Source of the DNA: a phage | Direction: 5' to 3' (one strand) | Sequence record: PZ000613.1 | Length of the DNA: 64,000 nucleotides | Part shown: one piece after another, positions 1 to 64,000 of the stretch | Layout: every line of letters starts with the position of its first letter | Position numbering within the stretch: the first letter of the stretch is position 1 | Notes under the pieces: model-generated | Told to the model about the DNA's origin: nothing | What the model saw: the letters and a program-made list of their open reading frames with translations, nothing else | Database searches by the model: none | Made by a program: the position numbers and the translations under genes

Positions 1-1713
1 GCGAGGAGTCTTTATAGCGAGACATGTGCAGCAATGCCGCATACGCGTCCCCCCAGTTAACCCCATTAGCCCCAGCACCTGCATAAATGCCGTTAGTAGT
101 AAAGTCGTTTGCATTTAGGCTGACACCTACTGATATACCTCCCTCATCACCTAATCCTGTTTTTACATCAGTTAGAATCTGTCCAGACGGTCCATTCAAA
201 TAGTAGTGAGCATCGGTGATCGCAGTTCCGCCGCTATTGGTTGCGTTATTGTAAAAATGGATTGATGATTGGTTGGCATCCCCAACCTGCCAATCGGCTC
301 TCATGCTGGCAATGGCGCGGTCTACTCCGTTAATCTGATACTTAGACATAACCTGCCCGCCAGATACATAAGCGTCGGGAGTGGCAGACGCATCACTGTT
401 AATAACAGCCCAAGATGTATTAGCAGCTACGAATCCACCATGAGCACGGATGGTCCACACACCAGTAAATGCGTTAGGACGAACCTCTGCTGTCCCATCT
501 CTGCCGTAAGAGGGGTTTGATAGACTGGCATCTATTCTAAGACCATTCCTATAGTTAAGGCTTGTATTGCCTGTGTTGTCAATTTTTAGGCCCGGAATAA
601 TAACTTCAGCGGGGACGATAGCCCCTTCGCCAGTCTGACCGGCTGTGTTGTATTGAGTGCTGATAGAGACTCCGACACTACCTGTAATATTCGGAGCAGC
701 GTTACTCCTTACAATACCGTTAAGAGAACTATCACCGCCATCCCCACGACCAAATAGTCCGGGAACAGAGCCACTCTGAACACCATTCTTATCAGGAACA
801 CGGAAGGTAGTAGTACCGTTACCTGAAGAGTATTTACCTCTCTGAGCTGTTGAGCTTAGCCATAAAGAATCCTCAATAGGGGAAAGCAGTTGTGCGTAAG
901 CCCACAGGTCAGGGTAGTCTGCTCGGTTAAGAAGCTGACCATCAGCAAACACCTCAAAAGCTGGGATAAAAGCTCGACTATCACGTAAGTGGAAATCACC
1001 AATACCGTAGTTAGAGATACCACTCATGGTAGGACCACCAGAACCACCCCCACTGTTACGTAACTGTCTCATAGTCACAGCATCATAATCACCCACACCA
1101 TCTGCAATTGTTACAGGCTGTTGGAAGGTAACTTTCTGAGTAAACTGTTTGATATCAGAGTTGATTCCTGTACGGTTCACCCCAATAGTACGGCCTTTAG
1201 AATCTTTAACATAAGAACCAATAGCTGCAAATGGCAGATCCTCAATCTCAGGACGAAATCGTTTGGAATAAATTGGATATTTAGTTTCCACACCAGAATC
1301 GTTTTTGTCAACAACTGAAACACGACCAGCAGAGTGAATCTCAACCCCTTGAACAGAAGACTCATAGCTGCCAAGCTTGATTGAGTTCTCTGGAGTGACC
1401 TTAATCATATCTACGGATTCTACACCATTAGCTCCAGCAGAACGGAAAGGGATATTATTATCTACGAAAGGGTCAGCTTTAAACAGAGCACCTTCCATGA
1501 TAGGTTGGATTGAATCTAAAACGTAAGTCTTAGAAGCACCTTCGGTTTTTGTTTGATAAGTAGCTGCCGCATCTGTCTTCTGTAGATATTTACCAGTAAG
1601 ATCGACTGCACCAGCAACCCCGTCGACAGTAGAAACACCAACTACCGCAGCATCTCGGTTAATCACTACGTGTGGCATCATTATGCCAGATTTGGGCATT
1701 AATTCTCTAGACA
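1..1713 (-). CDS. tail fibre / receptor-binding protein paralog, partial (about 570 N-terminal codons in window; 3' end beyond window start)
   Basis: Minus-strand frame open from ATG at 1713-1711 (AGGAGG RBS just upstream) to the window edge; nt ~800-1300 are clearly homologous to nt ~2880-3300 of the 1075-aa fibre (shared FTQKVTFQQPVT, DYDAVT, LLNRADYPDLWAYAQLL, GNGTTTFRVPD motifs, tail-collar-like). Confidence 0.6.
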
Positions 1714-1723
1714 TTAAATCCTC

Positions 1724-1747
1724 CTAAAAGCTCCCCGAAGGGAGCGT
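1724..1747 (-). terminator. hairpin plus T-run between the two fibre genes
   Basis: Minus-strand GCTCCC-TTCG-GGGAGC stem-loop followed by TTTTA, immediately after the stop of the 1075-aa fibre and before the RBS of the next gene. Confidence 0.4.
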
Positions 1748-1753
1748 TGTTAA

Positions 1754-4700
1754 TCATTTAGCAGCTAGCTGCTTTTCCAACTCTTCTACTTTAGCAGACA
1801 AAAGCTTGATAGCAGCAAGGGCATCTAGTAAAAGCGGGTTAGTGTCAAGAGTCATGACTCCACTTTTTTCTGCACTGTGAACATACTGAGGGTCCACCTG
1901 TTCTGCTTGTTGTGCAATAACCCCTCTACGTGGTGATTTCTTCTCATCGTTCTTATAAGTAAAGTTTTTAAACTCAAGAGATTTAATATTACTTAGAGCG
2001 ACATTTAGATCTAAATCATCTCCAATGTCCTTAACGTTTGCGTCAGAGGTTCCAGCATTCTGAAGAGTTGTCCACGGAAGATTGGATTTGAGTTCTTTTG
2101 GGTTGTTGTTCAAGGTGTTAGATCTGATATAAGCCGACCCACTCAGACTTACCCAAAATTGACAGATTCTATTTACAGCATAGGAAGTTTGTATACCCCC
2201 TCCATTAGCAGCTGCCCACGAAGAGTTACCATCCGAGTCGGTTATGAATTGGTTATAGTTAGAATCAGGTAATACTGTACCACCCTGAACCCCAACACCA
2301 TAATCATCTTTCACCAAAACACGACCCCTAGGAGTCTCTATATTACCAGCCTCAGTGAAATCAAAAGTAGTTCCTTTACTTGATGTTTTGTTGTAAACAC
2401 CAATTCTAGCAGAGTAAGAGCTTCCTATCGTCCCAACCATTCGGAACTCGGCTGAACCTTCAGATTCTACTCCTACTTTATACTCAGATACCACATTACC
2501 GCCGGTTACAGGGGTTCCATCAGAAGGGCGAGTGCCGTCGCTATTGATTACTGACCATGTTGTGTTGGCAGCAATGAATGCACCCTTAGCACGAATGACC
2601 CAAACACCTACAAAGTTATCAGGACGGACTCTTGAAGAACGACCATAAGCAGGGTTGTTTATTGATGCGTTAAGGGACAAGTTGCTTGAACGATTACCAC
2701 CTACATCACCTTCTGTGATTTTTGGTGGGTTCTTAGTTTCACCACTTGGTTGTAAGGCTGATTTACTAATAGACCCACCTACATACGCAAAAGCACCACC
2801 CACTGAAACAAAGTCAATAGTGCCTGTTATATTGGGGGCACCATTCTCAAAGACATCGCCGTTAGAGCCACTATTACCACCATCACCTCTGCCATAGAGT
2901 TCATTGATAGAGCCAGACTGAACACCGTTCCTATCAGGAACACGGAAAGTTGTTGTTCCATTACCTGTAGAGTATCTCCCCCTTTTGGATGGAGAGGCCA
3001 ACCAATCTGAATCAGATATCGGTGTTAATAACTGTGCATAAGCCCACAGGTCTGGATAATCAGCACGGTTGAGAAGCTGTCCGTCTGATGTTACATCATT
3101 TGGGTGAATAAAAGCCCGGCTATCCGCTAGTCTGAAATCACCAATGTTGAAATTGGAGATACCATTCATTGTAGGACCACCACCGCCACCACCTTGGTTT
3201 CTTAATTGACGTAAGGTAACGGCATCATAGTCACCAACAGCATCTGCTACAGTAACCGGCTGCTGGAAGGTAACCTTTTGAGTGAAAGTCTTAATATCAG
3301 AGTTCACACCATTAACATCGATACCAGCTGCGCCAACATCAACATTCGTGGGTTTATTATCCTCTGTATAAAATTTATAGTCCCCTCCCGGCTTAGAGAA
3401 GATCGGTGTTTCGGAAGAAGCTACTACAGTTCTAGCTAAGTGATCCCCAAATACAGAAGAATCAGAGCCGCTTCTTGATACCATGTTAACTTGAGTGTCA
3501 TTATCTTTTATTCTGCGTAAAGCTATAGTTTTGTTAAGGACTAAGTTTCCATCCATGATACCACCGGATTTAGCCAAAGCCCCTATGTTTGCAGCTGTTA
3601 TGTTAACGTTTCCTGTGATATCATTAGGGGAGATTCCGTTAACAGTAACAATATAAGGTTTCTGGTCTATTGGTTTACCATCATAAGAAGTATCTCCAGT
3701 TAAGCTAGGAGATCTAATAGCTTCACCACCAGTCCAATCAGGAAGACGGATGTTGATGTAGTTGGTAGAGTCTGCATCAGTCAGCCCATCAGCCAGTTTA
3801 CCCCAAGAATAATACTGCTTAGCGCCTGCTTGCCATTCTGTTTCAGACACAACTGGAAGTTGACCGCTAACCAAAGAAGCACCTAAATCACTAGCCAAAT
3901 CCTTGGACACCAAACGACCGTCAGCAGGTAAGATCCCCGGATAGGAAATAGGGCGAGTTGGGTCATAAGGGAACATTAACAGCTCACCAAGATATAAGGA
4001 TGGGTTACCTGTAGGGATTGTGATATCAATATTGCCACTAGAGTCAGGAATACGAGAGTTAACAGTAACAACCCGAGGTTCAGTTTTACTCAAATCAAGA
4101 ATCTTATCGGCAGCCACTTTGTAGAAAACATACTGAGTGTTTTCCCACACTAAAACAGTTTCTCCTGCCTGACGATTAACAGCATCTGCGTCCGCTTCAG
4201 CTTTAGAGCTGTATGTTTTAATAAAACCATCAACTTTGTTATCAACAACTTCTTTACTATAAGAAGCTACGTTCTCTACATTACTCAGCCCAACAGTGCT
4301 TTTGTCAAGAGTTAAAGAAACCTCACCACTCTCAGCAGGACCGCCGTTTACAGAGATAGAACGAACAGATGGGATAAGGTTTGCAATATTCTCTAAAGAT
4401 GTTTTGTGAACAGTGTTGTCATCTTTATCAACATAGAAACCTACATCACCAAGAACAGGAACGCCAGTTGGTGCGTTATCTAAATCTGTTACTGTACCAT
4501 CTTTACCCGGAGCACCTTGAGGGATACCCAAAGAGATAACACCAGTATTAGGATCAAAATGCCCAGAAGCTTCATTTCCCGGAGGAAGTGTGGTGACGTC
4601 TACTGACATACCTAACAGGATATCCAGTCGTTCCTGAACCTCAATCAACTTCTGGTCCATAAGAGCCAGAGCGTTCTGTGCGTCAGAGACTGCTGCGTTA

Positions 4701-4981
4701 GTTTGAGCAATAAGTTGCATTAAACGAGCATCTTGATCTTTAAAGTCCTGCTTCAAAGCTTCAATGTCTTGCTGCATCAGGACACCCTGTTGATACAGAC
4801 GTTCTACTTCAGCGATCAGATCATCAATTGTACCAAACTTAGACTCAGCTAGTAATGCCCAATATTTAGAATCAGCTGCATATTCTGCTGCCTGCTTGTA
4901 AGCTCCGATAGAGCCTTCTGTAGCACCAAACTGCCCAACGTTATTCACTGCATCAGGTGCTTGGTTATTATAAACGATCAT
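1754..4981 (-). CDS. tail fibre / receptor-binding protein (1075 aa)
   Basis: Long ORF after the capsid genes; Gly-X-Y-like stretch (GIPQGAPGKDG), poly-Gly hinge, tail-collar-like motif (LLNRADYPDLWAY ... TTFRVPDRNG), Ser/Gly/Asn-rich beta-type composition, coiled-coil C-terminus. Confidence 0.7.
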   Translation of the reverse strand: MIVYNNQAPDAVNNVGQFGATEGSIGAYKQAAEYAADSKYWALLAESKFGTIDDLIAEVERLYQQGVLMQQDIEALKQDFKDQDARLMQLIAQTNAAVSDAQNALALMDQKLIEVQERLDILLGMSVDVTTLPPGNEASGHFDPNTGVISLGIPQGAPGKDGTVTDLDNAPTGVPVLGDVGFYVDKDDNTVHKTSLENIANLIPSVRSISVNGGPAESGEVSLTLDKSTVGLSNVENVASYSKEVVDNKVDGFIKTYSSKAEADADAVNRQAGETVLVWENTQYVFYKVAADKILDLSKTEPRVVTVNSRIPDSSGNIDITIPTGNPSLYLGELLMFPYDPTRPISYPGILPADGRLVSKDLASDLGASLVSGQLPVVSETEWQAGAKQYYSWGKLADGLTDADSTNYINIRLPDWTGGEAIRSPSLTGDTSYDGKPIDQKPYIVTVNGISPNDITGNVNITAANIGALAKSGGIMDGNLVLNKTIALRRIKDNDTQVNMVSRSGSDSSVFGDHLARTVVASSETPIFSKPGGDYKFYTEDNKPTNVDVGAAGIDVNGVNSDIKTFTQKVTFQQPVTVADAVGDYDAVTLRQLRNQGGGGGGPTMNGISNFNIGDFRLADSRAFIHPNDVTSDGQLLNRADYPDLWAYAQLLTPISDSDWLASPSKRGRYSTGNGTTTFRVPDRNGVQSGSINELYGRGDGGNSGSNGDVFENGAPNITGTIDFVSVGGAFAYVGGSISKSALQPSGETKNPPKITEGDVGGNRSSNLSLNASINNPAYGRSSRVRPDNFVGVWVIRAKGAFIAANTTWSVINSDGTRPSDGTPVTGGNVVSEYKVGVESEGSAEFRMVGTIGSSYSARIGVYNKTSSKGTTFDFTEAGNIETPRGRVLVKDDYGVGVQGGTVLPDSNYNQFITDSDGNSSWAAANGGGIQTSYAVNRICQFWVSLSGSAYIRSNTLNNNPKELKSNLPWTTLQNAGTSDANVKDIGDDLDLNVALSNIKSLEFKNFTYKNDEKKSPRRGVIAQQAEQVDPQYVHSAEKSGVMTLDTNPLLLDALAAIKLLSAKVEELEKQLAAK

Positions 4982-4990
4982 ATTATCTCC

Positions 4991-5743
4991 TTATACACGA
5001 GAAGTACGAATACCATAAATATCAGGCAAGCTGCTCTGAAGTCGAGTCATGTTATTCGGAATTGCGATAGGTGAACCTGAGTACTCTTGTTTCTTATTCT
5101 GTTCTACCATTTCATCAAGGATAGCTTTTCCTAATGCTGACCATTTCTGAACTCCATTATCATCTTGAACAAACAAGCAAGCATGACGTAGAGTGAAATA
5201 CAGAAGAAGTTCTGGTGCAATAGTAAGAATAGCACTGGTATCTGTATCTTCGTGGAATTCCGGTGGGTCTGCATAATAACTAAGAATCACTGAGTTTTCT
5301 GCTGGGATCAAAGGGCTTCCATCATCAGGATAGTACGGAGTATCTGCTTCAATACTAGGGTAGAAAATGAAACGACTCCCGAAACGAGCAAAGTTAACAG
5401 GTTGGTTATTCCAGTGAGATGGGTTAATTGCTCCATGCTGTCTACGATAGCTAATCTCCTCAGGAGATGTTACTTGGAAGATTGCACCATCTTTGGCTCT
5501 CATCATCCATTGAGCTTCTAAGTAATCAGGAGGAATATAAGCCACCCCATCTTTGATATCTAAATAGACTTCTTTTTCCAGAGGAGGAATACGTAAGTTA
5601 CGATAAATCTCTTTCTCTGCAAAGTTAATAAAGTTTGGAATTTGATTAACAAATTCATCATCGTCCCTATCTGCCCAGAGGGCCACGGCCTTCTTTAGCC
5701 ACCCATAGGTATTGATGGGGTATTGAACATCTGGCATTGCCAT
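4991..5743 (-). CDS. hypothetical virion protein (250 aa)
   Basis: ORF with AAGGAGG RBS, located between capsid and fibre genes; no motif recognised. Confidence 0.4.
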   Translation of the reverse strand: MAMPDVQYPINTYGWLKKAVALWADRDDDEFVNQIPNFINFAEKEIYRNLRIPPLEKEVYLDIKDGVAYIPPDYLEAQWMMRAKDGAIFQVTSPEEISYRRQHGAINPSHWNNQPVNFARFGSRFIFYPSIEADTPYYPDDGSPLIPAENSVILSYYADPPEFHEDTDTSAILTIAPELLLYFTLRHACLFVQDDNGVQKWSALGKAILDEMVEQNKKQEYSGSPIAIPNNMTRLQSSLPDIYGIRTSRV

Positions 5744-5807
5744 AGGTTGTCCTCCTTGTTATATGTAGACAAAGAATATACATTACACACTGGCTTGTAT
5801 AGGTCTT

Positions 5808-5838
5808 AAAACGAAAAAACCCCGCCCGAAGGCAGGGT
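5808..5838 (-). terminator. rho-independent terminator after the capsid/Ig genes
   Basis: Minus-strand GC-rich hairpin (CCCTGCC-TTCG-GGCGGGG) followed by TTTTTTCGTTTT; sits directly downstream of the Ig-like ORF stop. Confidence 0.55.
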
Positions 5839-5844
5839 CTAGTT

Positions 5845-6357
5845 TTAAGCAGGTGTTACACCAGTAAAAGTGCATGTTGCATTGATGGACGGGTCAGCTG
5901 TCAAACTTGCTTGAACAGTAACTTCGCCACTTGCAGCAGCATCTAAGGTTAACGCACCAGCGGCGCTTACTGTACCAGCTTCTGTAGGAGTTACAACAAA
6001 CGTGTAATCCGCAGCAGCAGAATTAGTTACAGTAAACATGGTAGTGAAATTAGTGGAGGAACCACCAGTTTTACCCGTAATTGGACCCTTAGCTACAATA
6101 GTAGGAGCAGGAGCAACAATTTCAGAAATGGTTGCTGTACCAGAAACACCTTCTAAAGTTGCAGTAATGGATACATCAGTGGATTGAGACGCACTCGGAG
6201 CAGTATACAAACCCGACTGAGTGATAGAACCACCTCCTGTCACTGACCAAGTAAAGCCAGTTGTTTCGGTAGAACCATCACTTTTCTCCGCGCTTGCAGT
6301 GAACTGCCGAGTAGCCCCTGTCTCTAGACTAGCTAAAGACGCAGGGCTAACAGTCAC
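5845..6357 (-). CDS. Ig-like (Big_2-type) domain ORF, probably expressed as a C-terminal extension of the capsid protein by -1 frameshift
   Basis: Thr/Ser/Gly/Ala-rich beta-strand sequence typical of bacterial Ig-like domains (VTVSPASLASLETGATRQFTA ... ITATLEGVSGTATI); no AUG or RBS of its own (GTG only); frame is -1 relative to the capsid ORF and open across its stop codon. Confidence 0.6.
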   Translation of the reverse strand: MTVSPASLASLETGATRQFTASAEKSDGSTETTGFTWSVTGGGSITQSGLYTAPSASQSTDVSITATLEGVSGTATISEIVAPAPTIVAKGPITGKTGGSSTNFTTMFTVTNSAAADYTFVVTPTEAGTVSAAGALTLDAAASGEVTVQASLTADPSINATCTFTGVTPA

Positions 6358-6368
6358 ACTGTCTACTG

Positions 6369-7427
6369 TTACGCCGCCACCTTTCCCGCAGCAGTGAACA
6401 GAACGCCGGAAGCATACGGGTTGCGGTGACGCAGACCAACTTCCATTTCAATCATCCACTTCTCGTAAGAACCATCTTTCGCCAGTTCAGTACGTTTCGG
6501 AGCACGCAGAACCATCTGGGTCCAGTCAGCGCTACGGAAGAAGTAAACTGCATCGGTAGGCATCCAACGGTTAACGATGATTTTGTAGCTCTGGCCCAGC
6601 GGGTCAGTGATGCTGTTAACTTCGTAGATGAACTGCTTGGTGTTCTCAAAGATACGCTTACGTGAACCCTGAGTATTTTCTTGCAGACCAGCGAAGATCT
6701 TAGCATGAGCCGGGTTAATCATGATGATATCTGCTTCAGAACCAGCGGTATATAGTTGCAGAGTCATATCAAAGATATCAGCTTCGTCGAAACCAATGTT
6801 AGTGGTCGGGTTAGAAGCATTCTGTGCAACTTTAACAGTTACTGCACCAGTATCCGGGTCAGCAGGGCCATTTTTGGTCTTGTCAACAAAACCACCAGAC
6901 AGACCGCCGTGAGCACACAGGAACTGGAAAGCACCAGTCTTACGAGCTGCATGGGTGTCGTTCAGACCAACAACATCGGGATCAGTTGCAGAGTTAGTCA
7001 GGTACTGGTCAGCCAGAACGTCGGTACGAGCCTGACCGGACAGAAGGATCTTCTCGAGGTCACGCTTGATCTCTTTACCTTTCTTCTCCAGCTGATACAT
7101 CAGTTCACGACCACGACCATAGTTAGCGGTGGTGTTAGCAGTATCAGAAACACGAACAACCTTACGCAGAATCTGAGTAACGTTAGATTTGATAACAGTC
7201 GGTTTCATTTCGCCGTCTTCAGCACGAGAGCCTTCGACGTGTGCGTTATTAGCGTCAACGCTTGCCAATGCATCGGTCTGCCAGCTAAAGATAGTCTGGT
7301 TGATAGACTCTTTACCGGTCATAGATACGAACGGGGTATCCTGAGGGGACAGAACAGAAATCCAGTTAGCAAAAGAAAGTTTTTTACCATTCTGGTCATA
7401 CGATACAAATAAAGTTGGATTAGCCAT
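6369..7427 (-). CDS. major capsid protein (352 aa)
   Basis: Position between scaffold and Ig-like extension, size, strong RBS, followed by terminator; assignment by gene order and composition, not by a diagnostic motif. Confidence 0.6.
   Translation of the reverse strand: MANPTLFVSYDQNGKKLSFANWISVLSPQDTPFVSMTGKESINQTIFSWQTDALASVDANNAHVEGSRAEDGEMKPTVIKSNVTQILRKVVRVSDTANTTANYGRGRELMYQLEKKGKEIKRDLEKILLSGQARTDVLADQYLTNSATDPDVVGLNDTHAARKTGAFQFLCAHGGLSGGFVDKTKNGPADPDTGAVTVKVAQNASNPTTNIGFDEADIFDMTLQLYTAGSEADIIMINPAHAKIFAGLQENTQGSRKRIFENTKQFIYEVNSITDPLGQSYKIIVNRWMPTDAVYFFRSADWTQMVLRAPKRTELAKDGSYEKWMIEMEVGLRHRNPYASGVLFTAAGKVAA
6381..6387 (-). promoter_or_regulatory. -1 programmed ribosomal frameshift slippery heptamer G GGA AAG
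   Basis: Minus-strand GGGAAAG in X XXY YYZ register with the capsid frame, 4 codons before the capsid stop; the -1 frame continues without stop into the Ig-like ORF. Confidence 0.6.
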
Positions 7428-7467
7428 GTTATGTTAGCTCCTATACTATTAATAATTAATTTGTCGA

Positions 7468-8553
7468 TTAATCTACGAGGAATTTGAATGCGTCTTCGTG
7501 ACTAACGCGACCCTCTGCGAATGCCTTGGCAACCTTAGCGTTGTCGGGCTTATTGGAAGTACGAGACTTTGCAGCATCAGACTTCACAACCTTGCGTGGA
7601 GCACCGGGACGTTTAATCTTAGCCATCACCTGTTGCTTACCTTTATCAAATTGGTATGCTTTATGGAGAGCTAGGAAAATAGACGGACGGTTTTCCTTCA
7701 ATACTTCTTCTTCAGTAGCACCTAAGTCAATTGCGTATTGCATTAAGTTTTGATATAAGTTTTCATCCCAATTTGGAATCTCACGTTTCAGAATATTAAC
7801 ACATTCAATACTCTTGGCTTGGAAAGCTTCCTGCTCTTTAGCTGCTGCTTCCTGCTTAATACGGACCTGAGCCTGTTCAAGCTGTTGACGGCGAGCTGTG
7901 TACTTCTCTAAGAAACGTTTGTTTTCAACATATGCTTGAGGATCTTCTACTGCAAGCTTGTCCCAATCAAAACCGTTATAATCTTCAATTACTCGGTCTG
8001 CTTCTAAAGACGCTAGTTCTAATACATCCTTCAAACCTACTACACGTTCCTCAAATGCTTCCATATGACGCTGAAGAGTTGACTCTCGTTCTGTCATATC
8101 AGCACCAGTAAGATAGCCATTGGAGAGCTCTTCAATAGTCATCTCACGTCCATCAGGAAGGGTGATAACGGTTTCGTAGTCTACATCAAAGACTTCACCT
8201 TCACCGTCAGCAGAATCATCTTCATACCCTGCATCGCTTGAGTCTTCCTCTTCTACTTCAGTGTCTTCAGCACCTTCATCAGAGTCGTCCTCATCTTCTT
8301 CGACTTCGCCTTCCTCATCGTGATCTTCCCAACCATCTTCATCTTCGAACTTAAGCACATCGCTTTCACCGAGAAGGTCGGTATCAAAGTCGAAATCATC
8401 ACCGTCTTTTTCCGGGAACTCATCGTCAATGTCCACTTCTGGTTCTTGTTCAGATTCTAATCGACCGAGTTCTTCTTTGAAAGAACCTTTCAGGTCATCC
8501 AGTTGGAGGAAAGATTTAAAATCGTTCGGGTCAATATAATTATCTTGTGGCAT
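7468..8553 (-). CDS. scaffolding protein (361 aa)
   Basis: Highly acidic, Glu/Asp-rich with predicted coiled coil, located between portal and major capsid genes. Confidence 0.55.
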   Translation of the reverse strand: MPQDNYIDPNDFKSFLQLDDLKGSFKEELGRLESEQEPEVDIDDEFPEKDGDDFDFDTDLLGESDVLKFEDEDGWEDHDEEGEVEEDEDDSDEGAEDTEVEEEDSSDAGYEDDSADGEGEVFDVDYETVITLPDGREMTIEELSNGYLTGADMTERESTLQRHMEAFEERVVGLKDVLELASLEADRVIEDYNGFDWDKLAVEDPQAYVENKRFLEKYTARRQQLEQAQVRIKQEAAAKEQEAFQAKSIECVNILKREIPNWDENLYQNLMQYAIDLGATEEEVLKENRPSIFLALHKAYQFDKGKQQVMAKIKRPGAPRKVVKSDAAKSRTSNKPDNAKVAKAFAEGRVSHEDAFKFLVD

Positions 8554-8789
8554 TATGAAACATCTCCTGCACTATTGATAGCAGCTTTTATGACCTCTTT
8601 TAAGCTACCAACCATTTTATACTTTTGATAACAATCTTCGCGTTTCTTATTCTCATGAGGTTCTGTTTGAACTATCTCTGTCATGAGTCTTTCTTTCAAT
8701 GCCTCTAATGCTGCGTCAAGACTGCCGTTAAGGTTGAGAGCCGCCAAAGCGGCGGCGTGCTCTTTATTAAATTGATGTCTAATGTTCAT
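8553..8789 (-). CDS. hypothetical protein (78 aa)
   Basis: Small ORF between portal and scaffold genes, start overlaps the downstream gene (coupling). Confidence 0.35.
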   Translation of the reverse strand: MNIRHQFNKEHAAALAALNLNGSLDAALEALKERLMTEIVQTEPHENKKREDCYQKYKMVGSLKEVIKAAINSAGDVS

Positions 8790-8798
8790 TCGACGTCC

Positions 8799-11042
8799 TT
8801 AGTTTTTACTTCCAAGACGTTTGCCTGGAATCCGTGAATCTTTGAGAGAAGCTTGTTGCTCTTTCTTAGTTACATTAGCCTCTTTCTTTTGGAGTTCCAA
8901 AGTTTTATCCTGAACACGAGTTTGCTGAACAATCTTCTCTTGGTCTACTTGATGAGACATAACCATCTGCAATTCTTTCAGTACAGATTCATACTGACGG
9001 ACCTGCTGTTGCATAAGAGCTAACTTGTGCTTAGCTTGTTCCAGAGTAGCATTGTTATCTTCTTTACGGTTTTCCAGAGTCATTGCATCTGCTGCATTTT
9101 CTTGCTTGAACTGCAACTCTTCCTGACGCAGACTTAATTCATCCGCAGCTTTCTGCTGTTCGAATGTAGTACGTTCACGTTGGTCGAATGCATCAGCAAT
9201 CATCTTCTGAGAAGAAGCCTGTACGTTCTCAACCTGTGCTTTAGTCATCTCAAGCTGGAGGATTTCCATCGGAGACGGCTCAGGAGGCTGATACTGTTCC
9301 AGAGGCAGAAGGTATTTATGAGTATCTTTAATACCCATCAACTCAAAGATCTGTGCAGTCATGTAACGGTCTTGCTCCAAACCAAAGAGAGGTGCTAACT
9401 GTGCATCTGCTGCAATCAACTGTTTCAAGCTAATCAATTTCTGTGCACGTTCTGCTTTCTCATTAGGAGAGATAGCTACAACAACTTGAAGATTGTGGCG
9501 AGCTGGCAATTGTTTCGGATTTACCTGAATCATACCACGAGGGGTTTGTACCTCGATAGGAACTTCACCATTTTCTCTGATAAGATTGTAAATACCACGC
9601 ATCAATTCAACCATACCGTTGTGAGCAATGTTACGACATACCATACGGAGACGGTTCTGTGCAGCATTCATCATCAAGCCTACAGTTGCATAAGCGTTAT
9701 CATTCTTAAACACATCAGGGTTGATACCCATGCCAAGTTTAGTTACACCTGTACGAGTCTCTTTAAGCTCCTCAGACATACCTAGGAGGCCGTCAATACC
9801 TTGAGGTAGGTTATGGTATGGGAACAGGTCAATAGCATCCTGACGCTCCATTTCAACCACTCCACCGGGACGGTTATCAAGCAGAGAGCGACGATCGTAT
9901 GCACCAACAAGAGCTTTGTATCGACCATAGTTAGCATTGTTGACGTTATCAATATAACCACGAACTAACGCGGTACGTAAATCTTGAATATCTTTCGTAA
10001 TGTCATAGACGGATTGACCATAGAAGGAACCCGGAATTGGATACGGGCAGAAGGTTACAAACGGAATGTGAGTTACTTCTTCAGTGTGAAGGATATGCTC
10101 ACCAGCTTGAATAACCTGATAGAGTTTAGACTCTTTATTCTTATCTAGAACACCAGTACGAATGTAGTGCTCATAAACCCAAACCATAGAAGCAATGTCT
10201 TCGGTATCTGTACCAATATCAGCATCAATATCCTGACGCCAGTCAGTACGAGACCAAGCAACTGTAGATTGAGTAGTATCCATCGTGTCTGTCCAGTCGT
10301 TGAATGCTTCAATCTCGTCTTTAGGGAAGCCCATAGCAACCAGATCTTCTTTAGAACGACGTACACGATGACAGAAATATTGTGCATCTGCAAAAGAGGT
10401 AGCATGTTCATCAACAAAGATTTGCTCTGAAGGAACATATTCAACTTTCACACGTTTAACAGTTTGTTCATAAGTGACTTTAACATCCACTGTACCGTCT
10501 TCATTTTCTTCAGTGAAGATTTCCAGATTCTTGAGTCCACCAGCTTCTAATCCCTGAACATATGCAGCCAATGCTTCCGGTGGTACACCTTCAGCCTCTT
10601 CAGTTTGAGTAGAAGTTTGCTCATCCCAATAGTATTTGATAAAAGAGTTACGAGTAACCAGACATTCTTGTGCAGCAGAAGAGATAATATTGTATCCCGG
10701 ATTATCACGCAGAAGAATTTGGTTAACTAACTTAGTTGCTACATCAGCAGCATCAGAATCCTGTTGGTTGTCAGCTACGAAAGTAACTGCTTCATCACCA
10801 GAACAGAATACGTTAATAATATCTTGCAATGTACCGTTAACAGATTCCCAAACAGTACGATCTACCCAACTAGAGCTGCCAGCAGTTACTGGTGCAGGTA
10901 AGTTACCATAGAAATATTCCCAAGCTTCACGAGCATAGCCCTTAACAGCCATGTCCACGTATCCTTGAGCGTAATTAAAACGACGTTGAAGGTCAACACG
11001 TAACTCGTCCAACACCTCTTCACTATATTTTTGCTTAGCCAT
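8799..11042 (-). CDS. portal protein (747 aa)
   Basis: Large ORF immediately downstream of the large terminase and upstream of scaffold/capsid; size and order typical of portal. Confidence 0.6.
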   Translation of the reverse strand: MAKQKYSEEVLDELRVDLQRRFNYAQGYVDMAVKGYAREAWEYFYGNLPAPVTAGSSSWVDRTVWESVNGTLQDIINVFCSGDEAVTFVADNQQDSDAADVATKLVNQILLRDNPGYNIISSAAQECLVTRNSFIKYYWDEQTSTQTEEAEGVPPEALAAYVQGLEAGGLKNLEIFTEENEDGTVDVKVTYEQTVKRVKVEYVPSEQIFVDEHATSFADAQYFCHRVRRSKEDLVAMGFPKDEIEAFNDWTDTMDTTQSTVAWSRTDWRQDIDADIGTDTEDIASMVWVYEHYIRTGVLDKNKESKLYQVIQAGEHILHTEEVTHIPFVTFCPYPIPGSFYGQSVYDITKDIQDLRTALVRGYIDNVNNANYGRYKALVGAYDRRSLLDNRPGGVVEMERQDAIDLFPYHNLPQGIDGLLGMSEELKETRTGVTKLGMGINPDVFKNDNAYATVGLMMNAAQNRLRMVCRNIAHNGMVELMRGIYNLIRENGEVPIEVQTPRGMIQVNPKQLPARHNLQVVVAISPNEKAERAQKLISLKQLIAADAQLAPLFGLEQDRYMTAQIFELMGIKDTHKYLLPLEQYQPPEPSPMEILQLEMTKAQVENVQASSQKMIADAFDQRERTTFEQQKAADELSLRQEELQFKQENAADAMTLENRKEDNNATLEQAKHKLALMQQQVRQYESVLKELQMVMSHQVDQEKIVQQTRVQDKTLELQKKEANVTKKEQQASLKDSRIPGKRLGSKN

Positions 11043-11102
11043 CTATTCTCTCCCTCGGTTGATAGCTTAAATAAAAGAAGGGAGGACAAACCTCCCCTTA
11101 CT

Positions 11103-12644
11103 TTAGTAGCTCTGATTCCATCTGCTTACGTTTGCCTCATACAGAGAAGCACTTCCGTAGCTAACGTCATGCTTAGAGCGACCACGATGTGTAACAGAGC
11201 ACGCTGAATAGCGCATTGCATCCATTAAGTCATCATGTTCTTTAATAATCTTACCAACCTTACGGTGATATCTAGCTTTCTCTTCGAATAGCTTAGCGTT
11301 AGCGGCTGTGTTAAAGACTTTAAAGCGTCCACTCATCATTCTTTCTCGGATATCTGTGATTCCGGGTTCTACAAAGAAGTTCTTTTTACCATCCATTCCA
11401 ATTTTGTTGTAGAAGGTCTCACTCTGCACATTAACTCCTGCATTCTTATAGAATTGAGCAACAGATGAGCCACTGCCTTTCTCAATATTGTCCGCATCAT
11501 GCGGTAGGATGACAGGAATCCACTGACCACGACCATTAATAGCTGGAGCATGATACACTGGAGTAAAGCCACCTTCTTTATATGAGTCGTAAACATAGAT
11601 AGTATCCGTGTTTGCATCGTAAGCTGTCCAAACAGCAGCAGTTGGGTGATCAATACCAATATCAATTGCACAGACACGTTTCCACGTATCAGGAATTTCG
11701 AATGGTTCACATTTAATTGTGTCATCCGATACATCATATATCAAACCACTTCCTAACAATGGCATACCTTTCGAACGCATCTCTAATTGCCACGCTGGAA
11801 TACCTTCAGTCATATCTTTTATATCTTGGTCAGTGATATGTCCACCTAGGTCTGCATGAGCATCCCACCAAGAGGCATTCTGGAAATATAGAGAACCTGT
11901 GTTCTCATCCCCTTCACCTTTCATAAATTTATCTACCAGTTCAGTTAAACCGTTCTCTGGTGTAGCTGTAATTGTAACTAGACCTTTAGTTGTGAGTGTA
12001 CGTGTGACGCACTGTGCGAATATAGCCATAGACTCGTATGGATCTTCTTCGTCTAACCAAATGTAGTCAACTGTTGCACCCATCAATGTGTGTTCACCCT
12101 GTTGGGTTGAACGGAATTCTAATGTACTTAAACCGTCAAACTCTCCTCTTTCATTTTGATGTTTGATTTGTACGATTTGAAGTTTGTTACCATCTCGCTC
12201 TATCGTGTCAATGACGATAGCATCACGAGGAATGACACCTGTCCCTAATAAATTTGTATCCTTTCCGATAGGTGTACCAAACAATTCCTTTTGCAATACT
12301 TTCCTTGTGGAATCCCCTGTAATACCAACTGCCCATGCTAAGATAGGTCTTTTAAATTTATATCCTGTCCACCAAGTTGGGTAGCGACCTGTGACATGAC
12401 AAGCAAACTCGTATGCCTCGCTGTAAGATTTACCAACACGGTTCGCTGCACACAAGAATCTAAAGCGATGCTTCAATCCTGCTGCATAAAATTTCTTTTG
12501 GAAGTCATACGCCTTGAAAGACAAAATCCTATTATACTTCCTCCATTGGTCACGCTCTTTCAACATATTCAATAGTGCTTTCTTTTCCTCTACACTAAGA
12601 TTGTTACCAGTTAGAGCTTCATAAATTTGTTTATCTAATGACAT
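11103..12644 (-). CDS. terminase large subunit (513 aa)
   Basis: ATPase P-loop-like segment (ANRVGKS), Walker-B-like IWLDEED, and RNase-H-like nuclease motif (AIDIGIDHPTAAVW) in the C-terminal half. Confidence 0.8.
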   Translation of the reverse strand: MSLDKQIYEALTGNNLSVEEKKALLNMLKERDQWRKYNRILSFKAYDFQKKFYAAGLKHRFRFLCAANRVGKSYSEAYEFACHVTGRYPTWWTGYKFKRPILAWAVGITGDSTRKVLQKELFGTPIGKDTNLLGTGVIPRDAIVIDTIERDGNKLQIVQIKHQNERGEFDGLSTLEFRSTQQGEHTLMGATVDYIWLDEEDPYESMAIFAQCVTRTLTTKGLVTITATPENGLTELVDKFMKGEGDENTGSLYFQNASWWDAHADLGGHITDQDIKDMTEGIPAWQLEMRSKGMPLLGSGLIYDVSDDTIKCEPFEIPDTWKRVCAIDIGIDHPTAAVWTAYDANTDTIYVYDSYKEGGFTPVYHAPAINGRGQWIPVILPHDADNIEKGSGSSVAQFYKNAGVNVQSETFYNKIGMDGKKNFFVEPGITDIRERMMSGRFKVFNTAANAKLFEEKARYHRKVGKIIKEHDDLMDAMRYSACSVTHRGRSKHDVSYGSASLYEANVSRWNQSY

Positions 12645-12760
12645 ACTTCCTCCAGTTTAAAAATAGAAAAGGGAAAGTCCCTTCGTCAAAGAACCTCCCC
12701 TCTTCGTATAGGGTAACAAGTCTCCTAGCGCTTTACTAGAAGGGGAACCCTTTCCTTTAC

Positions 12761-13234
12761 TTAACTCTCGTCCGCTTCCTCCCCCTTTTCAGCGTCCTCA
12801 GAGTTGTCTTCTTCTGGAGGCATAACGTCGATACCAAGTGCTCCAGTCAAGAAGTCCTTGATTTGTGCATTCAATGATTCTTCGTTGATTACATTCTCTT
12901 CCTCAATCTTAACTTCAACAGAGGCCGCCTTAGGATATACCAGATCTGCAACTTTTGATGCAGCCTTGAATCTAAGATCAGGTGGAATATTAGGATCTTC
13001 GTAAATTTGAATTAACACTTCATCAGGAGACAAATGACTTGCAGCAACACGGTCCAACATTAATTGTGTCAGTTTACCTCTACTACCTTTGGGTCGTCCG
13101 AATTTATTTCCCTTTTGAAACTTCCCATTGCTTGGGTTCATACCACGGCTTTCGAGTTCTTCCGTTACTCCGGGTAATCTTCCTGTAACCTCAGCTACCT
13201 GTGCAGGCGTGAGTTCTCCGTTTTCTCCAAACAT
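12761..13234 (-). CDS. putative terminase small subunit / DNA-binding protein (157 aa)
   Basis: Directly upstream of the large terminase; N-terminal GNKFGRPKGS motif common in small terminases, acidic C-terminal tail. Confidence 0.45.
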   Translation of the reverse strand: MFGENGELTPAQVAEVTGRLPGVTEELESRGMNPSNGKFQKGNKFGRPKGSRGKLTQLMLDRVAASHLSPDEVLIQIYEDPNIPPDLRFKAASKVADLVYPKAASVEVKIEEENVINEESLNAQIKDFLTGALGIDVMPPEEDNSEDAEKGEEADES

Positions 13235-13290
13235 TTTATACTCCTTCTACATTATCAACAACACAAAAAGCCTCCCAAGGGAGGCAAACA

Positions 13291-13860
13291 TTACTTACAA
13301 TCACCAACGGACAGGTTGAACATCTTACCTAGAGCAATCGTCTCACCTTCCCACGGAAGTTCTGCACCCTTCTCTTCCTCTAAAAGAATAGAGCCGTCGA
13401 CCAAAAATTTTTCGTAGTCTCGCAGTGCGTCGTCTACTAACTCACTCTTGTGAATCCACGTAATTGTTTCTGTACCATCCTCTTCGATTCGAACATCACG
13501 ATGCCATTCATCTTTGGAGGTAATGTAATCATGGAGCATTTCATATTCAGCTTCTTCAATCATCTCAATCATTGCACGAGCATAGTCAGGGAGGTGATCA
13601 TGTTTAGTAGATTCGTATTCAACTACTTCCAGAGTAGATGGTGCTGATTTAGTTTTAGAATTAGGGCGAGTAGTATGAATCAAATCTAACATGTTTTTGT
13701 TCTCCGTAATATTTGGTTTAAGAATACTTCCACTATATAGATCTTGTACAGCCAGTCCTGAAACATTTCCCATAGTCTCTAAATGCTGTAAGCTACAACC
13801 AGAGCGACACAGCTGTGAATTGTATTCGTTAAGGTCCATCGCTTTGATTAAATTATTCAT
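13291..13860 (-). CDS. hypothetical protein (189 aa)
   Basis: ORF with RBS in the late (minus-strand) block; no motif recognised. Confidence 0.4.
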   Translation of the reverse strand: MNNLIKAMDLNEYNSQLCRSGCSLQHLETMGNVSGLAVQDLYSGSILKPNITENKNMLDLIHTTRPNSKTKSAPSTLEVVEYESTKHDHLPDYARAMIEMIEEAEYEMLHDYITSKDEWHRDVRIEEDGTETITWIHKSELVDDALRDYEKFLVDGSILLEEEKGAELPWEGETIALGKMFNLSVGDCK

Positions 13861-14158
13861 CTGTCTCTCCCTTGCTGTAGTCTTTGTATGTTTCTACTTT
13901 GTAAGTGCGGAATGCTCTGAAGAAGAGCCAACCTAAGCTACTCACATCAATTGTAATATCGAAATCTGTTTCATCATCTAAGTCAACAAGTCGACCTAGG
14001 CATGTAGCTTCCATCCCTTCTTCAGAGTCACTGTTGACCACGAAAGCGTATGTCTCCGTTCTGAACCGAGGCACAATCTCTGATAAAAAGTCTAATACTA
14101 AATTCATAATTCTTCTCCTCTGAATAAGAGTATAAAGGGCTAGGCATATCGTCATCAA
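13853..14158 (-). CDS. hypothetical protein (101 aa)
   Basis: ORF overlapping the start of the downstream gene by 8 nt; no motif recognised. Confidence 0.35.
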   Translation of the reverse strand: MMTICLALYTLIQRRRIMNLVLDFLSEIVPRFRTETYAFVVNSDSEEGMEATCLGRLVDLDDETDFDITIDVSSLGWLFFRAFRTYKVETYKDYSKGETDE

Positions 14159-14347
14159 AGATGACTATCCAACCCGTAAAGGCCTCCTCATACCAACAAC
14201 CCGTGATCGCTGAAGTAAAGGGGACTTCATGTTAAGGCACCCTCACGTTAAGGCCATGTCATTAGTCATACTTGATACATCTTGCTATAGAGAAGCAGAT
14301 GAATAAACAGAAGACTATTACTAACCAAAAGATTATTTCCATTAAGG

Positions 14348-14635
14348 CTACCCCATCTCCCGTAAAGCTTTAGTTAGCATTAATACTAAAGAGACTGCTT
14401 CTACCCGTTCATCGTCTGGAAGAGAGGGATTTGATACTTTCTTTAAATTGTTTTCTATTGCAATCTCAATGAACTTTTTAGTGTCCAGATTCATACTCAT
14501 CCTTATATATAAGAGTTTAAAATTCTGATTTGACCGAATGGGGCTAGCCGCTCCGCGACGAATTCCTAAAAAGGGGGAGTCCTCATTTAAAAAAGGGTTA
14601 TTCAGGATGCCTTTAAGCCCATTCCCACGTTCCAA
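14348..14635 (-). CDS. hypothetical protein (95 aa)
   Basis: First minus-strand ORF after the divergent control region. Confidence 0.35.
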   Translation of the reverse strand: MERGNGLKGILNNPFLNEDSPFLGIRRGAASPIRSNQNFKLLYIRMSMNLDTKKFIEIAIENNLKKVSNPSLPDDERVEAVSLVLMLTKALREMG

Positions 14636-14640
14636 CCTTT

Positions 14641-15088
14641 CCCCGTGCCTACTCCCCGTAATTATTTCCCCGTGTATACCATCCTATTCATTAACTACCC
14701 GTTAAATTAGTTCCCCTTTAGAGAGTGAGAGAAAGGCCAGCACTGTACAGGCACTACCATAACAGGTCTAATAATACCCATAAGCAATAGCCCACATCCC
14801 CCATAGTTTGAATGTAAATAGTTTCAATAGTTGTTATTATGAGTGCAATAATGATATATGTATTAATTAAGTGGAAAGATTATGTTTGATGTTTATTATA
14901 TTCTTTTTATTCTTTTCTTTTTCAGCGTTCTTTTATTCTTTTTCTTTTAACGTTTGATGCTTGAGTAATGCTATTAATAGTTAACTAATTATTTAAGTGG
15001 TATATTATTACCGCACTATCTGGCTATGTTTCCCCGTGGTCTGTTCTGCGGTTGTGTGTTCCCCGTTTGTCCTGGTATGTTGGTCTGC
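14641..15088. repeat. array of seven (T)CCCCGT / CCCGT(A/T) repeats in the divergent control region
   Basis: Copies at about 14641, 14654, 14668, 14698, 15024, 15054, 15082; the first three are 13-14 bp apart, the last three 28-30 bp apart. Confidence 0.5.
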
Positions 15089-15212
15089 TACCCGTAGGAT
15101 TAGTGTTATAAAGTAACAATATCCAGTAAGCTGATGCTCTGAGTATGGGAAGTTTAGTAAATTAAATTTCTTTAGTTTTCAGTAAGATGCAAGAAAGTTA
15201 GAAAATAAATGG

Positions 15213-15240
15213 TTGACAGTCTTTTCCTTTATTATATAGT
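15213..15240 (+). promoter_or_regulatory. sigma70-type promoter TTGACA-16-TATAGT
   Basis: Consensus -35 hexamer, 16-nt spacer, TATAGT -10, AT-rich upstream; about 40 nt before the first plus-strand gene. Confidence 0.55.
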
Positions 15241-15278
15241 CGGTGACAGTTGATTGAATTTATATAAGGGATAAAGAA

Positions 15279-15770
15279 ATGACTAAAACGATGCAGATAG
15301 TTAATCTGGCAAGTTATGCAATCGTTGCAGCGATCGGTGTTAGTGCACTGGTAACATCTTTTTCTGATAAGGCTATCGCTGGCCCTACTCCTACAACTGA
15401 TGCGGCTAGTGTCTTTATTAGTTCCATCAATAAGGGTTGGCTGATTTGTAACGGTGCAGATAGTGACACCAATAAGATCGTTTTAAAGGTTAAATTCAGC
15501 AACGTTTCCCGTGATGGTCTGGTCGTTAGTACCAAAACACTAGATAATCAGTCTAACAGTGATCTAGTTCTCAAGCGCACCGATAATGATGCGGATATGG
15601 TTACATTTGGCACTGTACAACGTTACAACCATGCGAAAGCTGTTACAAATCTGGTTAGTTATGGTCCGGTTAATGAGTCGATGATCGCCACCACGGTTTA
15701 CAATAACGCTGATAACGCTGTTTATACTGTTCACGTTAATTTAGCCAACTGTATTAAGGCTAGTAAATAA
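15279..15770 (+). CDS. secreted/periplasmic protein with N-terminal signal peptide (163 aa)
   Basis: RBS plus hydrophobic N-terminus (IVNLASYAIVAAIGVSALVTSFS); first gene of the plus-strand block. Confidence 0.5.
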   Translation: MTKTMQIVNLASYAIVAAIGVSALVTSFSDKAIAGPTPTTDAASVFISSINKGWLICNGADSDTNKIVLKVKFSNVSRDGLVVSTKTLDNQSNSDLVLKRTDNDADMVTFGTVQRYNHAKAVTNLVSYGPVNESMIATTVYNNADNAVYTVHVNLANCIKASK

Positions 15771-15797
15771 ATAACCTATTTTCAGGAGTGTAAAAAC

Positions 15798-16064
15798 ATG
15801 ACTATCAAAGAAGTTAAATTGTCTAGCGGCTTTTCTGTTTTTGTTGGCGATACCGCTATCACGTTCAATCTGCGTCATGGTCAGCTAATGTTGCCCGTTG
15901 TTACTTTCTGCGTCATGGATTTTAAAAAGGCTAAAAATTGGTTATCTGCTGTAGGGATTGATATTAACCGCGATGACTTCCGTTCAATTTATTTTGACGG
16001 TGGGTTGTCACTGGCAAATCTGCTAAATCATGGGCTTAATGGGGATGATACTAATGGGAAATGA
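15798..16064 (+). CDS. hypothetical protein (88 aa)
   Basis: ORF with CAGGAG RBS. Confidence 0.45.
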   Translation: MTIKEVKLSSGFSVFVGDTAITFNLRHGQLMLPVVTFCVMDFKKAKNWLSAVGIDINRDDFRSIYFDGGLSLANLLNHGLNGDDTNGK

Positions 16065-16317
16065 AACTATTGCGATAATTGATACGCATAATTACGGTGG
16101 CGTTACGTTGTCTTTCGATGAACCTATCGACGCTGGTTATTTGTCTTTTCTTTCTAAGGGTGAGATACAAACTATCCGTTTTCCTATTGTCTGCTTAGTG
16201 CAAGATTATCTAACTATAGGTAAGTATCTTGCCCAACGTGGGATTTTGTTGTCGCTGGAAGAAGTGGAACATATCAGCGTAGCATTTTTTAGCGAGGGTA
16301 ACAATGATGATTCATGA
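16030..16317 (+). CDS. hypothetical protein (start uncertain, 16030 or 16054)
   Basis: ORF overlapping the end of the previous gene; several in-frame ATGs. Confidence 0.35.
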   Translation: MGLMGMILMGNETIAIIDTHNYGGVTLSFDEPIDAGYLSFLSKGEIQTIRFPIVCLVQDYLTIGKYLAQRGILLSLEEVEHISVAFFSEGNNDDS

Positions 16318-16411
16318 TTATTTCTGGCGTTGCTTGTTCGTCGTTACAGTGGCGTTATTCGTCGCTGATATGCTTTATTCTTACATCCTTTAATTAAAGA
16401 GGTTTATATCT

Positions 16412-16777
16412 ATGCGGTTCATTAGATTCGTCGTTAAAATGGTTGTGGGCTTTTTCCTTGTCGTTCTCTTATTGGGTGTTCTCCTATCGTCTATGGGTAG
16501 CGTTAAAGCTGCAACCTTTTCCCCTGATACGGTGGAAGGTTTACAGTGCACCTATTTGATAGAAAACTATTCGACCGGTAAAAAGTCACCTAAGGTTATT
16601 ATTTTGCATTTAAATGATTTTGATCAAGTGCATTCATATGATAAAACCATTCAACTGGTAAATGAAACTACCGGTAAACAAATCACGGTCAATCACTTGA
16701 TGCGCTCATCGTTGACGCTCTTTGATGAGTCCATGAATGAAATGGCATCCGGTAACGGTCAATGTGTAAATCCATAG
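16412..16777 (+). CDS. membrane/secreted protein (121 aa)
   Basis: RBS AAAGAGG; N-terminal hydrophobic segment (MVVGFFLVVLLLGVLLSS). Confidence 0.45.
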   Translation: MRFIRFVVKMVVGFFLVVLLLGVLLSSMGSVKAATFSPDTVEGLQCTYLIENYSTGKKSPKVIILHLNDFDQVHSYDKTIQLVNETTGKQITVNHLMRSSLTLFDESMNEMASGNGQCVNP

Positions 16778-17038
16778 GCTTAATCTTTATCCTGTATTGT
16801 GCCGTAGTCATGCCTATGGTCATAATCTATCTGATTCTCTAATCCTTCCTGTAAGCCTCCCAGTGAGGCTTTTCTCTTTTATAAGGTGATTGTATTCCTT
16901 ACTCCCCTTTAGCTCGTTGTGATGCGTTATAGGCCGCTTATTATTGCTTTACAGGCTGTTTCCTATGATGTATCGCGTGCGCCCGTTCCTCTATCTCTCC
17001 CTACAGTGAAAAAGTTTAAAATATTTTGCTTTACCCTA

Positions 17039-17066
17039 TTGCATAGCCATAAAACTGGCGTATACT
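17039..17066 (+). promoter_or_regulatory. sigma70-type promoter TTGCAT-16-TATACT
   Basis: Near-consensus -35 and -10 hexamers within the ORF-poor 16780-18560 region. Confidence 0.45.
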
Positions 17067-17165
17067 GATTTCTATCGGGTACGATGTAAAACATACAAGG
17101 CAAGGAAACTTGCCCCGCTCTTTAAGAGTCAGGCTAGAAAGTGAAAAATATTCTTAAAAAGAGTA

Positions 17166-17194
17166 TTGACACCAGAAAAAGCCTGATATATAGT
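17166..17194 (+). promoter_or_regulatory. strong sigma70-type promoter TTGACA-17-TATAGT with A-rich UP element
   Basis: Upstream AAAAAGAGTATTGACA closely resembles classic strong phage early promoters. Confidence 0.6.
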
Positions 17195-17310
17195 GAGCAT
17201 AGTCAGCGATGACGTGAAATATCCCGCTCTTTAATAATTTATCATCTTGCCCTTTCGCAAAGATTCACGCGAGATAAGGGAAAAGAATAAAAGAAGATGA
17301 TAAAAAAGGG

Positions 17311-17339
17311 TTGCAAACGTGGTTAAGGTAGTTCATACT
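17311..17339 (+). promoter_or_regulatory. sigma70-type promoter TTGCAA-17-CATACT with A-rich UP element
   Basis: -35/-10 hexamers at optimal spacing, A-tract upstream. Confidence 0.5.
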
Positions 17340-17612
17340 AACCACAAGTTAGCAAAACATCGCTAACTAGTTCCCAAATCAACGTATCACGGGAAAGGTA
17401 GCACATAGTGCAGTGAGTAGTTCAGGTGTAGGCGGCCTGTTAATGAATAAGTAAGCCTTTAATGTGACAGTGATTAGCAGACACTCTAAAAGGCTAACGC
17501 TCTTTAACAATATGAATCATAAGTTAAGCCTCACCGCTTAATCTTCAATCAAATAAAGCTGATTGATATATCCTCCCAATAGCGGGAACGACGAAAAAGA
17601 TTAAAAAAGCGG

Positions 17613-17641
17613 TTGACAGCTAAAACAACATGATTCATAAT
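17613..17641 (+). promoter_or_regulatory. strong sigma70-type promoter TTGACA-17-CATAAT with A-rich UP element
   Basis: Consensus -35, 17-nt spacer, CATAAT -10, upstream GAAAAAGATTAAAAAAGC. Confidence 0.6.
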
Positions 17642-18561
17642 GAGCACACTTAAGCAAATCACCGCTTAAGGAAAGCGTAACAACGGCTAACGGTTGCATA
17701 GTGTGAGAAAGCACACTGATAGATTTACCGCTCTTTAATAATTTAAACATTCTCCTATATCGGTTGAATATGTTAGATGATAATAACCATCGGATAACAT
17801 ACCAGATAAAACGGTGTAAGACTCTCTAAACTATCAGAGAAAAACAGCCTTACAATCCCTTACTGGAAACGTCACCACTGATAAACGGATTCATTGAGTG
17901 CACGCAAAGACTTAAGCTAATCGCCCACGGTTAAGGGTAGCGGCGGTCATCGCTAACAAGGCGCTACAGTGAAAGAAGTTAATCAGGGTAGGCAAGCCCG
18001 AAGAAATAACGCTCAATTGAGAGCGGCGGGGAGTGGTTAAAAAGTGGCAAATTGCTATTTAACAATGAGGTTTAGTGTGAACGTTTATGATGTGAACGGC
18101 TTGAGATTCATCTTATGATGAAAGTACATAGTCGGTTTATGTAGTAAACTTGCCGAAAGATATAAAACGTCGGAACATTAGACGGTCAATGACTCTTTCG
18201 CAATAGTATCCCGTAGTGGGCGATGACTGGCGATTGAGAGTTGATATAAAAGGATAGGCGAGAGCGAAAGCAAAGTAAACGATATTGCCGACGGTTACAA
18301 TAACGTAACTAATTAGAGTCGGACGCACTGCCTTATTGTGATGATTGATCATCGCTATCAGGTCGGCTTCGTTTATAGCGGCTAATTAAAGATACCAGAT
18401 GAAACATCACGGATAAGGGGGCGGCAAGGTTAACTCCTGATAAGACCGCCCCGCTTACCTATAACTACTTACAATGAGTGGTTATAGTTAAGTTAATAGT
18501 GACTTAAACAAGCTCATAGAGAGCGGGGCAATAGCGCCCTTACAATTGAAAGGTGAATATT

Positions 18562-19461
18562 ATGGCTAAAATCTTTAATCTGGTAAAAGAATCTGGCTTT
18601 AACGCACTGGCTAACAACATCCGTAGCAATAACGCGGCTATCAAACAAGATGTTTCTAATTTTCTGTTAGGGCACTTACAGCACTTTCGTAGCAACGGCA
18701 AGAAGTTAGATGTATTGCAATCGGCGGTAGATTTTCTGTTAACCGAACGTTTCCGCGATATGGACGTGATCGCCACTGCAATCACTTTCTTAACACCTAT
18801 CAAATATAACACCGAGGCGGCGAACGGTCGTAAAAAGTGGATTAATCTGGAAGGTGAGGCGAAAGCGAAAGAAGATGCGAAAGAAGCGCAGATCAAGGCG
18901 AAAATGGAACAAAACCGCGCTCGCTGGTCGAATGCTTTCGAGAATTTTGCTTTAGGTCGTGAAATTGAAGTGGATAACCCTAACTTCTTTAAAGGCTGCA
19001 ATGACAACGTGGCGGCCCACCTTCAAATACCGGCGAAAAACAAGGAAGATTTTAATCAGGATATTTACGCTTTAGTTGAACGCTTGAATGCAATCCGTAT
19101 CGAAGCCAAATTGCTGGCTGATGAGCGCAACGGCGCTACCAGTGATAACACTATTGCCTTAAGTGAAGAAGTGGGCAAGGTTAAAAAATCTTTCGACACA
19201 CTGATCAAGAAAGTCACGGCCTCAACGGTAGCGATCTCCGATGACTATCTGATGAACGCATCAAGCAAAGAACTGGAGTCACTTGATTCATACGCCGATG
19301 AAATGGAAAAGGCTGTTACAGCTATGCAAGAGAAGTTAGAAAGTCTGCGCGGTCGTATCTCCTCAACGGTTGCTACCCGTACCGAACAAGCGGCGAAAGC
19401 AGAAGAGGAAGAAGTATTGCGTAAAGCGGCTGAAATTATGGCGGCACGTCAGGCGGCATAA
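18562..19461 (+). CDS. hypothetical early protein, Lys/Glu/Ala-rich helical (300 aa)
   Basis: ATG with AAAGGTGA RBS; first sizable ORF after the promoter array; terminator follows. Confidence 0.55.
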   Translation: MAKIFNLVKESGFNALANNIRSNNAAIKQDVSNFLLGHLQHFRSNGKKLDVLQSAVDFLLTERFRDMDVIATAITFLTPIKYNTEAANGRKKWINLEGEAKAKEDAKEAQIKAKMEQNRARWSNAFENFALGREIEVDNPNFFKGCNDNVAAHLQIPAKNKEDFNQDIYALVERLNAIRIEAKLLADERNGATSDNTIALSEEVGKVKKSFDTLIKKVTASTVAISDDYLMNASSKELESLDSYADEMEKAVTAMQEKLESLRGRISSTVATRTEQAAKAEEEEVLRKAAEIMAARQAA

Positions 19462-19483
19462 GTAAGACAATTCGAATAAACAT

Positions 19484-19519
19484 AAGGCGCTATCTTAACG
19501 GGTAGCGCCTTTTCTTTTA
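19484..19519 (+). terminator. rho-independent terminator
   Basis: AGGCGCTATC-loop-GGTAGCGCCT hairpin followed by TTTTCTTTT. Confidence 0.55.
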
Positions 19520-19563
19520 TCAGTGCATTGATTTAGTGCATTAATCAAAGAATCTAATCAAAG

Positions 19564-19791
19564 GTGACGATCATGTTAATTACACATACCACGATCTATA
19601 GGAATCTTGTCAACGGTCAACATTACCGCCTATCTAAAAAGTATGGCGTTGAATGTAAATGTGTTATTACCGGTGAATGGTATCCGTCGCCAATGAAAAT
19701 TGAAACGTTGGAACGTGAAGCGATCAGTTATATTATCACGCAAGAAACAACGCTAGGCCGTATCTTAAGAAAGTTGGGATTAAGAAAATGA
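19564..19791 (+). CDS. hypothetical protein (75 aa)
   Basis: ORF with RBS AAAGGTGA. Confidence 0.45.
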   Translation: MTIMLITHTTIYRNLVNGQHYRLSKKYGVECKCVITGEWYPSPMKIETLEREAISYIITQETTLGRILRKLGLRK

Positions 19792-20012
19792 TATTCAGTA
19801 GTAATTTTGGCAAGTGTCCTATTTGTGAGAAACATCGCAGCACGGGGAATCATCGCAAATGTAGTAAGATACTACAGCGCCAACGCGATAACAGTCATTG
19901 GGATACTGTACACACTAACCAGCGTAAAGAAGAAGTTAGAAAAATGGCTGTTAAAGCGTCGTTTGCTCAATCCACACGTATTGAACACATTCAAAGGTAT
20001 CAAGCATTATGA
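19788..20012 (+). CDS. hypothetical Cys-containing small protein (74 aa)
   Basis: ATGA overlap with the upstream gene; CPICEKH motif. An alternative frame 19807-20019 also exists. Confidence 0.35.
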   Translation: MIFSSNFGKCPICEKHRSTGNHRKCSKILQRQRDNSHWDTVHTNQRKEEVRKMAVKASFAQSTRIEHIQRYQAL

Positions 20013-20218
20013 TCACTAATATTTCAGAGTTTAAGAAAGCACCTTCCCGCTTGTTAGGCCGTCGTGTTGTATACCTTTACAGCAACAAAGGTAAATGTAC
20101 AACCGGACGAATTACAACGGTAAGCAGTGCCAATAAGAAACTACTAAAATTATGCGTAGCTATGGATGACGGTACAATCCTTCTACGTAGTTGGAAATCA
20201 TTTAGTTTACTTGATTAA
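20009..20218 (+). CDS. hypothetical protein (69 aa)
   Basis: ATGA start/stop overlap with the previous ORF. Confidence 0.4.
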   Translation: MITNISEFKKAPSRLLGRRVVYLYSNKGKCTTGRITTVSSANKKLLKLCVAMDDGTILLRSWKSFSLLD

Positions 20219-20287
20219 GTTATTTGTTCAAGCCTATCTCCTTGATGGGCTTGCCCGATATAACTTATCACTGAAAGGAATAAGATT

Positions 20288-20731
20288 GTGGCTAAATCTA
20301 AAATCAGCATGAAGGGCGGGCGTTGTTTTTCTATCTCTGAACTGGAGAAAGAGAAACCAAAGGCAACCAATCACGTTAGCAAGCGTAGTTTAAAACGTCG
20401 TGCTGTAAAGGCTGTGGCTGAATCTCATATTCCTTCCAGTGTGGCAAAACGTGTAGGCCATCGTGTCCATCGTGCTGATGCGTTGTTGTTAGCTGATCAT
20501 AAACGTTCTCTGTTAAAGAGCGGGGGAGCTAAAACAGAAGAAGAGAAGAAGTTAGAAATCTTCTGTAATGGTCGCACTCGAGGTAAACAGAAGTTTAAGG
20601 GGAGCACGAAAGACCCTCAGGCATTCCCTAAGACAAGCCAGTGTGCACCTGATGTTTTCTACGCAGATAGTAAACACAAGTGGGGCGTTGAGAAATACAT
20701 TGACCCCATCAAAGAGGCAAGGGTTAAGTAG
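20288..20731 (+). CDS. hypothetical basic protein (147 aa, GTG start)
   Basis: Lys/Arg-rich ORF with GTG start after AAAGGAA. Confidence 0.4.
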   Translation: MAKSKISMKGGRCFSISELEKEKPKATNHVSKRSLKRRAVKAVAESHIPSSVAKRVGHRVHRADALLLADHKRSLLKSGGAKTEEEKKLEIFCNGRTRGKQKFKGSTKDPQAFPKTSQCAPDVFYADSKHKWGVEKYIDPIKEARVK

Positions 20732-20892
20732 TAGGAATATAGCCCCCCCTCTTTTAGTACTATGACGCTCTTTCTGTAGCGTCGTGCCCTCTCCCCATTT
20801 GAAGCTTCCGCATAGCCGCCTTTGAGCGGCTTTTTGCGTTGCTGTAAGTGCATTTGCGAGTGTATTTATAGCAACGGTCATGTGTTGCTTTC

Positions 20893-20926
20893 AGGTTTGC
20901 CCCGGCTACGGCTGGGGCTTTTTTAT
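20893..20926 (+). terminator. rho-independent terminator
   Basis: GCCCCGGC-TACG-GCTGGGGC hairpin followed by TTTTTTA; a second hairpin plus T5 lies at about 20816-20840. Confidence 0.55.
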
Positions 20927-20973
20927 GCCCGTAAAACAGGAGGTATCAAGTTCTGATAACAACGGCCCAGCTA

Positions 20974-21363
20974 ATGTTGACATTGACTATTTATTATGAG
21001 GCAGGGAATCAGCCAACCGCATGTAAGGCTTTAGTTGCGGATACCGTAATAAATAGAATGGCACAACGAAAACTGACCGCTGAACAGGTGATAAGACAAA
21101 AGAACCAGTTTGAGTGGATTCCGGTACTATTAAAACAGGAGAAACCTTATAAACGTTATGTAAAGCTGATTCGTGATAAAAATCCGATGACTGAGCAAGC
21201 CATTGGAGAAAGCGAGCGACTTGCTAAACGTGCCCTTAAGAAGAATTATGTTCCTCTGTATAGTGGGACTTACTTTCAGAGTAAGAGCGAAGGGGTGCCA
21301 AAATGGTATGCCAATCCTATGTATTGTGGTGATTTAGTGTTCGATAATAGCTCTAGGGAATAA
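20974..21363 (+). CDS. SleB-like cell-wall hydrolase (candidate endolysin or virion lysin)
   Basis: Motifs IYYEAGNQ ... VADTVINRMAQ ... QKNQFEW match the SleB/Hydrolase_2 signature; start codon uncertain (weak RBS at the ATG, AGGAGG further upstream). Confidence 0.5.
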   Translation: MLTLTIYYEAGNQPTACKALVADTVINRMAQRKLTAEQVIRQKNQFEWIPVLLKQEKPYKRYVKLIRDKNPMTEQAIGESERLAKRALKKNYVPLYSGTYFQSKSEGVPKWYANPMYCGDLVFDNSSRE

Positions 21364-21561
21364 TCACTAGTGCCAGATTTGACAAACTAAATTCCTTTAT
21401 AAACCAACCACTTAGTAAATTTATTGAAAAAGATGGTAGTATTCTGGGACTATGGGTAATGCTCTGTATATAGACCCTTTGAAAATTTCTTAGAAAATAA
21501 GTTTACTAAATATAACTTACTTAAATAATATTACTTTTAATCTCTGATAAAGGTGAATAAT

Positions 21562-21858
21562 ATGACTTTAGAAGTATATAAATTCCTTTTTGTAAGCTGT
21601 TTAACTATCAGCGTTATAGGGTTTATTGTTCTCAGAAACAAAGCAGCAAGCTGGGAGAGAATGTATAAATCTCTAGTCCGAGTGGATGAGATGTATAATG
21701 AGAAAGTTAAAGTAACACTCAACGATCTTATTATGCAAGTTGAAGACAGAAACAAACGTCTTCAGAACCTCAACCACGAGGTGTTACGCCTTGCTCGTGC
21801 TAATGAAGACTTGCGAGTGGCTATTGCTAAGCAGCAGGAGATTAACAGTGAAAGTTAA
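21562..21858 (+). CDS. membrane-anchored coiled-coil protein (99 aa)
   Basis: RBS AAAGGTGA; N-terminal transmembrane helix followed by charged helical region. Confidence 0.45.
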   Translation: MTLEVYKFLFVSCLTISVIGFIVLRNKAASWERMYKSLVRVDEMYNEKVKVTLNDLIMQVEDRNKRLQNLNHEVLRLARANEDLRVAIAKQQEINSES

Positions 21859-22084
21859 TATTAAATCCGATCGTACAATGCTTCGCTTAAACAACATGAA
21901 GCCGGGCGTTCTATTTGAGCGTAAAGATTCCCTTTACATTAGAACCGACACCCTGTACGCAGATAATTATGTCAACTGTGTTGATGTGGTAACTGGAAAG
22001 CTCATGCCTTTTAAACGGGATGAAGTCTGCCAAGTACGTAACGATCTCCACATAACCAACATAGAGGCTAAAGATGAAGATTGA
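21848..22084 (+). CDS. small paralog-family protein (GTG start, 78 aa)
   Basis: Shares the L-x-x-G-x-x-F ... V-x-L ... V-P-V pattern with eight other small ORFs in 22074-28669. Confidence 0.4.
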   Translation: MKVNIKSDRTMLRLNNMKPGVLFERKDSLYIRTDTLYADNYVNCVDVVTGKLMPFKRDEVCQVRNDLHITNIEAKDED

Positions 22085-22325
22085 TCTTGAGTTGAAGAGT
22101 CCGGAGCTAAAAGTGGGTGATTTGAAACTTGGAGATGTATTCCAAGTGAAGGCAACATGTATTGACCATTACATGATTGTTCAGCTATACACACCACATG
22201 TATCAGAGACTGATCTTCGGGATGGTTGTGTGGTTCTTAGTTTACGTACTAATCAAGTGATGAAGCTAGACCCAAACTTACCTGTTTCAGTTATCCATGA
22301 TGTAGTAATTACTAATCGGAAGTGA
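22074..22325 (+). CDS. small paralog-family protein (83 aa)
   Basis: Family pattern KVGDLKLGDVFQV ... VLSLRT ... LPVSVI. Confidence 0.5.
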   Translation: MKIDLELKSPELKVGDLKLGDVFQVKATCIDHYMIVQLYTPHVSETDLRDGCVVLSLRTNQVMKLDPNLPVSVIHDVVITNRK

Positions 22326-22633
22326 GTATGTCTGTTTCTTCTTTTGTAATATGCAAACCAACCGTAATAATTCGTGCTCAAATGAAACACTGTTCTGGTG
22401 TCACATATCTAGAGTTCGATCATAGTGATAGCCGATATAATCCCGGATTTACAGTGGCGATTAAATCTCCGTGGTTTAATATGACATTGTTGCCGGAAGA
22501 AGTAGAGTCAGCGTGTCGTGGCATCAAGACGGGGAGTTTGAGTCTTCTGTCCTCTAACTTAGGGGACGAGTTTATGCCTTTGATTCAGAAAGGTGTGGCT
22601 AACGTTCGTAAGATGAAGGAAGCGGTTAAGTAA
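22322..22633 (+). CDS. hypothetical protein (103 aa)
   Basis: ORF with ATGA-type overlap to the upstream gene. Confidence 0.45.
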   Translation: MSMSVSSFVICKPTVIIRAQMKHCSGVTYLEFDHSDSRYNPGFTVAIKSPWFNMTLLPEEVESACRGIKTGSLSLLSSNLGDEFMPLIQKGVANVRKMKEAVK

Positions 22634-23121
22634 CACCGACTTATAGCCCTTGTGTCTATCAGAGGGCTATGTGAGGGTGTTCCTCATTAACTTATTAATT
22701 CAGGCATATGCCACACCGCTAGGGAGAGCTTGCTCGAACATCCGGTGTTAGACTAAAACCTGTTAATTTTCGAAAGACTTTCTGATATGTAGGGGTACAT
22801 ATTGGTTTGGGATTCAGGAGACTTCCTAGGGGTAGGGAGTCTTCACCAGTTGGAATAAGAGATAGCTCTAGAACCTGAACTCTTAGGCAGAGAAGGTCGG
22901 CAATGAGTACGCGGTCAGGATTAGTCTACTGACTAGGGCTATCCCTTATATCAACTGGCAATAATGCCTCCACTAACAAAGAGAGATAGGTATGAAAGTA
23001 TCAACCAAACGTATGAACCGCCCTGAACGTATGGATGCAGTAGCTAACGGTGCTCTGAAACTGGAAGGCTTCTGGATTCATGCAATGTCAGCTGTTCGTA
23101 ACAAGCAAGGCAATTGGACCT

Positions 23122-23331
23122 ATGCCGGTTAAAACAGTTCATGTAATAGGTATGCGAGAAATCATTCGCATTGCCTTGATGGAACACACTGAACGTAACA
23201 TGCAACTAACTCAAATCTCTAAGTGTCTTAATTGCTCAAGAGATGTGGCTAAGGAGTTGATGTTCGCATTCCTGTATAATGCAGAAGACGGGACGCTACA
23301 GAATCATCTGATTCGTGGTGTGAGTCAATAA
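23122..23331 (+). CDS. hypothetical protein (69 aa; start uncertain)
   Basis: ORF ending just before a terminator; start chosen at the first ATG after the upstream small ORF. Confidence 0.35.
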   Translation: MPVKTVHVIGMREIIRIALMEHTERNMQLTQISKCLNCSRDVAKELMFAFLYNAEDGTLQNHLIRGVSQ

Positions 23332-23336
23332 AGAGA

Positions 23337-23366
23337 GGCTGCCTTCGGGCGGCCTTTGTTGTTTTA
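23337..23366 (+). terminator. rho-independent terminator
   Basis: AGGCTGCC-TTCG-GGCGGCCT hairpin followed by TTGTTGTTTT. Confidence 0.55.
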
Positions 23367-23409
23367 ACTAAGGGACAACTCTTACTTAAACTAACAAGAG
23401 GAAGCTAAA

Positions 23410-23586
23410 ATGTCTAAGCAAACAATCAAACATACGCAAGCTGGTTACTCTTATGTCAACTCTCCTTGCTGTGGTGCTCGTGTTAATCTGGTTAAGGAAG
23501 AGGTTCGTATCGTTCAGCGTGGAGCTACTGTTGTTCGTTCATGCTGTGTCTGTGGTAATGATATTTTCATTAAAGGTAAAGTATGA
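23410..23586 (+). CDS. small Cys-rich zinc-ribbon-like protein (58 aa)
   Basis: RBS GAGGAAG; paired Cys clusters (CCGARV ... CCVCGND); stop overlaps the next start. Confidence 0.4.
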   Translation: MSKQTIKHTQAGYSYVNSPCCGARVNLVKEEVRIVQRGATVVRSCCVCGNDIFIKGKV

Positions 23587-23810
23587 ATATTGTTTTAGAT
23601 TCAACTAAACCAAATCAAAAGACTTTCCGAGATTTGAGTGTGGGTTCTGTTTTCTCACTTGATGATTGCCCTTGTGATAGAAAGAAATTCTACATGAAGA
23701 TTGGGGGAGGTTTTTCTGTAAATCTATCACACCCTGCTCATAAACTCTCATTCGCTGGTCAAGTACCAGTTACAGAATATAAAGCAACTCTTAAGTTAGA
23801 GGAAATGTAA
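23583..23810 (+). CDS. small paralog-family protein (75 aa)
   Basis: Family pattern FRDLSVGSVFSL ... VPVTEY. Confidence 0.5.
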   Translation: MNIVLDSTKPNQKTFRDLSVGSVFSLDDCPCDRKKFYMKIGGGFSVNLSHPAHKLSFAGQVPVTEYKATLKLEEM

Positions 23811-24061
23811 TGAAAAACTTCCAAGCTGCACCAATAACTAAAGTGATTGAAGTTGACGGTGTAATGATGACTGTTCCTCTGAACACTCGTTACATTGCAA
23901 TTGACAAGATGGGTTATGTATGGGCTTGGAAGATTAAGCCTAGCTATAACGCATTATTTGATGAGTTTGTTTGTACTGGTACGTACAGTCCTACATTCTT
24001 AGGTTTGTTTGGAGAGTTTGACGGTCAGTATAAAATCATCACTCTCCCTGCTTGTGCTTGA
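23810..24061 (+). CDS. hypothetical protein (83 aa)
   Basis: ORF with overlapping stop/start to the upstream gene. Confidence 0.45.
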   Translation: MKNFQAAPITKVIEVDGVMMTVPLNTRYIAIDKMGYVWAWKIKPSYNALFDEFVCTGTYSPTFLGLFGEFDGQYKIITLPACA

Positions 24062-24068
24062 GGTTAAT

Positions 24069-24245
24069 GTGAGAGTAAAGCAAATCCATAAAGACTACTG
24101 GAGAGTCGCTGATAGTGAAAACCAAAGGCTTGCAGGAATCTCTCTTATAGGTCAATGGTTTGTTGTAACTTCTGCCGCAGGTCAGTATGTTGGACGGTTT
24201 CGTTCCCTAAATGAAGCTATATCCTTTTCTATCAAAGGTTCTTGA
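24069..24245 (+). CDS. hypothetical protein (GTG start, 58 aa)
   Basis: ORF in operon context; start uncertain. Confidence 0.3.
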   Translation: MRVKQIHKDYWRVADSENQRLAGISLIGQWFVVTSAAGQYVGRFRSLNEAISFSIKGS

Positions 24246-24246
24246 T

Positions 24247-24411
24247 ATGATCAAGTGGTTTAAACGTTTCTTCCATCTCCATGATTGGGAGACAATAAAA
24301 GAAATTCGTTTACACATATACAATGAGATCGGTCAAATAGAAGACACAGGTACTCGTTATATACTTCGATGTAAAACATGTGGTCATATCACCAAGCGAG
24401 ATATGATCTAA
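24247..24411 (+). CDS. small zinc-finger-like protein (54 aa)
   Basis: CKTCGH motif; starts 1 nt after the upstream stop. Confidence 0.35.
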   Translation: MIKWFKRFFHLHDWETIKEIRLHIYNEIGQIEDTGTRYILRCKTCGHITKRDMI

Positions 24412-24419
24412 ATAATTCT

Positions 24420-24495
24420 GCGCTCTTAGCTCAATGGATAGAGCAGTAGCCTTCTAAGCTATTGGTTACAGGTTCGAGTCCTGTAGGGCGCACCA
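24420..24495 (+). tRNA. tRNA-Arg (anticodon UCU), CCA encoded
   Basis: Cloverleaf read by eye: acceptor GCGCTCT/AGGGCGC, D-arm GCTC-AATGGAT-AGAGC, anticodon stem GTAGC/GCTAT with loop CTTCTAA (UCU), T-arm ACAGG-TTCGAGT-CCTGT, discriminator A plus CCA. Confidence 0.85.
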
Positions 24496-24635
24496 CATTT
24501 AGGGCTAGTATGGGTGCGGCACCAGAGTTAGTGTATCCCTGTTGAGGCAAGTGCTTTTATAACAGTGGGAATTACTTTCTTAGTGAGCTTCTGGTTCGAT
24601 TCCAGATAGTCCACCAAATCAAATAGGAGGTAGTT

Positions 24636-24917
24636 ATGAGTTGGGGTGGTGTAATATCCTTAATCTGTATCTTCCTTGTCTGCATAGCCCTTACAGGCTG
24701 CGTACAGAGCCGTCCTGATGGATGGTGTGCAGTAGCAGTGGAAGGTATTTGTGTTTCTCGCTGGCACCAAGGCGAGAAGGTTCCTTCTGGTGAAATTGAT
24801 ATGCGTTACAGTGGTATCTCATGTCTTAACGGTGCAGCAGTAGATGAGGAGACTAAAACCTTATCCAATGCTCAATGGTGTGGCGGTTCTGTAACAACAA
24901 CCGGTAAGGAGTGGTAA
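24636..24917 (+). CDS. lipoprotein (93 aa)
   Basis: Strong RBS AGGAGG; signal peptide ending in lipobox LTGC; several further Cys residues. Confidence 0.55.
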   Translation: MSWGGVISLICIFLVCIALTGCVQSRPDGWCAVAVEGICVSRWHQGEKVPSGEIDMRYSGISCLNGAAVDEETKTLSNAQWCGGSVTTTGKEW

Positions 24918-24918
24918 T

Positions 24919-25167
24919 ATGACAGCTCATTATTGGAATACAAAGAAGCTTCTTGAAGAGATGGCTGGAGGTAGTAGGGTACAGTTAATCTCTATGCTTC
25001 GAATGGATGCTCGCTCCTTACGCTTCCAAGTAAAGATTGGTAACTTCAGTGACGGCCTTTATTACACGCTGAAGGAAAGGATTAAGAAGACTCACTTCAT
25101 CATGTACGGAATCAAACCGAGAACGTACGTTAACTACATGTATTGGAATACATGCTACGATAATTGA
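24919..25167 (+). CDS. hypothetical protein (82 aa)
   Basis: ORF starting 1 nt after the upstream stop. Confidence 0.4.
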   Translation: MTAHYWNTKKLLEEMAGGSRVQLISMLRMDARSLRFQVKIGNFSDGLYYTLKERIKKTHFIMYGIKPRTYVNYMYWNTCYDN

Positions 25168-25174
25168 GGTTATT

Positions 25175-25396
25175 ATGAAACTAGACTCTAAGCAGTCACT
25201 TAAAACCGTTGAGCTGTCCACTCTGCCAAACGGAAGTATTTTTGGTCATGATAAACACTTCTGGATTAAAACAGACATCATAAACGATGGATATATCACC
25301 TGTGTCAATCTTTGGAACGGCTCAGTGGATGGCTATCGCCCTAGCGCAAAGGTGGTGCCTCAGCCTGATGCAAAGGCTACAGGTTTGGTTTACTAA
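25175..25396 (+). CDS. small paralog-family protein (73 aa)
   Basis: Family pattern TVELSTLPNGSIF ... ITCVNLWNGSVDG. Confidence 0.5.
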   Translation: MKLDSKQSLKTVELSTLPNGSIFGHDKHFWIKTDIINDGYITCVNLWNGSVDGYRPSAKVVPQPDAKATGLVY

Positions 25397-25698
25397 GGAG
25401 TTCAGTATAAATGAAACTCAAACGAATGCTTTTTCGAAATGGAATGTACACTCTCCGAGAATCCCCTAAAGGGGACACTACAAAGTGGAGTGTAGGGGAT
25501 TGGATTTCATTCATAGATGAGAAGGGCAGCTGGATTCTCGAGTAACAGGAGCCTGTATGAGTTGTTTTGGTGGCGGTGAAGTGGATGACGATGATGATAT
25601 GGAATCTAACGGTACATGTCCTGATTGTGGATGTGAGACGTGGGATGGCGTGTCAGTGTATCCTGCCTGTAGTTACTCACCAGTGATCTGTAAAACAT

Positions 25699-25956
25699 GT
25701 GGAGATCAACCTTGTGACCAGTCTTGTTAGTGTGTTAATAGCCTATTTAATAGGGTCAGTAGTATCAGGTGTTCTAATTAAGATCATAGATGTTAAAGGT
25801 AATCAGTGTTTCAGAGGTTGGGATGGTGAACCAGATCTCGGAAAGATAGCAGCTATGGTTTTCTTATGGCCTATTATTGCTGTACTGTTTATAGCACTTG
25901 TAGCATGGGCTGCCCTTTGGGATTTCATCCTTCCTAACAAAAAGTATGAGGACTAA
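25699..25956 (+). CDS. small membrane protein (start uncertain)
   Basis: Two predicted transmembrane helices; shares an LWPI motif with the 26099 ORF. Confidence 0.35.
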   Translation: MEINLVTSLVSVLIAYLIGSVVSGVLIKIIDVKGNQCFRGWDGEPDLGKIAAMVFLWPIIAVLFIALVAWAALWDFILPNKKYED

Positions 25957-26098
25957 TGACTGAAGAATTTTTAAAGTGGTTTGGTGATACCTTCAAAGAG
26001 TATCTATTCTCTCCAGAAGACTTTGAAGAACTGAAAACCTACACTTGGTTGGCTTGGAGAGATAGCCGACGAAAGTTGAACAAGTAAGAGACGATTAA

Positions 26099-26356
26099 AT
26101 GGGTTTACTTGATATTTTTATCTCAGTTTACTTTATTGGAGTATTCCTTTCTGTTTTAGTGCTGAAACTACTATACAAGAAAGGTCTACTAAAAGGGGTC
26201 ATTACAACAGGGTCTACCAGCTCTGAACCTGATGAGATGATGGTTGTGATCTTAATTGTGTTATGGCCCATCTCAATACTGGCAGGAGTCTGTTATCCGA
26301 TAGGTTGGCTTCTGTCTAAAGCATATGATGCAGTTATACGTTTTATATTTAAGTAA
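26099..26356 (+). CDS. small membrane protein (85 aa)
   Basis: Two hydrophobic helices (ISVYFIGVFLSVLVL, VVILIVLWPISILAGV). Confidence 0.45.
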   Translation: MGLLDIFISVYFIGVFLSVLVLKLLYKKGLLKGVITTGSTSSEPDEMMVVILIVLWPISILAGVCYPIGWLLSKAYDAVIRFIFK

Positions 26357-26596
26357 TATCGTGAAGGATTCTTACGAGAGTCCTTTGAGATAGGACTTCA
26401 GATCTCCTATCAAACTAACATTCATGTAACTAGCCCATAAGGGCGTTACCCTTTAATAACCCAGCCCACTAAGGGGGCGGGAGTTTAGTGCTGGATTGGC
26501 TTTACGCTTATTCCTACAAAGGCAACCGATTGTTAGATCTTACATGCAATATTAACTAATAGGGTAAGGGAGGATTCGTCCCCTCCCCCTATTTTA

Positions 26597-26625
26597 TTGA
26601 ATCTTTATCTAAGCAAGTCTTATAT
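26597..26625 (+). promoter_or_regulatory. candidate sigma70-type promoter TTGAAT-17-TTATAT
   Basis: Follows a GGGAGG...CCTCCC hairpin; about 20 nt upstream of the RBS of the 26647 gene. Confidence 0.35.
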
Positions 26626-26646
26626 AAATGTTTAATTGGAGGATGT

Positions 26647-26958
26647 ATGAAAGCACGAAGAACTATATGGACTCCTATGCAGATTGAAAACCTTCGGAGA
26701 CTAATCAAAGAGTACTCGGTTCAAGAAGTTGCTCAGATTATGAATGTAACGGAGAATGCTGTTAACACAGCTTGCACTAAATTCGGAATATCAAGAGCTT
26801 CAATCCGAGTTAAATGGTCTGAAGAAGAAGACCAGTTCCTTATCCGTAATGCTGGGTTCATGTCTATTCAGAGAATGGCTGACATGCTCGGTAGAAGTTA
26901 TGCTGCTGTACAGAACAGGGCATGTATGCACCTTAACATTAGCCTCAAACTTAAATAG
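26647..26958 (+). CDS. putative DNA-binding regulator with two helix-turn-helix-like repeats (103 aa)
   Basis: RBS GGAGGA; internally repeated segment (VQEVAQIMNVTENAVNTAC / IQRMADMLGRSYAAVQNRAC). Confidence 0.45.
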   Translation: MKARRTIWTPMQIENLRRLIKEYSVQEVAQIMNVTENAVNTACTKFGISRASIRVKWSEEEDQFLIRNAGFMSIQRMADMLGRSYAAVQNRACMHLNISLKLK

Positions 26959-26966
26959 GAATCGAT

Positions 26967-27221
26967 ATGAAAGTTAACGAGTTGAACAAAACCATCAAGA
27001 CTGTGAAACTCCACACTCTAAAGAATGGTGACACATTCCGTAAAGAGGAGAACGGCCCAATCCACATGGTGTGTACTGCGTCGTCTACCAATTGGGTGGA
27101 AGTTGCACGAGATCGAATTGTGTGCGTAAGACTGGAAGATGGCAGTCTGAGTGGTCCGGTTGACGGCATCTCTGTCATACCGGTCAAAGTTGAAGCTAAC
27201 GTTATTAAGGGTTCTAAATGA
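26967..27221 (+). CDS. small paralog-family protein (84 aa)
   Basis: Family pattern TVKLHTLKNGDTF ... VRLEDGSL ... VIPV. Confidence 0.55.
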   Translation: MKVNELNKTIKTVKLHTLKNGDTFRKEENGPIHMVCTASSTNWVEVARDRIVCVRLEDGSLSGPVDGISVIPVKVEANVIKGSK

Positions 27222-27457
27222 AGATTACAAAGAGAGTGGATCGTGTCCCACTTGAGTCCTTAGAAAACGGGGCCGTGTTTAAGCATCCAGACAGTGACAC
27301 ACTCTATGTTAAAGGTTTTGTTCACGGCACACCTAATGTGTCCGTAAATAATGGACGTACTCTATCTCTTCGTCTACATGACGGGCTTGTAACAGCACCT
27401 GATTCTACGTGCCAAGTTATCCCTGTGTCAGCTGAACTTTTAGTGAGTGATTGCTAA
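27218..27457 (+). CDS. small paralog-family protein (79 aa)
   Basis: Family pattern RVPLESLENGAVF ... LRLHDGL ... VIPV. Confidence 0.55.
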   Translation: MKITKRVDRVPLESLENGAVFKHPDSDTLYVKGFVHGTPNVSVNNGRTLSLRLHDGLVTAPDSTCQVIPVSAELLVSDC

Positions 27458-27702
27458 TGAAAATCATCCCAAAGAAAAAGGATAATACGGTTCGATTGGA
27501 AACAATCATTCCCGGAAACCCTTTCGTGGTTCAGAACGGAAGTGCTTCTCCTCAGTATTATATGAGGGTTGAAAATGCTTCTGGTAATATCCGTATAGCT
27601 AGTGGTTGGATTCCTGTAGTGAATCTATTCACAGGTGTGCTGTGTGTTAAAGGTGCTGACGAACAGGTTGAAATGATTCGTATGTCAGTTGTTCAGGAGT
27701 AA
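27451..27702 (+). CDS. small paralog-family protein (83 aa)
   Basis: Family pattern TVRLETIIPGNPF ... IPVVNLFTGVL. Confidence 0.5.
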   Translation: MLMKIIPKKKDNTVRLETIIPGNPFVVQNGSASPQYYMRVENASGNIRIASGWIPVVNLFTGVLCVKGADEQVEMIRMSVVQE

Positions 27703-27704
27703 TC

Positions 27705-27965
27705 ATGAGCACTATTCATATTAAAGTTAAGAGCAAAGAGGAAACAGTCCTCCGTGTTAAAGATCTAAATATGTCAGATGTGTTCACTCTCCAAGAGTGC
27801 CATCTTCAAAAGACTTACATGCTGACAGCCAAGAGTAGGGGCAGTCAACCTGCTGGAGCTGTTAACCTAGGCACTGGAGAACTACGTGTCATCTCTGGTG
27901 ATATGGTTGTTGGTGAGAAGTTTAGTAAAGCTGAAATTATCTTAACTCCACAGGAAAACAAATGA
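27705..27965 (+). CDS. small paralog-family protein (86 aa)
   Basis: Family pattern VLRVKDLNMSDVF ... VNLGTGEL. Confidence 0.5.
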   Translation: MSTIHIKVKSKEETVLRVKDLNMSDVFTLQECHLQKTYMLTAKSRGSQPAGAVNLGTGELRVISGDMVVGEKFSKAEIILTPQENK

Positions 27966-28184
27966 GACGTAAAGCATATTCTTATGACGATATGATTAAC
28001 CAGAAAGGTTTTGGTCAACGACAGCCTGATGGTTCAATTATCTGGTTTGTAAACGGACAGAAAAAGGTAACTAAATAAGCCCTCTTCTCTCCTCCTTTTA
28101 GTACTATGACGCCTCTTTTTAGACGGCCCAATTTGCGTAGGGAATTCCCTCTACGCAGCCATGACTTTTTAAGGAATTTCCCCT

Positions 28185-28418
28185 ATGTCTAAAGTAAGCG
28201 CAATCGATGCAATCCGTCAACCGTTCCAGTTCCAATCCAAATCAACCCAAACCTTCAGTGAACCTAAGCAAATTCGCTTGGGCGGCACGGAGAAAACTGT
28301 GTTCGATCTGGCTAAAAACAAGAGCGTTACCGTAGTTGATGGTGGCACTCTGGTTAACGTTTCCCATCGCATCCGCACTGGCAAAACTGCCAAAGATCGT
28401 GCTAAGAAAGGTCTGTAA
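28185..28418 (+). CDS. hypothetical protein (77 aa)
   Basis: ORF preceded by the conserved 19-nt intergenic motif and a hairpin. Confidence 0.45.
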   Translation: MSKVSAIDAIRQPFQFQSKSTQTFSEPKQIRLGGTEKTVFDLAKNKSVTVVDGGTLVNVSHRIRTGKTAKDRAKKGL

Positions 28419-28669
28419 TGCAAATTTCCAATAAAACACCTCCTGAGCCTACTGTTCAAGTAAAAGATATGACACCGGGAGATGTGTTTCGTTCGGTTGA
28501 ATATCCGGGGGAATTCTTTATCCGAATCCCTTCTGCCTCTGTTGATGGTGTCACTAAGCCGGTAACAGCAGTTCAGTTGAGCACAGGTCATCTCTTCCGT
28601 TTAGAGCTTGACATGGCAGCTATTCCTGTTCCGACAGCAATCCTCCGCTTCGACGGAGACACAGAGTAA
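28418..28669 (+). CDS. small paralog-family protein (83 aa)
   Basis: Family pattern TVQVKDMTPGDVF ... VQLSTGHLF ... IPV. Confidence 0.55.
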   Translation: MQISNKTPPEPTVQVKDMTPGDVFRSVEYPGEFFIRIPSASVDGVTKPVTAVQLSTGHLFRLELDMAAIPVPTAILRFDGDTE

Positions 28670-29058
28670 CATCTATAGCCCTCGTAAGTATCAGAGGGCT
28701 ATGTGAGCTATTCTGGCTCAACTAACCTAATCTTAATATATTTCCCGTATGGGGCCGATGCTAGGGCGAGGAGTGTTCCTCAAACATCCGTCGGATAGAT
28801 ATTTTAAGAGCAGGTTATCCACAGATATTGGGTAATATCTTTTTTTGGATTTAAAGCTTGGCTCTTTTCGGAGAGTCCTTTTTTAAATTCAACGAGAGGA
28901 AATATGTCTAAATTAGATTTAAAACTGCTAGCAGCAGCGGTAGTGATTTGTGCACTAGCACTGGTAACGCAGAGAACATCTGGATTTATTCAGTGTTTCT
29001 TTTCTGGGCAATCCACTTATCAGTGGGTTATTGACGAGTGTAAACAACAGGAGTAAGT

Positions 29059-29421
29059 ATGAATACACGTCCCATCAAGGGCAACGTTAATATTGAAACT
29101 CTGAACAAGGTTGCATCAAACCTCGGTGGTATGTCCAACGAAGAACTTGAGCAAGAACTTGCTTGGATTGCAAATGGTATCACAATTGCTAAAGGTAAGA
29201 TGGCTCGTGAGCAAAGTAATATGAAAGCTCACAAGTATATCATCCGTCGTGCAAACATGTTACCGGATCGGGTTGTACATCTTGCCCGTAAGAACTACGA
29301 AAGTGCTAAAGAAGCCCTGCTTGAAGCAGAGTTTCAGAAGCATCAATTTATGAACAACTATCGAAACTTCCGAGATATTCTTTATATCCGTAAATCGATT
29401 GAGTTGATTAAAAACCAATAG
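29059..29421 (+). CDS. hypothetical protein (120 aa)
   Basis: ORF with RBS AGGAG. Confidence 0.45.
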   Translation: MNTRPIKGNVNIETLNKVASNLGGMSNEELEQELAWIANGITIAKGKMAREQSNMKAHKYIIRRANMLPDRVVHLARKNYESAKEALLEAEFQKHQFMNNYRNFRDILYIRKSIELIKNQ

Positions 29422-29432
29422 AGGTTGGTATA

Positions 29433-30629
29433 ATGTTTCCAGTAACATTAGAAGATACTGAAGGTAATGTTTTAACGGTCAACCCCCCTTGTTATGGGTT
29501 CCTTCAACTTCGAAACTATAATGGCGGCGTTGATGAAAATGATGACGAAGATGATGACTACTTCGACCCTAACATGTATGAGGCAACTCATGGATGGAAT
29601 ATGCACGTTCGAGTGTGGCATGAAGAAGCTAACGTTCGTAGTGCTGATGGGGAAGAGTTCCTGTTAAGCCGAGAGATGGATATGTGTAAAATCAAACATA
29701 TCTGGAACTCCGGAACTCACATGAAGATGTTAGGTTTTAGACGTTGGAGTGATGAAAAACCTGTATCCGCAGCTTTAGGTTGGGGTGCAATCGATCATGA
29801 AGGCGAGCTTAAAAATAACATCGAACGTTGGAACGACAAAAACCCTGAACACCGAACCACACCTCGTGCTGTACTGGAAGCTATGGAAGCATTTGTGGAC
29901 AAAGATCGTCCCTCCTGTTTACGCTGGCACGATAAAGGTTTTATGGGGGTAGCAACTGAGAACATCCCTGCTGATCGTTGTCTGTTCTATTTGATGTTAG
30001 ACCGAACCTTCTATTGTGAAGATGAAGAAAGTCAAGTTGAAACCTTCCTCCATAAATGGTTGGTTGAAGGCTGGACAATCCTTCAGGCTTATGTTTACTC
30101 ACGAATGGTTAGCACTTACACTAACCTCTTGGGTGAAACGAAAGCAACTCTGGTTGGTAATGATTGGGATGCTTGTATCTTCCCAGCGTCGCTATTTACA
30201 GTTGGTATGGCTGATAAATACGCTGAAGCATTTCAAGTGCCTTGGCGTCAACAGTCATACAGAGATGGATGCGGTCACTTCCGTGATGAAGACTTTAAGT
30301 GGATCCATTATGAGAATGATGAAACAGCAGAATTACGAGTTAACAACTCAATGTTCTTGCCAGTGATGCACCCCGATCTAGTAAAAGATGGTTCAGAGAT
30401 ACTTAAAGGTGATAATCTTTTGGTTAACTTTACCCGTCGCGTGTCTAAAAATGAGAGAACAGCTAACAAGCTAATCTACGGTATTCGTGCCGAGGCTAAA
30501 GACCTGTTCAACATCTACAACATCATTCAGCGATTTAGTAGTGGAACTCTGGACCAAAGTTCGGAGTATTCAGTGATTCCATCCTCTGAGTGGGATGGTA
30601 TTATGAGCGGATTATTTTTAGGAAAATAA
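29433..30629 (+). CDS. hypothetical protein, first gene of the amidoligase cassette (398 aa)
   Basis: ORF with RBS GAGG; tightly spaced with the downstream cassette genes; no motif recognised. Confidence 0.5.
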   Translation: MFPVTLEDTEGNVLTVNPPCYGFLQLRNYNGGVDENDDEDDDYFDPNMYEATHGWNMHVRVWHEEANVRSADGEEFLLSREMDMCKIKHIWNSGTHMKMLGFRRWSDEKPVSAALGWGAIDHEGELKNNIERWNDKNPEHRTTPRAVLEAMEAFVDKDRPSCLRWHDKGFMGVATENIPADRCLFYLMLDRTFYCEDEESQVETFLHKWLVEGWTILQAYVYSRMVSTYTNLLGETKATLVGNDWDACIFPASLFTVGMADKYAEAFQVPWRQQSYRDGCGHFRDEDFKWIHYENDETAELRVNNSMFLPVMHPDLVKDGSEILKGDNLLVNFTRRVSKNERTANKLIYGIRAEAKDLFNIYNIIQRFSSGTLDQSSEYSVIPSSEWDGIMSGLFLGK

Positions 30630-30639
30630 AAGGTTAGTT

Positions 30640-31611
30640 ATGTCAATCTCCACAACGATCGTACCTCTGAATCTTCAACAAGATTTAGGGGAACAGAAGT
30701 TCTTAGGTCGTGGGTGCTTCGGTATTCACAACTACATGCAAGGCCAATGCGTAATTGATATTAATGGCGAAGTTATCACGGAGGAAGGGCGTTATAGACG
30801 CTTCAACCGTGATATCAACTTGCAATTGGAGATGTTGAATTACTGGACTCACTCTTTTCACGGTCATGTTGCATCTGATATTGAAAAGAACCTGGTTGAA
30901 ACAGCAGACATTATGAACTCTATGTCTTGCTATCGTGACGTATTTACAATCACTTCAGCGAATAGTGTAGCTGTCAACCTCCGTGAGCATCCAGCAGATC
31001 AAATCTTCACAGGACTTATGCTCTTTCGTAGTATTCTGGAAGGGCAATATCGTGGAATGGATTTCCTAGCAGAAGGAATTGAAGACAGGGAAGAGTGGCT
31101 GAAGCGTAAACGCATCGGCATCGCTTTAGTGTTAGCTGGGTTGGGTCGTGACTTCTTCGGTGGATGGTCTCAACGAGGAAGAGCCAATGGGAGTAGTGAG
31201 AGCACATCTATTGTTGTCAACAATAATATGTCAGCAGCAGCCTTCCTTCCTTTGGTTGTAGACTCTGATGAATACACGAAGCAAGTATGGGTTCAAAACC
31301 CCTTCGGTGTTGGCGACAACGAGAATGGTTATGTTCGTAACCATAACCAAGATGCCTTACGAAGATTTGCTCGTGCTAAAGATCAATACCCTGGCGAGTA
31401 TGAAACAATGTCAGAGTGGTTAAGACTCTGGTCCAACTGTCATGGTCACAAACGTGAAGCAATAGACAATAAGTTGGAAAACATTACAGTACAAAACTTT
31501 ACAGCCCGACTAATTCAGCGTACTGGAGCAGATTCCGGTCTTACTCTTGAAGAAGTTGGTAACACAATCTCATCTCTCTTTTCTGAACTAGTGGAGTATT
31601 ACAATGACTAA
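30640..31611 (+). CDS. hypothetical protein in the amidoligase cassette (323 aa)
   Basis: ORF overlapping the downstream amidoligase start; no motif recognised. Confidence 0.5.
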   Translation: MSISTTIVPLNLQQDLGEQKFLGRGCFGIHNYMQGQCVIDINGEVITEEGRYRRFNRDINLQLEMLNYWTHSFHGHVASDIEKNLVETADIMNSMSCYRDVFTITSANSVAVNLREHPADQIFTGLMLFRSILEGQYRGMDFLAEGIEDREEWLKRKRIGIALVLAGLGRDFFGGWSQRGRANGSSESTSIVVNNNMSAAAFLPLVVDSDEYTKQVWVQNPFGVGDNENGYVRNHNQDALRRFARAKDQYPGEYETMSEWLRLWSNCHGHKREAIDNKLENITVQNFTARLIQRTGADSGLTLEEVGNTISSLFSELVEYYND

Positions 31612-32410
31612 GCGCAAATTTCTTATCGGCTCTGACCCTGAAATGTTTGTTCGTACTAGCAACGGTATCATCACCTCTGTAGCCGGTTTATTAGGCTGCT
31701 CTAAGGACGATAAGATCGCTCTGGCTAAGGATGTTCGTCTCCAAGAGGACAACGTACTGGCTGAGTTTGATATTGACCCACAGAGCGGTTTTGAAGCGTT
31801 TAACGATAACATGCAACGTGGTATTGATCTCACCAATAATGTCCTGAACAAACTGGACATGGAAACAGCTCCGGGTGTTAGCTCTCACATCTTCACTGAA
31901 GAAGAGATGAAGACTTTCAATGAATCAGCGTTCATCTTCGGATGTACTCCTGACTTCAACGCTTTCACTGGTCAGAAAAACCCATCCCCAACTTCTCAGA
32001 ACAAGGGACTTCGTACTGCCGGTGGTCACGTACACCTTGGTGTGGTTGGTGCTTTGGATATCACTCTTCAAACTCAGATGATGCTTGGCGTGCTGTGTGA
32101 CTACTTCCTGTCACTCCCAGCAGTAATTATGGACAAAGACACTCGCCGTAAAGAACTCTACGGTAAAGCATCTGCAATCCGTTATAAAGACTATGGTATT
32201 GAATACCGTTCGCTGTCTAACTTCTGGATTAGTGATCGTGAAAACCGTAAGTTTGTTTACGATCAGGTTGACAAGGTTGTTCAGCAGTGTGATATGTCTA
32301 CTCTCATGGCATTGCACTCTCGCCTTCCGATTGAGAAGCTTCATGAAATCATTAACGGTAACAACGTTAAAGAAGCGGACCAGCAGATCAAACTCCTTCA
32401 GGTAGCATAA
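31604..32410 (+). CDS. GCS2/amidoligase-type carboxylate-amine ligase (268 aa)
   Basis: N-terminal LIGSDPEMF (acidic E/D motif) and central GGHVHLG (HVH motif), typical of the glutamine-synthetase-like amidoligase fold. Confidence 0.55.
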   Translation: MTKRKFLIGSDPEMFVRTSNGIITSVAGLLGCSKDDKIALAKDVRLQEDNVLAEFDIDPQSGFEAFNDNMQRGIDLTNNVLNKLDMETAPGVSSHIFTEEEMKTFNESAFIFGCTPDFNAFTGQKNPSPTSQNKGLRTAGGHVHLGVVGALDITLQTQMMLGVLCDYFLSLPAVIMDKDTRRKELYGKASAIRYKDYGIEYRSLSNFWISDRENRKFVYDQVDKVVQQCDMSTLMALHSRLPIEKLHEIINGNNVKEADQQIKLLQVA

Positions 32411-32419
32411 GAGGTTATC

Positions 32420-33037
32420 GTGAGCTTAGTAGCTGATTTTTCTCATTACTATAATGGTACATGGATTGCTAAACGAGCAGGTAATATCAACCTTCCATGT
32501 TTTGTGATTGGTGTTGAGCAGAGCGGTAACTTCCGCAGTGATGACTTCTCTCACGAAGCAGAGCAGGCTCTGTACTTTGTTGTAGAGCAGTGGTACAAGA
32601 ATGAGCATGGGAATCTCCGAAACACTACGATGAATATTCCAGTGTTCGACCCAACCTTGATTCTTGAATCACCTGATGTTGGTTATCTGTTCCATAACGG
32701 TAACACTGTAAGCTGGACTCATATCAACCCTGTTCGACAGAGAGCGAAGGGTTTGATGGGTAATAAGATTAGAAACGCTCCGGGGATTGGTCGTTCTATC
32801 TCTGGTGAAATGGTTTACAGTCTGTTCAATCCTGAATTTGATGGATTGGTTACTCGTTATATTTACATCAATCCTACAGATGGTAAAGTGCATTATAAAG
32901 GTGCACTGGTAGGTCAGGTAGATCTGGAAGCACCTCGTGACTCTTACGGTCAACAACCGATGCGACTTCTGGAATATTTTCATCACATCTCTGAAAACCT
33001 TAGCAATTATAATATTACGTTGGTGGATTCGTTATGA
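32420..33037 (+). CDS. hypothetical protein in the amidoligase cassette (205 aa)
   Basis: ORF with ATGA-type overlap to the next gene. Confidence 0.45.
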   Translation: MSLVADFSHYYNGTWIAKRAGNINLPCFVIGVEQSGNFRSDDFSHEAEQALYFVVEQWYKNEHGNLRNTTMNIPVFDPTLILESPDVGYLFHNGNTVSWTHINPVRQRAKGLMGNKIRNAPGIGRSISGEMVYSLFNPEFDGLVTRYIYINPTDGKVHYKGALVGQVDLEAPRDSYGQQPMRLLEYFHHISENLSNYNITLVDSL

Positions 33038-34137
33038 CAACTGTAGCGCAAACTTTTGGATATCGAGAAGGTCGTTTAACTGAGGCGCATAGTTCAATTG
33101 CACTTCAGTGCGGTGTCGGTATTGAACTTGAACTCGAAGGTTCTGAACATATCGAAGCAGATATGTGGGATTGCACAGAGGATGGTTCCCTGCGTAATGG
33201 TTGTGAAATGGTATGTTCACGGCCTTACAATGGACAGGAGTTGTTAGACGCTATCAACAACCTGAGTGAAGCAGTAGCTGAATCGCACGCCGAGGGGACT
33301 TGGCGTTGCTCTACTCACGTTCATATGGATATGAGGGATGCTGATAGTAATATCCTCAAGAAGACCATCCTTGCTTGGACCTTCTATGAAAAGATGCTGT
33401 TCAAGTGTTCAGGCTACCATCGTTACCGTAGCAATTTCTGCCCTGCGTTTGCAGTGGTACAAGCGCAGGTAATGAATGCCTCTGACGCATTTAACTACGA
33501 TGGTGAAGAGTTCTTCAACCGTCTGGTTCGTTCATGGGATAAATATACATCTCTGAACCTTCTGCCACTTGCCCAATACGGTTCAATTGAGTTCCGTATC
33601 AGTGAGCCTAAGTGGAAACGTGGTCAACTTCTCAATCTGGTTAACCGCTTCTTGATGTTGAAGAAGCTGGCTTTAGATAACGCAGACATGAGCAATGATC
33701 AGTTTATCGAGCACTTAAATACTGTACGATTTGCCCCAATGCTTCCTTACCTTCCTCTGGATTACAATCTGGATGAATCGGATTTGCATTCAGGGTATTG
33801 TATGGCCCGTGATGTTTTGTATTGTCGTTCTCATGAAGTAGAACAGTCTGGTCGTATTCGTTTACGTCGAACCAACTCCAACGGAGAGGTTCTTGTTGAC
33901 TTACGTCTTATGTCAGACTTCTACGGATTCCTTGGGTATGTCCGAGGGAACGCTAACAATTTGTACCAAGAGATTCTGGTTATGCTTCGTACAGCAGACC
34001 TATCTCAAGTAAGACACGCTCCAGAACAACGTATCCGTGCTATTTTTGACTTACTTCGTGAGTCAGGTCACAGTGATAACAATATCACAGGGTACATTCC
34101 AGACCATCTGGAAAATCAGTTAGAGCAAGCGCTGTAA
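33034..34137 (+). CDS. second GCS2/amidoligase-type ligase (367 aa)
   Basis: GVGIELELEGSEH (E-x-E motif) and CSTHVHMDM (HVH motif). Confidence 0.55.
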   Translation: MTTVAQTFGYREGRLTEAHSSIALQCGVGIELELEGSEHIEADMWDCTEDGSLRNGCEMVCSRPYNGQELLDAINNLSEAVAESHAEGTWRCSTHVHMDMRDADSNILKKTILAWTFYEKMLFKCSGYHRYRSNFCPAFAVVQAQVMNASDAFNYDGEEFFNRLVRSWDKYTSLNLLPLAQYGSIEFRISEPKWKRGQLLNLVNRFLMLKKLALDNADMSNDQFIEHLNTVRFAPMLPYLPLDYNLDESDLHSGYCMARDVLYCRSHEVEQSGRIRLRRTNSNGEVLVDLRLMSDFYGFLGYVRGNANNLYQEILVMLRTADLSQVRHAPEQRIRAIFDLLRESGHSDNNITGYIPDHLENQLEQAL

Positions 34138-34216
34138 TCAATGGGTGCCTCTGACAAAGGGGCACAATTTAAAGGTTAATTAGATGAAAGGGTTTACCCT
34201 TCAGGTGGATTAGAAA

Positions 34217-36247
34217 ATTTGTGGCATCGTATTAGCTGGCGGTAATCTGTCAAGCACTGATTTAGACGTATTTAACCAACTCTTTTATGCTGGGGTGTTC
34301 CGAGGGCAGCATTCCTCTGGTATCTTCGGTCAGCGTAAAAGCACTAAGGAAGTCTTCACTTATAAAGAAGCTCTTCCTTCTTTCGCATTCATCCTACAAG
34401 ATGAGTACAAGAAGCATACCACTGGTGAAACAGCTTACACTGTAGCACCTTCATGGATTGTTGGTCACAGCCGTCATGCAACGAAAGGTGCAGTTAACGC
34501 CAAGAACGCCCATCCTTTCCAACATGGTAACATCACTCTGGTTCATAACGGAACCTTGATGGACCAAGATCTGTTACCTGACAGCAAAAACTTCGAGGTA
34601 GACAGTGAGAACATCTGCCACTCTATTAACACAATTGGTGCAGCAGAGACTATTCAAAAGCTGGATGGTGCTTTCACTTTAATCTGGCATGATGCTTCTG
34701 ATAACCGCCTTCATATCATCCGTAACGAAGAGCGTCCATTCCACCTCGCACGTTGTAACAGAGATTGGTTTGGTGCTTCTGAAGAAGATATGTTGATGTG
34801 GATTCTGAAGCGTTCTAAGTCTCATAAGAACCGTATTGACGAGCATTTTGAATGTAAAGTTGGTACAGAGTATATCTTTGATATGTCAAACAACGGCATG
34901 ACTTTGGTTGAAGAGGTCGCCCACGAGCTTCCGGTTTTTACGGTAGCCAATCGTTGGGGCAGTTATTACTCGAACAACTACAGCCAAAGCAACTATCAAA
35001 GTTCCTCAAAAAGCAGTACAAGCAATCCTTACGACACGAAGCCGGGAGTGACAGCGGCAGACGTTCGTCGAAGAAACGCAGTGGTAAGTCAAAACAAAAT
35101 CGCAAGCGATCGAAACATTGATATTCGCCGCGATATGACTGTGGAAATCACTCCGCATGAGTTTGTTCCTTATGCAACTGCTGGTGCTGTTCCTTCTCGT
35201 GGTAAGATGATTGGTTATATCTACGATGAGAAATCTCAAGAGTATATCGAAGGGGATGTTCATAACGTAGACATTAAGGCTTATCAGGATGCCCTGAAAG
35301 ACCCTAAAATTGTTTACCGTGGGACAGTATCCTGTATCTCCGAAGTTAATGCTATGGTTCGCTTAGTGATCACAGCAGGTCGTTTTGTTGACCCATCTCT
35401 GGAGAAAAAGGAGCCTGAGTCTACTACTGCTGACTTTGATGATGATATCCCTTTTGACATGAATGATAGTTTCGTCAACAAGAATGGCGTTACTATCACT
35501 CGTAAATTCTGGGAAGCACATTCTCATGGTGATTGTGGTGGTTGTGACAAACACATTGATTGGAAGGATGCACCTAAAGCAGTCTTCGCATATCAGTGCT
35601 ACTGGCATCCTGAATGTCTGGAAGGTTTGACTAAACCTAAAGAGGAAGAAGAGGAGGAGACTCCTATTGGTGTTTGTGAAATCTGTGGTGAAGTTAAAAC
35701 AGAGAATGAGTTCGATGATGAGCTTAGTCGTCTTCGTGGTGAAGATATCTGTAAAGTCTGCGCTGTAGAAGTAAAGAAGAAAGTATCTAATGCTACGATC
35801 AAAGATGGTTATGTCTGGATTAAAGCGACAGATACAACAAACGCCCGTCGTCCTGAGTTTGCTTTACGTGTAACTGAAGACATGATCGGTCGTATGACGG
35901 TATTACCTTCCTCAGCGAAACAGACAGGCATCACTCTGGAGGATGTTGTTGATGCTTATGTTGAGAAACGTAGCAACAGTATTTTTGCAATCTCAACTAA
36001 GCCAAAAAAGGAGGAACCTGCTGAGAAAGCAGGTGTGTTTCCTGAATCACGAACAGCTCTCCGCAAAACTGTTGTCAGCTTCGACGGAAACCGAAGCACT
36101 GACTTCACCAAAGCCATGTGGTCAACCCTCGGATACTGCTCAGAGTGTTTTAAGCAGATTCCGTGGCGCGATGCTGAAAGTTGTACGCTTGGTTCTATGA
36201 ATCAAGTTTATTGTAATTCTCCTAAATGTTCATTGAATAGAGGTTAA
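34217..36247 (+). CDS. class-II (Ntn) glutamine amidotransferase domain protein with Cys-rich C-terminal region; apparent AUU start (about 676 aa)
   Basis: In-frame ATT-TGT-GGC-ATC-GTA right after a TAG gives the canonical GATase-II N-terminus (M)CGIVLAGG; further motifs FRGQHSSGI, GHSRHATKG, NAHPF, HNGTLMD; C-terminal half has paired Cys clusters. The ORF track starts at the internal GTG 34295. Confidence 0.6.
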   Translation: MCGIVLAGGNLSSTDLDVFNQLFYAGVFRGQHSSGIFGQRKSTKEVFTYKEALPSFAFILQDEYKKHTTGETAYTVAPSWIVGHSRHATKGAVNAKNAHPFQHGNITLVHNGTLMDQDLLPDSKNFEVDSENICHSINTIGAAETIQKLDGAFTLIWHDASDNRLHIIRNEERPFHLARCNRDWFGASEEDMLMWILKRSKSHKNRIDEHFECKVGTEYIFDMSNNGMTLVEEVAHELPVFTVANRWGSYYSNNYSQSNYQSSSKSSTSNPYDTKPGVTAADVRRRNAVVSQNKIASDRNIDIRRDMTVEITPHEFVPYATAGAVPSRGKMIGYIYDEKSQEYIEGDVHNVDIKAYQDALKDPKIVYRGTVSCISEVNAMVRLVITAGRFVDPSLEKKEPESTTADFDDDIPFDMNDSFVNKNGVTITRKFWEAHSHGDCGGCDKHIDWKDAPKAVFAYQCYWHPECLEGLTKPKEEEEEETPIGVCEICGEVKTENEFDDELSRLRGEDICKVCAVEVKKKVSNATIKDGYVWIKATDTTNARRPEFALRVTEDMIGRMTVLPSSAKQTGITLEDVVDAYVEKRSNSIFAISTKPKKEEPAEKAGVFPESRTALRKTVVSFDGNRSTDFTKAMWSTLGYCSECFKQIPWRDAESCTLGSMNQVYCNSPKCSLNRG

Positions 36248-36249
36248 GT

Positions 36250-36483
36250 ATGGAAATTCGTAAGATGATGCTGGATAACGTTGTAACTACTCGACGTATC
36301 CCGATGACGAGCACAGGATGTGATAACCTTCGTGCAATCCAGAAGTGGATGCAAGCTGGTATTGGTCAAGTACTTGAAACACAGGTTGAGGTTCCTTTCC
36401 CAACGGTGATCAATAACGTACTTGCTGATTATGTAAAAATCAAAGGCATTAAGGTAGAACCTCATGTCAAATCTGGTTCCTAA
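36250..36483 (+). CDS. hypothetical small protein (77 aa)
   Basis: ORF between the amidotransferase and ATP-grasp genes. Confidence 0.4.
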   Translation: MEIRKMMLDNVVTTRRIPMTSTGCDNLRAIQKWMQAGIGQVLETQVEVPFPTVINNVLADYVKIKGIKVEPHVKSGS

Positions 36484-36688
36484 GAAACCGAAGATTACTC
36501 TCCTACAGTATTACATAGGAGTTCATATCGAATTAGTAACGGAGCAGCGAAAGCTGTATCCGTTTGCTTTCGGTCTGATTGATGCACCATCCGACGAAGT
36601 AGAGAACGATGCGTTCAATGACTACTTCGAAATTGAAGCTCAGATTCAAAAAACTCGTAACGAAATTCTTAAACTTAAAGGTATCTAA
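36464..36688 (+). CDS. hypothetical small protein with acidic C-terminal region (74 aa)
   Basis: ORF immediately upstream of the ATP-grasp gene. Confidence 0.4.
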   Translation: MSNLVPKKPKITLLQYYIGVHIELVTEQRKLYPFAFGLIDAPSDEVENDAFNDYFEIEAQIQKTRNEILKLKGI

Positions 36689-36690
36689 CA

Positions 36691-45929: not shown

Positions 45930-46157
45930 ATGAAGATTCTTAAGTCAGGCTCCACTTTGTTATGGGCAATTACTATATCAAACAAAAATCCTGAGTTAGA
46001 TCAAAAACCGATTGTTTCTTTTTTCGAAACTAGACAGCGTGCACGAGATCGAGTAAAAGATCTGAGATCTGTAAGAGTCCATATGAACGTATCTATGCAC
46101 AAATGCATCATCTCTAAAGTAGGGATTATCACTATTTTACATAAGAAAGAATATTAA
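45930..46157 (+). CDS. hypothetical protein (75 aa)
   Basis: ORF in operon context. Confidence 0.4.
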   Translation: MKILKSGSTLLWAITISNKNPELDQKPIVSFFETRQRARDRVKDLRSVRVHMNVSMHKCIISKVGIITILHKKEY

Positions 46158-46172
46158 TAAGGATATTCACGG

Positions 46173-46829
46173 ATGAATGAACAACTACAAGCAACATTAA
46201 TCGAAGCTATGGGAAGTGATCGTAGCGTAGTCAACGCAGCTCGAGTTTCCTTTGGCGTAACCCGTGAAGGTGATTTAAATGAACGTGATGAACGTCTCAT
46301 CAACTTCCTCGCAAGAGAGAAGCATGTTACCCCATTCCGACACCCGCAAGTCAGTTTCCGATGCAAAGCACCTATCGCAATTGCGAGACAGCTGGGCAAG
46401 CATCAGGTTGGATTCTCGTGGAACGAAATGTCCCGGCGGTATAAAGATGGAGCAGTTGAAGTCTTCATCCCTAAAGAGATTTTTGCGAGACCTTCGGACC
46501 TCCATGCAGGTTCAGGGGTTCAGCTCATCGACGGAGAGCGAGCTGAAGCATTAATGTTAATTAACGATGCATATGAAGCTTCTCTAGCAGCATATGACAA
46601 GTTGATTGAGTTTATTGCACCAGAGCAAGCCCGATTTGTACTCCCTCAGGGGATGATCACTGAGTGGGTGTGGACTGGTTCTTTGTATGGATGGTTTGAG
46701 TTGTGTCGTCAGCGACTCTCCTCTCACGCTCAATATGAAGTTCGAGTGTTTGCTCAATCTCTGGATGAAGAGATGGCTAAACTCTACCCAATCTCATGGG
46801 CAGCTCTGAAGAAAACTTTGGAGAGCTAA
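46173..46829 (+). CDS. thyX: flavin-dependent thymidylate synthase ThyX-like (218 aa)
   Basis: ThyX-type motif KHQVGFSWNEMSRRY (RHR-x7-S-x-RY variant), upstream FRHPQVSF and downstream ARFVLPQG. Confidence 0.7.
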   Translation: MNEQLQATLIEAMGSDRSVVNAARVSFGVTREGDLNERDERLINFLAREKHVTPFRHPQVSFRCKAPIAIARQLGKHQVGFSWNEMSRRYKDGAVEVFIPKEIFARPSDLHAGSGVQLIDGERAEALMLINDAYEASLAAYDKLIEFIAPEQARFVLPQGMITEWVWTGSLYGWFELCRQRLSSHAQYEVRVFAQSLDEEMAKLYPISWAALKKTLES

Positions 46830-46830
46830 G

Positions 46831-47076
46831 ATGGTTAGGAAGGATATTTGGATTCTGAGGCGCGTTGAAGTCACGGACAGAGGTGAAGACATAGAAGTAC
46901 TTTGCTCTTTCACTGACTACCCTACAAAACAACAGATTGAGGATGTTGGAGTAGAAGAGAGTGTTTCTCAATCTCTTTTTGATAAAAAAGTTTCCAAGTC
47001 AACAGCCCCATTCTTTGGTTATTATTATACACTTGACAGCGTGGAATTACTGTCCAATGGTTCTTGTTTGGAGTGA
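46831..47076 (+). CDS. hypothetical protein (81 aa)
   Basis: ORF abutting the thyX stop. Confidence 0.4.
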   Translation: MVRKDIWILRRVEVTDRGEDIEVLCSFTDYPTKQQIEDVGVEESVSQSLFDKKVSKSTAPFFGYYYTLDSVELLSNGSCLE

Positions 47077-47231
47077 TAATATTGGAAGAGGAAAATGATG
47101 ATGATGTGTTCTGCACCAAGTGTGGGATGACAGTTGATGATGCATATGACCCAAGTGTAGAAATTTGCCCTTGTTGTGGAGTATGTGAATATTGCTGTTC
47201 CCACAACTCAGAGGATTAGCAGGAATTTCTG

Positions 47232-47465
47232 ATGAAAATCAAACATATTACAGATATTCAGGAGGCATTTAGAATGCTTCCTCGAAGAGAGAAGGATAAG
47301 ATTAAAAAGCTTATTCAAGTTTATGGTCATACATCTAAAAATGATGTAGACTATATGCCTTCTACTTTCGTAGAGTGTGGGATTGCTCGCGGTTTCACAT
47401 TCGACCATAAAGTGTTTCAGCAATTTGTTGACCACTGGAGAAAAGATGGAAAAGAAAGTCTGTAG
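47232..47465 (+). CDS. hypothetical protein (77 aa)
   Basis: ORF with RBS GGAA. Confidence 0.4.
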   Translation: MKIKHITDIQEAFRMLPRREKDKIKKLIQVYGHTSKNDVDYMPSTFVECGIARGFTFDHKVFQQFVDHWRKDGKESL

Positions 47466-47631
47466 CTTCTGTAAGAAAGAGAAGCCTGTCGCCAACTTTA
47501 AACCTAATCTTGTAACCGGTCTGACTCATGTCATGTGTCACTCTTGCAGGATATATCTTGAAACAAAGCACACTATCAATAGGTTGCATTATTATCACCC
47601 AACAACATTCAAATTTAAGGTTGTGAAATGA
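47446..47631 (+). CDS. small zinc-finger-like protein (61 aa)
   Basis: CSFC ... CHSC Cys pairs; start overlaps the upstream gene. Confidence 0.35.
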   Translation: MEKKVCSFCKKEKPVANFKPNLVTGLTHVMCHSCRIYLETKHTINRLHYYHPTTFKFKVVK

Positions 47632-47831
47632 AAACTTTGTGGACTCTTGACTGCCAAGATGATGACGGAGAGCGTTGGACTTGGAAATATTTCCTAGGGA
47701 AACCAACACCCGATAACCCTGCTTTGGATTGTGCTTCGTATGAAGATGCTAAGAAATTAGTAAATGGAGAAAAGGTTTGGTCTCCAGATAATGAAGTTCA
47801 ATACTTTTTAACAGAACGGAAATTTTCATAA
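47628..47831 (+). CDS. hypothetical protein (67 aa)
   Basis: ATGA overlap with the upstream gene. Confidence 0.4.
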   Translation: MKTLWTLDCQDDDGERWTWKYFLGKPTPDNPALDCASYEDAKKLVNGEKVWSPDNEVQYFLTERKFS

Positions 47832-48154
47832 TGATCGACGGTAATACATTTAGGACTTCAAATGGAAGTGAGATAAGTCCCGCTGAAGTAATCAATCGGC
47901 ATAGAAGGCAATTGATCATCCATTCCTATTTGTATTACTGGTTGGATGACCCTATCTGGTCTGATGATAAATGGCAACAAGTTGCTAACGATCTAGTGGA
48001 GCTGCAAGCTCTGTATCCAGAACCTACCGGAGTCTTTGACAATGAATTCAGAGATTGGGATGGTTCTACAGGTATGCATCTCCCACATAACGAAGCTGTT
48101 GCTTGTATGGCGACAGCTGTTTACAGACTTCATAAAGAGGTTAACGTCGCATGA
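47831..48154 (+). CDS. hypothetical protein (107 aa)
   Basis: ORF in operon context. Confidence 0.45.
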   Translation: MIDGNTFRTSNGSEISPAEVINRHRRQLIIHSYLYYWLDDPIWSDDKWQQVANDLVELQALYPEPTGVFDNEFRDWDGSTGMHLPHNEAVACMATAVYRLHKEVNVA

Positions 48155-48351
48155 GCGTAGTTTATGTTCTAGAAAGATACGCTGAAGATCACAACAGTAT
48201 TGTTGCCATATTTAAATATGCCCCGGATGTTGAGGACATTTTGAATGTGACTCACTTAACTGATGTTGATAAAATCAAAGACCTCATCAGGAATGACAAT
48301 GCCCACATAGGTGACTCTCTGTGGTCTCTTACTGAATGGACATTGTGGTGA
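48151..48351 (+). CDS. hypothetical protein (66 aa)
   Basis: ATGA overlap. Confidence 0.4.
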   Translation: MSVVYVLERYAEDHNSIVAIFKYAPDVEDILNVTHLTDVDKIKDLIRNDNAHIGDSLWSLTEWTLW

Positions 48352-48533
48352 AGTGCTCTAAATGTGAAGGAACCAACCTTCATTTAAGTAACAAGGTTAT
48401 CAGAGAGCTTGCCAAAGGCTCTCCAACCAAAGGGAAGAACAAACGATTTACTAACGTCAGGGTTTATACAGCAATCTGTAAAGACTGCTTAACTACTGAG
48501 TGTCATTACGAAGAAATTGGAGAGCGTAAATGA
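48336..48533 (+). CDS. small zinc-ribbon-like protein (65 aa)
   Basis: CSKCEG ... CKDC Cys pairs. Confidence 0.35.
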   Translation: MDIVVKCSKCEGTNLHLSNKVIRELAKGSPTKGKNKRFTNVRVYTAICKDCLTTECHYEEIGERK

Positions 48534-49267
48534 GTCGTCGTCAATCACGGAAAGAATCACGGAAAGACCTTCGTCGGGAAGCACTTGTTACTCGTAAAGG
48601 TAAGCGAGAGTATGAAGAGGTGGTTTTAGCAAAGCCTGTAGTCCCTCAGAACCAGTTTCAGTCTGAGCTACTCAATGCTATTAAGACTAAACAAGTTGTG
48701 TTCACAGACGCTCCTGCGGGCTGTGGTAAGACCTTTGTAATCACTTCCACAGTTATTGATGCACTGAAGAGCGGTAAGATTCAGAAGATCATCCTGAGTC
48801 GACCTTCAGTTGGCATGGGCAATTCTCTTGGGTTACTTCCGGGAGGAATGCGTGAAAAGTTTGAACCGTACCTGATGCCTATTATTGATGTTATTACTCA
48901 GCGATACGGTAAGGGGTTCTATGAATGCCAAATCGGAAATGGTAACATTGAATTCGTACCTCTGGAATACCTCCGTGGTCGTTCTTTCAATGATGCCATT
49001 GTTATCGTGGATGAGTTCCAGAACACCACTAAAGATGAAGCCTTCTCAATCATGACTCGATTGGGAGAAACCTCTCAGTTGTTCTGTATGGGTGATACAA
49101 ACCAGCATGATATGCGTGGTCGTGAGAGTGGTCTTACTTGGGCTACGAACTTTATTGATGAACATGATTTGTATGAGTTCGCTGAGATTGTGGATGGTGA
49201 ATCAGATGACATTGTTCGTTCTGGTTTCTGTAAAGCGATTGTTAAAGCGATGGAAAAGAAAGCTTAA
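48530..49267 (+). CDS. phoH: PhoH-like ATPase (245 aa)
   Basis: Walker A APAGCGKTF, Walker B IVIVDEFQN, consistent with the PhoH family. Confidence 0.75.
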   Translation: MSRRQSRKESRKDLRREALVTRKGKREYEEVVLAKPVVPQNQFQSELLNAIKTKQVVFTDAPAGCGKTFVITSTVIDALKSGKIQKIILSRPSVGMGNSLGLLPGGMREKFEPYLMPIIDVITQRYGKGFYECQIGNGNIEFVPLEYLRGRSFNDAIVIVDEFQNTTKDEAFSIMTRLGETSQLFCMGDTNQHDMRGRESGLTWATNFIDEHDLYEFAEIVDGESDDIVRSGFCKAIVKAMEKKA

Positions 49268-49323
49268 ATAGTAACTTATAATGTATACTCCTTAGTGTAC
49301 ACTGATATATTAAGGAGTTCTAA

Positions 49324-49641
49324 ATGGCAGACCATGTAGGAAAGAGAGATTATGCACAAGAAAGACGTACCGCAATTGCCCGTGGTGAAACAGGCGTTGG
49401 GAGCAAGAGCGGAGATGCTCAGCGCCACCGTGCACGTCGCATCGTTGAAAAGCGCGATGGAAAAGCTGCTATCAGAGGTAAGGACGTTGGACACAAACGA
49501 GCTGTCAAGTCTGGAGGCTCTAATGCGTCAAGCAACTTACGTGTTGAATCAGTCAGCTCAAACCGTTCAAACGGCGGCAAAAGTGGTGATCGAGCTGGAA
49601 AAGCAAACGGAGCTAGGAAGGGGGCGTTGAGTGGTTCTTGA
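49324..49641 (+). CDS. hypothetical basic Gly/Arg/Lys-rich protein (105 aa)
   Basis: Strong RBS AAGGAG 8 nt upstream of the ATG; an overlapping alternative-frame ORF (49352-49630) also exists. Confidence 0.4.
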   Translation: MADHVGKRDYAQERRTAIARGETGVGSKSGDAQRHRARRIVEKRDGKAAIRGKDVGHKRAVKSGGSNASSNLRVESVSSNRSNGGKSGDRAGKANGARKGALSGS

Positions 49642-50122
49642 TGACACCCTATCTTACGATGCGGTCACAGGTAACCTATACTACACAAGATCTCCAAGCA
49701 AAGGAGCGATGTGGAACAAAAGCCATCCCGGAAAGATAGCTGGGTGTAGGATATCGAAAGGTTATATAGGTGTGTATTTCCAAGGAAGACAATGGAGAGC
49801 GCACCGACTTATAGCTACACACTTTATACCAAACCCTAACAATTATCCAGAAGTCAACCACATTAATGGGGTAAAAGACGATAATCGACTGGAGAATCTT
49901 GAATGGGTATCCGCTTCTGAAAACATACAACATTCCTTTGATATAGGATTGAATAAAGGACATATTCGTGACAATAACGGAATGACCAAGCTATCCTCTG
50001 GAGATGTTGTAAAGATCAAACAGATGTATGTGAAGGGTTCTAGGGATTTTGGCTCTAGAGGTCTTGGTAAGCTGTTTGGCGTGAGCCATACAGCTATACT
50101 CCATGCTTTAAAGGAGCTTTAA
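49631..50122 (+). CDS. HNH homing endonuclease (163 aa)
   Basis: HNH motif EVNHINGVKDDNRLENLEWVSASEN with C-terminal helix-turn-helix-like region. Confidence 0.75.
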   Translation: MVLDDTLSYDAVTGNLYYTRSPSKGAMWNKSHPGKIAGCRISKGYIGVYFQGRQWRAHRLIATHFIPNPNNYPEVNHINGVKDDNRLENLEWVSASENIQHSFDIGLNKGHIRDNNGMTKLSSGDVVKIKQMYVKGSRDFGSRGLGKLFGVSHTAILHALKEL

Positions 50123-50140
50123 GCTCATAAAGAGGTTATA

Positions 50141-50434
50141 GTGTCAGCAGAAACAAAAAGATGTACAATTCACACTTACTGTAAATTCTGTAAAGCAGAG
50201 GGTGTAAAAAGAGTTGCAACTTTAATGACCAAGTATTCTCCAATTAGGGGGTACAGGGACAACTATAAGCACTACTCTTGCAGTGATCACTCCCATCTGT
50301 TAGAAGATACAGATCCGAATAGAACAAGGAGAGAGCATAACATCAACCTGAGAGCTACTCTCAAGGAGATGAAAAACAGCTCTCGGAACAACCATTACAC
50401 TGAAGCTGACTATCAAACTTGGCTTCGTCTCTAG
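50141..50434 (+). CDS. hypothetical Cys/His-containing protein (97 aa)
   Basis: ORF followed by a terminator. Confidence 0.4.
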   Translation: MSAETKRCTIHTYCKFCKAEGVKRVATLMTKYSPIRGYRDNYKHYSCSDHSHLLEDTDPNRTRREHNINLRATLKEMKNSSRNNHYTEADYQTWLRL

Positions 50435-50439
50435 AACAA

Positions 50440-50469
50440 AGGCTGCCTAATCGGGTGGCCTTTTCTTTT
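50440..50469 (+). terminator. rho-independent terminator
   Basis: GGCTGCC-TAATCG-GGTGGCC hairpin followed by TTTTCTTTT. Confidence 0.5.
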
Positions 50470-50503
50470 ATATAAACTAAATTAAACTTCTTAGGTAATA
50501 ACT

Positions 50504-50752
50504 ATGTCTATTGTAAAAACTGTAACTATTATTGATGTAATGCCTATCCGTCTTGTTAAGTGGAAATTCACTAATAATCACGGCATTGCTGATATCATTG
50601 CAAACCAGATTAGCCACAACCCAAAAACAGCTCGTACTAACGTAATCCTCCGTGGTGCTGACGGGAAGTTCATTTCTTATAAGAATAAAGATGTAGAGAA
50701 AGATTTTCGTGTTGCAGTAGAAAACCTCATCCCATTCCCTAAAGGAGTTTAA
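50504..50752 (+). CDS. tandem paralog 1 of 2 (82 aa)
   Basis: Shares KTARTNV-x-LRGADGKFISY ... PFPKG with the next ORF. Confidence 0.5.
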   Translation: MSIVKTVTIIDVMPIRLVKWKFTNNHGIADIIANQISHNPKTARTNVILRGADGKFISYKNKDVEKDFRVAVENLIPFPKGV

Positions 50753-50753
50753 T

Positions 50754-51038
50754 ATGAATAAGTTAGCTATGGTTCAAATTCGGGACACATACCCTAACCG
50801 CCCGGAGCAGAAACCGCGTACTTGGTCTTATCTGTTGGCTGAAAGTAAGACTATTGACAAATACGCTGTAGGAATTGATGCTATCCCAACTAGTATCACA
50901 TTGCTCCCTCACAAAACAGCCAGAACCCATGTGATGTTACGTGATAGTAAAGGTAAGTTTATCTCTTATCGTGATTCACGAATCAATAATGAAATTAAAT
51001 CTGCTATGGAATTTTTGATGCCATTCCCGAAAGGTTGA
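50754..51038 (+). CDS. tandem paralog 2 of 2 (94 aa)
   Basis: KTARTHVMLRDSKGKFISY ... MPFPKG. Confidence 0.5.
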   Translation: MNKLAMVQIRDTYPNRPEQKPRTWSYLLAESKTIDKYAVGIDAIPTSITLLPHKTARTHVMLRDSKGKFISYRDSRINNEIKSAMEFLMPFPKG

Positions 51039-51201
51039 GTGATGAAAGAATACATTTACGTAGGACAGCGCTGGTTCGGTGATGAATGGGAAGGTGGATA
51101 CAGCGTTGTGAAAGCTTTTAAGTCTGAAGAAGATGCCAAGTCATGGGTCTTAAAAGACGACGTTGGCGAGAGAACTTACATTGAAGTAGAGGTGGAGTAG
51201 G

Positions 51202-51624
51202 ATGCCATTACCAGCTAGACACCAAAACCGTTTCTTAGTTCTAAAGTGGGATGATATCGAAATGAATCTCACTGAACATGAACTAGATTTGTTCCATGAA
51301 CTATTATCAGAGATTCGCTCTGGTATTCCTGAACGTCAGTATGTGGTTATCAGCGATAAACACCCTCAAGAGTTTGAAGAAGCTTGGGGTATGAAGCTAG
51401 CTTACATTCAAAGAGCTATTCGAGAAAGGGAAGAGGTTGCTAATCAGAGAGTTGTGGCTCATCTGGTACGAGAACAACCTCGTGAAGCCAGAGCTACACA
51501 TACACCTCCTCCGCCCCCTCCTTGGACAGTTGTCAACGGGACGGTTAGGGCTTATAGTGATGAAGCAACTATGCTGAATGTAGTAGAAGATAACCAAGCA
51601 TTTACAGATTTACTTTACCAATAA
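51202..51624 (+). CDS. hypothetical protein (140 aa)
   Basis: ORF immediately upstream of the DNA polymerase. Confidence 0.45.
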   Translation: MPLPARHQNRFLVLKWDDIEMNLTEHELDLFHELLSEIRSGIPERQYVVISDKHPQEFEEAWGMKLAYIQRAIREREEVANQRVVAHLVREQPREARATHTPPPPPPWTVVNGTVRAYSDEATMLNVVEDNQAFTDLLYQ

Positions 51625-51640
51625 TTTAAAGGAGTATAAA

Positions 51641-53485
51641 GTGAGCAACCCGGACGCTCTTCCATTTTTGACAGAGATGACTGTCGCTGATATAATCTCT
51701 AAGCAAGCAAAGCACGGAGTGAGTTTCAACCGAAGAAATGCTCGGTGGTATGTTCACCTCCTTAAAGAGATTATTGTTAATATTGACAGAGAGTTGATTC
51801 CTCTCTTACCTAAGATGAGATTAGACGGCTCTACTTATATGAAGCCGTTTAAGAAGTCTGGAGCTTTACAGAAGTGGCCTCAAGCCTATTGTGATAGGGT
51901 TGGGCTGAAGAGAGAAGATATTGGTGGAGCTTTCACCTGTGTCGAATACGTAGACTTTGACCCATCGAAAGATGCACGAGTTAAAGAAGCTCTTATGGAT
52001 GAGGGCTTTCTTCCTCCAGAGTTTAACGTATCTAAGAAGCCTTGGAATACTTTCGAAATTAAGAAAGATATGAGAAAGTATGGAACATATCAAGCATGGT
52101 ATACTGCTTGGATGCGAGGCAATGCTAAGCAGAAGCAGACAGCCGAGATGGTTGACGCTGATATTAAGAAGTTCTTAGAAAAGCATTTCAGGTTTAAGAC
52201 TAAGAACTATATGAAGGCTTACGTATTTGGTTTAGGATTAAACCCTAATCGCCGTAACCCTGTAACGTTTGATGAGATTAAGAAAGCACTAGCCACATCA
52301 AACAAGTGGCCTACAGCTCCTACAAACCTCGAGGAGACTCTTGAAGAAGGGTTAGGGGGTGAGCTAGGGAGTGTTGGAAGTTTGCTTAAGAGACGCGTTG
52401 TAGCGGCTCACAGGCTAGGTCTTATCAGTGGACTCATAGCAAAGGAACGCGAAGATGGTAAACTTTCGGCAGAAGCTAACAGCTGCGCTACGCCAACTTT
52501 TCGATTCAAACATCGTATCGTGGTTAATATTCCCTCCCGTGGTTTGTTTGGTCACGAGTGTCGCAGTTTGTTTGAGTCTGACTATAACTCAGACAGTGAT
52601 CACTCTCGTCCTTTCGTTATTACTAACGTTGTTCCTGATGGTTGTTATATACGAAAAGGTACTAACGTAATTTATGAGAAAGGTAAGCCGGGGAAGAAAG
52701 ATAAACCTATAGGTGCTTACAAATATTACATACCCGCTGGTAAAGAAGTATTCTTAGGGTATGATGGTTCTGGACTTGAACTTCGTATGCTCGCTCACTA
52801 CCTCATTAAAGAGTGTAGAGATATGCTTGCTGAGGCAATTGAAGAGAACAATCCAGCTAAGAAAGCTCTGGCAGAACGTGGTTTAGCTTCTGCTATTATG
52901 TATCGTGATATCCTTCTTGAAGGTGATATCCACTCCCACAACCAGAAACTTGCTGGCCTTCCTACTCGTGACAACGCTAAAACGTTTATCTATGCATTCA
53001 ACTATGGTGCTGGCGACGCTAAGCTTGGCTCAATTGTAGGTGGTGGGGCTGACGAAGGTTCAGTGATGCGAGCACGTTTCTTAGCAGAGAACCCATGTAT
53101 TGCAATCCTCATTGATCGTATGACAGAGAAAGCTGCTCAGGGATACTTGATTGGTGTTGATGGTCGTAAGATTACAATGAGAAGAGATGCCACTGGTAAA
53201 GTTATGGTTCATAAAGCCCTTAACACACTTCTGCAATGTGCTGGTGCTGTTGTTATGAAATACGCTATGATGTTCCTTAACAAGTGGATTGAGAAGGATG
53301 GGGTTCGTTGTGCTAAGGTAATTGATATGCACGATGAGGGCCAATTCTCAGTGAACCGTAATGATGTACAGAAACTCAAAGAACACACTGAGCTTTGTGT
53401 TAAGAAAGCTGGTGAGTACTTGAACATGGAATGTCCTCTGGCTTCTGATTGTCAGATTGGATTAAATTGGATGCATACGCACTAA
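51641..53485 (+). CDS. family A DNA polymerase, polymerase domain only (GTG start, 614 aa)
   Basis: Motif A DGSGLELRMLAHY, motif B RDNAKTFIYAFNYGAG, motif C IDMHDEGQF; no exonuclease motifs in this ORF. Confidence 0.85.
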   Translation: MSNPDALPFLTEMTVADIISKQAKHGVSFNRRNARWYVHLLKEIIVNIDRELIPLLPKMRLDGSTYMKPFKKSGALQKWPQAYCDRVGLKREDIGGAFTCVEYVDFDPSKDARVKEALMDEGFLPPEFNVSKKPWNTFEIKKDMRKYGTYQAWYTAWMRGNAKQKQTAEMVDADIKKFLEKHFRFKTKNYMKAYVFGLGLNPNRRNPVTFDEIKKALATSNKWPTAPTNLEETLEEGLGGELGSVGSLLKRRVVAAHRLGLISGLIAKEREDGKLSAEANSCATPTFRFKHRIVVNIPSRGLFGHECRSLFESDYNSDSDHSRPFVITNVVPDGCYIRKGTNVIYEKGKPGKKDKPIGAYKYYIPAGKEVFLGYDGSGLELRMLAHYLIKECRDMLAEAIEENNPAKKALAERGLASAIMYRDILLEGDIHSHNQKLAGLPTRDNAKTFIYAFNYGAGDAKLGSIVGGGADEGSVMRARFLAENPCIAILIDRMTEKAAQGYLIGVDGRKITMRRDATGKVMVHKALNTLLQCAGAVVMKYAMMFLNKWIEKDGVRCAKVIDMHDEGQFSVNRNDVQKLKEHTELCVKKAGEYLNMECPLASDCQIGLNWMHTH

Positions 53486-53682
53486 AGCCAGAACTGAAAG
53501 ACAGGAACACAAATGAACTAGTATTATTGATTAGTTCATCATAAGGAGATTGAAGTGGAAGAGATGCCATCGGATTGGTGTTATCGTCAAAGCGCCATCT
53601 GTAATGAACAAGGACGTCCTGATGAGGCTGAGTTCTATCTAGAGCTGGCTGAGTTGTGGAAAGAACGAGAGGAGAAAGAGTG

Positions 53683-53847
53683 ATGGAAGGTATTTACCGT
53701 AAACCACCTCCTAAGTACAACATCCTATATACTACATCGGGTGGTGTATTTGAGAGTGTGCTAGTGTATACAGATTTAGAACGAGATGAGAAGATTGCCG
53801 AAATTGAACTAGCCGGTGGTACAATCATGCGAATTTATACAATGTAA
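53683..53847 (+). CDS. hypothetical small protein (54 aa)
   Basis: ATG with AGGAG RBS. Confidence 0.35.
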   Translation: MEGIYRKPPPKYNILYTTSGGVFESVLVYTDLERDEKIAEIELAGGTIMRIYTM

Positions 53848-53861
53848 AATAAGGAATATCA

Positions 53862-54038
53862 ATGACTGCTTCTGAATTAAAAGAAACCCTATCCACGGAA
53901 GAAGGTAAAGCTTTCTTCTTATCTCAAGTACACTCTATGGGTAAAGATGCCCTTCGCCAAGCAGTCGTTGAGCTTACTGGTGTAGTGATTGACTTGAGTA
54001 TTGAAAATGAAACACTTGAAGCTAAAGTGAACGGTTAA
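53862..54038 (+). CDS. hypothetical small protein (58 aa)
   Basis: RBS AAGGAA; followed by a terminator. Confidence 0.35.
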   Translation: MTASELKETLSTEEGKAFFLSQVHSMGKDALRQAVVELTGVVIDLSIENETLEAKVNG

Positions 54039-54043
54039 ATAAG

Positions 54044-54070
54044 AAGCTGCCTTAGGGCGGCTTTTCTTGT
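54044..54070 (+). terminator. rho-independent terminator
   Basis: AGCTGCC-TTAG-GGCGGCT hairpin followed by TTTCTT. Confidence 0.45.
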
Positions 54071-54477
54071 CTAAAGGATTTGACATGAATATTGGTTTAG
54101 ATTACGATGATACTTACACCTCAGATAAGAAGCTGTGGCGCTCTGTGGTGGCATTAATGCAAGCCAAAGGTTATGATGTACGATTTGTAACTTATCGCTT
54201 TGCAGAGCCTAATGGATATGATAATCACGACATTAAGATTGATGCAGAATGTTTGCAGATTCCTATCATCTTTTGTAATGGTGTGCAGAAGGATGAGGTC
54301 TGTCGACAGTTAGGCTTCTTCGTTGATATCTGGATTGACGACTTCCCTGTTGGAATCCCCAAAAAGGACCACCTAGACGGTATGCTGAAGGGCGTAAGAC
54401 TTAATGACCTTAGGGCAGCACCTCCTGTAGAAATAGCCGCTCCTGTGTACTCTGAAGAGCCTTTGGTGATTCGATGA
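54067..54477 (+). CDS. hypothetical protein, possibly HAD-like phosphatase (136 aa)
   Basis: N-terminal IGLDYDDT resembles HAD motif I; weak. Confidence 0.3.
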   Translation: MSKGFDMNIGLDYDDTYTSDKKLWRSVVALMQAKGYDVRFVTYRFAEPNGYDNHDIKIDAECLQIPIIFCNGVQKDEVCRQLGFFVDIWIDDFPVGIPKKDHLDGMLKGVRLNDLRAAPPVEIAAPVYSEEPLVIR

Positions 54478-54650
54478 AGAAGATAATTCTTTGGGCTTTA
54501 GGTATAGCTCTATTCCTGTATCTTATCGATATCGGAGGGGATGCCAGTAGAGAAGACTGTGAAGTGAGATTGTCTCAGGAATTTAAGTCAGAGACAAAGT
54601 GGGTTAACGGTCGATGCTATGTAAAAGATTGGGGAAGAACTTCTCGATGA
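54474..54650 (+). CDS. small membrane protein (58 aa)
   Basis: ATGA overlap with upstream gene; N-terminal transmembrane helix (IILWALGIALFLYLI). Confidence 0.35.
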   Translation: MKKIILWALGIALFLYLIDIGGDASREDCEVRLSQEFKSETKWVNGRCYVKDWGRTSR

Positions 54651-54814
54651 AAAAGTATAGTGTATGGTTTAACGAAGTAGAAGAAGGTTTTGATGAAGTT
54701 GGAGGATGGGTAAATATCCTAAACACTGACGACATAGAAGAGGCCGAGAAGTGCGCCCTAAACTATAACTCTGGATATTATGAAAGAAATTGGGAATATA
54801 AGGAAGAAGTATGA
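54647..54814 (+). CDS. hypothetical small protein (55 aa)
   Basis: ATGA overlap with the upstream ORF. Confidence 0.3.
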   Translation: MKKYSVWFNEVEEGFDEVGGWVNILNTDDIEEAEKCALNYNSGYYERNWEYKEEV

Positions 54815-54969
54815 TTTGGATTCACACTTACAGAATTGGAAAGAAAGAGATCACCGTTGTACATCACTCTGAGGAAAGTGCAATTGCTTCTCAGGAAGTC
54901 TTGAAAGGTGAAGTTAAAACATACGTCGAAGTAAAAGCTAAATCTTGGTCATAATTAATAGGAGTAAAA

Positions 54970-55185
54970 ATGGAATACATTGATAAATACTCAAGTGAAG
55001 ATTCAACAAACGCTGAAGTTTTATTTATACTAAAAACAGACTGTCTTGAACATGGTCAACTTATCAATTTCATTGAGTTGGCAAAACTTAAAGAAGAGAT
55101 AGATCAACTGTATAGCGATGAGCAGTCTCGTTTGTTGTCACTGTCCCTTCTCGGAGATCTTACCTGTGATGGATGTACTATCTAA
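54970..55185 (+). CDS. hypothetical protein (71 aa)
   Basis: RBS AGGAG. Confidence 0.4.
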   Translation: MEYIDKYSSEDSTNAEVLFILKTDCLEHGQLINFIELAKLKEEIDQLYSDEQSRLLSLSLLGDLTCDGCTI

Positions 55186-55345
55186 CTCTGAGAAAAAGAA
55201 GATCTCAGTATTTAAAGAACCTGTAGTTTATAAAGACTCTATCAGAGATCAATATAATGAGATGTTAAAGAAACAAGCTGATTCTAATCTTCGTTATCAG
55301 AGGATATTAGAACAAACTAACTTTAAAGGTTTACTTGAATGGTAA
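55169..55345 (+). CDS. hypothetical small protein (58 aa; start uncertain)
   Basis: ORF overlapping the previous gene end. Confidence 0.3.
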   Translation: MDVLSNSEKKKISVFKEPVVYKDSIRDQYNEMLKKQADSNLRYQRILEQTNFKGLLEW

Positions 55346-55761
55346 CTTATATCCTTTACTTTTTAGCTTTCTTAGGAATAATCTTTTTATCTATTATTCT
55401 TGAATTTGGTTTAAGTAAGTTAGTTAATTATTTAGGTAATAAGTAATTAATATTCTTTTAAATAGAGAATCAAAGTCCCTAGGAGTCCCTACAACCTAAA
55501 TCAAGGATTCCTTAATTCTCTATTTTTATCTCGCAGGTGGCTCCTGCCCTTCGGTACTTGCAAGGGATTCTGTGAATTGCCCAATATACAAGCCTGCAAT
55601 AACTTTATCAGCTATACAATATATACATTACTAGTGTGTTATATCTACTACCAAAGATACTTATATTATATAGTACTCTTATCGGTATAAGCGTAATGTA
55701 TACTATACATAACCGCTCAAAGAGAGCAACAATCTTTCAAATTAAATAAGGAAATTAAAAT

Positions 55762-56508
55762 ATGTCTATGATTCCAACTATCGCAACTGCTTCCCGTAAA
55801 TCCAACTACGATGTAATCCCTGATGGTGAATACGAAGCACGTATCGTTCGTGTGGTAGGTTTAGGTGTTCACAATCGTGACCCTTGGATTGACCCGAAGA
55901 CCAAAGCAGTAACTCCTAAGAATCCGGCTTTCCGTATGGATTTGGCTTTCGAGCTGATTGGTGTTGATGCTACTGGTAAAGATTCCGATGGTAAGGCATT
56001 AGAACCACGTCCTGCTTGCCAGTTCAAGAGCTATGATGTAAACCCACGAGCTAAGAACTCTGGTATTCTTGATCTTTGCAAGATGATTGACCCAAGTATT
56101 CAAGCACTGAAAGGTGATCTGTCTTGGTTCAAGGATGTTCTGTTAGGCCAGCCTGTTAACATTCTGGTTAACTCTTACACTAACAAAGCTGGTGAAGTTA
56201 AAAACTCCATCAAAACCATTTCTCCAATCCCAACCAAATATCGTGCAGCAGTTGGTGAAGCTCGTAGTCCTCTGGTATTCTTCGAACCGTATGCTGAAAC
56301 CGATGAGAACGTAGCATCCTATCAACTGATGTTCCCGTTCCAGCGCAACCTGCTTACTCAAGCTAATGACGCTAAGAACATGCCTCTGGCTGGTCGTGAA
56401 ATTACTCGTGCTTCTGAAACAGAGCAGAAAGAAGCTACTCCTTCAATCCCTACGATTGATAAAGAGCCTGCTTCTACTTACGAAGACGACAACGATAGCC
56501 CATTCTAA
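55762..56508 (+). CDS. putative single-stranded DNA-binding protein (T7 gp2.5-like, 248 aa)
   Basis: Acidic C-terminal tail ending in Phe (YEDDNDSPF); flanked by a promoter-rich leader and a strong terminator. Confidence 0.5.
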   Translation: MSMIPTIATASRKSNYDVIPDGEYEARIVRVVGLGVHNRDPWIDPKTKAVTPKNPAFRMDLAFELIGVDATGKDSDGKALEPRPACQFKSYDVNPRAKNSGILDLCKMIDPSIQALKGDLSWFKDVLLGQPVNILVNSYTNKAGEVKNSIKTISPIPTKYRAAVGEARSPLVFFEPYAETDENVASYQLMFPFQRNLLTQANDAKNMPLAGREITRASETEQKEATPSIPTIDKEPASTYEDDNDSPF

Positions 56509-56528
56509 TAACTCTCCTTGTTATAGCT

Positions 56529-56553
56529 TAGCCACCTCCGGGTGGCTTTTTTC
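56529..56553 (+). terminator. rho-independent terminator
   Basis: GCCACC-TCCG-GGTGGC hairpin followed by TTTTTT. Confidence 0.65.
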
Positions 56554-56800
56554 GTTGGAGACAACATGCAAAACACATTAAGTGATAACTTAGGGTTTAT
56601 CGTTTTCTCAGCTCTTGTATTCTTTGGTGGTATGAAGTTTAACGAGTACCAAACAGACAGCAGTAATCTGGACAAAGAGAAGCACCAGCAAGAGTTAGAG
56701 ATTGAAAGAAGTAGGGCAGCTGATGAAGTTGCTCAGAGGGTTCTTACCGGTTTATCTAACTGGAAGAAGAACACGGAAACCGTTTATAAAGAGATGCATT

Positions 56801-58084
<1,284 letters not shown>

Positions 58085-58094
<10 letters not shown>

Positions 58095-58621
58095 CCGAGT
58101 TTGAATCCAAAAAAGCAGAAGTTATTGTACTAACAGAGAAGTTAAAAGCGAAGACTAAGACAATCTCTATGTTACGTGCAATTATTGACAGTTATCGTAA
58201 ATCCATTGAAGAGGTTTCATCCGGTTCTGCTGATACAGAGATACGGTATGCAATGAGAAAATTGACAGTAAAACCACCAGTAGGTGAAGAATACCCAATC
58301 TATTCTTCTGTTCCTGTGGTTAGTTTTAAGAATATAGCTGAACAAACCAGCAAAAGAAGTCCAGCTTTAGACACTATGGTTGGGGGTGCACACTATAACC
58401 CTGAATCTAAAGTTATTCAGCCTATTGAATTTTACCATGCAAACCCACAGTTGAACTTCCAACAAACCAACATGATCAAATATGCTTATCGACACAAAGA
58501 TAAGAACAAGACTCAAGATTTGTTGAAGGTTGTTCACTATGCACTACTTGAGTGTGGGTTTGAGTATCCTGAAGAGTACGATAATTTCCGCAATGAAATA
58601 CGTAAGCTGTTAGGAGAATAA
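58085..58621 (+). CDS. conserved phage protein (DUF3310-like, 178 aa)
   Basis: C-terminal NMIKYAYRHKDKN ... DLLKVVHYALLE pattern resembling a phage domain of unknown function. Confidence 0.3.
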
Positions 58622-58622
58622 T

Positions 58623-59441
58623 ATGGAAGACGTTAAGCTCCCTGAAGTAGCTATAGTGGATGCTGACGTTCTTCGATATGAAGTGGGTGCTCTTACTCAG
58701 GAGCATCCCTTCCTTGACACAGGACGTGTTCCAGTTGATTACAATTTCATGATTGAACGACTTCAGTATAAGATTGATACGATCATAGCTAGATCGGGTT
58801 GCAGTAAAGTTGTGTTCTACTTCAGCGAAGGTGGTAATTTCCGTTTCGATGTTGCCAAGCAACAAGGTTACAAAGCAAATAGACCTCCTGGAGAAAGACC
58901 TTTCCACTGGCAAAACGTTGGTGATTACATCAAAGACAAGTACGAATACATTGATGTATTTGGAAGAGAGGCTGATGATGCGCTAGCTGAGAGACAGCGT
59001 AGGGATAAGAACACTATCATCTGTACCAGAGACAAAGATTTATTAATAACCCCCGGATGGCACTATCGTTGGGCCTGTGGAGAGAAACAAAGAGAAGTAC
59101 CTCCTCATTATGTATCTGACTTGGTATCATGGCAAAATTTCTTCTATCAAATGTTGATTGGGGATGGTACAGATAACATTCCCGGATGTGGTGAACGTAA
59201 AGAAGTTATGTGGGGCGGTAAGCTCCAGCTACGACGTCAAGGTGTCGGGAAGAAAGCAGCAGCTAGTCTGTTGGCTGGTGTTACAGATAAGTGGACCATG
59301 TATCATATAGTACGAATGGAATATTATAAGAAGTTCGATACTGAAGATGAAGAGAAGATGCTTGAGAATGCTCGGCTGCTCTTTGTTGGTCAGACTCCGG
59401 AAGACCTGTTCGACTGGACATGGTTAGATAAATCTTGGTAA
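58623..59441 (+). CDS. 5'-3' exonuclease / flap endonuclease (272 aa)
   Basis: PIN/FEN motifs: IVDADVLRY, YKANR, GREADDA, TRDKDLL, IGDGTDNIPG. Confidence 0.8.
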   Translation: MEDVKLPEVAIVDADVLRYEVGALTQEHPFLDTGRVPVDYNFMIERLQYKIDTIIARSGCSKVVFYFSEGGNFRFDVAKQQGYKANRPPGERPFHWQNVGDYIKDKYEYIDVFGREADDALAERQRRDKNTIICTRDKDLLITPGWHYRWACGEKQREVPPHYVSDLVSWQNFFYQMLIGDGTDNIPGCGERKEVMWGGKLQLRRQGVGKKAAASLLAGVTDKWTMYHIVRMEYYKKFDTEDEEKMLENARLLFVGQTPEDLFDWTWLDKSW

Positions 59442-59620
59442 TAAGGATATTGTAATGGGTAAATTTGATTATCGTTCATATGATGAAAACTCCTCCAATC
59501 GTGAATCTCGTAAAGACCAAAAGATTAAACATCAACTGTTTGATCAGCGGACTGGTCGTATTCCTCGTGAGGGCAAAGTGAGCCATCGTGTAAACAAACG
59601 AGTTTGGGAAGAAGCTGATT

Positions 59621-60022
59621 ATGGCGAAGTCTGAGAAGACTCGCTGTAGTGGAATGTGGACTGAAGCTCGTTACAACTCTTTCATCAAGTCAGGGATTCG
59701 TTCTCTGACTAGAAAGTGGAAGCCCATGTTCGATGCACTAGCAGACGCCAAGACAGAGCAGAAGATTAATCCGAAGACAGGAAGACTGGCAATGCACTTT
59801 AAGTGTGCCATGTGCGGTTCTGACCACCCTGTAAAGGATATGGCTATTGACCATATAGAACCTATAGTCCCTCTTGACCACGAAGCAACTTGGGATGAGA
59901 TCATCTCTCGTGCTCTGTGTGAGAAAGAGGGTTTTCAGGTTCTATGTAAAGACCCTTGTCATAAGATTAAAACAAAAGAAGAGAATGATGCAAGAAAACA
60001 ATTCAAAAAAGGAAATGAGTGA
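59621..60022 (+). CDS. HNH endonuclease (133 aa)
   Basis: CAMCGS ... AIDHIEPI ... LCKDPCHKIKT (HNH zinc-finger nuclease signature). Confidence 0.65.
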   Translation: MAKSEKTRCSGMWTEARYNSFIKSGIRSLTRKWKPMFDALADAKTEQKINPKTGRLAMHFKCAMCGSDHPVKDMAIDHIEPIVPLDHEATWDEIISRALCEKEGFQVLCKDPCHKIKTKEENDARKQFKKGNE

Positions 60023-60242
60023 TGATCAAAAATCTACGCAACAAGTGCTTCGCTTTCGCTATCGCAATTGGAGAGGCGAGGTTGCTGACCGGTCCGTTAT
60101 TCCACTCCGAACCTCCGTTGCTAGCTCCCGTTTTCATAACGATGGCAAACCTTGTTGGATTATGACAGCGATAGATGTAGAGAAAGATGAGATTCGAGAG
60201 TTCAAACTCTCTGACATTATTCAGTATTACAATTTAATCTAG
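60015..60242 (+). CDS. hypothetical protein (75 aa)
   Basis: ATG overlapping the HNH stop by 8 nt. Confidence 0.4.
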   Translation: MSDDQKSTQQVLRFRYRNWRGEVADRSVIPLRTSVASSRFHNDGKPCWIMTAIDVEKDEIREFKLSDIIQYYNLI

Positions 60243-60569
60243 GAACTGACATGATCACACAAGCAGATAAAAATAAACTCTTCGACTTAATCCACGATCT
60301 ATTAGAAGCTCAGAGTTTTATTGACAATGCCGATACTTGGGAGATGGAAGCAGCTGGAAAAGCTTTTGATGAAAGTGAAGAGAAACTTACTAATTTTATA
60401 AACACAATCTAGGGGGAGTTATATGAATGAAGAAGTTGTTATTCTTGGAAGTAAATCAGATTGGTTCTACGGAGGCATCTCAGGATGCTTTGAAGATGAA
60501 CATCCAGACTTCTGAAGAGAATTGGAATGTATGACGAATTTGATGGTTTTTAAAACTTAGAAACAAATA

Positions 60570-60605
60570 AAGCCCCTTCCTTTCGGTTGGGGCTTTTCTT
60601 TTATC
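60570..60605. terminator. bidirectional terminator between convergent plus and minus blocks
   Basis: AAAGCCCC-loop-GGGGCTTT hairpin flanked by A-run and TTTTCTTTT; lies between the last plus-strand gene and the stop of the minus-strand giant gene. Confidence 0.55.
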
Positions 60606-63600
60606 ACTCCTTAGGTCGAACTCTTACACGGAGTCTCGATTGACGCTTACTGCGTTCAAGCTTCTCTGACAATGAGCCACGTTTAATCTTCGGCTTCCCT
60701 TCGTCATTAAACTTCTCCAAGAACTGCAAGTACTCAGTACGATTGGTTGTCTTGTAAGAAGGAATCTTAATATCAGGGTTCTCTTCAATTACACGTCTCA
60801 TCTTCGCTACATCATCCCTACCAAGCAATTTACTCTTAGCCTGTTCAGCTGTAGAACCAAAGATCTTCTCCAGTGCTCTGGATTTGTTACCACCTGCGGA
60901 AGAAGCACCAAGTTTAGCAATGGCAGAGTAATCATCAGCACTAAACCAAGCTACTGGATTATCACCATACTTCTTCTTGTTTTCAGCAGCGGTCTGCAAT
61001 GCACGTACAAAGCGACGGTTGTTACCAGCCTTATCTGCACCATGAACCCTGTCTAAAACTTCAGCCACACTGGCTAACTCATCCAAACTCTTCCCATTCA
61101 AGAAAGCTTTCTCTGCTTTATCAGCAAAGGCTTCTTCCTGCTGTTTAATACTTTCCAAGATATCAGAACTTGCTTGAGATCTTTCATCATCAGGCAGAGC
61201 AGAACGAATCTTCTCCATCTCCATCTCTTCCTCTTGCAGTTTCTTAATATCAGAGTCAACCTTCTGAGCCTCCTCAATAGCCTTCCTAGTATCCGCATCC
61301 AAGTTATCAAGCTTACCTTCAGTATCTCCAGTAACCTTAGCAATCTCCTTCTCGATAGGAGTCATTGATTCATACTTCTTAGCGAACTTCTCAACATCAG
61401 CTTCGATACGAGAACGAGCATTCTGATGTTCAGTAGGAGTCATAGGCTTCTCAAGAAGTGCATAACGGTTATCCATATAGGAACCAGCAAACGCTTCAGC
61501 ATCCTCTCTAGATATGCCCTTATCTTCCATAGTACGCATCAGGCGGCGATGAATGTCATCACGTTGACGTTGTACTGCCATAAGGTCATTCTCACGTTCT
61601 TGGGCCGCTTTAAGCTCTTCGCTGCGCTTAACTCTCTTGTCCACATCAAACTTACGGTTCATTTCTTCCGCTTGCTCATACATCTTATTCCACTTAGCCT
61701 GACGAGCATCTTCCTCTGCATCAGTTAAACGACGCTGACGATCAAGGTAGTCTGACTCGGCGTTATGGATACGTTCAATGTAACTACGGAACTTCTCTGG
61801 AGGAACTGGAGAGTTCTTATCGTGGTGAGCAGCCAACTGTTTCAATGTACGAGATTCCTGAGCCTCACGAACAGGTTTAGGTAAACCTTCCATCATCTTC
61901 TCAATCTCACTCTTCTGAGCTGCAATAGCCTCTAGAGTTTTACGTTCATTCTCAACAGCAGCCTTAGCATCTGAACGAGCCTGAGCCTTTTTCCTGAGGG
62001 TAGCAAGACGTTCTTCACGAGCCTGTAAGTGCTTAGCAGCAGCTTCGTACTGAGAGTTCTTGTTAGCTTTGTTGAAGGCATTCACTTCTCTGTTGTAGGT
62101 GTTAATAAACCCATCCCAAATATCCTTCATCTGACCAACTTCCAAAGCCTCTTCCCTACCAGCCTTCTCTGAAGATTTAAACTTCCCATCTACAAAGTCA
62201 TTCATCAGCTTACGCATAGCATCTTTCTGAGCAGGACGTAAAGGTTCTGAATCAATCAAAGTATCAATCTCAGACTGAAGCTCTTTCTTCTGGTCAACCA
62301 GTTTAGGAGCATTCTTGTTGTCGAAAGCTTTGTTCTCTTCTAGAGCTTGTTGATACAATCTATCAAACTCATCCTCACGCTGCTTCTGATATAACCTTTC
62401 AGCACGACGTTTTAAACTATCCAAGTTAGTTACGTTCCCACCTAAACCCTTCTCTTCAGCACGTAATGCCTTAGTAGCAATGTCTTCTGGCAGACCACGT
62501 TCCTTAACCCATTCAGCAAAATTAGTTCGTACAGTGTTGTTCTTAGCAGTAGCAATACCTTGCTGAGAAGCTAGCTGGTTACGAGCCATCTCTTCATGAC
62601 GTTCAGTGTTGATAGCATTATCTTCCTGACGAATACGACGCATCAATTCCTTAGGATCACCCTTATAAGCCAAGAAGTTTTCAGCAGTAGCTTTAGCCTT
62701 AGCAGCCTTAGAGTACAGAGAACGAGCAAAACGTTCTGCACGATCTTTAGTAGCCTGACGAGCAGCACTAGACATAGCAGCTAAACGTTCTACACCACTT
62801 GCCGGTTTAACGTCCTGTACAGCTTCCTTAGGAGCTTTAGGGGCACGGGCAGGTAATGGCTCAGCTTTGACTGTTGGTTCCTCTACGGTTGGTTCTGGAG
62901 CCTGTGCGGCCTCTTCTTGAGCACGTTGCTGCTCCATTGCACGACGCTCCTCTAAAGGATTGCGAGCAGGGAGAGGTTCAGCCTGTGGAGCTTGTTCGAC
63001 CGGAGCTTCTTGAGCAGCCAATGCCTCTTCTTCAGCGCGACGCTGTTCAGCCTGACGGATAGCACGTCTTTGCGCAACTAAATCACGAGCTGTAAGAGGG
63101 GTTTCTTGAGGAGCAGAAGAAGGAGGATTTTCTTCCGTCACAGTACTAGAAGAAGGCTCCCGAACCGGTTCGGTTTCCACGTCATTTTGCGTCTTAAATT
63201 TAATGTCATCAACAACTGGTTCTTCTTCCATCTTAGCACGAGCTTCAGCAGCAGTAGACTTAGCACGAGCAACTTCCAAATCACCACGAGCAAGAGAGCG
63301 GATAGCTTCGCTGTTAGCTTCTTGTTGCTTAACACGTTGAGAACGAGCACGCTGAGAAGAGAAGCGATTCAGGGCATACTTAGCAGCACCGAGGGTGTTC
63401 ATTACTAGACTAGGTGAAGAAGCCTCACGGAAGCCATCATCAGTCAGGGAAGTCCAACCACGATCTTGGTTACTCATGAACTTAGCTGTATTGTTCAGAG
63501 TGTAAGCATCTTGAATAGGATTAAAACCTTCAGGCATACCTTTCAGTTTCTTCAACCCACCGATAGCTTTCTTCATCTCTGGAGAAACATTATCAGCCAT

Positions 63601-64000
63601 CTTCTGTAGTTCAGCAGCTTTCTCTACAAAGTTATTAAAGTCTTCACCATCACGAGCTTTGAATCGATTTGCTTCATTGTAGAAAGTCTTGTAAGCATCA
63701 ATGAAATCACGGTCAGCTTGTGTACGATTCTTAATATCAATCGGACTACCAGTAAAATCACCAGAAGCTCGGAGAGAAGTTAATTCACGATCTAGGTTAT
63801 CTAGAACATCTGTAAGAGCTTTCGTGTTATCTTTGGTGTAGTCAGCCATTGCATCCTTCATAGCAACAGCCTGCTTCTGGTTGTGCTCGTTGTCAGCGAA
63901 TGCTTTACCGCGAGTCTTAGCAGGAGAAGCTAAAGGATTGAGGCCCGGAATGTTGGAATGTTCTTTCTGAACGGAAGCAGCTTTCTCAGCACGAGCTTGG
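60604..64000 (-). CDS. giant charged coiled-coil protein, partial (over 1130 aa; N-terminus beyond window end); candidate internal virion / ejection or tape-measure-like protein
   Basis: The minus-strand frame stays open upstream of the annotated ATG (63861) to the window edge, so the 1085-aa track ORF is truncated; Ala/Glu/Lys/Arg-rich heptad-like sequence. Confidence 0.45.
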   Translation of the reverse strand, partial: QARAEKAASVQKEHSNIPGLNPLASPAKTRGKAFADNEHNQKQAVAMKDAMADYTKDNTKALTDVLDNLDRELTSLRASGDFTGSPIDIKNRTQADRDFIDAYKTFYNEANRFKARDGEDFNNFVEKAAELQKMADNVSPEMKKAIGGLKKLKGMPEGFNPIQDAYTLNNTAKFMSNQDRGWTSLTDDGFREASSPSLVMNTLGAAKYALNRFSSQRARSQRVKQQEANSEAIRSLARGDLEVARAKSTAAEARAKMEEEPVVDDIKFKTQNDVETEPVREPSSSTVTEENPPSSAPQETPLTARDLVAQRRAIRQAEQRRAEEEALAAQEAPVEQAPQAEPLPARNPLEERRAMEQQRAQEEAAQAPEPTVEEPTVKAEPLPARAPKAPKEAVQDVKPASGVERLAAMSSAARQATKDRAERFARSLYSKAAKAKATAENFLAYKGDPKELMRRIRQEDNAINTERHEEMARNQLASQQGIATAKNNTVRTNFAEWVKERGLPEDIATKALRAEEKGLGGNVTNLDSLKRRAERLYQKQREDEFDRLYQQALEENKAFDNKNAPKLVDQKKELQSEIDTLIDSEPLRPAQKDAMRKLMNDFVDGKFKSSEKAGREEALEVGQMKDIWDGFINTYNREVNAFNKANKNSQYEAAAKHLQAREERLATLRKKAQARSDAKAAVENERKTLEAIAAQKSEIEKMMEGLPKPVREAQESRTLKQLAAHHDKNSPVPPEKFRSYIERIHNAESDYLDRQRRLTDAEEDARQAKWNKMYEQAEEMNRKFDVDKRVKRSEELKAAQERENDLMAVQRQRDDIHRRLMRTMEDKGISREDAEAFAGSYMDNRYALLEKPMTPTEHQNARSRIEADVEKFAKKYESMTPIEKEIAKVTGDTEGKLDNLDADTRKAIEEAQKVDSDIKKLQEEEMEMEKIRSALPDDERSQASSDILESIKQQEEAFADKAEKAFLNGKSLDELASVAEVLDRVHGADKAGNNRRFVRALQTAAENKKKYGDNPVAWFSADDYSAIAKLGASSAGGNKSRALEKIFGSTAEQAKSKLLGRDDVAKMRRVIEENPDIKIPSYKTTNRTEYLQFLEKFNDEGKPKIKRGSLSEKLERSKRQSRLRVRVRPKE

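Follow-up and report, generated by a model that had tools for sequence, protein, structure and literature searches.

The window, a 64,000-nucleotide stretch of phage DNA (PZ000613.1), belongs to a Kuravirus with approximately 94% backbone identity to SU10 and carries, at its left end, genes that all lie on the minus strand (Table 1). Two of these are tail-fibre genes, here called F1 and F2, and immediately upstream of F1 is the gene for an adaptor like gp11 of SU10, to which the long tail fibre attaches in the SU10 structure (PMC9509320). In the direction of transcription F2 follows F1, whereas the first-pass annotation had placed it upstream; F2 is cut by the window start, which leaves it 571 of its about 715 codons and removes the C-terminus, an S74 chaperone in the orthologues. 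Its start codon, ATG 1714, is preceded in the spacer by a hairpin, GCUCCC-UUCG-GGGAGC (1745-1730), then UUUU and then AGGAGG (1725-1720); against shuffled sequence the fold of the spacer is not significant (z -0.78).

Table 1. Features of the fibre locus, in window coordinates; aa, residues of the protein named
Feature	Residues (aa)	Position (nt)	Strand	Evidence
Adaptor (gatekeeper) gene, SU10 gp11-like		4991..5743	-	Pfam SU10_adaptor, E 3.7e-29, 103 bits
F1, probable long-tail-fibre proximal subunit	1075 aa	1754..4981	-	ORF; phrog_10305 'tail fiber protein'; PDB 7z47_D, 8hqz_d
F1 adaptor-binding N-terminus	1-90	4712..4981	-	Match to SU10 gp12
F1 putative F2 docking platform	212-477	3551..4348	-	Common to all Kuravirus F1 and T5-like LtfA
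F1 part paralogous to F2 from ~72 to its end	475-1075	1757..3559	-	hhalign probability 100%, E 9e-142, 592 columns
F1 conserved neck and collar motif (F1 copy of DNA repeat)	556-700	2882..3316	-	Pfam Collar 17.2 bits
F1 hypervariable cassette in gp12-like receptor-binding domain	701-789	2615..2881	-	Column identity, DNA searches
F1 conserved strand block, then variable distal domain (T5-like tip)	790-979	2045..2614	-	
F1 intramolecular chaperone (Peptidase_S74)	980-1075	1757..2044	-	Pfam PF13884
F1-F2 spacer		1715..1753	-	Hairpin, UUUU, AGGAGG Shine-Dalgarno, then ATG 1714
F2, probable long-tail-fibre distal/branch subunit, partial		1..1714	-	ORF; phrog_6921; 711-717 aa orthologues ending in S74
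F2 putative docking peptide, as in T5-like LtfB	1-52	1559..1714	-	tblastn to DT571/2 LtfB
F2 conserved neck and collar motif (F2 copy of DNA repeat)	181-345	680..1174	-	Pfam Collar 23.8 bits
F2 hypervariable cassette	346-415	470..679	-	Comparison with other phages
F2 conserved strand block (nt 389-469), then start of variable distal domain	416-571	2..469	-	
FTQKVTFQQPVT	F1 566-577; F2 191-202	F1 3286-3251; F2 1144-1109		
DYDAVT	F1 584-589; F2 209-214			
Gly hinge (F1 GGGGGG; F2 GGGSGG)	F1 597-602; F2 222-227	F1 3176-3193		
LLNRADYPDLWAYAQLL	F1 636-652; F2 261-277			
GNGTTTFRVPD	F1 673-683; F2 298-308	F1 2965-2933; F2 823-791		

The two genes are adjacent paralogs, as the first-pass annotation had proposed. 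At the DNA level, blastn aligns 681-1162, in place of the 800-1300 originally given for F2, with 2823-3304 (485 nt, 70.9% identical, E 1.6e-59), the two copies of a direct repeat spaced by 2142 nt, and the proteins are 48% identical across 426 aligned residues (BLASTP, E 6e-112). Every motif quoted in that annotation occurs in both proteins, and the similarity is not one of low complexity, the Gly run being only 6 residues long; the module begins about 190 residues into F2, however, and not about 140. The common motif is collar-like, as had been suggested, though its Pfam Collar score falls just under the 24-bit cut-off in both proteins. Nor do F1 and F2 merely share a module and differ elsewhere: hhalign aligns F1 475-1075 with residues 72-713 of an F2 orthologue at 40% identity, and F1 thus ends in a duplicate of about 90% of F2, practically everything after the first ~70 residues of that protein, leaving only the N-termini unrelated. 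Since this alignment reaches beyond the collar, the distal parts of the two proteins are homologous but diverged.

The N-terminal part of F1 follows SU10 gp12 closely (1-477 against gp12 1-476, E 4e-241; ~79% identity by BLASTP), with the first ~100 residues near-identical; the part of gp12 equivalent to F1 1-90 is that resolved by cryo-EM (PMC9509320). Residues 212-477 form the most conserved stretch among 23 F1-type proteins (column identity 0.85-0.95), and from residue 212 to 1073 F1 is collinear with LtfA of the T5-like phage DT57C (E 2.6e-152); the alignment with LtfA of DT571/2 spans LtfA residues 223-863. Within this stretch, residues ~340-470 (nt 3572-3964) are an older, degenerate collar-like domain, with weak collar-to-collar matches, and a motif, VTVN(S/G)xxPDxxGN(I/V)xIT, is repeated on both sides of it. 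The neck, which holds FTQKVTFQQPVT, DYDAVT and the Gly hinge, and the collar motif are followed by a cassette in which column identity, over residues 701-775, is 0.18-0.43 among the same 23 proteins. No close relative of this cassette was found in the phage genome collection (best tblastn match 46%), nor a DNA match in SDYTW1, which aligns with the window at 88-91% identity in neighbouring parts of the fibre locus; the cassette is present in two ENA metagenome contigs (L013/L014), in which window ~2650-3100 is 99-100% identical. The conserved strand block reads VRPxxFxGVWxIRAxGxFxAANTxWxVINSD (nt 2534-2614).

The C-terminal chaperone scores 40.3 bits with PF13884 (cut-off 22) and matches the intramolecular chaperone (IMC) structures 7dc3, 6f45 and 3gud by profile and 7dc3 and 3gw6 by Foldseek. 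Self-cleavage is predicted after Ser979 (GTS|D), and both Ser979 and Lys984 are invariant in 16/16 homologues (alignment columns S430/K435). Across the 23 F1-type proteins, the scaffold is conserved and the cassette and distal domain are hypervariable. Working receptor-binding proteins show this pattern, and together with the intact S74 domain and its invariant Ser and Lys it points to a functional F1 head. The two AlphaFold models, both of monomers, were of poor quality (mean pLDDT 55 and 52) and fold searches did not confirm the gp12-like fold.

F2 opens with 45 residues that match the N-terminus of DT571/2 LtfB (75.6% identity, E 1e-12, tblastn), and approximately 150 T5-like records match F2 by tblastn only at residues 1-45/52/72. 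Its orthologues are SU10 gp13 and phiEco32 gp15, and it also matches EP335 gp13, which is 70% identical to F2 and 53% identical to the F1 head. For EP335 gp13, which attaches to O157 and O26 cells, O-antigen binding is proven, as is self-cleavage, at Ser621 (PMC8217332); the partial gene therefore belongs to a family with a proven receptor-binding member, and is not the tail-tube or baseplate gene that the first-pass annotation had allowed for. The closest relatives of the F2 cassette are found in Wifcevirus myoviruses and in Kuravirus DE5 (75-78% to ECO71P1, RCIP0363 and Ro157lw; 72.6% to DE5), and the Ro157lw fibre is 68% identical to F2 200-461.

Residues 1-187 of F2 are conserved (82-99.5%) in all Kuraviruses, whichever C-terminus their F1 carries (PF25670, Gly_rich_2 or S74 types), and the F1 part common to all of them is only residues 1 to ~475, with only 212-477 shared with LtfA. 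This co-conservation would place the F2 docking site on F1 ~212-477, and we infer that F2 is physically docked there. Alongside the homologies, domain order, mosaic breakpoints and conservation profile demonstrated in this analysis, we propose, with a probability of roughly three in four, that F1 and F2 are two subunits of one branched lateral (long) tail fibre and not two separate fibres. F1 trimers would be fixed to the adaptor ring through residues 1-90, and the platform at ~212-477 would grip the N-terminal ~45-50 residues of F2; past this platform, F1 continues as a near-full copy of F2, with the hinged neck, the gp12-like collar domain and its cassette, the distal domain, and the S74 chaperone, which would cut itself off after Ser979. 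As F1 would carry both F2 and an F2-like head of its own, the latter presumably binding a receptor, each fibre would have two different receptor-binding heads. By analogy with LtfA/LtfB of DT57C and with EP335 gp13, each of these most likely has a different type of O-antigen as its ligand, and together they probably widen host recognition or make it more secure; O-antigen recognition by the long fibre would precede deployment of the short fibres and nozzle.

The first-pass annotation had instead implicitly taken F1 and F2 for two independent receptor-binding fibres, that is, alternative receptor-binding proteins attached separately to the virion. The complete receptor-binding-type region in each protein and the GenBank names of such pairs ('tail fiber (x2)' or 'RBP1/RBP2') accord with this, but nothing in F2 resembles the adaptor-binding N-terminus of F1, and the N-terminus of F2 itself matches LtfB, which genetics shows to enter the virion only via LtfA (PMC4728585). 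In the SU10 map, moreover, gp12 fills the six adaptor sites for long fibres, and the short fibres (gp16) are separate from these and sit on the nozzle (PMC9509320). We regard two independent fibres as scarcely credible; proximal and distal/branch subunits of a single fibre, as in SU10, phiEco32 and DT57C, are most likely.

A linear two-segment fibre, with F2 as the sole receptor binder and the F2-like region of F1 a structural or vestigial remnant of duplication, would fit the description of the SU10 fibre as proximal and distal segments with one elbow, and not as branched (PMC9509320), and the finding that GFP-tagged EP335 gp12, the F1 orthologue, bound none of the strains tested (PMC8217332). 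However, EP335 gp12 is 91% identical to F1 of EcoN5 (PMC8217332), which ends like the PF25670-type F1 of SU10 and shares only residues 1-477 with the window F1, so that the C-terminus of EP335 gp12 is likely to be a different one. The intact chaperone with its invariant catalytic residues also argues against a vestigial head, as does the combination of scaffold conservation, cassette hypervariability and sub-gene mosaic replacement, typical under host-range selection, and the collinear LtfA heads of DT57C and DT571/2 determine O22/O87 specificity (PMC4728585). We therefore consider the linear arrangement unlikely.

The identity to relatives switches at window ~3110-3140 in F1 (aa ~625) and ~950-980 in F2 (aa ~250), the same homologous position just ahead of the DGQLL collar motif, and one metagenomic relative has a 97% identical F1 and a different F2 head. 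F1 and F2 each swap distal parts with the equivalent slots of other phages, for which the ~70-residue conserved neck, common to F1, F2 and many other phages, probably serves as the homology arm. To this extent the module shuffling suggested earlier is visible, but between F1 and F2 themselves trees, exact matches and cassette searches revealed no recent exchange. That the two still shuffle or undergo gene conversion with each other within the genome, as their 71% identical direct repeat and the spontaneous LtfA-LtfB fusions of T5-like phages (PMC4728585) might lead one to expect, we hold to be highly improbable. The LtfA and LtfB modules of DT571/2 do pair together and not with their Kuravirus counterparts, as concerted evolution could yield, but those of Kuravirus F1 cluster as a separate clade (99% bootstrap), with 70-77% DNA identity mutually against 64-70% to any Kuravirus F2, their own genome's included. 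The longest exact F1/F2 match is 16 nt in the window and 14-17 nt in four Kuravirus genomes, compared with 26 nt in DT571/2, and in other phages no close copy of the F1 cassette was seen at the F2 position, nor of the F2 cassette at the F1 position.

An F1 C-terminus of the window type is found in a minority of Kuravirus F1 proteins: LAMP gp14/gp15, vB_EcoP_PAS59 RBP1/RBP2 and SDYTW1-F1-2-2_3 have the same two-gene arrangement with F1 proteins of 1066-1073 aa (78-88% identical), and differ from the window in their hypervariable cassettes and, in part, in their distal domains. Both fibre genes are unannotated in the SDYTW1 record. SU10 gp12/gp13 and phiEco32 gp14/gp15 occupy the same genome position, right after the adaptor gene, and in SU10 cryo-EM places gp12 on the adaptor, with gp12 and gp13 forming one fibre (Siborova et al. 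2022, PMC9509320; PDB 7Z47). Their F1 proteins, of 786 and 880 aa respectively, differ from that of the window in ending in PF25670 'Phage_tail_C_2' and, as they lack an F2-like head and S74 chaperone, F1 and F2 are not paralogs there. The domain order seen here, with a gp12-like receptor-binding domain, T5-like distal domain and chaperone, is that of EP335 gp13 (Witte et al. 2021, PMC8217332) and of the BASEL 'T-shaped tail fibres' (Humolli et al. 2025, PMC11990801). Horizontal exchange among Gordonclarkvirinae, Wifcevirus and Tequintavirus has been reported. In Gordonclarkvirinae, these papers describe such a head for the distal subunit alone, whereas the window, LAMP, PAS59 and SDYTW1 have a second head on the proximal subunit.

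Also among the closest parallels is LtfA/LtfB of DT57C and DT571/2, which form branched, L-shaped tail fibres (Golomidova et al. 2016, PMC4728585; Ayala et al. 2023, PMC10713586; PDB 8HQZ). These too are encoded by two adjacent genes, each with a receptor-binding head and the heads mutually paralogous; LtfA (~1075 aa) is collinear with F1 from residue ~212 through docking region, neck, collar domain, distal domain and S74 chaperone, and the first 45 residues of LtfB match F2. F1, however, begins with the Kuravirus adaptor-binding domain (~210 residues) where LtfA has a T5 LtfC-binding N-terminus, F1 lacks the 19-aa tandem repeats found in LtfA, and the F1 and LtfA heads are not mutual closest relatives in trees, the paralogs grouping by phage lineage. 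The homologies of phiEco32 gp14/gp15 to LtfA/LtfB were already pointed out in PMC4728585, which also cites, as a personal communication only, a branched phiEco32 fibre seen by cryo-EM. The F1/F2 pair is thus best read as an ordinary further example of the known branched-fibre type of phiEco32/SU10 and DT57C, and not a new system.

The two adjacent fibre genes F1 and F2 most likely encode the paired subunits of a single branched long tail fibre of a known type. The region is assigned by megablast to Kuravirus (Gordonclarkvirinae): the top match to window 1-5000 is Escherichia phage SDYTW1-F1-2-2_3 (hereafter SDYTW1; 90% identity), followed by LAMP, and the replication region (window 20000-44000) shares about 94% identity with SU10 and Paul. 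The order adaptor, F1, F2, all on the minus strand, is the same in 11 Gordonclarkvirinae loci, mostly of Kuravirus, and F1 thus lies directly 3' of the adaptor gene and 5' of the distal-subunit gene, the position that marks the proximal subunit in Kuravirus. The partial gene F2, which the first-pass annotation had placed upstream, sits downstream of F1.

Features of the fibre locus and elements of the two fibre proteins (nt, window positions; aa, residues of F1 or F2)
Feature	Position	Strand	Remarks
Major capsid gene	nt 6369-7427	-	ORF at window left end
Ig-like ORF	nt 5845-6357	-	downstream of capsid gene
Adaptor gene, 250 aa	nt 4991-5743	-	Pfam SU10_adaptor match
F1, 1075 aa	nt 1754-4981	-	ORF
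F2	starts ATG nt 1714, open at window position 1	-	571 codons present; 39-nt spacer after F1
Conserved neck and start of collar domain	F1 aa 556-700; F2 aa 181-345		~76% aa identity, F1 vs F2; holds FTQKVTFQQPVT, DYDAVT, Gly hinge, collar motif
Identity switch point	F1 nt ~3110-3140, aa ~625; F2 nt ~950-980, aa ~250	-	just 5' of DGQLL collar motif
Hypervariable cassette	F1 aa 701-789 (nt 2615-2881); F2 aa 346-415 (nt 470-679)		DNA similarity undetectable even vs closest phage genome
Conserved strand block	F1 aa 790-816; F2 aa 416-442		
Variable distal domain	F1 aa 817-979; F2 aa 443 to window edge		
S74 chaperone	F1 aa 980-1075; predicted F2 copy beyond window		

Several other features of the locus were noted. 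In the record of SDYTW1 (OR296290, 5564-10957), the closest published genome, the fibre genes of 1066 and 717 aa both have intact ORFs and lack annotation. The genome-end position of SU10 falls inside the window at about 13.8 kb, as judged by the offset of the SU10 alignment, so that the source assembly is permuted with respect to SU10; past the left edge, and hence not in the window, are the genes for holin, lysin, short fibre, nozzle and needle. The capsid gene ends, on the minus strand, in ...GCG GGA AAG GTG GCG GCG TAA and contains a slippery heptamer, G_GGA_AAG, at 6381-6387, where a -1 shift leads into the downstream Ig-like ORF and would yield a capsid-Ig fusion, the known two-isoform capsid of Kuravirus that is annotated in Paul and described for YF01. 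A strong terminator-like hairpin (5817-5840, minus strand; 10 pairs, 6 of them G-C, then a T-run) separates the Ig-like ORF from the adaptor gene, and a terminator is annotated at the corresponding position in SU10 and Paul. A second hairpin (1726-1745, minus strand), with six GC-rich pairs, a UUCG loop and a UUUU tail, is placed in the spacer between the F1 stop codon and the Shine-Dalgarno sequence of F2. It was considered as a terminator and rejected as such, since the hairpin is present, yet shuffled sequence folds with an energy just as good (z -0.78); an effect on the transcript, by attenuation or stabilisation, is conceivable.

The N-terminal part of F1 (1-477) matches residues 1-476 of SU10 gp12 (PDB 7Z47 chain D; E 4e-241), including the adaptor-binding residues 1-90. 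In SU10, gp12 is the proximal protein of the long tail fibre, its first 90 residues binding the adaptor ring, the distal part of that fibre is made by gp13 and the short fibres are built of a separate 267-aa protein (PMC9509320). From residue 212 to 1073, F1 is collinear with LtfA, a branched-fibre subunit of the T5-like phage DT57C (PDB 8HQZ chain d; E 2.6e-152), F1 212-477 aligning with LtfA 199-~470; the match in phage DT571/2 covers LtfA 223-863. F1 therefore possesses a homologous counterpart of the proposed attachment region for LtfB, the second subunit (LtfA 223-471), and, in the manner of LtfA, it bears a receptor-binding region and a chaperone of its own, both with paralogous counterparts in the second subunit. 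The likeness of LtfA 223-471 to phiEco32 gp14 and of LtfB 1-45 to gp15 was already reported by Golomidova et al., together with genetic evidence that LtfB enters the virion only via LtfA and the proposal of a branched fibre with two receptor-binding heads (PMC4728585). A search of NCBIfam returned no matches for F1 or for F2.

F2 is the orthologue of SU10 gp13 and phiEco32 gp15. Its residues 1-187 are 82-99.5% identical to the Kuravirus orthologues in every Kuravirus compared, and over its first 45 residues it shares 75.6% identity with the LtfB N-terminus of DT571/2; about 150 T5-like genomes resemble F2 in this N-terminal peptide only. Over 481 residues F2 is 70% identical to EP335 gp13, a protein that binds O157 and O26 cells and sheds its C-terminal chaperone after Ser621 (PMC8217332). 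The full-length orthologues of SDYTW1 (717 aa), LAMP (711 aa) and the metagenome contig L014 (714 aa) end in an S74 chaperone; the F2 of the window stops earlier and its missing C-terminal part amounts to about 145 residues.

The first-pass annotation had described the two genes as visibly homologous at the DNA level, and this is borne out by a direct repeat (681-1162 and 2823-3304; 70.9% identity over 485 nt, E 1.6e-59; spacing 2142 nt). The encoded proteins are likewise similar in pairwise alignment (BLASTP, 48% identity over 426 residues, E 6e-112), all five quoted motifs are found in both proteins at matching positions, and low-complexity sequence contributes only a six-residue Gly run to the similarity. 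The start of the module lies some 190 residues from the F2 N-terminus, rather than 140 as first estimated, and sharing extends well beyond the collar module to which it had been confined: a profile-profile alignment (hhalign) pairs F1 475-1075 with 72-713 of an F2 orthologue of full length, at 40% identity over 592 columns (E 9e-142), so that paralogy covers almost all of F2 and F1 consists of a specific N-terminal half joined to a copy of almost all of F2. An assembly artefact or collapsed repeat was rejected as the source of this arrangement, the copies being only 71% identical and the arrangement recurring in independent genomes and metagenome contigs.

The borders of the elements in the table were drawn from the F1/F2 pairwise alignment and from comparison with 12 phage loci. 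Peptidase_S74 (PF13884) matches F1 979-1034 with 40.3 bits against a cut-off of 22, and a match is present in all 16 aligned head regions, the head being the putative receptor-binding part of F1 or F2; none of the 16 varies at Ser979 or Lys984 (F1 numbering), and self-cleavage of F1 is predicted at GTS|D (977-980). The Pfam Collar family (PF07484) gives 23.8 bits (E 4.5e-5) for the F2 module and 17.2 bits for that of F1, against a gathering cut-off of 24; the matches are below cut-off in 12 of 16 homologues, and DT57C LtfA scores 25 bits. The label 'tail collar' for the shared module is reasonable, if borderline by Pfam.

The C-terminal half of F1 varies between phages. It comprises a PF25670 type (SU10 and about 70 of the best 120 protein clusters of a large protein database), a Gly_rich_2 type (O18-011), an 1150-aa form without an assigned domain (Paul), shorter S74 forms and the LtfA-like form of the window phage. 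These types are unrelated to one another, and residues 1-~475 are the sole part common to all. Within this common stretch only 212-477 is also found in LtfA; it is the best conserved part of F1 (column identity 0.85-0.95) and contains an older, degenerate collar-like domain (ADGRLV...IRLPDW), which weakly but repeatedly matches the collar motif present in the heads. From such sequence comparisons we infer that F2 docks on F1 within 212-477. The motif VTVN(S/G)xxPDxxGN(I/V)xIT occurs twice in F1, on either side of the older collar-like domain (window 3638-3660 and 4058-4080; F1 residues ~303-325 and ~443-465), and the docking peptide of F2 holds the string VSTVDGVAGAVDLT, related to this motif; the repeats may be relevant to docking.

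Structure prediction added little. The AlphaFold2 single-chain model of F1 541-1075 (36-sequence alignment; mean pLDDT 55, pTM 0.24) is confident only in the collar core, part of the distal domain and the chaperone, and that of the putative docking region, F1 200-480 (44 sequences; mean pLDDT 52), is too poor for a fold search. Fold searches returned weak chaperone and fibre-tip matches only, and a profile of the 16 head regions, run against PDB sequences, found LtfA and chaperone structures and did not find gp12. A gp12-like fold of the heads is thus suggested by their homology to proteins analysed in the literature.

Only some Kuraviruses have an F2-like head on F1: among the loci compared these are the window phage, SDYTW1, LAMP and PAS59, and of the 120 best protein clusters 31 show it. 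In both paralogs the identity to relatives switches at one homologous point. In two metagenome contigs F1 shares 97% identity with ours, and F2 is near-identical up to residue ~255 and unrelated thereafter. For the cassette of F2, the hypervariable stretch inside the head, the closest relatives are fibres of Wifcevirus-like myoviruses (75-78% identity), and F2 200-461 is 68% identical to the fibre of Ro157lw; the cassette has clearly been exchanged between phages of different morphotype. Ro157lw, whose status as a Wifcevirus was checked, was isolated on STEC O157. The likeness to O157-infecting Wifcevirus phages might point to the receptor, but is a weak lead because the O157-binding EP335 gp13 has a different cassette. 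The F1 cassette occurs in the two metagenome contigs, and 50,697 phage records contain no relative above 46% identity. For Kuravirus, recent gene conversion from one paralog to the other was rejected, given that the F1 modules form their own clade (99% bootstrap) and that exact DNA matches of F1 to F2 reach at most 14-17 nt; neither the module trees nor these exact matches reveal exchange between paralogs within a genome. The initial interpretation thus holds in so far as F1 and F2 are paralogous receptor-binding fibre proteins whose distal parts are moved by recombination; they are most likely subunits of one fibre rather than two fibres, and the visible exchange is with other phages rather than between the paralogs.

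These results leave the current understanding of fibre function unchanged, and their practical value lies in annotation and in the choice of swap boundaries. The genes should be named as encoding the proximal and the distal subunit of a single long tail fibre that bears two receptor-binding heads, and the names 'two tail fibres' and 'tailspikes' avoided. For phage engineering, the switch point just before the DGQLL motif offers a natural exchange boundary, and the conserved neck of about 70 residues 5' of it could serve as a homology arm for head swaps. For host-range prediction, a Kuravirus with this type of F1 probably has one specificity determinant more than SU10-type phages.

The heads of T5-like LtfA and LtfB cluster together (99%) and not with Kuravirus F1 and F2 respectively, which implies that the paralog pairs either arose independently in the two phage groups or were homogenised within each. 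Two more novel readings may hold, to which we give a joint probability of about 0.35: that the head of Kuravirus F1 is a copy of the phage's own F2, minus the docking peptide, placed onto the F1 docking platform independently of T5-like LtfA/LtfB, and that the F1 cassette may encode an undescribed receptor specificity. If the F1 head did arise independently, dual-headed branched fibres would have more than one evolutionary origin on a shared two-part scaffold. The layout of the region shared by F1 and F2 is that of the 'T-shaped' fibre described in the BASEL paper for the distal subunit of Gordonclarkvirinae, in which a gp12-like domain is combined with a T5-like domain and a chaperone; podo-, sipho- and myoviruses exchange it with one another (PMC11990801).

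Follow-up and report, generated by a model that had tools for sequence, protein, structure and literature searches.

A probable programmed -1 frameshift joining the major capsid protein to tandem Ig-like domains in a phiEco32-like coliphage

We consider, with a probability of about 0.9, that the major capsid protein gene of the phage studied here is the source of a minor capsid–Ig fusion made by programmed -1 frameshifting on the heptamer G GGA AAG, a trans-frame protein known from relatives. The window, i.e., the whole stretch of 64,000 nucleotides that was analysed (sequence record PZ000613.1), is the genome of a phiEco32-like (Kuravirus) coliphage, which is presented on the reverse strand. 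The capsid–Ig frameshift has already been published for phiEco32-like phages, and the present case is a rediscovery, not a discovery. It contains nothing new in kind; a published recoding event proved to be recoverable from raw sequence by a reader without tools, and the minor capsid–Ig fusion proposed in that preliminary description agrees with the published reading for the phage group and is supported by our comparative tests. The anatomy of the site, its conservation, the Ig-like fold of the extension and the absence of independent start signals come from this analysis, and the larger capsid species in virions has been demonstrated by others in close relatives.

In the mechanism that we propose, most ribosomes on the late capsid mRNA would terminate at the TAA at 6371-6369 and release the 352-aa major capsid protein. 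A minority would slip back by one base, the tRNA-Gly and tRNA-Lys on GGA and AAG re-pairing in tandem with GGG and AAA. The shifted ribosomes would then read GGT GGC GGC GTA..., bypass the 0-frame stop and add 178 residues, predicted to form two Big_2-type Ig-like domains. The 527-aa product would co-assemble via its capsid-protein body, and a sub-stoichiometric set of subunits would therefore display the Ig domains on the outside of the prolate head, tethered by a Gly-rich linker. A likely role of these domains would be weak adhesion to surfaces or carbohydrates, and a hairpin downstream of the heptamer may assist the slippage.

The capsid–Ig region is 98-99% identical in nucleotide sequence to phiEco32 and other Kuraviruses, the shift region being identical, and the portal–scaffold–capsid–adaptor synteny is present in a gene order equal to that of phiEco32 gp8-gp14. 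Judged from its sequence, the capsid protein belongs to the Kuravirus/SU10_MCP family (PF17236): the Pfam match has E = 5.5e-77 (HK97 fold), and the protein shares 100% identity with that of phage Ptacy1479 and 98-99% with phiEco32-type capsid proteins. The capsid ORF ends ...GCG GGA AAG GTG GCG GCG TAA, and the heptamer occupies nucleotides 1041-1047 of the CDS (phase 2), with the stop 16 nt further on (Table 1). The preliminary description had placed the end of this ORF, its stop, the heptamer and the -1 reading (GGG AAA GGT GGC GGC GTA ACA GTA GAC AGT GTG ACT...) correctly to the base, and was right in regarding the heptamer as an X XXY YYZ slippery sequence in phase. Simultaneous slippage is predicted to give a fusion of 527 aa and 55.7 kDa, versus 352 aa and 38.8 kDa for the capsid protein alone, in keeping with the 'about 520 aa' and the surplus of ~17 kDa anticipated there. 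The predicted junction (marked by a slash) reads ...FTAAGK/GGGVTVDSVTVSPASL... and begins ...TAAGK/GGGVTVDSV; the tryptic junction peptide predicted after ...TAAGK is GGGVTVDSVTVSPASLASLETGATR.

Table 1. Coordinates of the features at and downstream of the capsid gene end, in window positions.
Feature	Position	Strand	Details
Major capsid protein gene, 0 frame	6369..7427	(-)	352 aa, 38.8 kDa; from ORF and translation
Slippery heptamer G GGA AAG	6381..6387	(-)	X_XXY_YYZ phase, Gly348-Lys349; candidate tandem -1 tRNA slippage site
-1 frame extension	5845..6387	(-)	180 codons from the heptamer, 178 new residues after Lys349; stop 5847-5845
Proximal hairpin, predicted	6343..6378	(-)	6378-6365 pairs with 6354-6343; starts 2 nt after the heptamer
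GTG start of separate 'Ig-like domain' CDS	6355..6357	(-)	annotated so in GenBank records, e.g. phi32_12
Distal hairpin, predicted	6312..6349	(-)	outer stem 6349-6343 with 6318-6312; inner stem 6340-6336 with 6324-6320
Intrinsic terminator-like hairpin	5817..5840	(-)	10 pairs and a T tract, directly 3' of the extension stop

The heptamer alone carries no evidential weight, because GGGAAAG is not enriched in the window as a whole (6 copies versus 7.0 expected). Its combination with an open -1 frame is what exceeds chance. When the window's ORFs of 100 aa or more were screened for a slippery heptamer in phase within the last 45 nt and a -1 frame of at least 60 codons beyond the stop, the capsid ORF was the only one out of 64 with this configuration. 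ORFs in the window have a median -1 extension of 14 codons. The -1 frame of the capsid ORF runs for 174 codons beyond the stop; in the phiEco32 copy, whose shift region is identical, it is open from 76 nt 5' of that stop.

The same configuration is conserved in relatives. GGGAAAG was invariant and in phase in all 16 Kuravirus sequences compared; the 9-15 nt that separate heptamer and stop differ among them, and changes in the length of this interval are exclusively multiples of three. The -1 frame is intact in 15 of these sequences, with extensions of 180-547 aa. Further away, Proteus phage Privateer, the capsid protein of which is 57% identical, carries GGGAAAG 7 nt before the capsid stop, Lahexavirus-like phages retain the A_AAG core, and a relative from IMG/VR has A AAA AAG. 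The -1 frame is open across the capsid stop in all of them, encoding Ig-like sequence in Privateer and the Lahexavirus-like phages; the 40-codon extension of the IMG/VR relative is not Ig-like in appearance. In Grimontviridae relatives, SU10_MCP and Big_2 are found in a single uninterrupted ORF, as a second capsid paralogue. The Big_2 domain is split in Cronobacter phage A24, where we found no slip motif; a second frameshift was rejected there, the next ORF having its own Shine-Dalgarno sequence and ATG.

The preliminary description had called the extension Ig-like, and the structure predicted for it bears this out. Pfam recognised Big_2 (PF02368) in the first domain only (24.8 bits versus a cutoff of 22.8). 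The AlphaFold2 model (pLDDT 96.1) contains two beta-sandwich domains, at residues ~8-87 and ~96-178, and its top Foldseek match was the tandem Big domains of Leptospira LigA (E = 1e-10), with a further match to Big_2-CBM56. The extension is thus modelled as two tandem Ig-like domains of the Big_2 type. A homologue search with the extension returned 27 proteins with variously truncated N-termini, none of them fused to a capsid protein. These homologues were of use in predicting the structure, but as gene callers take no account of frameshifts, the lack of fused entries says nothing about the fusion.

The fusion reading is supported because (i) the heptamer is invariant, (ii) insertions and deletions are confined to multiples of three, (iii) no start codon is conserved, (iv) the GTG chosen in annotations lies within a beta-strand and (v) relatives encode the same fusion in a single ORF. 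The third and fourth points bear on the alternative that the Ig ORF is translated independently, by re-initiation at GTG 6357 after the capsid stop, to give an unfused Ig protein of 170 aa and 16.6 kDa, bound to the capsid non-covalently or active elsewhere. A separate CDS is indeed what GenBank lists in phi32_12 and many other records, the authors of the SU10 cryo-EM study considered that gp10 might be a decoration protein in its own right, of low affinity, and the 12 nt from the capsid stop to the GTG are compatible with translational coupling. Nevertheless, we regard independent translation as improbable. Near the junction the -1 frame offers no ATG; GTG 6357 is its earliest potential start, and no Shine-Dalgarno sequence was found at a usable distance in the 23 nt (GTGGCGGCGTAACAGTAGACAGT) before it, which upholds the earlier statement that the Ig ORF has neither an AUG nor a ribosome-binding site of its own. 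In other Kuraviruses the GTG is replaced by GTA or ATA, and the first possible start there is codon 17, 18, 35 or 48, inside the first Ig domain. The -1 frames of the relatives compared share no conserved start codon: the first ATG, GTG or TTG falls at codon 10, 17, 18, 35, 48 or 62, depending on the phage, and the peptide is conserved beyond all of these candidates, as far upstream as the heptamer. In the model, GTG 6357 falls within strand 8-14, the first beta-strand of Ig domain 1, and starts at codons 35-48 would delete the first strands of the fold. The downstream Ig ORF has no conserved start codon or ribosome-binding site of its own, and the GTG most probably encodes an internal Val, at residue 11 of the extension. 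Independent translation would also leave unexplained the invariant in-phase heptamer, the restricted indels and the single-ORF capsid–Big_2 fusions, and it sits poorly with the larger capsid species reported in virions of relatives.

A frameshift at the same heptamer has been described for phiEco32, SU10, Paul, YF01 and the more distant Privateer. The SU10 paper states that, 'as in phage phiEco32', slippage on GGGAAAG attaches the Ig-like CDS to the major head protein, and the YF01 paper extends the heptamer and the extended isoform to the whole Kuravirus-like group. Two capsid bands were reported for Privateer, with the minor capsid protein detected by mass spectrometry, and the same paper refers to the frameshifted products of phiEco32 and SU10. 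The protein evidence for phiEco32 itself (Savalia 2008) is known to us via secondary citations, such as the note attached to the joined CDS in the Paul record: 'Frameshift at GGGAAAG; Frameshift in PhiEco32 major capsid protein product as well (PMID 18294652)'. The genome announcement for Paul is silent on the frameshift. A joined CDS is also annotated in the YF01 and Privateer records, and most GenBank records give the Ig ORF as a separate gene.

The case of SU10 is more doubtful. Its head, of roughly 715 capsid subunits, has no Ig density as seen by cryo-EM, and the YF01 paper points out that SU10 shows no extended band in SDS-PAGE and that a stop 39 nt downstream breaks the -1 frame. In the SU10 record we confirmed a 1-nt insertion as the cause of this break, which falls after 13 codons. 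The 'alternative' form in SU10 mass spectrometry covers ~265 residues, versus 275 for the capsid protein alone, and the entry may rest on capsid-protein peptides only. The coverage arithmetic and the broken frame argue against SU10 mass spectrometry as independent proof of the fusion, and we did not use it as such.

If the arrangement in our phage were likewise vestigial, as it seemingly is in SU10, the heptamer and ORF would simply be inherited, and the fusion would be negligible or without a role. SU10 does propagate without an intact -1 frame, and no strong canonical stimulator has been demonstrated, the fold z-scores being modest and the proximal hairpin showing no covariation. This explanation is nevertheless very unlikely, as the frame of 180 codons is intact here, its protein being 96% identical to the closest homologue cluster (phage MN05), and is intact likewise in all but one of the Kuravirus sequences. 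In random sequence of 42% GC, a run of 174 open codons beyond a stop would be rare, as the window median illustrates, and G GGA AAG in lambda shifts at a few percent without a strong stimulator. For analogous sites, the YF01 paper quotes frameshift efficiencies of ~3.5% (lambda) and ~10% (T3/T7).

A frame change at the RNA level, with RNA polymerase instead of the ribosome slipping on GGGAAAG, has nothing specific in its favour, just the short G3 and A3 runs. It is hardly credible, as known transcriptional slippage sites need homopolymer runs of ~7 or more bases, versus 3 nt here, and the strictly conserved X_XXY_YYZ phase matters to tRNA re-pairing, not to the polymerase.

Stimulators of -1 frameshifting are a hairpin or pseudoknot ~5-9 nt past the heptamer, or an upstream Shine-Dalgarno-like sequence. 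We found no Shine-Dalgarno-like stimulator upstream of the heptamer. Structure prediction downstream of it, proposed in the preliminary description as a check, gave a divided answer: hairpins are predicted and the distal one covaries, but the proximal one does not, and folds of 60-140 nt around or after the heptamer reach only modest z-scores of -1.2 to -2.4. The proximal hairpin has the core ACAGU/ACUGU (6369-6365 and 6354-6350), and the minimum-free-energy fold of 6380-6320 has z = -2.31. In 10 distinct Kuravirus sequences its 12-pair helix is 96.7% pairable; no compensatory changes were seen among them and the shuffle control was not beaten. The distal hairpin sits within the Ig coding sequence, beginning 31 nt downstream of the heptamer, and its outer stem and the proximal hairpin compete for the 3' arm of the latter. 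In the RNAalifold consensus, 99.4% of its cells are paired, with two compensatory pairs (UA/GC/AU and GC/UG), and its covariation score was reached by none of 500 shuffles. A downstream RNA stimulator is thus plausible, these hairpins being the candidates, and hairpins after 6-nt spacers are predicted in relatives. The stem-loop given in the SU10 paper, with the heptamer in its loop (6399-6367; -12.1 kcal/mol, z = -2.1), was not counted as a stimulator because the decoding ribosome would already have melted this structure. The window contains no phage tRNA-Lys or tRNA-Gly that might modulate slippage, its sole tRNA being tRNA-Arg(tct).

Compared with known systems, phiEco32 gp11/gp12 has the same genes, heptamer codon and -1 Ig-like extension, and nothing material differs. 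Paul and YF01 share the heptamer and the frameshift, but have extensions of 545-547 codons versus 180 here; SU10 shares the heptamer, but not the intact frame. Privateer (Grimontviridae) likewise ends a homologous capsid gene with GGGAAAG and has a 171-codon -1 extension with Ig-type domains. Unlike in our phage, however, its heptamer precedes the stop by 7 nt rather than 16 nt, a hairpin is predicted after a 6-nt spacer, and the domains are an I-set and Big_2 pair unrelated in sequence. In gene 10A/10B of T7 and T3, a -1 frameshift late in the capsid gene also yields a minor C-terminally extended subunit that co-assembles in a short-tailed phage head, but the capsid protein family (here SU10_MCP) and the slippery sequence are different, and the T7 extension is short, versus two or more complete Ig domains in the kuraviral system. 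The slippery heptamer of lambda G/GT is the same G GGA AAG, and low-efficiency -1 slippage (~3.5%) fixes a ratio there as well; the genes, however, encode tail chaperones, not a capsid, and the proteins have no homology. The second paralogue of Grimontviridae (A24, pSal-SNUABM-01, BUCT695 and PKM.Lu.22.1) has the same architecture of SU10_MCP and C-terminal Big_2 with no frameshift: the fusion is encoded directly by a duplicate of the capsid gene that shares 73-74% identity with the first copy, and a terminator-like hairpin lies between the two copies.

It is tempting, albeit tentative, to speculate that Kuravirus and Grimontviridae phages use three interchangeable devices to put Ig domains on a minority of capsid subunits. 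These would be 1) the canonical G GGA AAG with weak adjacent structure (Kuravirus and Privateer), 2) a minimal A_AAG slip site followed, 6 nt on, by a strong GC hairpin (Lahexavirus-like phages) and 3) a duplicated capsid gene with the Ig part in frame, behind a terminator-like hairpin (Crifsvirus and 7-11-like phages). In Kuraviruses, a conserved two-hairpin element, with its covarying stem within the Ig coding sequence, might tune the ratio.

The joined-CDS annotation of Paul, YF01 and Privateer should be extended to the present phage; in most of the ~100 Kuravirus records the Ig ORF still stands alone as a gene, its start codon chosen arbitrarily. Through sub-stoichiometric Ig-like domains on its surface the virion may adhere weakly to mucus or cell-surface glycans, which would be relevant to the therapeutic use of E. 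coli Kuraviruses, and the C-terminal frameshift site would offer a natural low-copy display point. No terminator-like hairpin was found between the capsid stop and the Ig ORF, and the one behind the extension (Table 1) lies at a position equivalent to the terminators annotated in the SU10 and Paul records.

The preliminary description proposed that the capsid gene in the window is joined to an Ig-like ORF by -1 frameshifting at G GGA AAG, and all its coordinates and sequence statements for the capsid 3' end, the heptamer and the -1 frame proved correct on re-reading. The GGGAAAG motif was observed six times in the window against 7.0 expected, and its occurrence by itself is no more than chance. 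The configuration of heptamer plus open -1 frame does exceed chance, because among the 64 window ORFs of at least 100 aa that we scanned, the capsid ORF alone (1/64) both carries a slippery heptamer, correctly phased, within its final 45 nt and continues far past its stop in the -1 frame. The remaining long -1 continuations were ordinary overlapping downstream genes.

Features of the capsid–Ig region in the window and of the two-paralogue locus of Cronobacter phage A24 (L009)
Feature	Coordinates	Strand	Remarks
Capsid ORF	7427..6369	-	352 aa, 38.8 kDa; 3' end ...GCT GCG GGA AAG GTG GCG GCG TAA
Slippery heptamer G GGA AAG	6387-6381	-	phased in capsid frame, CDS nt 1041-1047
-1 frame extension	stop at 5847-5845	-	180 codons; open across heptamer, reading GKGGGVTVDSVTVSPASLASLETGATRQF...
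Terminator-like hairpin	5840-5817	-	10 pairs + T tract; 3' of extension's stop
A24 two-paralogue region	L009 2992-5096		similar in the other two-paralogue loci L005, L006, L007, L010

G GGA AAG is the slippery sequence of lambda G/GT. On slippage, tRNA-Gly would exchange its GGA pairing for GGG, and tRNA-Lys, of which E. coli has a single species, its AAG pairing for AAA. The predicted tandem-slip product, with the junction ...VLFTAAGK/GGGVTVDSV..., comprises 527 aa and 55.7 kDa (unextended capsid protein: 352 aa, 38.8 kDa), in agreement with the fusion of about 520 aa and the excess of ~17 kDa proposed from the sequence. The capsid protein matched Pfam SU10_MCP (E = 5.5e-77), and the extension matched Big_2 barely over the threshold. 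AlphaFold2, supplied with a 22-sequence alignment, modelled the extension as two beta-sandwich domains (pLDDT 96.1), to which the closest solved structure was the tandem Big domains of Leptospira LigA (E = 1e-10).

Programmed -1 frameshifting from the capsid gene into Ig-like sequence has already been published for Kuraviruses, and the feature described here is an instance of it. The region is 98-99% identical in nucleotide sequence to phiEco32, SU10, Ptacy1532 and dozens more Kuraviruses (subfamily Gordonclarkvirinae), and follows the gene order of phiEco32 gp8 to gp14: portal, small ORF, scaffold, major head protein, 'bacterial Ig-like domain', adaptor and tail fibre. The Privateer paper described the same frameshift signal, two capsid bands and a minor capsid protein detected by mass spectrometry; it adds that phiEco32 and SU10 had likewise been seen to make the frameshifted product. 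According to the YF01 paper, phages throughout the Kuravirus-like group have the heptamer and a lengthened isoform that measures ~500-550 aa and reaches 892-894 aa at most. Joined CDS features are present in the Paul, YF01 and Privateer records, and that of Paul notes 'Frameshift at GGGAAAG; Frameshift in PhiEco32 major capsid protein product as well (PMID: 18294652)'. Protein-level proof of the fusion rests on phiEco32 (via citing sources) and Privateer. The observation is thus confirmed, and its interpretation as a frameshift fusion is supported by the papers on relatives, the joined CDS records and our comparative tests. Modestly new, outside the finding itself, are three alternative routes by which relatives make a capsid–Ig subunit, a hairpin with covarying pairs within the Ig coding sequence, and doubt over the SU10 mass-spectrometry evidence.

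The heptamer was invariant and in phase in all 16 Kuravirus sequences; the spacers between heptamer and stop (9-15 nt) vary (GTGGCGGCG, GCAGTGGCGGCG, GCGGGAGCG, GTAGCGGCGGCG, TTGGATCCGCAACAG and others), their lengths differing by multiples of three only. Transcriptional slippage, against which both the run length and the conserved phase speak, has a negligible probability. That translation starts or restarts independently at GTG 6357, the start chosen by annotators, is improbable, albeit the best placed of the alternatives. Other Kuraviruses have GTA or ATA at this position, and the earliest possible start in the -1 frame lies at codon 10, 17, 18, 35, 48 or 62, depending on the phage. Despite this shifting first possible start, the extension peptide is kept right back to the heptamer. 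With no conserved start and no Shine-Dalgarno found ahead of GTG 6357, the Ig ORF indeed lacks start signals of its own, as had been claimed. In the AlphaFold2 model, GTG 6357 is residue 11 of the extension and falls within residues 8-14, which form the first beta-strand of domain 1; initiation at codons 35-48 would remove the first strands of that domain. Independent initiation is also hard to reconcile with a heptamer that varies in neither sequence nor phase and with relatives that encode the fusion in a single ORF. A vestigial frameshift arrangement is less probable still, as the ORFs are intact, conserved and modular: within one genus, the -1 extensions comprise 180-182, 457-461 or 543-547 codons, the genomes considered including Paul, YF01, Bas86, Bas87, Bas88, Bas94 and XT18 (L022-L028). 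In XT18 and Bas86, an inserted HNH endonuclease gene separates the Ig ORF from the adaptor gene.

As for RNA structures that may accompany frameshifting, a candidate proximal hairpin (6378-6365 paired with 6354-6343; predicted fold z = -2.3) was 96.7% pairable in 10 distinct Kuravirus sequences, with no compensatory changes. A predicted distal hairpin in the Ig coding sequence (6349-6336 with 6324-6312, minus strand), starting 31 nt downstream of the heptamer, was 99.4% pairable in 10 Kuravirus sequences and contained two covarying pairs (UA/GC/AU and GC/UG); the otherwise close Paul and YF01 differ there by a double change. The covariation couples the third base of a Ser codon, where the change is synonymous, to the second base of a codon that varies among Glu, Pro, Gln and Leu. 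Hairpins follow canonical 6-nt spacers in Privateer and the Lahexavirus-like L016, the latter having a GC-rich hairpin 6 nt past AAG and a long second one beside a weaker, A_AAG-only slip site (z = -4.18 for the fold of the L016 region). No Shine-Dalgarno-like element was found upstream of the heptamer in the window, nor any phage tRNA-Lys or tRNA-Gly that could influence slippage; the window's sole tRNA gene, at 24420-24495 on the plus strand, is tRNA-Arg(tct). At the efficiencies of analogous sites quoted in the YF01 paper (lambda ~3.5%, T3/T7 ~10%), a SU10-type head of 715 capsid subunits (SU10 cryo-EM paper) would carry tens of Ig-bearing subunits per virion.

SU10 (L003, KM044272.1), the only member studied structurally, is without the fusion. 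A 1-nt insertion (GACACTGTCTACTG vs GACAGTGTGACTG) ~25-30 nt past the capsid stop, corresponding to window 6345-6360, closes its -1 frame after 13 codons, and Ig density is absent from the published head map. The 55.4-kDa 'alternative' head protein in the 2014 mass-spectrometry data had ~265 residues covered, fewer than the 275 for the capsid protein alone; therefore this entry probably holds no Ig peptides and rests on capsid-protein peptides only. As SU10 lacks it, the fusion is dispensable for laboratory propagation.

Of the more distant relatives, Privateer, with 57% identity in the capsid protein, places GGGAAAG 7 nt ahead of the stop and has a 171-codon -1 extension with Ig-type domains. 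Lahexavirus-like phages (L008, L016-L019) carry G GTA AAG at the capsid gene 3' end and continue into -1 Ig ORFs of 88-169 codons; the full X XXY YYZ heptamer is absent from these 3' ends, the A_AAG core alone being kept. An IMG/VR relative (L021) has a dnaX-type A AAA AAG and an extension of just 40 codons, not Ig-like in appearance. Cronobacter phage A24, Salmonella phage pSal-SNUABM-01, Aeromonas phage BUCT695 and the plasmid-dependent phage PKM.Lu.22.1 possess two capsid paralogues in tandem. The paralogues share 73-74% identity in A24 and pSal-SNUABM-01, the phages in which they were compared, and the second combines SU10_MCP with Big_2 domain(s) in a single uninterrupted ORF (proteins of 361-778 aa). 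The duplicated capsid gene is an alternative route to a capsid–Ig protein without a frameshift, and this one-ORF organization shows that Ig domains in this lineage function while joined covalently to the C-terminus of the capsid protein. A 12-pair terminator-like hairpin lies between the A24 capsid copies (L009 3955-3982), and read-through of this terminator may set the ratio of the two capsid proteins in Grimontviridae. In the second A24 paralogue, the terminal Big_2 ends at profile position 46/79, where TAA, a Shine-Dalgarno-like AAAGGAG and ATG open the next ORF (L009 5085-5101), the N-terminus of which resembles the rest of the Big_2 domain. The A24 Ig domain seems divided in two by a stop–restart junction, a layout conserved in two genomes, A24 and ECO319P1 (L007).

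Follow-up and report, generated by a model that had tools for sequence, protein, structure and literature searches.

A strand-specific array of MCCCRT repeats around the predicted concatemer junction of a phiEco32-like phage

The 64,000-nucleotide stretch of phage DNA analysed here (record PZ000613.1, the window) carries a genuine array of short repeats that is strand-specific, tied to the direct terminal repeat (DTR), conserved and co-varying across relatives, and periodic. Approximately 13 co-oriented copies of MCCCRT, mostly in the form TCCCCGT or TACCCGT, lie on the plus strand between positions 14172 and 15095, and together they give the array consensus YT-M-CCC-R-T. From these properties we infer that the copies are bound by protein, which protein binds them and that their purpose lies in packaging or DTR maturation. 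In the reading we favor, with moderate confidence, a phage protein, probably the terminase, would bind the iterated sites, which would thereby flag the junction for packaging and for cutting of the DTR.

A terminal repeat in the interior of the window

The region around the array matches 97 phage records, nearly all of them Escherichia or Shigella phages of the phiEco32 group (Kuravirus, Gordonclarkvirinae). Several of these matches stop at record ends, and the record of phage YF01 (OQ025076) annotates its end as 'direct terminal repeat'. Over their whole length, window positions 14546–14738 align with the two terminal copies present in phiEco32 (NC_010324) and in YF01; the full 193 bp is homologous to an experimentally determined DTR and both boundaries are aligned. 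The DTR has been determined experimentally for phiEco32, SU10, Paul, and YF01 (PMC4281155, PMC9965538), with confirmation in SU10 by read drop-off, which indicated blunt ends (PMC4281155), and in YF01 by full-length nanopore reads (PMC9965538). Because the DTR is interior to the window and present in one copy, this assembly of a phiEco32-like podophage (Kuravirus) appears to be circularly permuted, and positions 14546–14738 would correspond to the physical ends of this particular phage. The features of the region outside the array are as follows, with a slash marking a boundary within a motif.

8799–11042, leftward: ORF adjoining the large terminase gene, portal by position
11103–12644, minus strand: large terminase subunit, 99% identical to phiEco32 TerL
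12761–13234, minus strand: probable small terminase subunit of 157 aa, immediately upstream of the large terminase gene
14542–14549, no strand: outer DTR boundary, a GGCT/AGCC palindrome whose center is the boundary
14546–14738, no strand: DTR, 193 bp, a single collapsed copy, found by alignment
14565–14597, plus strand: most conserved DTR block, CCTAAAAAGGGGGAGTCCTCATTTAAAAAAGGG, which carries a CCCTTTTTTA-10 nt-CCCTTTTTTA repeat
14735–14741, no strand: inner DTR boundary, GGCC/AGC in the window and GGCT/AGC in phiEco32, Bas87, and Bas89
15213–15240, plus strand: sigma-70-type early promoter, TTGACA-16-TATAGT, 11 of 12 matches, upstream of ORF 15279–15770

The right ends of phiEco32 and YF01 map between 14545 and 14546, at the outer boundary, where the only exact GGCTAGC of the 64 kb is located. 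Both DTR boundaries are centered on a GCT/AGC half-palindrome, at 14545/6 and 14738/9. Inside the DTR, the block at 14565–14597 retains 90–100% identity even where the DTRs of relatives are otherwise dissimilar, and it is probably the core terminase cut or recognition module. The internal CCCTTTTTTA repeat has been reported for SU10 (PMC4281155), and the Kuravirus literature also describes a conserved stretch at DTR positions 130–170 (PMC4281155, PMC9965538). A TAAAAAGGGG-AGT box is kept in PKM.Lu.22.1 and in Aeromonas phage LAh_8 (large terminases about 62% identical), with a cut-site-like sequence about 20 bp from the box that reads GGCT/AGC in the distant PKM.Lu.22.1 and is a looser match in LAh_8. 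Because the box is kept in both of these phages, it is likely to be the most ancient part of the junction.

The gene layout had been given in the initial annotation as leftward structural genes separated from rightward early genes, and this is what we observe. The large terminase gene, the 8799–11042 ORF and small ORFs run leftward below 14500 and the early-type ORFs run rightward from 15279, the first being 15279–15770; the junction is thus flanked, as it is in phiEco32, by the terminase and structural module to the left and by early genes to the right. Among large terminases, the nearest types are those of Bruynoghevirus and P22 rather than that of T7. The early promoter at 15213–15240 is kept in relatives and is the sole strong sigma-70 promoter of the region; one promoter upstream of the first early gene is also described for SU10 (PMC4281155). 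The term "divergent control region", which had been applied to the stretch between the gene blocks, is apt as a description of the map, but it missed the genome terminus, and the strong promoter is located outside the array. The layout consists of late-end unique DNA below 14546, one collapsed DTR and early-end unique DNA above 14738, and by alignment the region is identified as the concatemer junction.

Seven copies of the motif had originally been listed within 14641–15088. All seven were found by pattern searches, although the three entered at 15024, 15054, and 15082 had been placed approximately 8 bp (7–9) too low and are located at 15032, 15061, and 15090. The array is also larger than first described, with more co-oriented copies at 14172, 14199, 14358, and 14403, and it is composed of three clusters, listed here with the intervening elements.

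14172–14408, plus strand: late-end (left) cluster, ACCCGT at 14172, 14199, and 14403, TCCCGT at 14358, CCCCAT at 14351
14641–14702, plus strand: DTR cluster, CCCCGT at 14641, 14654, and 14668, ACCCGT at 14697 (pattern search)
14713: degenerate CCCCTT, 3' of the DTR cluster
14760–15000, plus strand: AT-rich core between the DTR and right clusters, 26% GC compared to 42% for the window
15032–15095, plus strand: early-end (right) cluster, CCCCGT at 15032 and 15061, ACCCGT at 15090 (pattern search), 29 bp spacing
14351, 14776, and 14799: CCCAT variants (pattern search)

With the DTR at 14546–14738, four motif copies fall inside it, while the early end has three copies, 294–357 bp in, and the late end has four or five, 140–375 bp in. 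The left cluster is in part non-coding and in part antisense to a small ORF at 14348–14497.

An over-representation test had been proposed for CCCCGT, and its outcome depends on scale. Window-wide there is no enrichment (10 copies on both strands of the 64 kb compared to 9.5 expected), but locally the copies are strongly clustered. In dinucleotide-preserving shuffles of the whole window (n = 300), the observed density was never reached for CCCCGT (five copies within 450 bp, shuffle maximum three), CCCGT (11 within 950 bp, maximum five) or YT[CA]CCCGT (eight within 700 bp, maximum two), and in 1000 shuffles restricted to 14100–15300 none of the three patterns ever attained its observed count. 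Moreover, TCCCCGT is the most enriched 7-mer of 14546–15100, and all five of its copies in the 64 kb are located there. The strand bias is equally clear. In the array region of the window we count 13 MCCCRT copies on the plus strand and one on the minus strand, where at most one copy is present and approximately 1.6 are expected; the three patterns used in the shuffles are absent from the minus strand of 14000–15500. Thus, the signal of the array is its clustering and strand bias, not its overall abundance.

The spacings within clusters are also regular. When they were evaluated by the mean resultant length (R) against 500 random placements, they fit a lattice of 14.5 bp, with an R of 0.67 across all genomes and of 0.78 when three divergent representatives were used, and 0 of 500 null placements did as well. 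At 10.5 bp, the helical repeat, R was 0.17. A period of 14.5 bp does not correspond to a whole number of helical turns and would suit DNA that is wrapped on, or coated by, an oligomer.

The AT-rich core and its periodic T-tracts, both noted in the initial annotation, were borne out. The core contains TTATTCTTTT at 14907 and 14933, ATTCTTTT at 14900, 14909, and 14935, and six T-runs of 4–5 bases each between 14904 and 14948. The T-tract block at 14891–14948 is conserved, and TTATTCTTTTCTTTTTCAGCG of the core is kept in both of the clades described below. Candidate roles for the core are bent DNA, an upstream promoter element or an unwinding element.

Conservation and concerted change among relatives

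We compared the junctions of 14 further genomes, with sites placed relative to the anchor AAAAAGGGGGAGTCCTC (window 14568), and obtained copy-number statistics for the 13 genomes that cover the whole region, with 500 shuffles each. All 13 carry 11–15 plus-strand copies of MCCCRT, where approximately 2 are expected (0 of 500 shuffles in each genome), and 0–1 on the minus strand, and all 13 share the same three clusters. The positions of the DTR cluster are identical in seven Kuravirus-type genomes, and the clade with the ACCCAT motif has 3–5 copies in the DTR. Bas89 has four DTR copies at shifted positions, +52, +83, +111, and +141 compared to +73, +86, +100, and +129. The right cluster is composed of 2–4 copies with 27–30 bp spacing in the relatives that cover it, as ACCCAT or ACCCGT in the other clade, and the left cluster, which falls within –616 to –154 relative to the anchor, is composed of 3–6 co-oriented copies, despite differing surrounding genes.

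The motif itself differs between the two clades. The Kuravirus clade has CCCCGT or ACCCGT, whereas the Suseptimavirus-like clade (TH42, TH43, Bas87, Bas88, 101114BS3, PAS59, EK010) has ACCCAT and a few ACCCGT, and the variant differs between clades in the left, DTR and right clusters together. This concerted change in three clusters points to one common reader. The motif-bearing part of the DTR is only 50–65% identical between clades, and yet the copy number is kept. Turnover of sites with maintenance of their number, the concerted change and the lattice argue for selection on the sites themselves.

More distant phages vary. In LAh_8, a podophage, seven co-oriented CCC[GA]T copies are located at +120 to +452 from the box, and the opposite strand has none. 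PKM.Lu.22.1 has the box and no clean MCCCRT array, LUZ24 has a related terminase and a DTR and no clean co-oriented array, and an environmental relative (L032) carries different repeats. Retrieval from IMG/VR yielded three loci by the DTR pattern and 18 by the large terminase, few of which were informative. The CCCCGT/ACGGGG array, its flanking clusters and the lattice are undescribed in the Kuravirus literature accessible to us, which does not include the original phiEco32 papers.

Proposed role, candidate binder and competing explanations

It takes head-to-tail joining of genomes to bring all three clusters around the DTR; in this arrangement they are co-oriented and bracket both cuts, which points to a function on the concatemer. 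In a concatemer the clusters would be contiguous, spanning approximately 0.9 kb centered on the DTR with both cut sites inside. We propose that an oligomeric phage DNA-binding protein would load on the approximately 14.5-bp lattice to form a directional nucleoprotein complex that marks the junction, and that this complex would position the large terminase at the two cut sites (14545/6 and 14738/9) and set the direction of packaging. Among the roles first suggested for the array, iterated binding sites and a packaging-related sequence appear to fit best. A partition-like site drew no support, as a Pfam search of the eight flanking ORFs gave no ParA/ParB-like match, nor any other match.

The prime candidate for the binder is the 157-aa protein, a putative small terminase of the PaP3/NV1 type encoded 1.3 kb away. 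Its family profile matches solved small terminases (7JOQ, E 0.0017; PaP3 6W7T, E 0.11), and 24 of 25 family members give weak DUF5681 matches; the protein by itself had nothing above threshold in Pfam. The structure model has a confident helical core, with pLDDT values of 84–92 over residues 50–100. A fold search with this model gave no significant match, and the PaP3 small terminase was among the top matches (E ~2). Several motif sites flank the predicted cut sites with this probable small-terminase gene near, a layout like that of pac and cosB. The candidate protein is 92–93% identical over residues 1–140 between the CCCCGT and ACCCAT clades, and the large terminase likewise shows 92–93% identity across motif types; compared to EK010 (P0020), there is a single K-to-R change from GRPKGS onward, before the variable C-terminal tail. 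With the conserved core of the candidate so nearly unchanged between clades, the G/A switch in the motif is not obviously explained by the 157-aa protein. Two accounts offer themselves: both bases may be tolerated at R (G or A), with concerted drift in the clades, or the sites may be read by a different protein.

Neighboring proteins were also considered as binders, and co-variation assigned none. A gp4-like protein does not track motif type, its Bas89 copy being nearer to the ACCCAT clade (66–70%) than to the window (55%). The first early protein does follow motif type, but its N-terminus resembles a signal peptide by eye. A 53-aa Zn-ribbon-like gene beside the DTR follows motif type in NJ01, Bas89, and Bas87 and is absent from the window.

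Several observations weigh against this reading of the array. The deepest-conserved element is not the array but the TAAAAAGGGGGAGT box beside the cut site, which may be the primary recognition site with the array as an accessory. PKM.Lu.22.1 and LUZ24 lack a comparable array, the candidate small terminase is near-identical across the motif clades, and the AT-rich block between two clusters would also fit an origin.

A replication origin or end-replication element, in which MCCCRT copies would be iterons for a phage replication-initiation or helicase-loading protein, is the leading rival, although we find it unlikely. In this reading the 26%-GC T-tract core would be an unwinding element, possibly primed by transcription from nearby promoters as at T7 phiOL/phiOR. 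As with the iterons of plasmid and phage origins, direct repeats are located next to a conserved AT-rich block and flank it. The cumulative GC-skew minimum falls at 14–15 kb, but it coincides with the switch in gene orientation and hence does not discriminate. In T7, the annotated promoters phiOL and phiOR flank the analogous repeat arrays, and they act as secondary origins. However, the sites are 6–8 bp, much shorter than the 17–22 bp of typical iterons, and they extend beyond the flanks of the AT-rich block into the late-gene end, through coding sequence and the DTR. No initiator-like domain was found in the eight flanking ORFs, and the DnaA-box-like matches are weak, the best being 6–7 of 9 by eye. 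The symmetry of three clusters around the DTR would also be left unexplained.

Transcriptional control is quite unlikely. Here the copies would be operators for a phage regulator that times or shuts off early transcription from 15213–15240, or that controls leftward late transcription. The right cluster is indeed 120–180 bp upstream of the strong early promoter, and the region is the only large non-coding stretch between the divergent gene blocks. Yet no copy overlaps the promoter hexamers, and at least eight copies are 500–1000 bp away, in the DTR and the late-gene end. The motif matches neither the sigma-70 hexamers nor the phage gp36 promoter motif, tAATGTATAtA (PMC4281155), and TAATGTATA-like matches occur at chance level window-wide. 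Strict co-orientation on a 14.5-bp lattice over approximately 0.9 kb would also be unusual for operators.

A function at the ends of the linear virion DNA, in control of ejection or in end protection by protein, is very unlikely. Each mature end would carry the DTR cluster and one flanking cluster, in total 7–9 copies, and in T7 the larger repeat group is located in the first few hundred bp of the early-gene end, which enters the cell first. The sites are direct, not inverted, and thus a protein reading from each end would meet opposite polarity; moreover, one end should enter first, yet both bear similar arrays.

The remaining two explanations are extremely improbable. A structured RNA, with the right cluster in a small RNA or 5' leader made from the extended –10-like TGGTATATT at 14998–15006, would take account of the conserved TGnTAWWTT element just upstream of that cluster, but it was rejected because there was no Rfam match at E up to 1, the 15010–15135 segment folds no better than shuffles (z = –0.56), and the fold of the alignment had a positive covariation term with compensatory change in one of 22 pairs; it would also leave the DTR and left clusters without an explanation. 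A non-functional remnant of local duplications, for which Tandem Repeats Finder gave a weak 15-bp tandem signal in 15030–15067, is at odds with copy number, strand and lattice being kept across clades with flanks only 50–65% identical and with the motif variant changing in concert in three separate clusters.

The array makes concrete predictions: about 13 sites of one polarity, a 14.5-bp lattice and two GCT/AGC cut sites. Through its co-variation, its lattice and the defined cut sites, it opens a poorly understood step of packaging to direct testing. In practice, the array shows where the true genome ends lie in circularly permuted assemblies of Kuravirus and which non-coding sequence to keep when these phages are engineered.

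Comparison with known packaging junctions

Within the phiEco32 group the DTR is the same element, homologous over its whole length and with the same boundaries. Small-terminase recognition arrays include the R sites of lambda cosB, with their IHF bend, and the pacL/pacR boxes of SPP1. As in these systems, short putative protein sites flank the cut site in the Kuravirus junction, a bendable A/T tract is located between groups of sites, and a probable small-terminase gene is near. Lambda and SPP1 differ in that no exact terminal repeat is duplicated, their ends being cohesive or the result of headful cuts, and their sites are fewer (2–4) and longer than the Kuravirus motif.

The closest architecture was found in T7, whose junction we rebuilt from NC_001604. 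CCTAAAG occurs 13 times on one strand and 0 times on the other, on a lattice of approximately 13.25 bp (1 of 500 null placements was as good). The 160-bp terminal repeat contains three of the copies, and two are located to its left and eight to its right. These repeats were reportedly described by Dunn and Studier in 1983 as SRL/SRR, and to our knowledge their function is still unproven; the analogy therefore transfers architecture, not function. In both phages a short motif of 6–7 bp is present in one orientation, with copies in the terminal repeat and in both unique flanks. The minimum spacing is 13–14 bp on a non-helical lattice (13.25 compared to 14.5 bp), the motif is on the strand whose 5'-to-3' direction leads inward from the early-gene end, and early promoters are located just beyond the array. 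The motifs are unrelated (CCTAAAG and MCCCRT), as are the phage families and the types of small terminase, and most T7 copies are on the early side outside the terminal repeat, whereas those of Kuravirus are distributed more evenly. T7 also has an RNA polymerase of its own that pauses at the junction (PMC3276506).

A broader possibility, which we offer as speculative and rather improbable, is that unrelated phages that package DTR genomes share a code by convergence, a one-way lattice of short sites across the concatemer junction. An oligomeric packaging protein would then polymerize on, or wrap, the DNA along the lattice, so that the terminal repeat is measured and duplicated. In that case the place and direction of cutting of DTR genomes would be set by the array and not by the sequence of the cut site alone, and the MCCCRT array would provide a tractable second system for T7-type maturation, long unclear. 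A second, unrelated phage group, the Kuravirus phages that are being developed for therapy, gains a conserved, co-varying candidate recognition array. By its architecture, the Kuravirus array is best described as a junction short-repeat array of the T7 type, an apparent analogue and not a homologue by descent.

The probable cut sites and the box beside them

We examined the two boundaries of the 193-bp direct terminal repeat (DTR) and the sequence next to its outer end, where the elements are as follows (the caret marks the boundary):
14542-14549, outer DTR boundary, GGCT^AGCC
14735-14741, inner DTR boundary, GGCC^AGC
14565-14597, conserved box TAAAAAGGGG(G/A)AGT, kept in distant podophages (L043 4360-4490; L044 4900-5030)

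The exact sequence GGCTAGC occurs only once in the 64 kb, at the outer boundary, while the inner boundary reads GGCT^AGC in phiEco32, Bas87 and Bas89 and GGCC^AGC in the window. Each boundary bisects a GCT^AGC half-palindrome, which suggests that the terminase cut is symmetric and blunt at both sites. The box is retained in PKM.Lu.22.1 and Aeromonas phage LAh_8, with a large terminase that is ~62% identical, and lies ~20 bp from a cut-site-like sequence that is GGCT^AGC in PKM.Lu.22.1 and a looser match in LAh_8. By this comparison the box is the oldest part of the junction.

Elements flanking the terminal repeat and a distal cluster of promoter-motif matches

On the late-end side of the DTR we found a second repeat family and a variable gene, and on the early-end side two candidate control elements; a cluster of promoter-motif matches lies elsewhere in the window:
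14176-14262, repeat family D1, GT(A/T)AAGGnnnnnTCAY, in a non-coding late-end stretch
14348-14497, first late-side gene adjoining the DTR
14998-15006, TGGTATATT, conserved and resembling an extended -10 element, a short distance upstream of the right motif cluster
15104-15118, palindrome TGTTATAAAGTAACA, after the right motif cluster and before the early promoter
55613-55712, both strands, four TAATGTATA-type sites within 100 bp that fit the promoter motif of the gp36 sigma factor

The D1 family has four copies, three of them at an exact 16-bp spacing, which interleave with copies of MCCCRT, the short co-oriented repeat of the junction; comparable (C/A)ATAAAGGCC units are present in phiEco32. 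The gene adjoining the DTR, compared with its equivalents at the junctions of relatives (L013, L015, L018 and L021), is a variable cassette. In the window it is an unrelated 49-aa ORF and in Bas91 a 70-aa ORF; in NJ01, Bas89 and Bas87 it encodes a Zn-ribbon-like protein of 53-63 aa (CxxH...CxxC), which is absent from the window.

The TGTTATAAAGTAACA palindrome is kept in both motif clades, those using CCCCGT and ACCCAT, with one base changed in 101114BS3, and may be an operator. The -10-like element, at which a simple promoter scan made no call, takes the form TGGTAATTT or TGGTAATTA in the ACCCAT clade. The kilobase that holds the TAATGTATA-type matches has the lowest GC content in the window, 34.6%, and the matches probably mark a promoter region for divergent middle or late transcription.

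Genes near the large terminase

Two genes near the large terminase bear on annotation:
12761-13234, minus strand, gene upstream of the large terminase
13291-13860, minus strand, 189-aa protein that phiEco32-type annotations and PHROGs call an "ABC transporter"

The family of the first gene, which Kuravirus genomes mostly list as hypothetical, gives weak matches to DUF5681 and a profile match to the small terminases of NV1 and PaP3, and these matches support its annotation as the putative Kuravirus small terminase. The "ABC transporter" label has no Pfam support and looks like annotation carry-over; between the motif clades this protein is only 48-58% identical, versus 92-93% for the terminase subunits.

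Repeat regions in relatives

The PAS59 record (OQ921332; L008 1366-1640, L042 1-275) annotates a terminal repeat_region of 275 bp, which starts inside the equivalent of the phiEco32-type DTR and extends into the AT-rich core. This repeat_region may reflect overlap in the assembly and not mark the real genome ends. In L032, a locus of an environmental relative whose large terminase is 44% identical, one stretch stands out:
L032 3340-3830, repeat-rich and ORF-poor, ~2 kb upstream of the terminase gene

Here a 14-bp unit, ACCGCGACAAATCG, is repeated five times in tandem and GGTCAAGG occurs in several copies; by analogy, the stretch may be a corresponding junction built on different motifs.

What the first reader, a model, noticed from the sequence alone, without database searches (positions are those of the whole stretch)
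16780..18560. 1.7-kb ORF-poor region packed with consensus sigma70 promoters carrying UP elements
Seen in sequence: between the gene ending at 16777 and the gene starting at 18562 there is no ORF of 60 codons or more on the plus strand, yet there are at least four plus-strand promoters with near-perfect hexamers and 16-17-nt spacers (TTGCAT-16-TATACT at 17039; TTGACA-17-TATAGT at 17166; TTGCAA-17-CATACT at 17311; TTGACA-17-CATAAT at 17613). Three have A-rich UP-element-like tracts such as AAAAAGAGTATTGACA. Established knowledge: clusters of strong early promoters are used by phages to capture host RNA polymerase immediately after injection. Inference: the long untranslated transcripts could be small RNAs, a long leader for the 18562 gene, or promoter decoys that titrate host RNA polymerase.
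Basis: partly seen in the sequence, partly recalled or inferred. Interest (0 to 1): 0.65.

Follow-up and report, generated by a model that had tools for sequence, protein, structure and literature searches.

The report
Phage rRNA-style promoters, large structured RNA
The gene-free stretch of this phiEco32-like coliphage is a conserved early cassette: strong host-type promoters, each followed by the anti-termination signal (boxA) that ribosomal RNA operons use, drive a roughly 900-base tightly folded non-coding RNA that I found described nowhere and whose role is unknown.

Summary
The window is a Kuravirus (phiEco32-like) genome. The finding is the spacer between phi32_125 and phi32_124. The ORF-poor gap is real. 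Two of the four promoters match the sigma70 consensus at 11/12 (17166, 17613). The other two match at only 8/12 here, but align with stronger promoters in relatives. The promoter cluster is already published for phiEco32 and SU10.

Two things appear to be new:
- **boxA after every promoter.** Each promoter is followed 25-155 nt later by a perfect boxA, GYTCTTTAANA (17117, 17226, 17499, 17730). That is four of six matches in 64 kb, against 0.5 expected. The pattern holds in every relative examined, down to 46% identity of the downstream protein. T7 has the same signal after promoters A1-A3.
- **A large structured RNA.** The ~835 nt from boxA4 to the gp124 start codon fold into a conserved structure. 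It has 226 predicted pairs, 99% paired across 19 sequences. Compensatory changes occur in 61 pairs (126 once 7 divergent relatives are added), far above controls. Pairing is strand-specific (494 G-U against 9 A-C cells). There is no conserved ORF and no Rfam match.

The cassette is promoters/boxA, then the RNA, then gp124, then a strong terminator. It is conserved as a unit.

Best reading: an rrn-like, Nus-factor-protected early unit making a long untranslated RNA. Whether that RNA acts only in cis or also in trans is open.

The parts
16853..16881 (+). Intrinsic terminator closing the first early operon (after the gp125 homologue)
   Evidence: Stem AAGCCTCCCAGTGAGGCTT plus a T-run. The stem covaries in relatives, e.g. 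AAGCGCCCTTTTGAGGCGCTT. Annotated as a terminator in SU10 and SU7.
17039..17066 (+). Promoter P1, weak in this phage (TTGCAT-16-TATACT, 8/12). Inferred TSS about 17073.
   Evidence: The homologous position in phiEco32, SU10 and EK010 carries TTGACA-16-TAATAT with an A-rich upstream tract.
17099..17114 (+). Hairpin GGCAAG-GAAA-CTTGCC, two bases 5' of boxA1 (boxB-like position and loop)
   Evidence: Read from the sequence.
17117..17127 (+). boxA1, GCTCTTTAAGA
   Evidence: Perfect match to GYTCTTTAANA. Consensus from PMC5725501. Conserved in relatives.
17166..17194 (+). Promoter P2, TTGACA-17-TATAGT (11/12), with upstream AAAAATATTCTTAAAAAGAGTA. Inferred TSS about 17201.
   Evidence: Listed for SU10 in Table S2 as 73996-ttgacaccgaaaacagcctgatatatagt.
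17226..17236 (+). boxA2, GCTCTTTAATA. With its flank, GCTCTTTAATAATTTATCA is 18/19 identical to the E. coli rrnB leader.
17311..17339 (+). Promoter P3, TTGCAA-17-CATACT (8/12), with upstream AAGATGATAAAAAAGGG. Inferred TSS about 17346.
   Evidence: Homologous sites in relatives are TTGACA-17-CATACT and TTGACA-16-TAGAAT.
17499..17509 (+). boxA3, GCTCTTTAACA (CGCTCTTTAACAA is 12/13 to the rrn boxA)
17613..17641 (+). Promoter P4, TTGACA-17-CATAAT (11/12), with upstream GATTAAAAAAGCGG. Inferred TSS about 17648. It is the promoter kept in every relative.
   Evidence: SU10 Table S2 lists 73511-ttgacagcgaaaacaacatgattcataat.
17648..17729 (+). 5' segment of the P4 transcript: three hairpins (CTTAAGC..GCTTAAG; CAAC..GTTG; GTGTG-AGAAAG-CACAC). 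The last sits just 5' of boxA4.
   Evidence: Compensatory changes in 6 of 13 predicted pairs. A hairpin with a purine-rich loop lies in front of the last boxA in all relatives, with different stems.
17730..17740 (+). boxA4, GCTCTTTAATA, at the 5' edge of the structured RNA
   Evidence: The core is invariant in all 26 aligned sequences.
17727..18561 (+). Large conserved structured non-coding RNA (leader). It includes the long-range helices 17742-17755/18028-18041, 17871-17901/17961-17993, 18062-18071/18330-18339, 18082-18088/18275-18281, 18149-18154/18257-18262 and 18185-18212/18219-18245.
   Evidence: Alignment A1 and RNAalifold give 226 pairs, 61 of them compensatory. Pair counts: 99.2% paired, against 35-48% when the partners are slid. 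With divergent relatives: 91.2% paired, 126 compensatory pairs. MFE z-score -5.3. Strand asymmetry. Coordinates.
18054..18064 (+). Degenerate boxA-like sequence GCTATTTAACA (C4 to A). Its 3' part forms one strand of long-range helix 18062-18071/18330-18339.
   Evidence: The helix is 100% paired in all 26 sequences, with 5 compensatory pairs (helix 18).
18418..18452 (+). Hairpin GGGGCGG...CCGCCCC whose 21-nt loop CAAGGTTAACTCCTGATAAGA is nearly invariant within Kuravirus and Suseptimavirus
   Evidence: helix 31. In the distant relatives the loop is replaced by a larger insert.
18562..19461 (+). gp124 homologue (299 aa, function unknown), always directly downstream of the RNA
   Evidence: No Pfam family above threshold. 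Model pLDDT 76 with no PDB fold match.
19484..19520 (+). Strong intrinsic terminator closing the cassette (12-bp stem, then TTTTCTTTT)
   Evidence: Conserved with covarying stems even in relatives at 46-50% gp124 identity.

Best explanation
The region is an rRNA-operon-like early transcription cassette of phiEco32-type phages.

**Proposed mechanism**
1. Host sigma70 RNA polymerase starts at a tandem array of promoters. Several carry A-rich UP-like tracts.
2. Within 25-155 nt each nascent transcript exposes a consensus boxA.
3. (Inferred) boxA recruits NusB/NusE. With NusA, NusG and SuhB this converts the polymerase into the Rho-resistant, RNA-chaperoning complex known from rrn operons.
4. The modified polymerase can then transcribe 0.9-1.5 kb of untranslated RNA without premature Rho termination.
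5. The complex may also help the long-range helices of that RNA to form.
6. Transcription runs on into gp124, and probably through its terminator into the long early operon, which has no strong promoters of its own.

The RNA is a bona fide conserved structured molecule. I take its minimal role to be a cis-acting leader of the gp124/early transcript, giving stability, processing or translational control.

**Shown here:** the promoter sequences, the boxA copies, the RNA structure with covariation, the absence of coding, and conservation of the cassette.

**Inferred:** Nus factor binding, Rho protection, and what the RNA does.
For: **boxA**
- Four perfect GYTCTTTAANA matches lie within 620 nt on the promoter strand. 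The window holds six in all, against 0.51 expected. The core GCTCTTTAA occurs 4 of 5 times here.
- The consensus is taken from Baniulyte et al. 2017.
- Every relative has 3-5 promoter-boxA modules: 10 GenBank genomes and 9 distant loci whose gp124 is 46-70% identical.
- The flanks match the rrnB leader. GCTCTTTAACAATTTATCAG in L149 is identical to rrnB; window boxA2 plus its flank is 18/19.
- T7 carries CGCTCTTTAACAA 63 nt after the A3 start, ahead of gene 0.3.
- The other early promoter (15213) is followed at once by an ORF and has no boxA.

**The leader looks like a poor Rho substrate**
- It is untranslated, C-poor at 18% C and highly structured.

**Need for processivity**
- No + strand promoter reaches 10/12 in the next 20 kb, but several strong terminator-like hairpins are there.
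- SU10 Table S2 lists no other early promoters.

**Role of the Nus complex**
- It gives Rho resistance and aids RNA folding (abstract of PMC6614801; PMC5725501).
Against: - No transcription, Nus-binding or Rho data for this phage were available. The primary phiEco32 papers were not held.
- One boxA after the last promoter would be enough, so the copy after every promoter is unexplained.
- No rrn boxC (TGTGTGGG) was seen when reading the region; no pattern search was run.
- From my own knowledge, rrn-type complexes read through intrinsic terminators poorly. Yet a strong, conserved intrinsic terminator follows gp124. The unit may therefore largely end there.
- P1 and P3 are weak in this particular phage.
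- A plain 'leader' role does not explain why ~900 nt of intricate structure, of nearly fixed length (832-842 nt in close relatives, 901-936 nt in distant ones), is maintained.
Confidence: 0.6

Rival explanations
1. The ~0.9 kb RNA is mainly a trans-acting non-coding RNA: a new class of large structured phage RNA. It would be made rRNA-style in large amounts early in infection, perhaps released by processing, perhaps working as an RNP with gp124. Possible roles are host takeover, anti-defence or assembly. The promoter/boxA array would then exist to produce the RNA, not to express downstream genes.
For: - Structural conservation is of the order seen in functional RNAs: 61 to 126 compensatory pairs, many long-range helices, invariant loops and a fixed length.
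- The cassette RNA + gp124 + strong terminator is conserved as a unit down to 46% protein identity.
- UP-like promoters plus boxA are the arrangement cells use for stable RNAs (for rrnB).
- No Rfam family matches.
- Gordonclarkvirinae are reported as unusually resistant to restriction-modification systems, with no known mechanism (PMC11990801). That is compatible with an unknown early factor, but it is not evidence for one.
Against: - No terminator or recognisable processing site separates the RNA from gp124.
- The RNA abuts the gp124 Shine-Dalgarno sequence.
- No trans target or partner is identified.
- The gp124 fold search was uninformative.
Confidence: 0.3
2. A decoy or titration device. 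The promoter array soaks up host sigma70 polymerase, and the many boxA RNAs titrate NusB, NusE and SuhB away from rrn operons, helping to shut the host off.
For: - Several strong promoters with several boxA copies per transcript, more than antitermination needs.
- From my own knowledge, transcribed boxA can compete for NusB (Friedman et al. 1990).
Against: - It does not explain the conserved 835-nt structure downstream, nor its linkage to gp124.
- The copy number of an infecting genome is low at the time early promoters fire.
- The phage already encodes gp79, which shuts off sigma70 transcription (PMC12276001).
Confidence: 0.07
3. A DNA-level element (replication origin, packaging or terminal-repeat-associated site, or protein-binding array) rather than an RNA.
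For: - The region lies about 2.5-4 kb from the physical right end of the genome.
- It is non-coding and repeat-bearing.
- Transcription-activated origins exist in other phages (my own knowledge).
Against: - Pairing is strand-specific. There are 494 G-U cells against 9 A-C cells, so 99.2% are paired as + strand RNA but 87.9% on the opposite strand.
- The + strand folds 40 kcal/mol better than the - strand.
- Covariation preserves RNA helices, not sequence motifs.
Confidence: 0.03
4. Unannotated small protein genes account for the transcripts.
For: Some GenBank records small ORFs in the spacer. SU7 and PAS59 annotate a 66-aa ORF upstream of their promoter array.
Against: - No ORF of 35 aa or more is shared across the 19 aligned sequences, and two phages have none.
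- Substitutions follow base-pairing, not codon periodicity.
- Most annotators leave the region empty.
Confidence: 0.02

Closest known systems
E. coli rrn operon leader (tandem P1/P2 promoters with UP element, boxB-boxA-boxC, rrn antitermination complex)
   Same: - Tandem strong sigma70 promoters with A-rich upstream tracts.
- A hairpin, then a consensus boxA, within about 25-155 nt of the start.
- boxA plus flank nearly identical to rrnB (GCTCTTTAACAATTTATCAG).
- The product is a long, untranslated, highly structured RNA with long-range helices.
   Different: - No sequence homology to rRNA or to any E. coli DNA.
- No boxC seen.
- One boxA per promoter, 3-5 copies in all.
- The RNA is ~0.9 kb and is followed by a protein gene.
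- No GC-rich discriminator is evident at the promoters.
Phage T7 early region (promoters A1, A2, A3, boxA, leader of gene 0.3)
   Same: - A lytic podophage without early RNAP of its own.
- A cluster of strong host promoters near the genome end.
- A perfect boxA CGCTCTTTAACAA downstream, before the first gene.
   Different: - T7 has one boxA after all three promoters.
- Its leader is only ~175 nt from the A3 start to gene 0.3.
- It has no large conserved structured RNA.
Lambdoid nut sites / N-dependent antitermination
   Same: boxA plus hairpin RNA signals placed just after early promoters, so that long early operons are read through terminators.
   Different: - The order here is hairpin then boxA; in lambda it is boxA then boxB.
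- boxA here is full consensus, where lambda has CGCTCTTA (my own knowledge).
- No N-like arginine-rich protein is evident among the products of the first early operon.
boxA-dependent protection of other untranslated RNAs (CRISPR arrays, suhB leader)
   Same: A consensus boxA near the 5' end of an unusually long untranslated RNA that would otherwise be a Rho target (PMC7665894, PMC5725501).
   Different: Phage-borne, in multiple copies, and upstream of one structured RNA rather than a repeat array.
Large structured non-coding RNAs found in phages and bacteria (GOLLD, ROOL, HEARO, OLE)
   Same: Several hundred nucleotides, many covarying helices, function unknown, some members phage-encoded (my own knowledge).
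   Different: - No match to any Rfam model at gathering or permissive thresholds.
- Different host range (coliphages).
- Fixed position as the 5' leader of a conserved gene, with the rrn-style expression signals.

Membership tests
boxA / Nus-factor (rrn-type) antitermination signal | RNA sequence matching the gamma-proteobacterial boxA consensus GYUCUUUAANA | tested here: met
   Four perfect matches at 17117, 17226, 17499 and 17730 (+). The window holds six, against 0.51 expected. Consensus from PMC5725501.
boxA / Nus-factor (rrn-type) antitermination signal | Lies in the transcript, on the sense strand, shortly downstream of a promoter | tested here: met
   Each boxA sits 25-155 nt after a predicted start on the same strand. 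The arrangement is conserved in all relatives. The promoters are listed for SU10 and phiEco32. The starts themselves were not verified here.
boxA / Nus-factor (rrn-type) antitermination signal | Bound by NusB/NusE, and confers Rho resistance | not testable with these tools
   Needs ChIP, gel shift, or in vitro transcription with Rho.
rrn leader architecture | boxB-type hairpin 5' of boxA | tested here: met
   GGCAAG-GAAA-CTTGCC precedes boxA1. GTGTG-AGAAAG-CACAC precedes boxA4, and it covaries across relatives. boxA2 and boxA3 have other hairpins nearby.
rrn leader architecture | boxC (UGUGUGGG) 3' of boxA | tested here: not met
   No such motif follows any of the four copies (sequence).
Lambda-type nut site | boxA followed by a boxB hairpin, together with an N-family protein | tested here: not met
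   The order is reversed. No small arginine-rich protein is present among the ORFs of the first early operon.
sigma70 promoter with UP element | -35 and -10 hexamers at 16-18 nt spacing, plus an A/T-rich tract at about -40 to -60 | tested here: met
   P2 and P4 score 11/12, with AAAAAG/AAAAAAG tracts ending 2-4 nt before the -35. P1 and P3 score only 8/12 in this phage. Binding of the alpha subunit C-terminal domain (alpha-CTD) is not testable here.
Any curated RNA family (Rfam 15, including 6S, pRNA, GOLLD, ROOL, tmRNA) | Covariance-model score at or above the gathering threshold | tested here: not met
   The only hit in the window is tRNA-Arg at 24420. A permissive scan of 16700-18700 gives only sub-threshold noise; the best is 21.8 bits against a 57.5-bit cutoff.
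Conserved structured RNA (generic criterion) | Compensatory base changes above phylogeny-preserving controls; strand specificity; no coding signal | tested here: met
   - 19 sequences: 61 compensatory pairs, against 25.7 +/- 2.9 shuffled and 5-8 slid.
- 26 sequences: 126, against 70 +/- 5 shuffled and 47-67 slid.
- 494 G-U against 9 A-C cells.
- No conserved ORF.

The most novel reading that the evidence does not exclude
The ~0.9 kb RNA is a previously unrecognised class of large structured phage RNA with a function of its own. It would act in trans, or as an RNP with gp124, for example in host takeover, counter-defence or genome handling. The phage has copied the host's rRNA expression logic (UP-type promoters plus boxA/Nus chaperoning) in order to make and fold it.
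Probability: 0.3. Interest if true: 0.85.

Novelty: new variant of a known kind. Interest (0 to 1): 0.74.

Why it matters
- **Rarity.** Large (over 500 nt) conserved structured RNAs outside rRNA, RNase P and tmRNA are rare, and most have no known function. This one sits in a coliphage group that is easy to grow. BASEL isolates Bas86-93 infect E. coli K-12 with restored O-antigen, so its role is directly testable by genetics.
- **Scope of rrn-type antitermination.** The result would extend host boxA/Nus-factor antitermination from rRNA, CRISPR arrays and lambdoid or T7 leaders to a whole subfamily of lytic phages.
- **An open question for these phages.** It offers a concrete answer to how early transcription of phiEco32-type phages travels tens of kilobases from a single promoter cluster. 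The 7-11 paper states that an antitermination strategy 'remains to be defined' for the related phage.
- **Annotation.** About 100 GenBank records leave this 1.8-2.3 kb blank or fill it with spurious ORFs.

Tried and rejected
- **Rfam and tRNA scans.** Rfam at gathering and permissive thresholds, plus ARAGORN, found no family for the region. Weak Ysr197 hits merely overlap the boxA copies.
- **Host homology.** No similarity to any complete E. coli genome.
- **'Anti-boxA' inverted repeat** (17110-17128 against 18513-18531). Rejected: the 3' arm forms local covarying hairpins instead.
- **Closing helix boxA4:Shine-Dalgarno** (17729-17738/18546-18555). Predicted, but it shows no covariation within A1 and only one compensating pair in the 26-sequence set. 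It is generic pyrimidine/purine complementarity, so it is left as unproven.
- **Phage sigma (gp36) promoter motif TAATGTATA.** At chance level, with none functional-looking in the region.
- **Scan of IMG/VR for tandem boxA cores.** The number of hits (at least 120, row-capped) is about what I estimate chance would give. The only array was a 7 x 109-bp repeat in Corynebacterium phage P1201, judged unrelated.
- **Salmonella phage 7-11.** No boxA and no nhmmer match to the RNA at its right end.
- **Loop-motif searches.** IMG/VR and metagenome scans gave useful extra sequences, plus four chance matches and one chimeric contig.
- **gp124.** No Pfam family above threshold, a PHROG of unknown function, and an AlphaFold model (pLDDT 76) with no PDB fold match.
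- **Methods and sources not available.** MAFFT Q-INS-i is not installed. The Savalia 2008 and Pavlova 2012 papers were not held. No held paper links boxA or a non-coding RNA with phiEco32 or Kuravirus.
Full report
**Identity of the window**

The 2 kb around the finding matches 97 phage records at 80-94% identity. All are Escherichia or Shigella phages of the phiEco32 type (Kuravirus and relatives, subfamily Gordonclarkvirinae). In phiEco32 itself the region is the unannotated gap between phi32_125 and phi32_124. That is EU330206 72787-74730, on the strand of the early genes, about 3 kb from the right genome end. Most annotators leave it empty; a few fill it with small ORFs.

**Check of the observation**

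The gap is real. The upstream ORF ends at 16777 and the gp124 homologue starts at ATG 18562. The longest + strand ORF in between is 49 aa.

| Site | Sequence | Match |
|---|---|---|
| 17039 | TTGCAT-16-TATACT | 8/12 |
| 17166 | TTGACA-17-TATAGT | 11/12 |
| 17311 | TTGCAA-17-CATACT | 8/12 |
| 17613 | TTGACA-17-CATAAT | 11/12 |

- A generic scan at 9/12 or better finds no excess over shuffles (12 against 13.9 +/- 3.6).
- Sites at 11/12 or better are expected 0.023 times in this stretch; two are seen.
- The whole 64 kb has only four such sites, all on the + strand.
- The weak sites align with stronger promoters in relatives.
- Three sites have A-rich tracts that end 2-4 nt before the -35. From my own knowledge, these resemble the proximal UP subsite AAAAAARNR.

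**What was already known**

[quoted passage not shown] Its Table S2 lists the homologues of P2, P3 and P4, and no other early promoters. So the promoter cluster itself is not new.

The primary phiEco32 papers (Savalia 2008, Pavlova 2012) were not held. I therefore cannot exclude that they say more about this region.

**New point 1: a boxA after every promoter**

The repeat search turned up a 12-13 nt direct repeat, CGCTCTTTAA(C/T)AAT.
- It is a perfect match to the published gamma-proteobacterial boxA consensus GYTCTTTAANA (Baniulyte et al. 2017).
- The copies lie at 17117, 17226, 17499 and 17730, all on the + strand. That is four of six matches in the window, against 0.51 expected.
- Each lies 25-155 nt downstream of one of the four promoters.
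- Read directly from MG1655, the rrnB leader is ...GCGGCAC TGCTCTTTAACAATTTATCAGAC.... Window boxA2 with its flank (GCTCTTTAATAATTTATCA) is 18/19 identical to it. Some relatives are identical over 19-20 nt.
- Hairpins with GAAA-rich loops sit just 5' of boxA1 and boxA4, which is the boxB position in rrn. The one before boxA4 covaries. No boxC was seen.
- All ten GenBank relatives examined have 4-5 promoter-boxA modules.
- T7 has the same signal, CGCTCTTTAACAA, 63 nt after the A3 start and upstream of gene 0.3.
- The only other early promoter in the window (15213) is followed at once by a translated ORF, and it has no boxA. That fits the idea that boxA is there to protect untranslated RNA.
- No held paper links boxA with these phages.

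**New point 2: a large conserved RNA structure**

The 3' half of the spacer is well conserved even in the most distant GenBank relatives. By eye the alignment showed hairpins with compensating changes. I collected 19 distinct sequences: the window, 11 isolates, and metagenome contigs found through an invariant loop motif.

- From boxA4 to the gp124 ATG the length is 832-842 nt in all of them, at 76-97% identity.
- RNAalifold predicts 226 pairs, and 61 show compensatory double changes.
- Independent counting gives 99.2% of cells paired, against 94.5 +/- 0.2 when partners are shuffled and 35-48% when they are slid.
- The 61 compensatory pairs compare with 25.7 +/- 2.9 shuffled (0 of 500 shuffles reach 61) and 5-8 slid.
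- Many helices are long-range. One example is 18062-18071 with 18330-18339, which uses a degenerate fifth boxA-like sequence. Others are 17742-17755 with 18028-18041 and 18149-18154 with 18257-18262.
- The signal is strand-specific. There are 494 G-U against 9 A-C cells, so 99.2% are paired as + strand RNA against 87.9% as - strand.
- The + strand MFE is -277.8 kcal/mol (z = -5.3) against -237.7 for the - strand.
- No ORF of 35 aa or more is shared, and two phages have none.
- Rfam has no matching family. E. coli genomes hold nothing similar.

**Extension to distant relatives**

gp124 has homologues at 46-70% identity on unannotated public assembly (Logan) contigs. All nine loci fetched show the same layout:
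- a gene-free gap of 1.4-3.4 kb upstream of the gene;
- three consensus boxA copies, most of them with a TTGACA promoter and an A-rich tract in front;
- a 901-936 nt leader from the last boxA to the ATG.

A sequence profile of the RNA finds these leaders (E = 6e-94 to 1e-17). When they are added by plain sequence alignment (51-61% identity to the window), the projected structure still pairs 91.2% of cells. Now 126 of 226 pairs show compensatory changes, against 70 +/- 5 shuffled and 47-67 slid. Helix 18062-18071/18330-18339 stays 100% paired. Some peripheral elements differ: the invariant Kuravirus loop at 18425-18445 is replaced by a larger insert. The core is therefore old and the decorations vary.

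**The cassette**

A covarying intrinsic terminator precedes the array (16853-16871). Another strong one follows gp124 directly (19484-19511), and it is conserved with covarying stems in all relatives. The conserved unit is:

terminator | promoter-boxA modules | ~0.9 kb structured RNA | gp124 | terminator

Downstream, no + strand promoter reaches 10/12 for 20 kb, while further terminator-like hairpins occur.

gp124 remains uncharacterised. It has no Pfam family above threshold and belongs to a PHROG of unknown function. Its model is mostly helical (pLDDT 76) and has no PDB fold match.

**How it most likely works**

*Shown:* strong host-type promoters, consensus boxA copies on their transcripts, and an untranslated, C-poor (18% C), highly structured, conserved RNA.

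*From established knowledge:* boxA RNA binds NusB/NusE. With NusA, NusG and SuhB it forms a complex on RNA polymerase that resists Rho and promotes RNA folding (PMC6614801 abstract; PMC5725501). Rho terminates long untranslated RNAs unless such a signal is present, as shown for CRISPR arrays (PMC7665894).

*Inference:* the phage uses the host rrn antitermination and chaperone system to make and fold this RNA, to reach gp124, and probably to drive the long early operon. The RNA's own role is unknown. I rate a cis leader role as the conservative reading and a trans-acting or RNP role as the main rival.

*Unexplained:*
- why every promoter has its own boxA;
- how the strong terminator after gp124 is handled;
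- why about 900 nt of structure at nearly fixed length is kept.

**Verdict**

Its interpretation is partly right: early promoters and a long leader are supported, small RNAs are not, and the decoy idea is untested. The interesting content lies in what it did not see: rrn-type boxA signals throughout, and a new, strongly supported, roughly 0.9 kb structured RNA conserved across a phage subfamily and beyond.

Noticed in passing
window 51668-51696 (+): A perfect 12/12 sigma70 consensus (TTGACA-17-TATAAT). It is the only one in the window and lies far from the early promoter cluster. No boxA follows it.
   Followed up: no
window 15213-15240 (+): First early promoter (TTGACA-16-TATAGT, 11/12), about 0.67 kb from the inferred genome end. 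An ORF follows at 15279 and there is no boxA, unlike the promoters feeding the untranslated leader.
   Followed up: partly
window about 14550: By projection from phiEco32 (promoter 667 nt from the right terminus), the physical genome end or terminal repeat junction lies here. The window therefore comes from a permuted or concatemeric assembly and spans the divergent late and early clusters.
   Followed up: no
window 24420-24495 (+): tRNA-Arg (anticodon TCT). It is the only Rfam or ARAGORN hit in the window.
   Followed up: no
window 16412-16777 (+): The gp125 homologue (121 aa, N-terminal hydrophobic segment) is labelled 'terminase' in PHROG 13168 and in several GenBank records. This looks like propagated mis-annotation for a small early membrane or secreted protein.
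   Followed up: no
window 19484-19511, 20814-20831, 20899-20918, 23334-23357 (+): A series of strong intrinsic-terminator-like hairpins inside the co-directional early gene cluster, which lacks strong internal promoters. This implies regulated readthrough.
   Followed up: partly
window 20511-20521 (-) and 11237-11247 (+): Two isolated boxA-consensus matches, both apparently antisense to the local genes. Probably chance.
   Followed up: no
L042 about 2140-2900 (Corynebacterium phage P1201, DQ499600 about 6950-7720): Seven perfect 109-bp tandem repeats, each containing GGGAGCTCTTTAAAAATC. The boxA-like core is probably coincidental in an actinobacterial phage, but the array itself is striking and sits in a gene-poor stretch.
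   Followed up: partly
L144 8865-9917 (Salmonella phage 7-11, NC_015938 88864-89916): About 1.05 kb of ORF-free sequence at the right end, upstream of gp151, where the validated early promoters of 7-11 lie. It has no boxA and no similarity to the Kuravirus RNA. Whether it is a structured RNA of its own was not tested.
   Followed up: partly
L020 (CYGL01003862.1): This metagenome contig joins the 3' part of the RNA to inverted upstream phage sequence. It is most likely a chimeric or fold-back assembly and was excluded.
   Followed up: yes
L146, L147, L149, L151, L153 (Logan contigs of 15-96 kb): Relatives with gp124 at 46-70% identity. Two of the contigs reach 87-96 kb, longer than the 67-79 kb Kuravirus genomes. 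The large terminase gene lies divergently about 3-5 kb upstream of the cassette. These look like undescribed genera carrying the same RNA.
   Followed up: partly

Follow-up and report, generated by a model that had tools for sequence, protein, structure and literature searches.

Putative rrn-type boxA elements downstream of each tandem early promoter in a phiEco32-like coliphage

Introduction

Rho is the host silencer of foreign and untranslated transcription. To our knowledge, antitermination with Nus factors is, among phages, textbook matter for the lambdoid phages only, where it depends on N. In lambda nutL and nutR (CGCTCTTA...GCCCTGAARAAGGGC), boxB lies 3' of boxA and has a conserved loop, folded GNRA-like, to which N binds; the short lambda boxA, CGCTCTTA, fails the consensus GYTCTTTAANA. 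In the E. coli rrn operons the antitermination complex (rrnTAC) consists of NusA/B/E/G, SuhB and S4, two promoters share one boxA, and the boxB hairpin comes before boxA (in rrnB, GCCGC...GCGGC, then AC, then boxA). The put element of HK022, a folded RNA of ~70 nt near the promoter of a phage early transcript, works without boxA and without other factors, binding the polymerase directly and making it termination-resistant. A single boxA in the leader of CRISPR arrays, found on the host chromosome in Salmonella and many other bacteria, shields the long untranslated repeat transcripts from Rho without N (PMC7665894). Nus factors are able to block Rho without N, and consensus boxA elements are predicted to be widespread in the 5' UTRs of protein-coding transcripts, as in the case of suhB (PMC5725501).

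The stretch analysed here is the 64,000-nt window of sequence record PZ000613.1, which belongs to a phiEco32-like (Kuravirus) coliphage. Four sigma70 promoters are located in its non-coding spacer of 1.8 kb, and a candidate boxA lies 25-153 nt downstream of each. We consider it probable, by analogy with the systems above, that this motif is an rrn-type boxA read in the nascent RNA, which would bind NusB/S10 independently of N and render early transcription Rho-resistant. Our search of the literature on phiEco32, Kuravirus and T5, with Savalia 2008 and Pavlova 2012 lying outside its scope, found no description of boxA or antitermination.

Results and discussion

The repeated motif matches the boxA consensus

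A motif search of the 64-kb window located CCGCTCTTTAA exactly at 17115, 17224 and 17728, and a fourth, variant copy (ACGCTCTTTAA) at 17497, all on the + strand and within 1-2 nt of the positions given in a preliminary description of this DNA; when one mismatch was allowed, five matches were obtained versus 1.18 expected. The four copies contain perfect matches to GYTCTTTAANA (at 17117, 17226, 17499 and 17730, all on the + strand), the gamma-proteobacterial boxA consensus, which rests on a separate analysis of the rrn and suhB sites of E. coli (PMC5725501). Six perfect matches were present in the window, versus 0.51 expected (0/100 shuffles reached six), and four of the six fell inside 624 nt on a single strand. 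The motif is thus commoner than chance in the window, and copies were also found in all the related phages (15/15).

The rrnB sequence itself was used for direct comparison with the phage copies. Against the leader boxA of rrnB, copy 3 agreed throughout (13/13 positions) and copy 2 had a single difference (20/21); copy 1 of the relatives equalled the rrnB 16S-23S spacer boxA over GCTCTTTAAAAATC. Judged by its sequence, the repeated motif is indistinguishable from boxA, the RNA element that binds NusB/NusE(S10). The motif had been described as either a shared RNA signal for processing, pausing or attenuation, or the site of a phage or host regulator: the boxA match fits a shared RNA signal or a host-regulator site, but processing, pausing and attenuation point in the wrong direction, because rrn-type boxA is known as a processive antitermination signal. 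A BLAST search with 17205-17260 against 5,426 E. coli genomes returned no rrn match, since the exact runs of 9+9 nt are too short for seeding.

Predicted accessibility of the four copies was 0.32-0.83 in co-transcriptional folding (0.50 for controls) and 0.39-0.55 in local folding (0.43 for controls), with no clear excess of single-strandedness over the controls.

Four promoter-boxA modules in tandem

All the features of the four modules are on the + strand. Transcription start sites are predicted positions, from which the motif lies 44, 25, 153 and 82 nt downstream in the successive modules, in agreement with the 25-160 nt first described; the rrnB boxA is placed about 32 nt from the P2 start and about 151 nt from the P1 start, two distances that the phage range of 25-153 nt brackets.

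The first promoter, P_A (17039-17066), was read from the sequence as TTGCAT (17039), a 16-nt spacer and TATACT (17061), with an UP-like A/T-rich tract at 17008-17027, and its counterparts in the relatives are TTGACA-16-TAATAT or TATAAT. A hairpin with a GNRA tetraloop, GGCAAG-GAAA-CTTGCC (17099-17114; GGCAA-GAAA-TTGCC in the relatives), occupies a boxB-like position and ends 2 nt 5' of boxA-1 (GCTCTTTAAGA, 17117-17127). This copy matches the consensus but is a variant with G at +10 and +12, for which self-pairing is possible; in the relatives it reads GCTCTTTAAAAATCAGG, close to the rrnB 16S-23S spacer boxA GCTCTTTAAAAATCTGG.

The second promoter, P_B (17166-17194; TTGACA at 17166, a 17-nt spacer, TATAGT at 17189; 11/12 matches), has an UP-like tract at 17142-17165 and is the same as the published SU10 early promoter 'ttgacaccgaaaacagcctgatatatagt'. 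The 5' end of its transcript can form the hairpin GUCA-GCGA-UGAC (17202-17213), also with a GNRA loop and 12 nt 5' of boxA-2; the phiEco32 form of this hairpin, TTCA-GCGA-TGAA, is changed in both strands of the stem. Together with its 3' extension, boxA-2 (GCTCTTTAATAATTTATCATC, 17226-17246) is the copy that agrees with the rrnB leader GCTCTTTAACAATTTATCAGA in 20 of the first 21 nt.

The third module varies among the relatives. Its promoter, P_C (17311-17339; TTGCAA at 17311, a 17-nt spacer, CATACT at 17334), is preceded by an A-rich tract (17280-17309), and a possible long-loop hairpin of weak predicted stability, AGCCTTT...AAAGGCT (17454-17495), ends 3 nt 5' of boxA-3 (GCTCTTTAACAAT, 17499-17511), the copy that equals the rrnB leader boxA across 13 nt.

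The fourth promoter, P_D (17613-17641; TTGACA at 17613, a 17-nt spacer, CATAAT at 17636; 11/12 matches), with an UP-like tract at 17592-17610, is the same as the published SU10 promoter 'ttgacagcgaaaacaacatgattcataat' and is kept in 15/15 phages. The hairpin AGTGTG-AGAAAG-CACACT (17700-17717), again in a boxB-like position, 12 nt 5' of boxA-4, showed compensatory changes in three of its six pairs, with four stem variants and 100% of cells paired. BoxA-4 (GCTCTTTAATA, 17730-17740) matches the consensus, and within the surrounding block ATTTACCGCTCTTTAAYAATTTAAAC the sole base that varies in 14 phages is the consensus 'N' position.

The array thus set out resembles the E. coli rrn operons in the boxA core and its flanking bases, in the hairpin 5' of boxA, in the tandem strong promoters with A/T-rich upstream tracts and similar start-to-boxA distances, and in the long, untranslated, highly structured RNA downstream. 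It differs in having four promoter-boxA modules instead of two promoters sharing one boxA, in lacking the GU-rich boxC (TGTGTGGG in rrnB), which was sought 3' of the four phage copies and was absent, in its downstream RNA, which has no relation to rRNA (no Rfam match) but is the 820-nt leader of an mRNA, with protein-coding genes after it, and in residing on the genome of a virulent phage.

Conservation of the boxA elements in related phages

The 15 related phages carried three to five boxA copies each, 61 in total, of which 53 are unique; every one is on the + strand, and they sit in 25 distinct upstream contexts with the surrounding sequence shuffled. In the conservation profile, to be read with the caveat that the instances were gathered using the consensus itself, position 10 (consensus N) was free (0.42 bits, 61 instances), and the flanks were also conserved and rrn-like at -1 (C), +12 (A) and +13 (T); the C at -1 (CGCTCTT...) is shared with the lambda sites too. 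In the complete phiEco32 genome, the corresponding spacer held 4/4 GCTCTTTAA-type matches, each of them on the transcribed strand, the Markov expectation for the whole genome being 0.63.

These data bear on a reading at the level of DNA, in which the motif would be an operator, an origin iteron or part of the upstream region of the next promoter, or else a dead remnant of host rrn. The motif is A/T-rich and UP-element-like, and a long non-coding region so dense in promoters could house an origin, but 61/61 instances share one orientation and the spacing between boxA and the promoter that follows is uneven (39, 75 and 104 nt, with no promoter after copy 4), while the similarity to rrn is confined to about 21 nt, BLAST having returned no extended host homology. 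The invariance of boxA across the 25 shuffled contexts excludes a decaying remnant, and we regard the DNA-level explanation as a whole as next to negligible.

A hairpin ended 1-12 nt 5' of boxA in 24 of the 25 contexts (p = 0.003 versus spacer controls), and these hairpins comprise ~25 unrelated sequences with differing loops. A phage-encoded factor, be it a nuclease, a processing enzyme or an antiterminator resembling N, might bind the motif, or hairpin and motif together, in place of host Nus factors alone: in lambda a phage protein acts together with boxA, GNRA-type loops occur in two of the hairpins, and most of the early proteins near the spacer had no known function in Pfam and PHROGs. 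We find this highly improbable, as the hairpins lie 5' of boxA and not 3', so many unrelated sequences fit poorly with a reader specific for the hairpin sequence, what is conserved coincides exactly with the host consensus, down to its free position, and the protein would have to come from the very transcripts on which it acts. Pfam and PHROGs searches of nine flanking early ORFs gave no antiterminator-like match, and no N-like domain was seen in these nine neighbouring ORFs. The diversity of the hairpins and the lack of such a domain in the neighbouring early proteins would thus suggest that there is no N-like partner. The phage sites and lambda nutL/nutR are alike as boxA-bearing RNA signals of early transcripts, with Nus use in Kuravirus presumed, but the conserved, N-bound boxB 3' of boxA in lambda is replaced here by a hairpin that comes first and whose sequence is not conserved.

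Similar promoter-boxA modules were observed in T5, with a candidate site at 4978-4988 on the minus strand of NC_005859, and in T5-like Proteus phages; in the latter a single boxA stands 10-16 nt after the promoters, with the genes directly next, an arrangement that looks like action in cis. This is relevant to a second possibility, namely that abundant multi-boxA RNA serves as a decoy, soaking up NusB, S10 and SuhB and so crippling host rRNA transcription and ribosome assembly (host shut-off). It would fit with up to four boxA per transcript made from near-consensus promoters with UP-like tracts, with copies of the high-affinity rrn type and not the weaker lambda type, and with a copy number held at 3-5 across all the relatives; nevertheless, the multiplicity is already explained by one boxA per promoter, and the arrangement in the T5-like Proteus phages resembles cis action. 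The decoy, which is compatible with antitermination and does not exclude it, seems quite unlikely to us.

In a tblastn search, the first early protein had relatives only in 98 Gordonclarkvirinae-type records, all of them from Escherichia and Shigella phages. Scans of viral contigs for tandem boxA yielded mostly repeats of a generic, coding or giant-virus nature. Phage 7-11, whose leader is similar and likewise long, has no boxA there.

A structured leader between the boxA array and the early genes

From the last boxA to the first start codon there is an untranslated, structured and conserved leader of 820 nt (17741-18561, + strand), which contains no + strand ORF longer than 41 codons, and no ORF was found between the early promoters and 18562. 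Behind the Shine-Dalgarno sequence AAGGTG (18550-18555, + strand) the long early cluster opens with a gene for 299 aa (ATG at 18562, extending to 19461 on the + strand), a homologue of phi32_124, and the block of same-direction, rightward genes after the leader covers roughly 40 kb. The boxA copies lie 830-1445 nt upstream of this first start codon, the untranslated leader being ~0.8-1.5 kb long.

Conservation of the leader was 0.85-0.99 per 20 nt, equal to that of coding sequence. Its consensus fold comprised 239 pairs with 98.7% of cells paired, compensatory changes affected 72 pairs (shuffles, 32; slid controls, 5-11), and the MFE z-score was -5.5. A search of 15000-21000 against Rfam 15 (E up to 10) found nothing within the leader, and elsewhere in this 6-kb region only weak sub-threshold matches. 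Among the leader k-mers GATAA and GGA were not enriched, and TTACAAT (four copies) alone stood out. On these comparisons the leader is a large, covarying and unclassified RNA of predicted structure, which deserves structural study. The 1.1-kb leader present in Salmonella phage 7-11 was considered as a homologue, without support: nhmmer gave only marginal colinear matches (E = 0.62 and 5.8), and a covariance model of the domain 17869-17995 yielded no significant match, even with filters off.

The consensus fold pairs ATTTACC (17723-17729), just 5' of boxA-4, with GGTGAAT (18552-18558), over the Shine-Dalgarno sequence, and phage TH34 preserves the pairing by means of GGTAAAT. In suhB the boxA of the leader represses translation and triggers Rho termination (PMC5725501). 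A negative boxA of this kind would, through the bound Nus factors, keep the RNA in a state with an occluded ribosome-binding site and provoke Rho termination, throttling or timing the first early gene. However, by rough estimate chance alone would place such a 7-bp match within a target of 30 nt in a few percent of cases, the helix is invariant and so lends no covariation support, sites of the suhB type are no more than about 50 nt away from the start codon versus 830-1445 nt here, and copies 1-3 are left unexplained. A negative boxA is thus very unlikely, in our view. Both the suhB and the phage sites are consensus boxA elements in 5' UTRs of protein-coding transcripts, but the phage copies are 0.8-1.4 kb upstream and are expected to favour read-through, not repression.

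A model of N-independent antitermination

The steps of the antitermination model that we favour are drawn from rrn operons, CRISPR arrays and phage lambda. Each boxA, on leaving the RNA polymerase, would capture a host NusB-NusE(S10) dimer, which NusG, NusA, SuhB and possibly S4 would join, producing a termination-resistant and probably faster polymerase with no requirement for an N-like phage protein. The modified polymerase would then survive Rho across the ribosome-free leader, and probably beyond it, into the ~40-kb cluster. With a boxA of its own for each promoter, every initiating polymerase would be modified, whichever promoter had fired. The ORF-free stretch up to 18562 suggests a need for boxA, whereas another early promoter, at 15213, with a leader of only 66 nt, has none.

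The boxA of CRISPR arrays is the closest functional analogue of these putative sites, both being N-independent leader elements of a long untranslated transcript; it occurs once, in the bacterial chromosome, and shields a repeat array, in contrast to the tandem phage copies in front of a structured leader and mRNA. The sites have in common with HK022 put that they are promoter-proximal elements of phage early RNA.

There are counterpoints to this model. Ribosomal RNA has been reported to be intrinsically Rho-resistant, with the Nus factors acting mainly in RNA folding, and boxA can promote Rho termination, as in suhB (PMC5725501), hisG being a second such case. The structured and rather G-rich leader (C 18%, G 24%) may itself be a poor substrate for Rho, which would weaken the argument that boxA is needed against it. 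The features counted against antitermination were the missing boxC, the accessibility near that of controls, the deviation of copy 1 at +12 and the 7-11 leader without boxA.

A broader and, in our judgement, unlikely proposal is that the early unit mimics an entire rRNA operon, with tandem UP-element promoters, hairpin plus boxA and a large folding RNA, the complex acting both as an anti-Rho or speed device and as a chaperone. While boxA was held at the polymerase, the 820-nt leader would be helped to fold and would be closed by long-range pairing of the boxA-4 flank with the Shine-Dalgarno sequence of the first gene, comparable to the leader-spacer helix of pre-rRNA. The leader would then represent a new class of large phage RNA, for instance a translational gate or timer for the early genes or a sponge for host factors, and host ribosome synthesis might also lose Nus factors to the multi-boxA RNA.

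What these phages present is a virulent family with a host-type, high-affinity rrn boxA at every early promoter of the array, for which a Nus role is predicted. If functional, the modules would constitute a portable means for lytic phages to escape Rho, beside N, Q, Psu and put, and would account for how phiEco32-type early transcripts cross an untranslated region of 1-1.5 kb; these therapeutic-candidate phages would be predicted to depend on host nusB, nusE and suhB.

The downstream elements pair locally

The preliminary description had also noted GAGAGCGG elements downstream of the array as related to the motif and partly complementary to it. They are present at 18019 and 18519, and once more at 63294, and GAGAGCGG is formally complementary to CCGCTCTT; the proposed partnership, an anti-boxA pairing, was rejected, as both downstream elements are 3' arms of local hairpins with compensatory changes. 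The first is part of CGCTC-AATTGA-GAGCG (18010-18025, + strand), where CGCTC (18010-18014) pairs with GAGCG (18021-18025) and a U-A pair is replaced by C-G in 5 of 14 phages. The second is part of GCTC-ATAGA-GAGC (18512-18524, + strand), in which GCTC (18512-18515) pairs with GAGC (18521-18524) and the change from U-A to C-G was seen in one phage, PAS59.

boxA elements downstream of the tandem early promoters

The window phage belongs to the phiEco32-like podoviruses of E. coli (Kuravirus, Gordonclarkvirinae), and 97 phage records matched the 2-kb stretch around the motif array with identities of 80-94%. The array is housed in a gene-free spacer of 1.8 kb (16778-18561), the boundary between a short early operon and a rightward gene block that starts at 18562 (+) and reaches ~59.4 kb. 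The short operon has a consensus promoter at 15213 (TTGACA-16-TATAGT) with a 66-nt leader devoid of boxA, four small ORFs (15279-16777) and a terminator-like hairpin (16853-16871); PHROG calls two of the products 'polymerase' (88 aa) and 'terminase' (121 aa), labels that seem to be artefacts of annotation. The counterpart spacer of phiEco32 lies between genes 125 and 124, with genes 124 down to 27 co-directional. The SU10 genome paper describes three sigma70 early promoters in this spacer, 'like phiEco32', and two sequences given there are identical to the window promoters at 17166 and 17613.

Four promoters were counted in the spacer, all on the + strand and each with an A/T-rich tract upstream: P_A (-35/-10 at 17039/17061), P_B (17166/17189), P_C (17311/17334) and P_D (17613/17636). 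As the preliminary description had proposed, a single copy of a common motif lies downstream of each, ~44, ~25, ~153 and ~82 nt past the predicted start, respectively. The + strand carries three exact instances of CCGCTCTTTAA, at 17115, 17224 and 17728, and a one-mismatch instance at 17497. All four copies (17117, 17226, 17499 and 17730) are perfect matches to GYTCTTTAANA, the gamma-proteobacterial consensus of boxA, the RNA element bound by NusB-NusE(S10) in E. coli rrn operons; mutagenesis, together with the rrn and suhB sites of E. coli, was the basis of this consensus (Baniulyte et al. 2017).

In the E. coli K-12 rrnB leader the order is a hairpin (GCCGC...GCGGC), AC and TGCTCTTTAACAATTTATCAGAC. 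Copy 3 (GCTCTTTAACAAT) is identical to this boxA over 13 nt, and copy 2 (GCTCTTTAATAATTTATCA) differs from it at one of 21 positions; the boxA of the rrnB 16S-23S spacer is TGCTCTTTAAAAATCTGG, and copy 1 of most relatives is GCTCTTTAAAAATCAGG. In contrast, the boxA of lambda nutL and nutR is a short form (CGCTCTTA) outside the consensus, located 5' of its own boxB. No boxC-like GU-rich element was found 3' of any of the four copies. In the window phage, copy 1 (17117-17129) reads GCTCTTTAAGAGTC, where relatives have GCTCTTTAAAAATC; it deviates at +12 and is perhaps the weakest of the four, because it is predicted to be able to fold on itself (CUCUU/AAGAG).

The consensus was matched six times on both strands of the 64-kb window, against 0.51 expected, a number reached in none of 100 shuffles. 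The two extra perfect matches are antisense to coding ORFs, one (11237-11247, +) to the terminase large-subunit ORF 11103-12644 and the other (20511-20521, -) to ORF 20288-20731, and are probably chance occurrences retained through coding constraint; the former recurs in phiEco32 (3647, minus strand) and the latter in NJ01 (L003:5960). A whole-genome scan, suggested in the preliminary description, was run on the complete phiEco32 sequence and sustained the enrichment: four GCTCTTTAA-type matches, with 0.63 expected, all fell on the transcribed strand within the spacer, and the only remaining matches were two GTTCTTTAATA sites, both in late genes and in antisense orientation.

Conservation of the array and of its upstream hairpins

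The spacer was compared in 14 further phages of two genera (Kuravirus and Suseptimavirus), which carried three to five perfect boxA matches each, all on the transcribed strand. The 15 phages together gave 61 instances (53 unique), whose upstream 35 nt fell into 25 unrelated clusters, indicating repeated reshuffling of promoter-boxA modules that left the motif intact. Since the instances were gathered with a consensus search pattern, conservation concerns the positions beyond those fixed by it: position 2 was C in every instance, and -1 (C), +12 (A) and +13 (T) were strongly conserved, as in rrn, with only 0.42 bits at the consensus N position. In the alignment, the copy-4 block ATTTACCGCTCTTTAAYAATTTAAAC was invariant in 14 phages save for that N. 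As explanations of the motif, a site acting at the DNA level and a host-DNA remnant are highly improbable, given its strict orientation, the variable distance to the next promoter, the absence of extended host homology and its conservation across shuffled contexts.

A hairpin ended 1-12 nt 5' of boxA in 24 of the 25 contexts, and these hairpins were stabler than both sets of controls, 40-mers drawn from other parts of the spacers (p = 0.003) and shuffled versions (p = 0.0003). The stem of the copy-4 hairpin (17700-17717) takes four forms (AGTGTG/CACACT, AGCGTG/CACGCT, AACGTG/CACGTT and GAGGTG/CACCTC), with covariation in three of six pairs. Recognition of the hairpin or the motif by a phage-encoded factor is very unlikely: the upstream hairpins have neither sequence nor loop in common, and this speaks against their being read by a protein of the lambda-N type.

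A structured leader RNA ahead of the early genes

No ORF was found in the 820-nt leader between boxA-4 and the first gene (17741-18561), and the longest open stretch across 17070-18561 is 41 codons, yet leader conservation (0.85-0.99 identity per 20 nt, 15 phages) equals that of the following coding sequence. RNAalifold on 14 phages gave a fold of 35 helices and 239 pairs, with 98.7% of cells paired. Pairing is maintained through two-sided changes at 72 pairs, versus 32 +/- 3.4 in column shuffles (0/500 reach 72), a control that ignores the relatedness of the phages and is not a probability, and versus 5-11 when partners were slid by 1-3 columns, a comparison partly favoured because the alignment scored was also the one that yielded the structure. 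Even so, the size of the covariation excess and its per-helix pattern strongly support a structured RNA; its minimum free energy lies 5.5 sd lower than that of shuffled sequences, and the frequent invariant G-U pairs suggest that the + strand is the one that folds. No Rfam family matched the leader, which appears to be undescribed so far and could prove more novel than the boxA array itself.

The GAGAGCGG elements noticed earlier as partly complementary to the motif are present at 18019 and 18519, with a third occurrence at 63294, but they are not boxA partners, because each forms the 3' arm of a local hairpin with compensatory change: CGCTC 18010-18014 with GAGCG 18021-18025 (U-A to C-G in five phages) and GCTC 18512-18515 with GAGC 18521-18524 (the same change in one phage).

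Two further sequence features were observed in the leader. A boxA look-alike at 18054-18066 (+; GCTATTTAACAAT) shares 12 of 13 positions with the rrnB boxA (C4 to A) and is invariant in 14/14 phages. In the predicted fold its bases pair within helices 15 and 16 (probability of being unpaired, 0.20); a fifth copy that is dead or sequestered is one possible reading, and chance resemblance is another. TTACAAT occurs four times (17846, 18291, 18466 and 18538, +) versus 0.4 expected (z ~6.7); the hexamer within it, TACAAT, resembles a -10 element, and a promoter annotated in the SU7 record overlaps the last copy.

The consensus fold is closed by a helix of 17723-17733 with 18548-18558, in which the 5' flank of boxA-4, ATTTACC (17723-17729), pairs with GGTGAAT (18552-18558) in the Shine-Dalgarno region; this helix is invariant and thus without covariation, and GGTAAAT in TH34 retains the pairing. 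It recalls the pre-rRNA leader-spacer helix and the Shine-Dalgarno occlusion at suhB, and boxA is known to act negatively at suhB and hisG, which calls for caution over the antitermination proposed below. A suhB-like negative role through this predicted helix seems quite unlikely to us.

Proposed antitermination by the array

The array heads a long, ribosome-free and highly structured RNA, the same setting in which boxA is used in rrn operons and CRISPR arrays. An rrn-type, N-independent antitermination, carrying polymerase through the leader into the early genes, is probably its function. The nascent boxA of each transcript would bind host NusB-S10, which with NusG, NusA and SuhB would form an antitermination complex that shields polymerase from Rho along the leader and onward into the early genes, and that probably raises its speed too; with one boxA per promoter, every polymerase would be converted. 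What the analysis shows is which sequence the copies have, on which strand and where they lie, how far they are conserved and what surrounds them; the mechanism is inferred by analogy with rrn operons, CRISPR arrays and phage lambda. As a caution, the leader (C 18%, G 24%) may be a poor Rho substrate anyway, because it is structured and G-rich; the predicted accessibility of the four copies was unremarkable. A decoy for Nus factors, helping host shut-off, is unlikely and would be compatible with antitermination. boxA and Nus-dependent antitermination are in themselves already well known.

boxA in other phages

Outside the two primary phiEco32 papers, no literature linking phiEco32, Kuravirus or T5 with boxA or antitermination was found; the phage strategies named in a 2025 Rho review are N, Q, Psu and put. 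Salmonella phage 7-11 (both genome ends), from another family, resembles the window phage in its tandem sigma70 promoters with A/T-rich upstream tracts and its ~1.1-kb non-coding leader ahead of gp151, but lacks the boxA consensus, and no homology between its leader and that of Kuravirus was detectable; its authors regarded its antitermination strategy as unknown.

A viral-contig scan for closely spaced boxA pairs returned mostly unrelated repeats, and also the T5-like Proteus phages PM135 and Stubb, with four promoter-boxA modules in the pre-early A1/A2 region (L095:6053, 6228, 6947 and 7034; L093), where consensus promoters (TTGACA-17-TATAAT) are followed by GCTCTTTAAAA or GCTCTTTAACAAT within 10-16 nt. 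T5 itself (NC_005859) has one perfect boxA (4978-4988, minus strand) on the transcribed strand of the pre-early (first-step-transfer) region, preceded by GGCGG-GAAGTTTA-CCGCC-AC, the rrnB layout. No publication describing these T5 and Proteus phage sites came to light. Paired rrn-like boxA sites were also seen in IMG/VR contigs L033/L040, L025/L036 and L027, the first of which (L033) had no match among deposited phages; among these contigs, GCTCTTTAACAATTTG occurs twice, 120 nt apart, and one boxA site lies directly 3' of a tRNA gene in a 180-kb contig.
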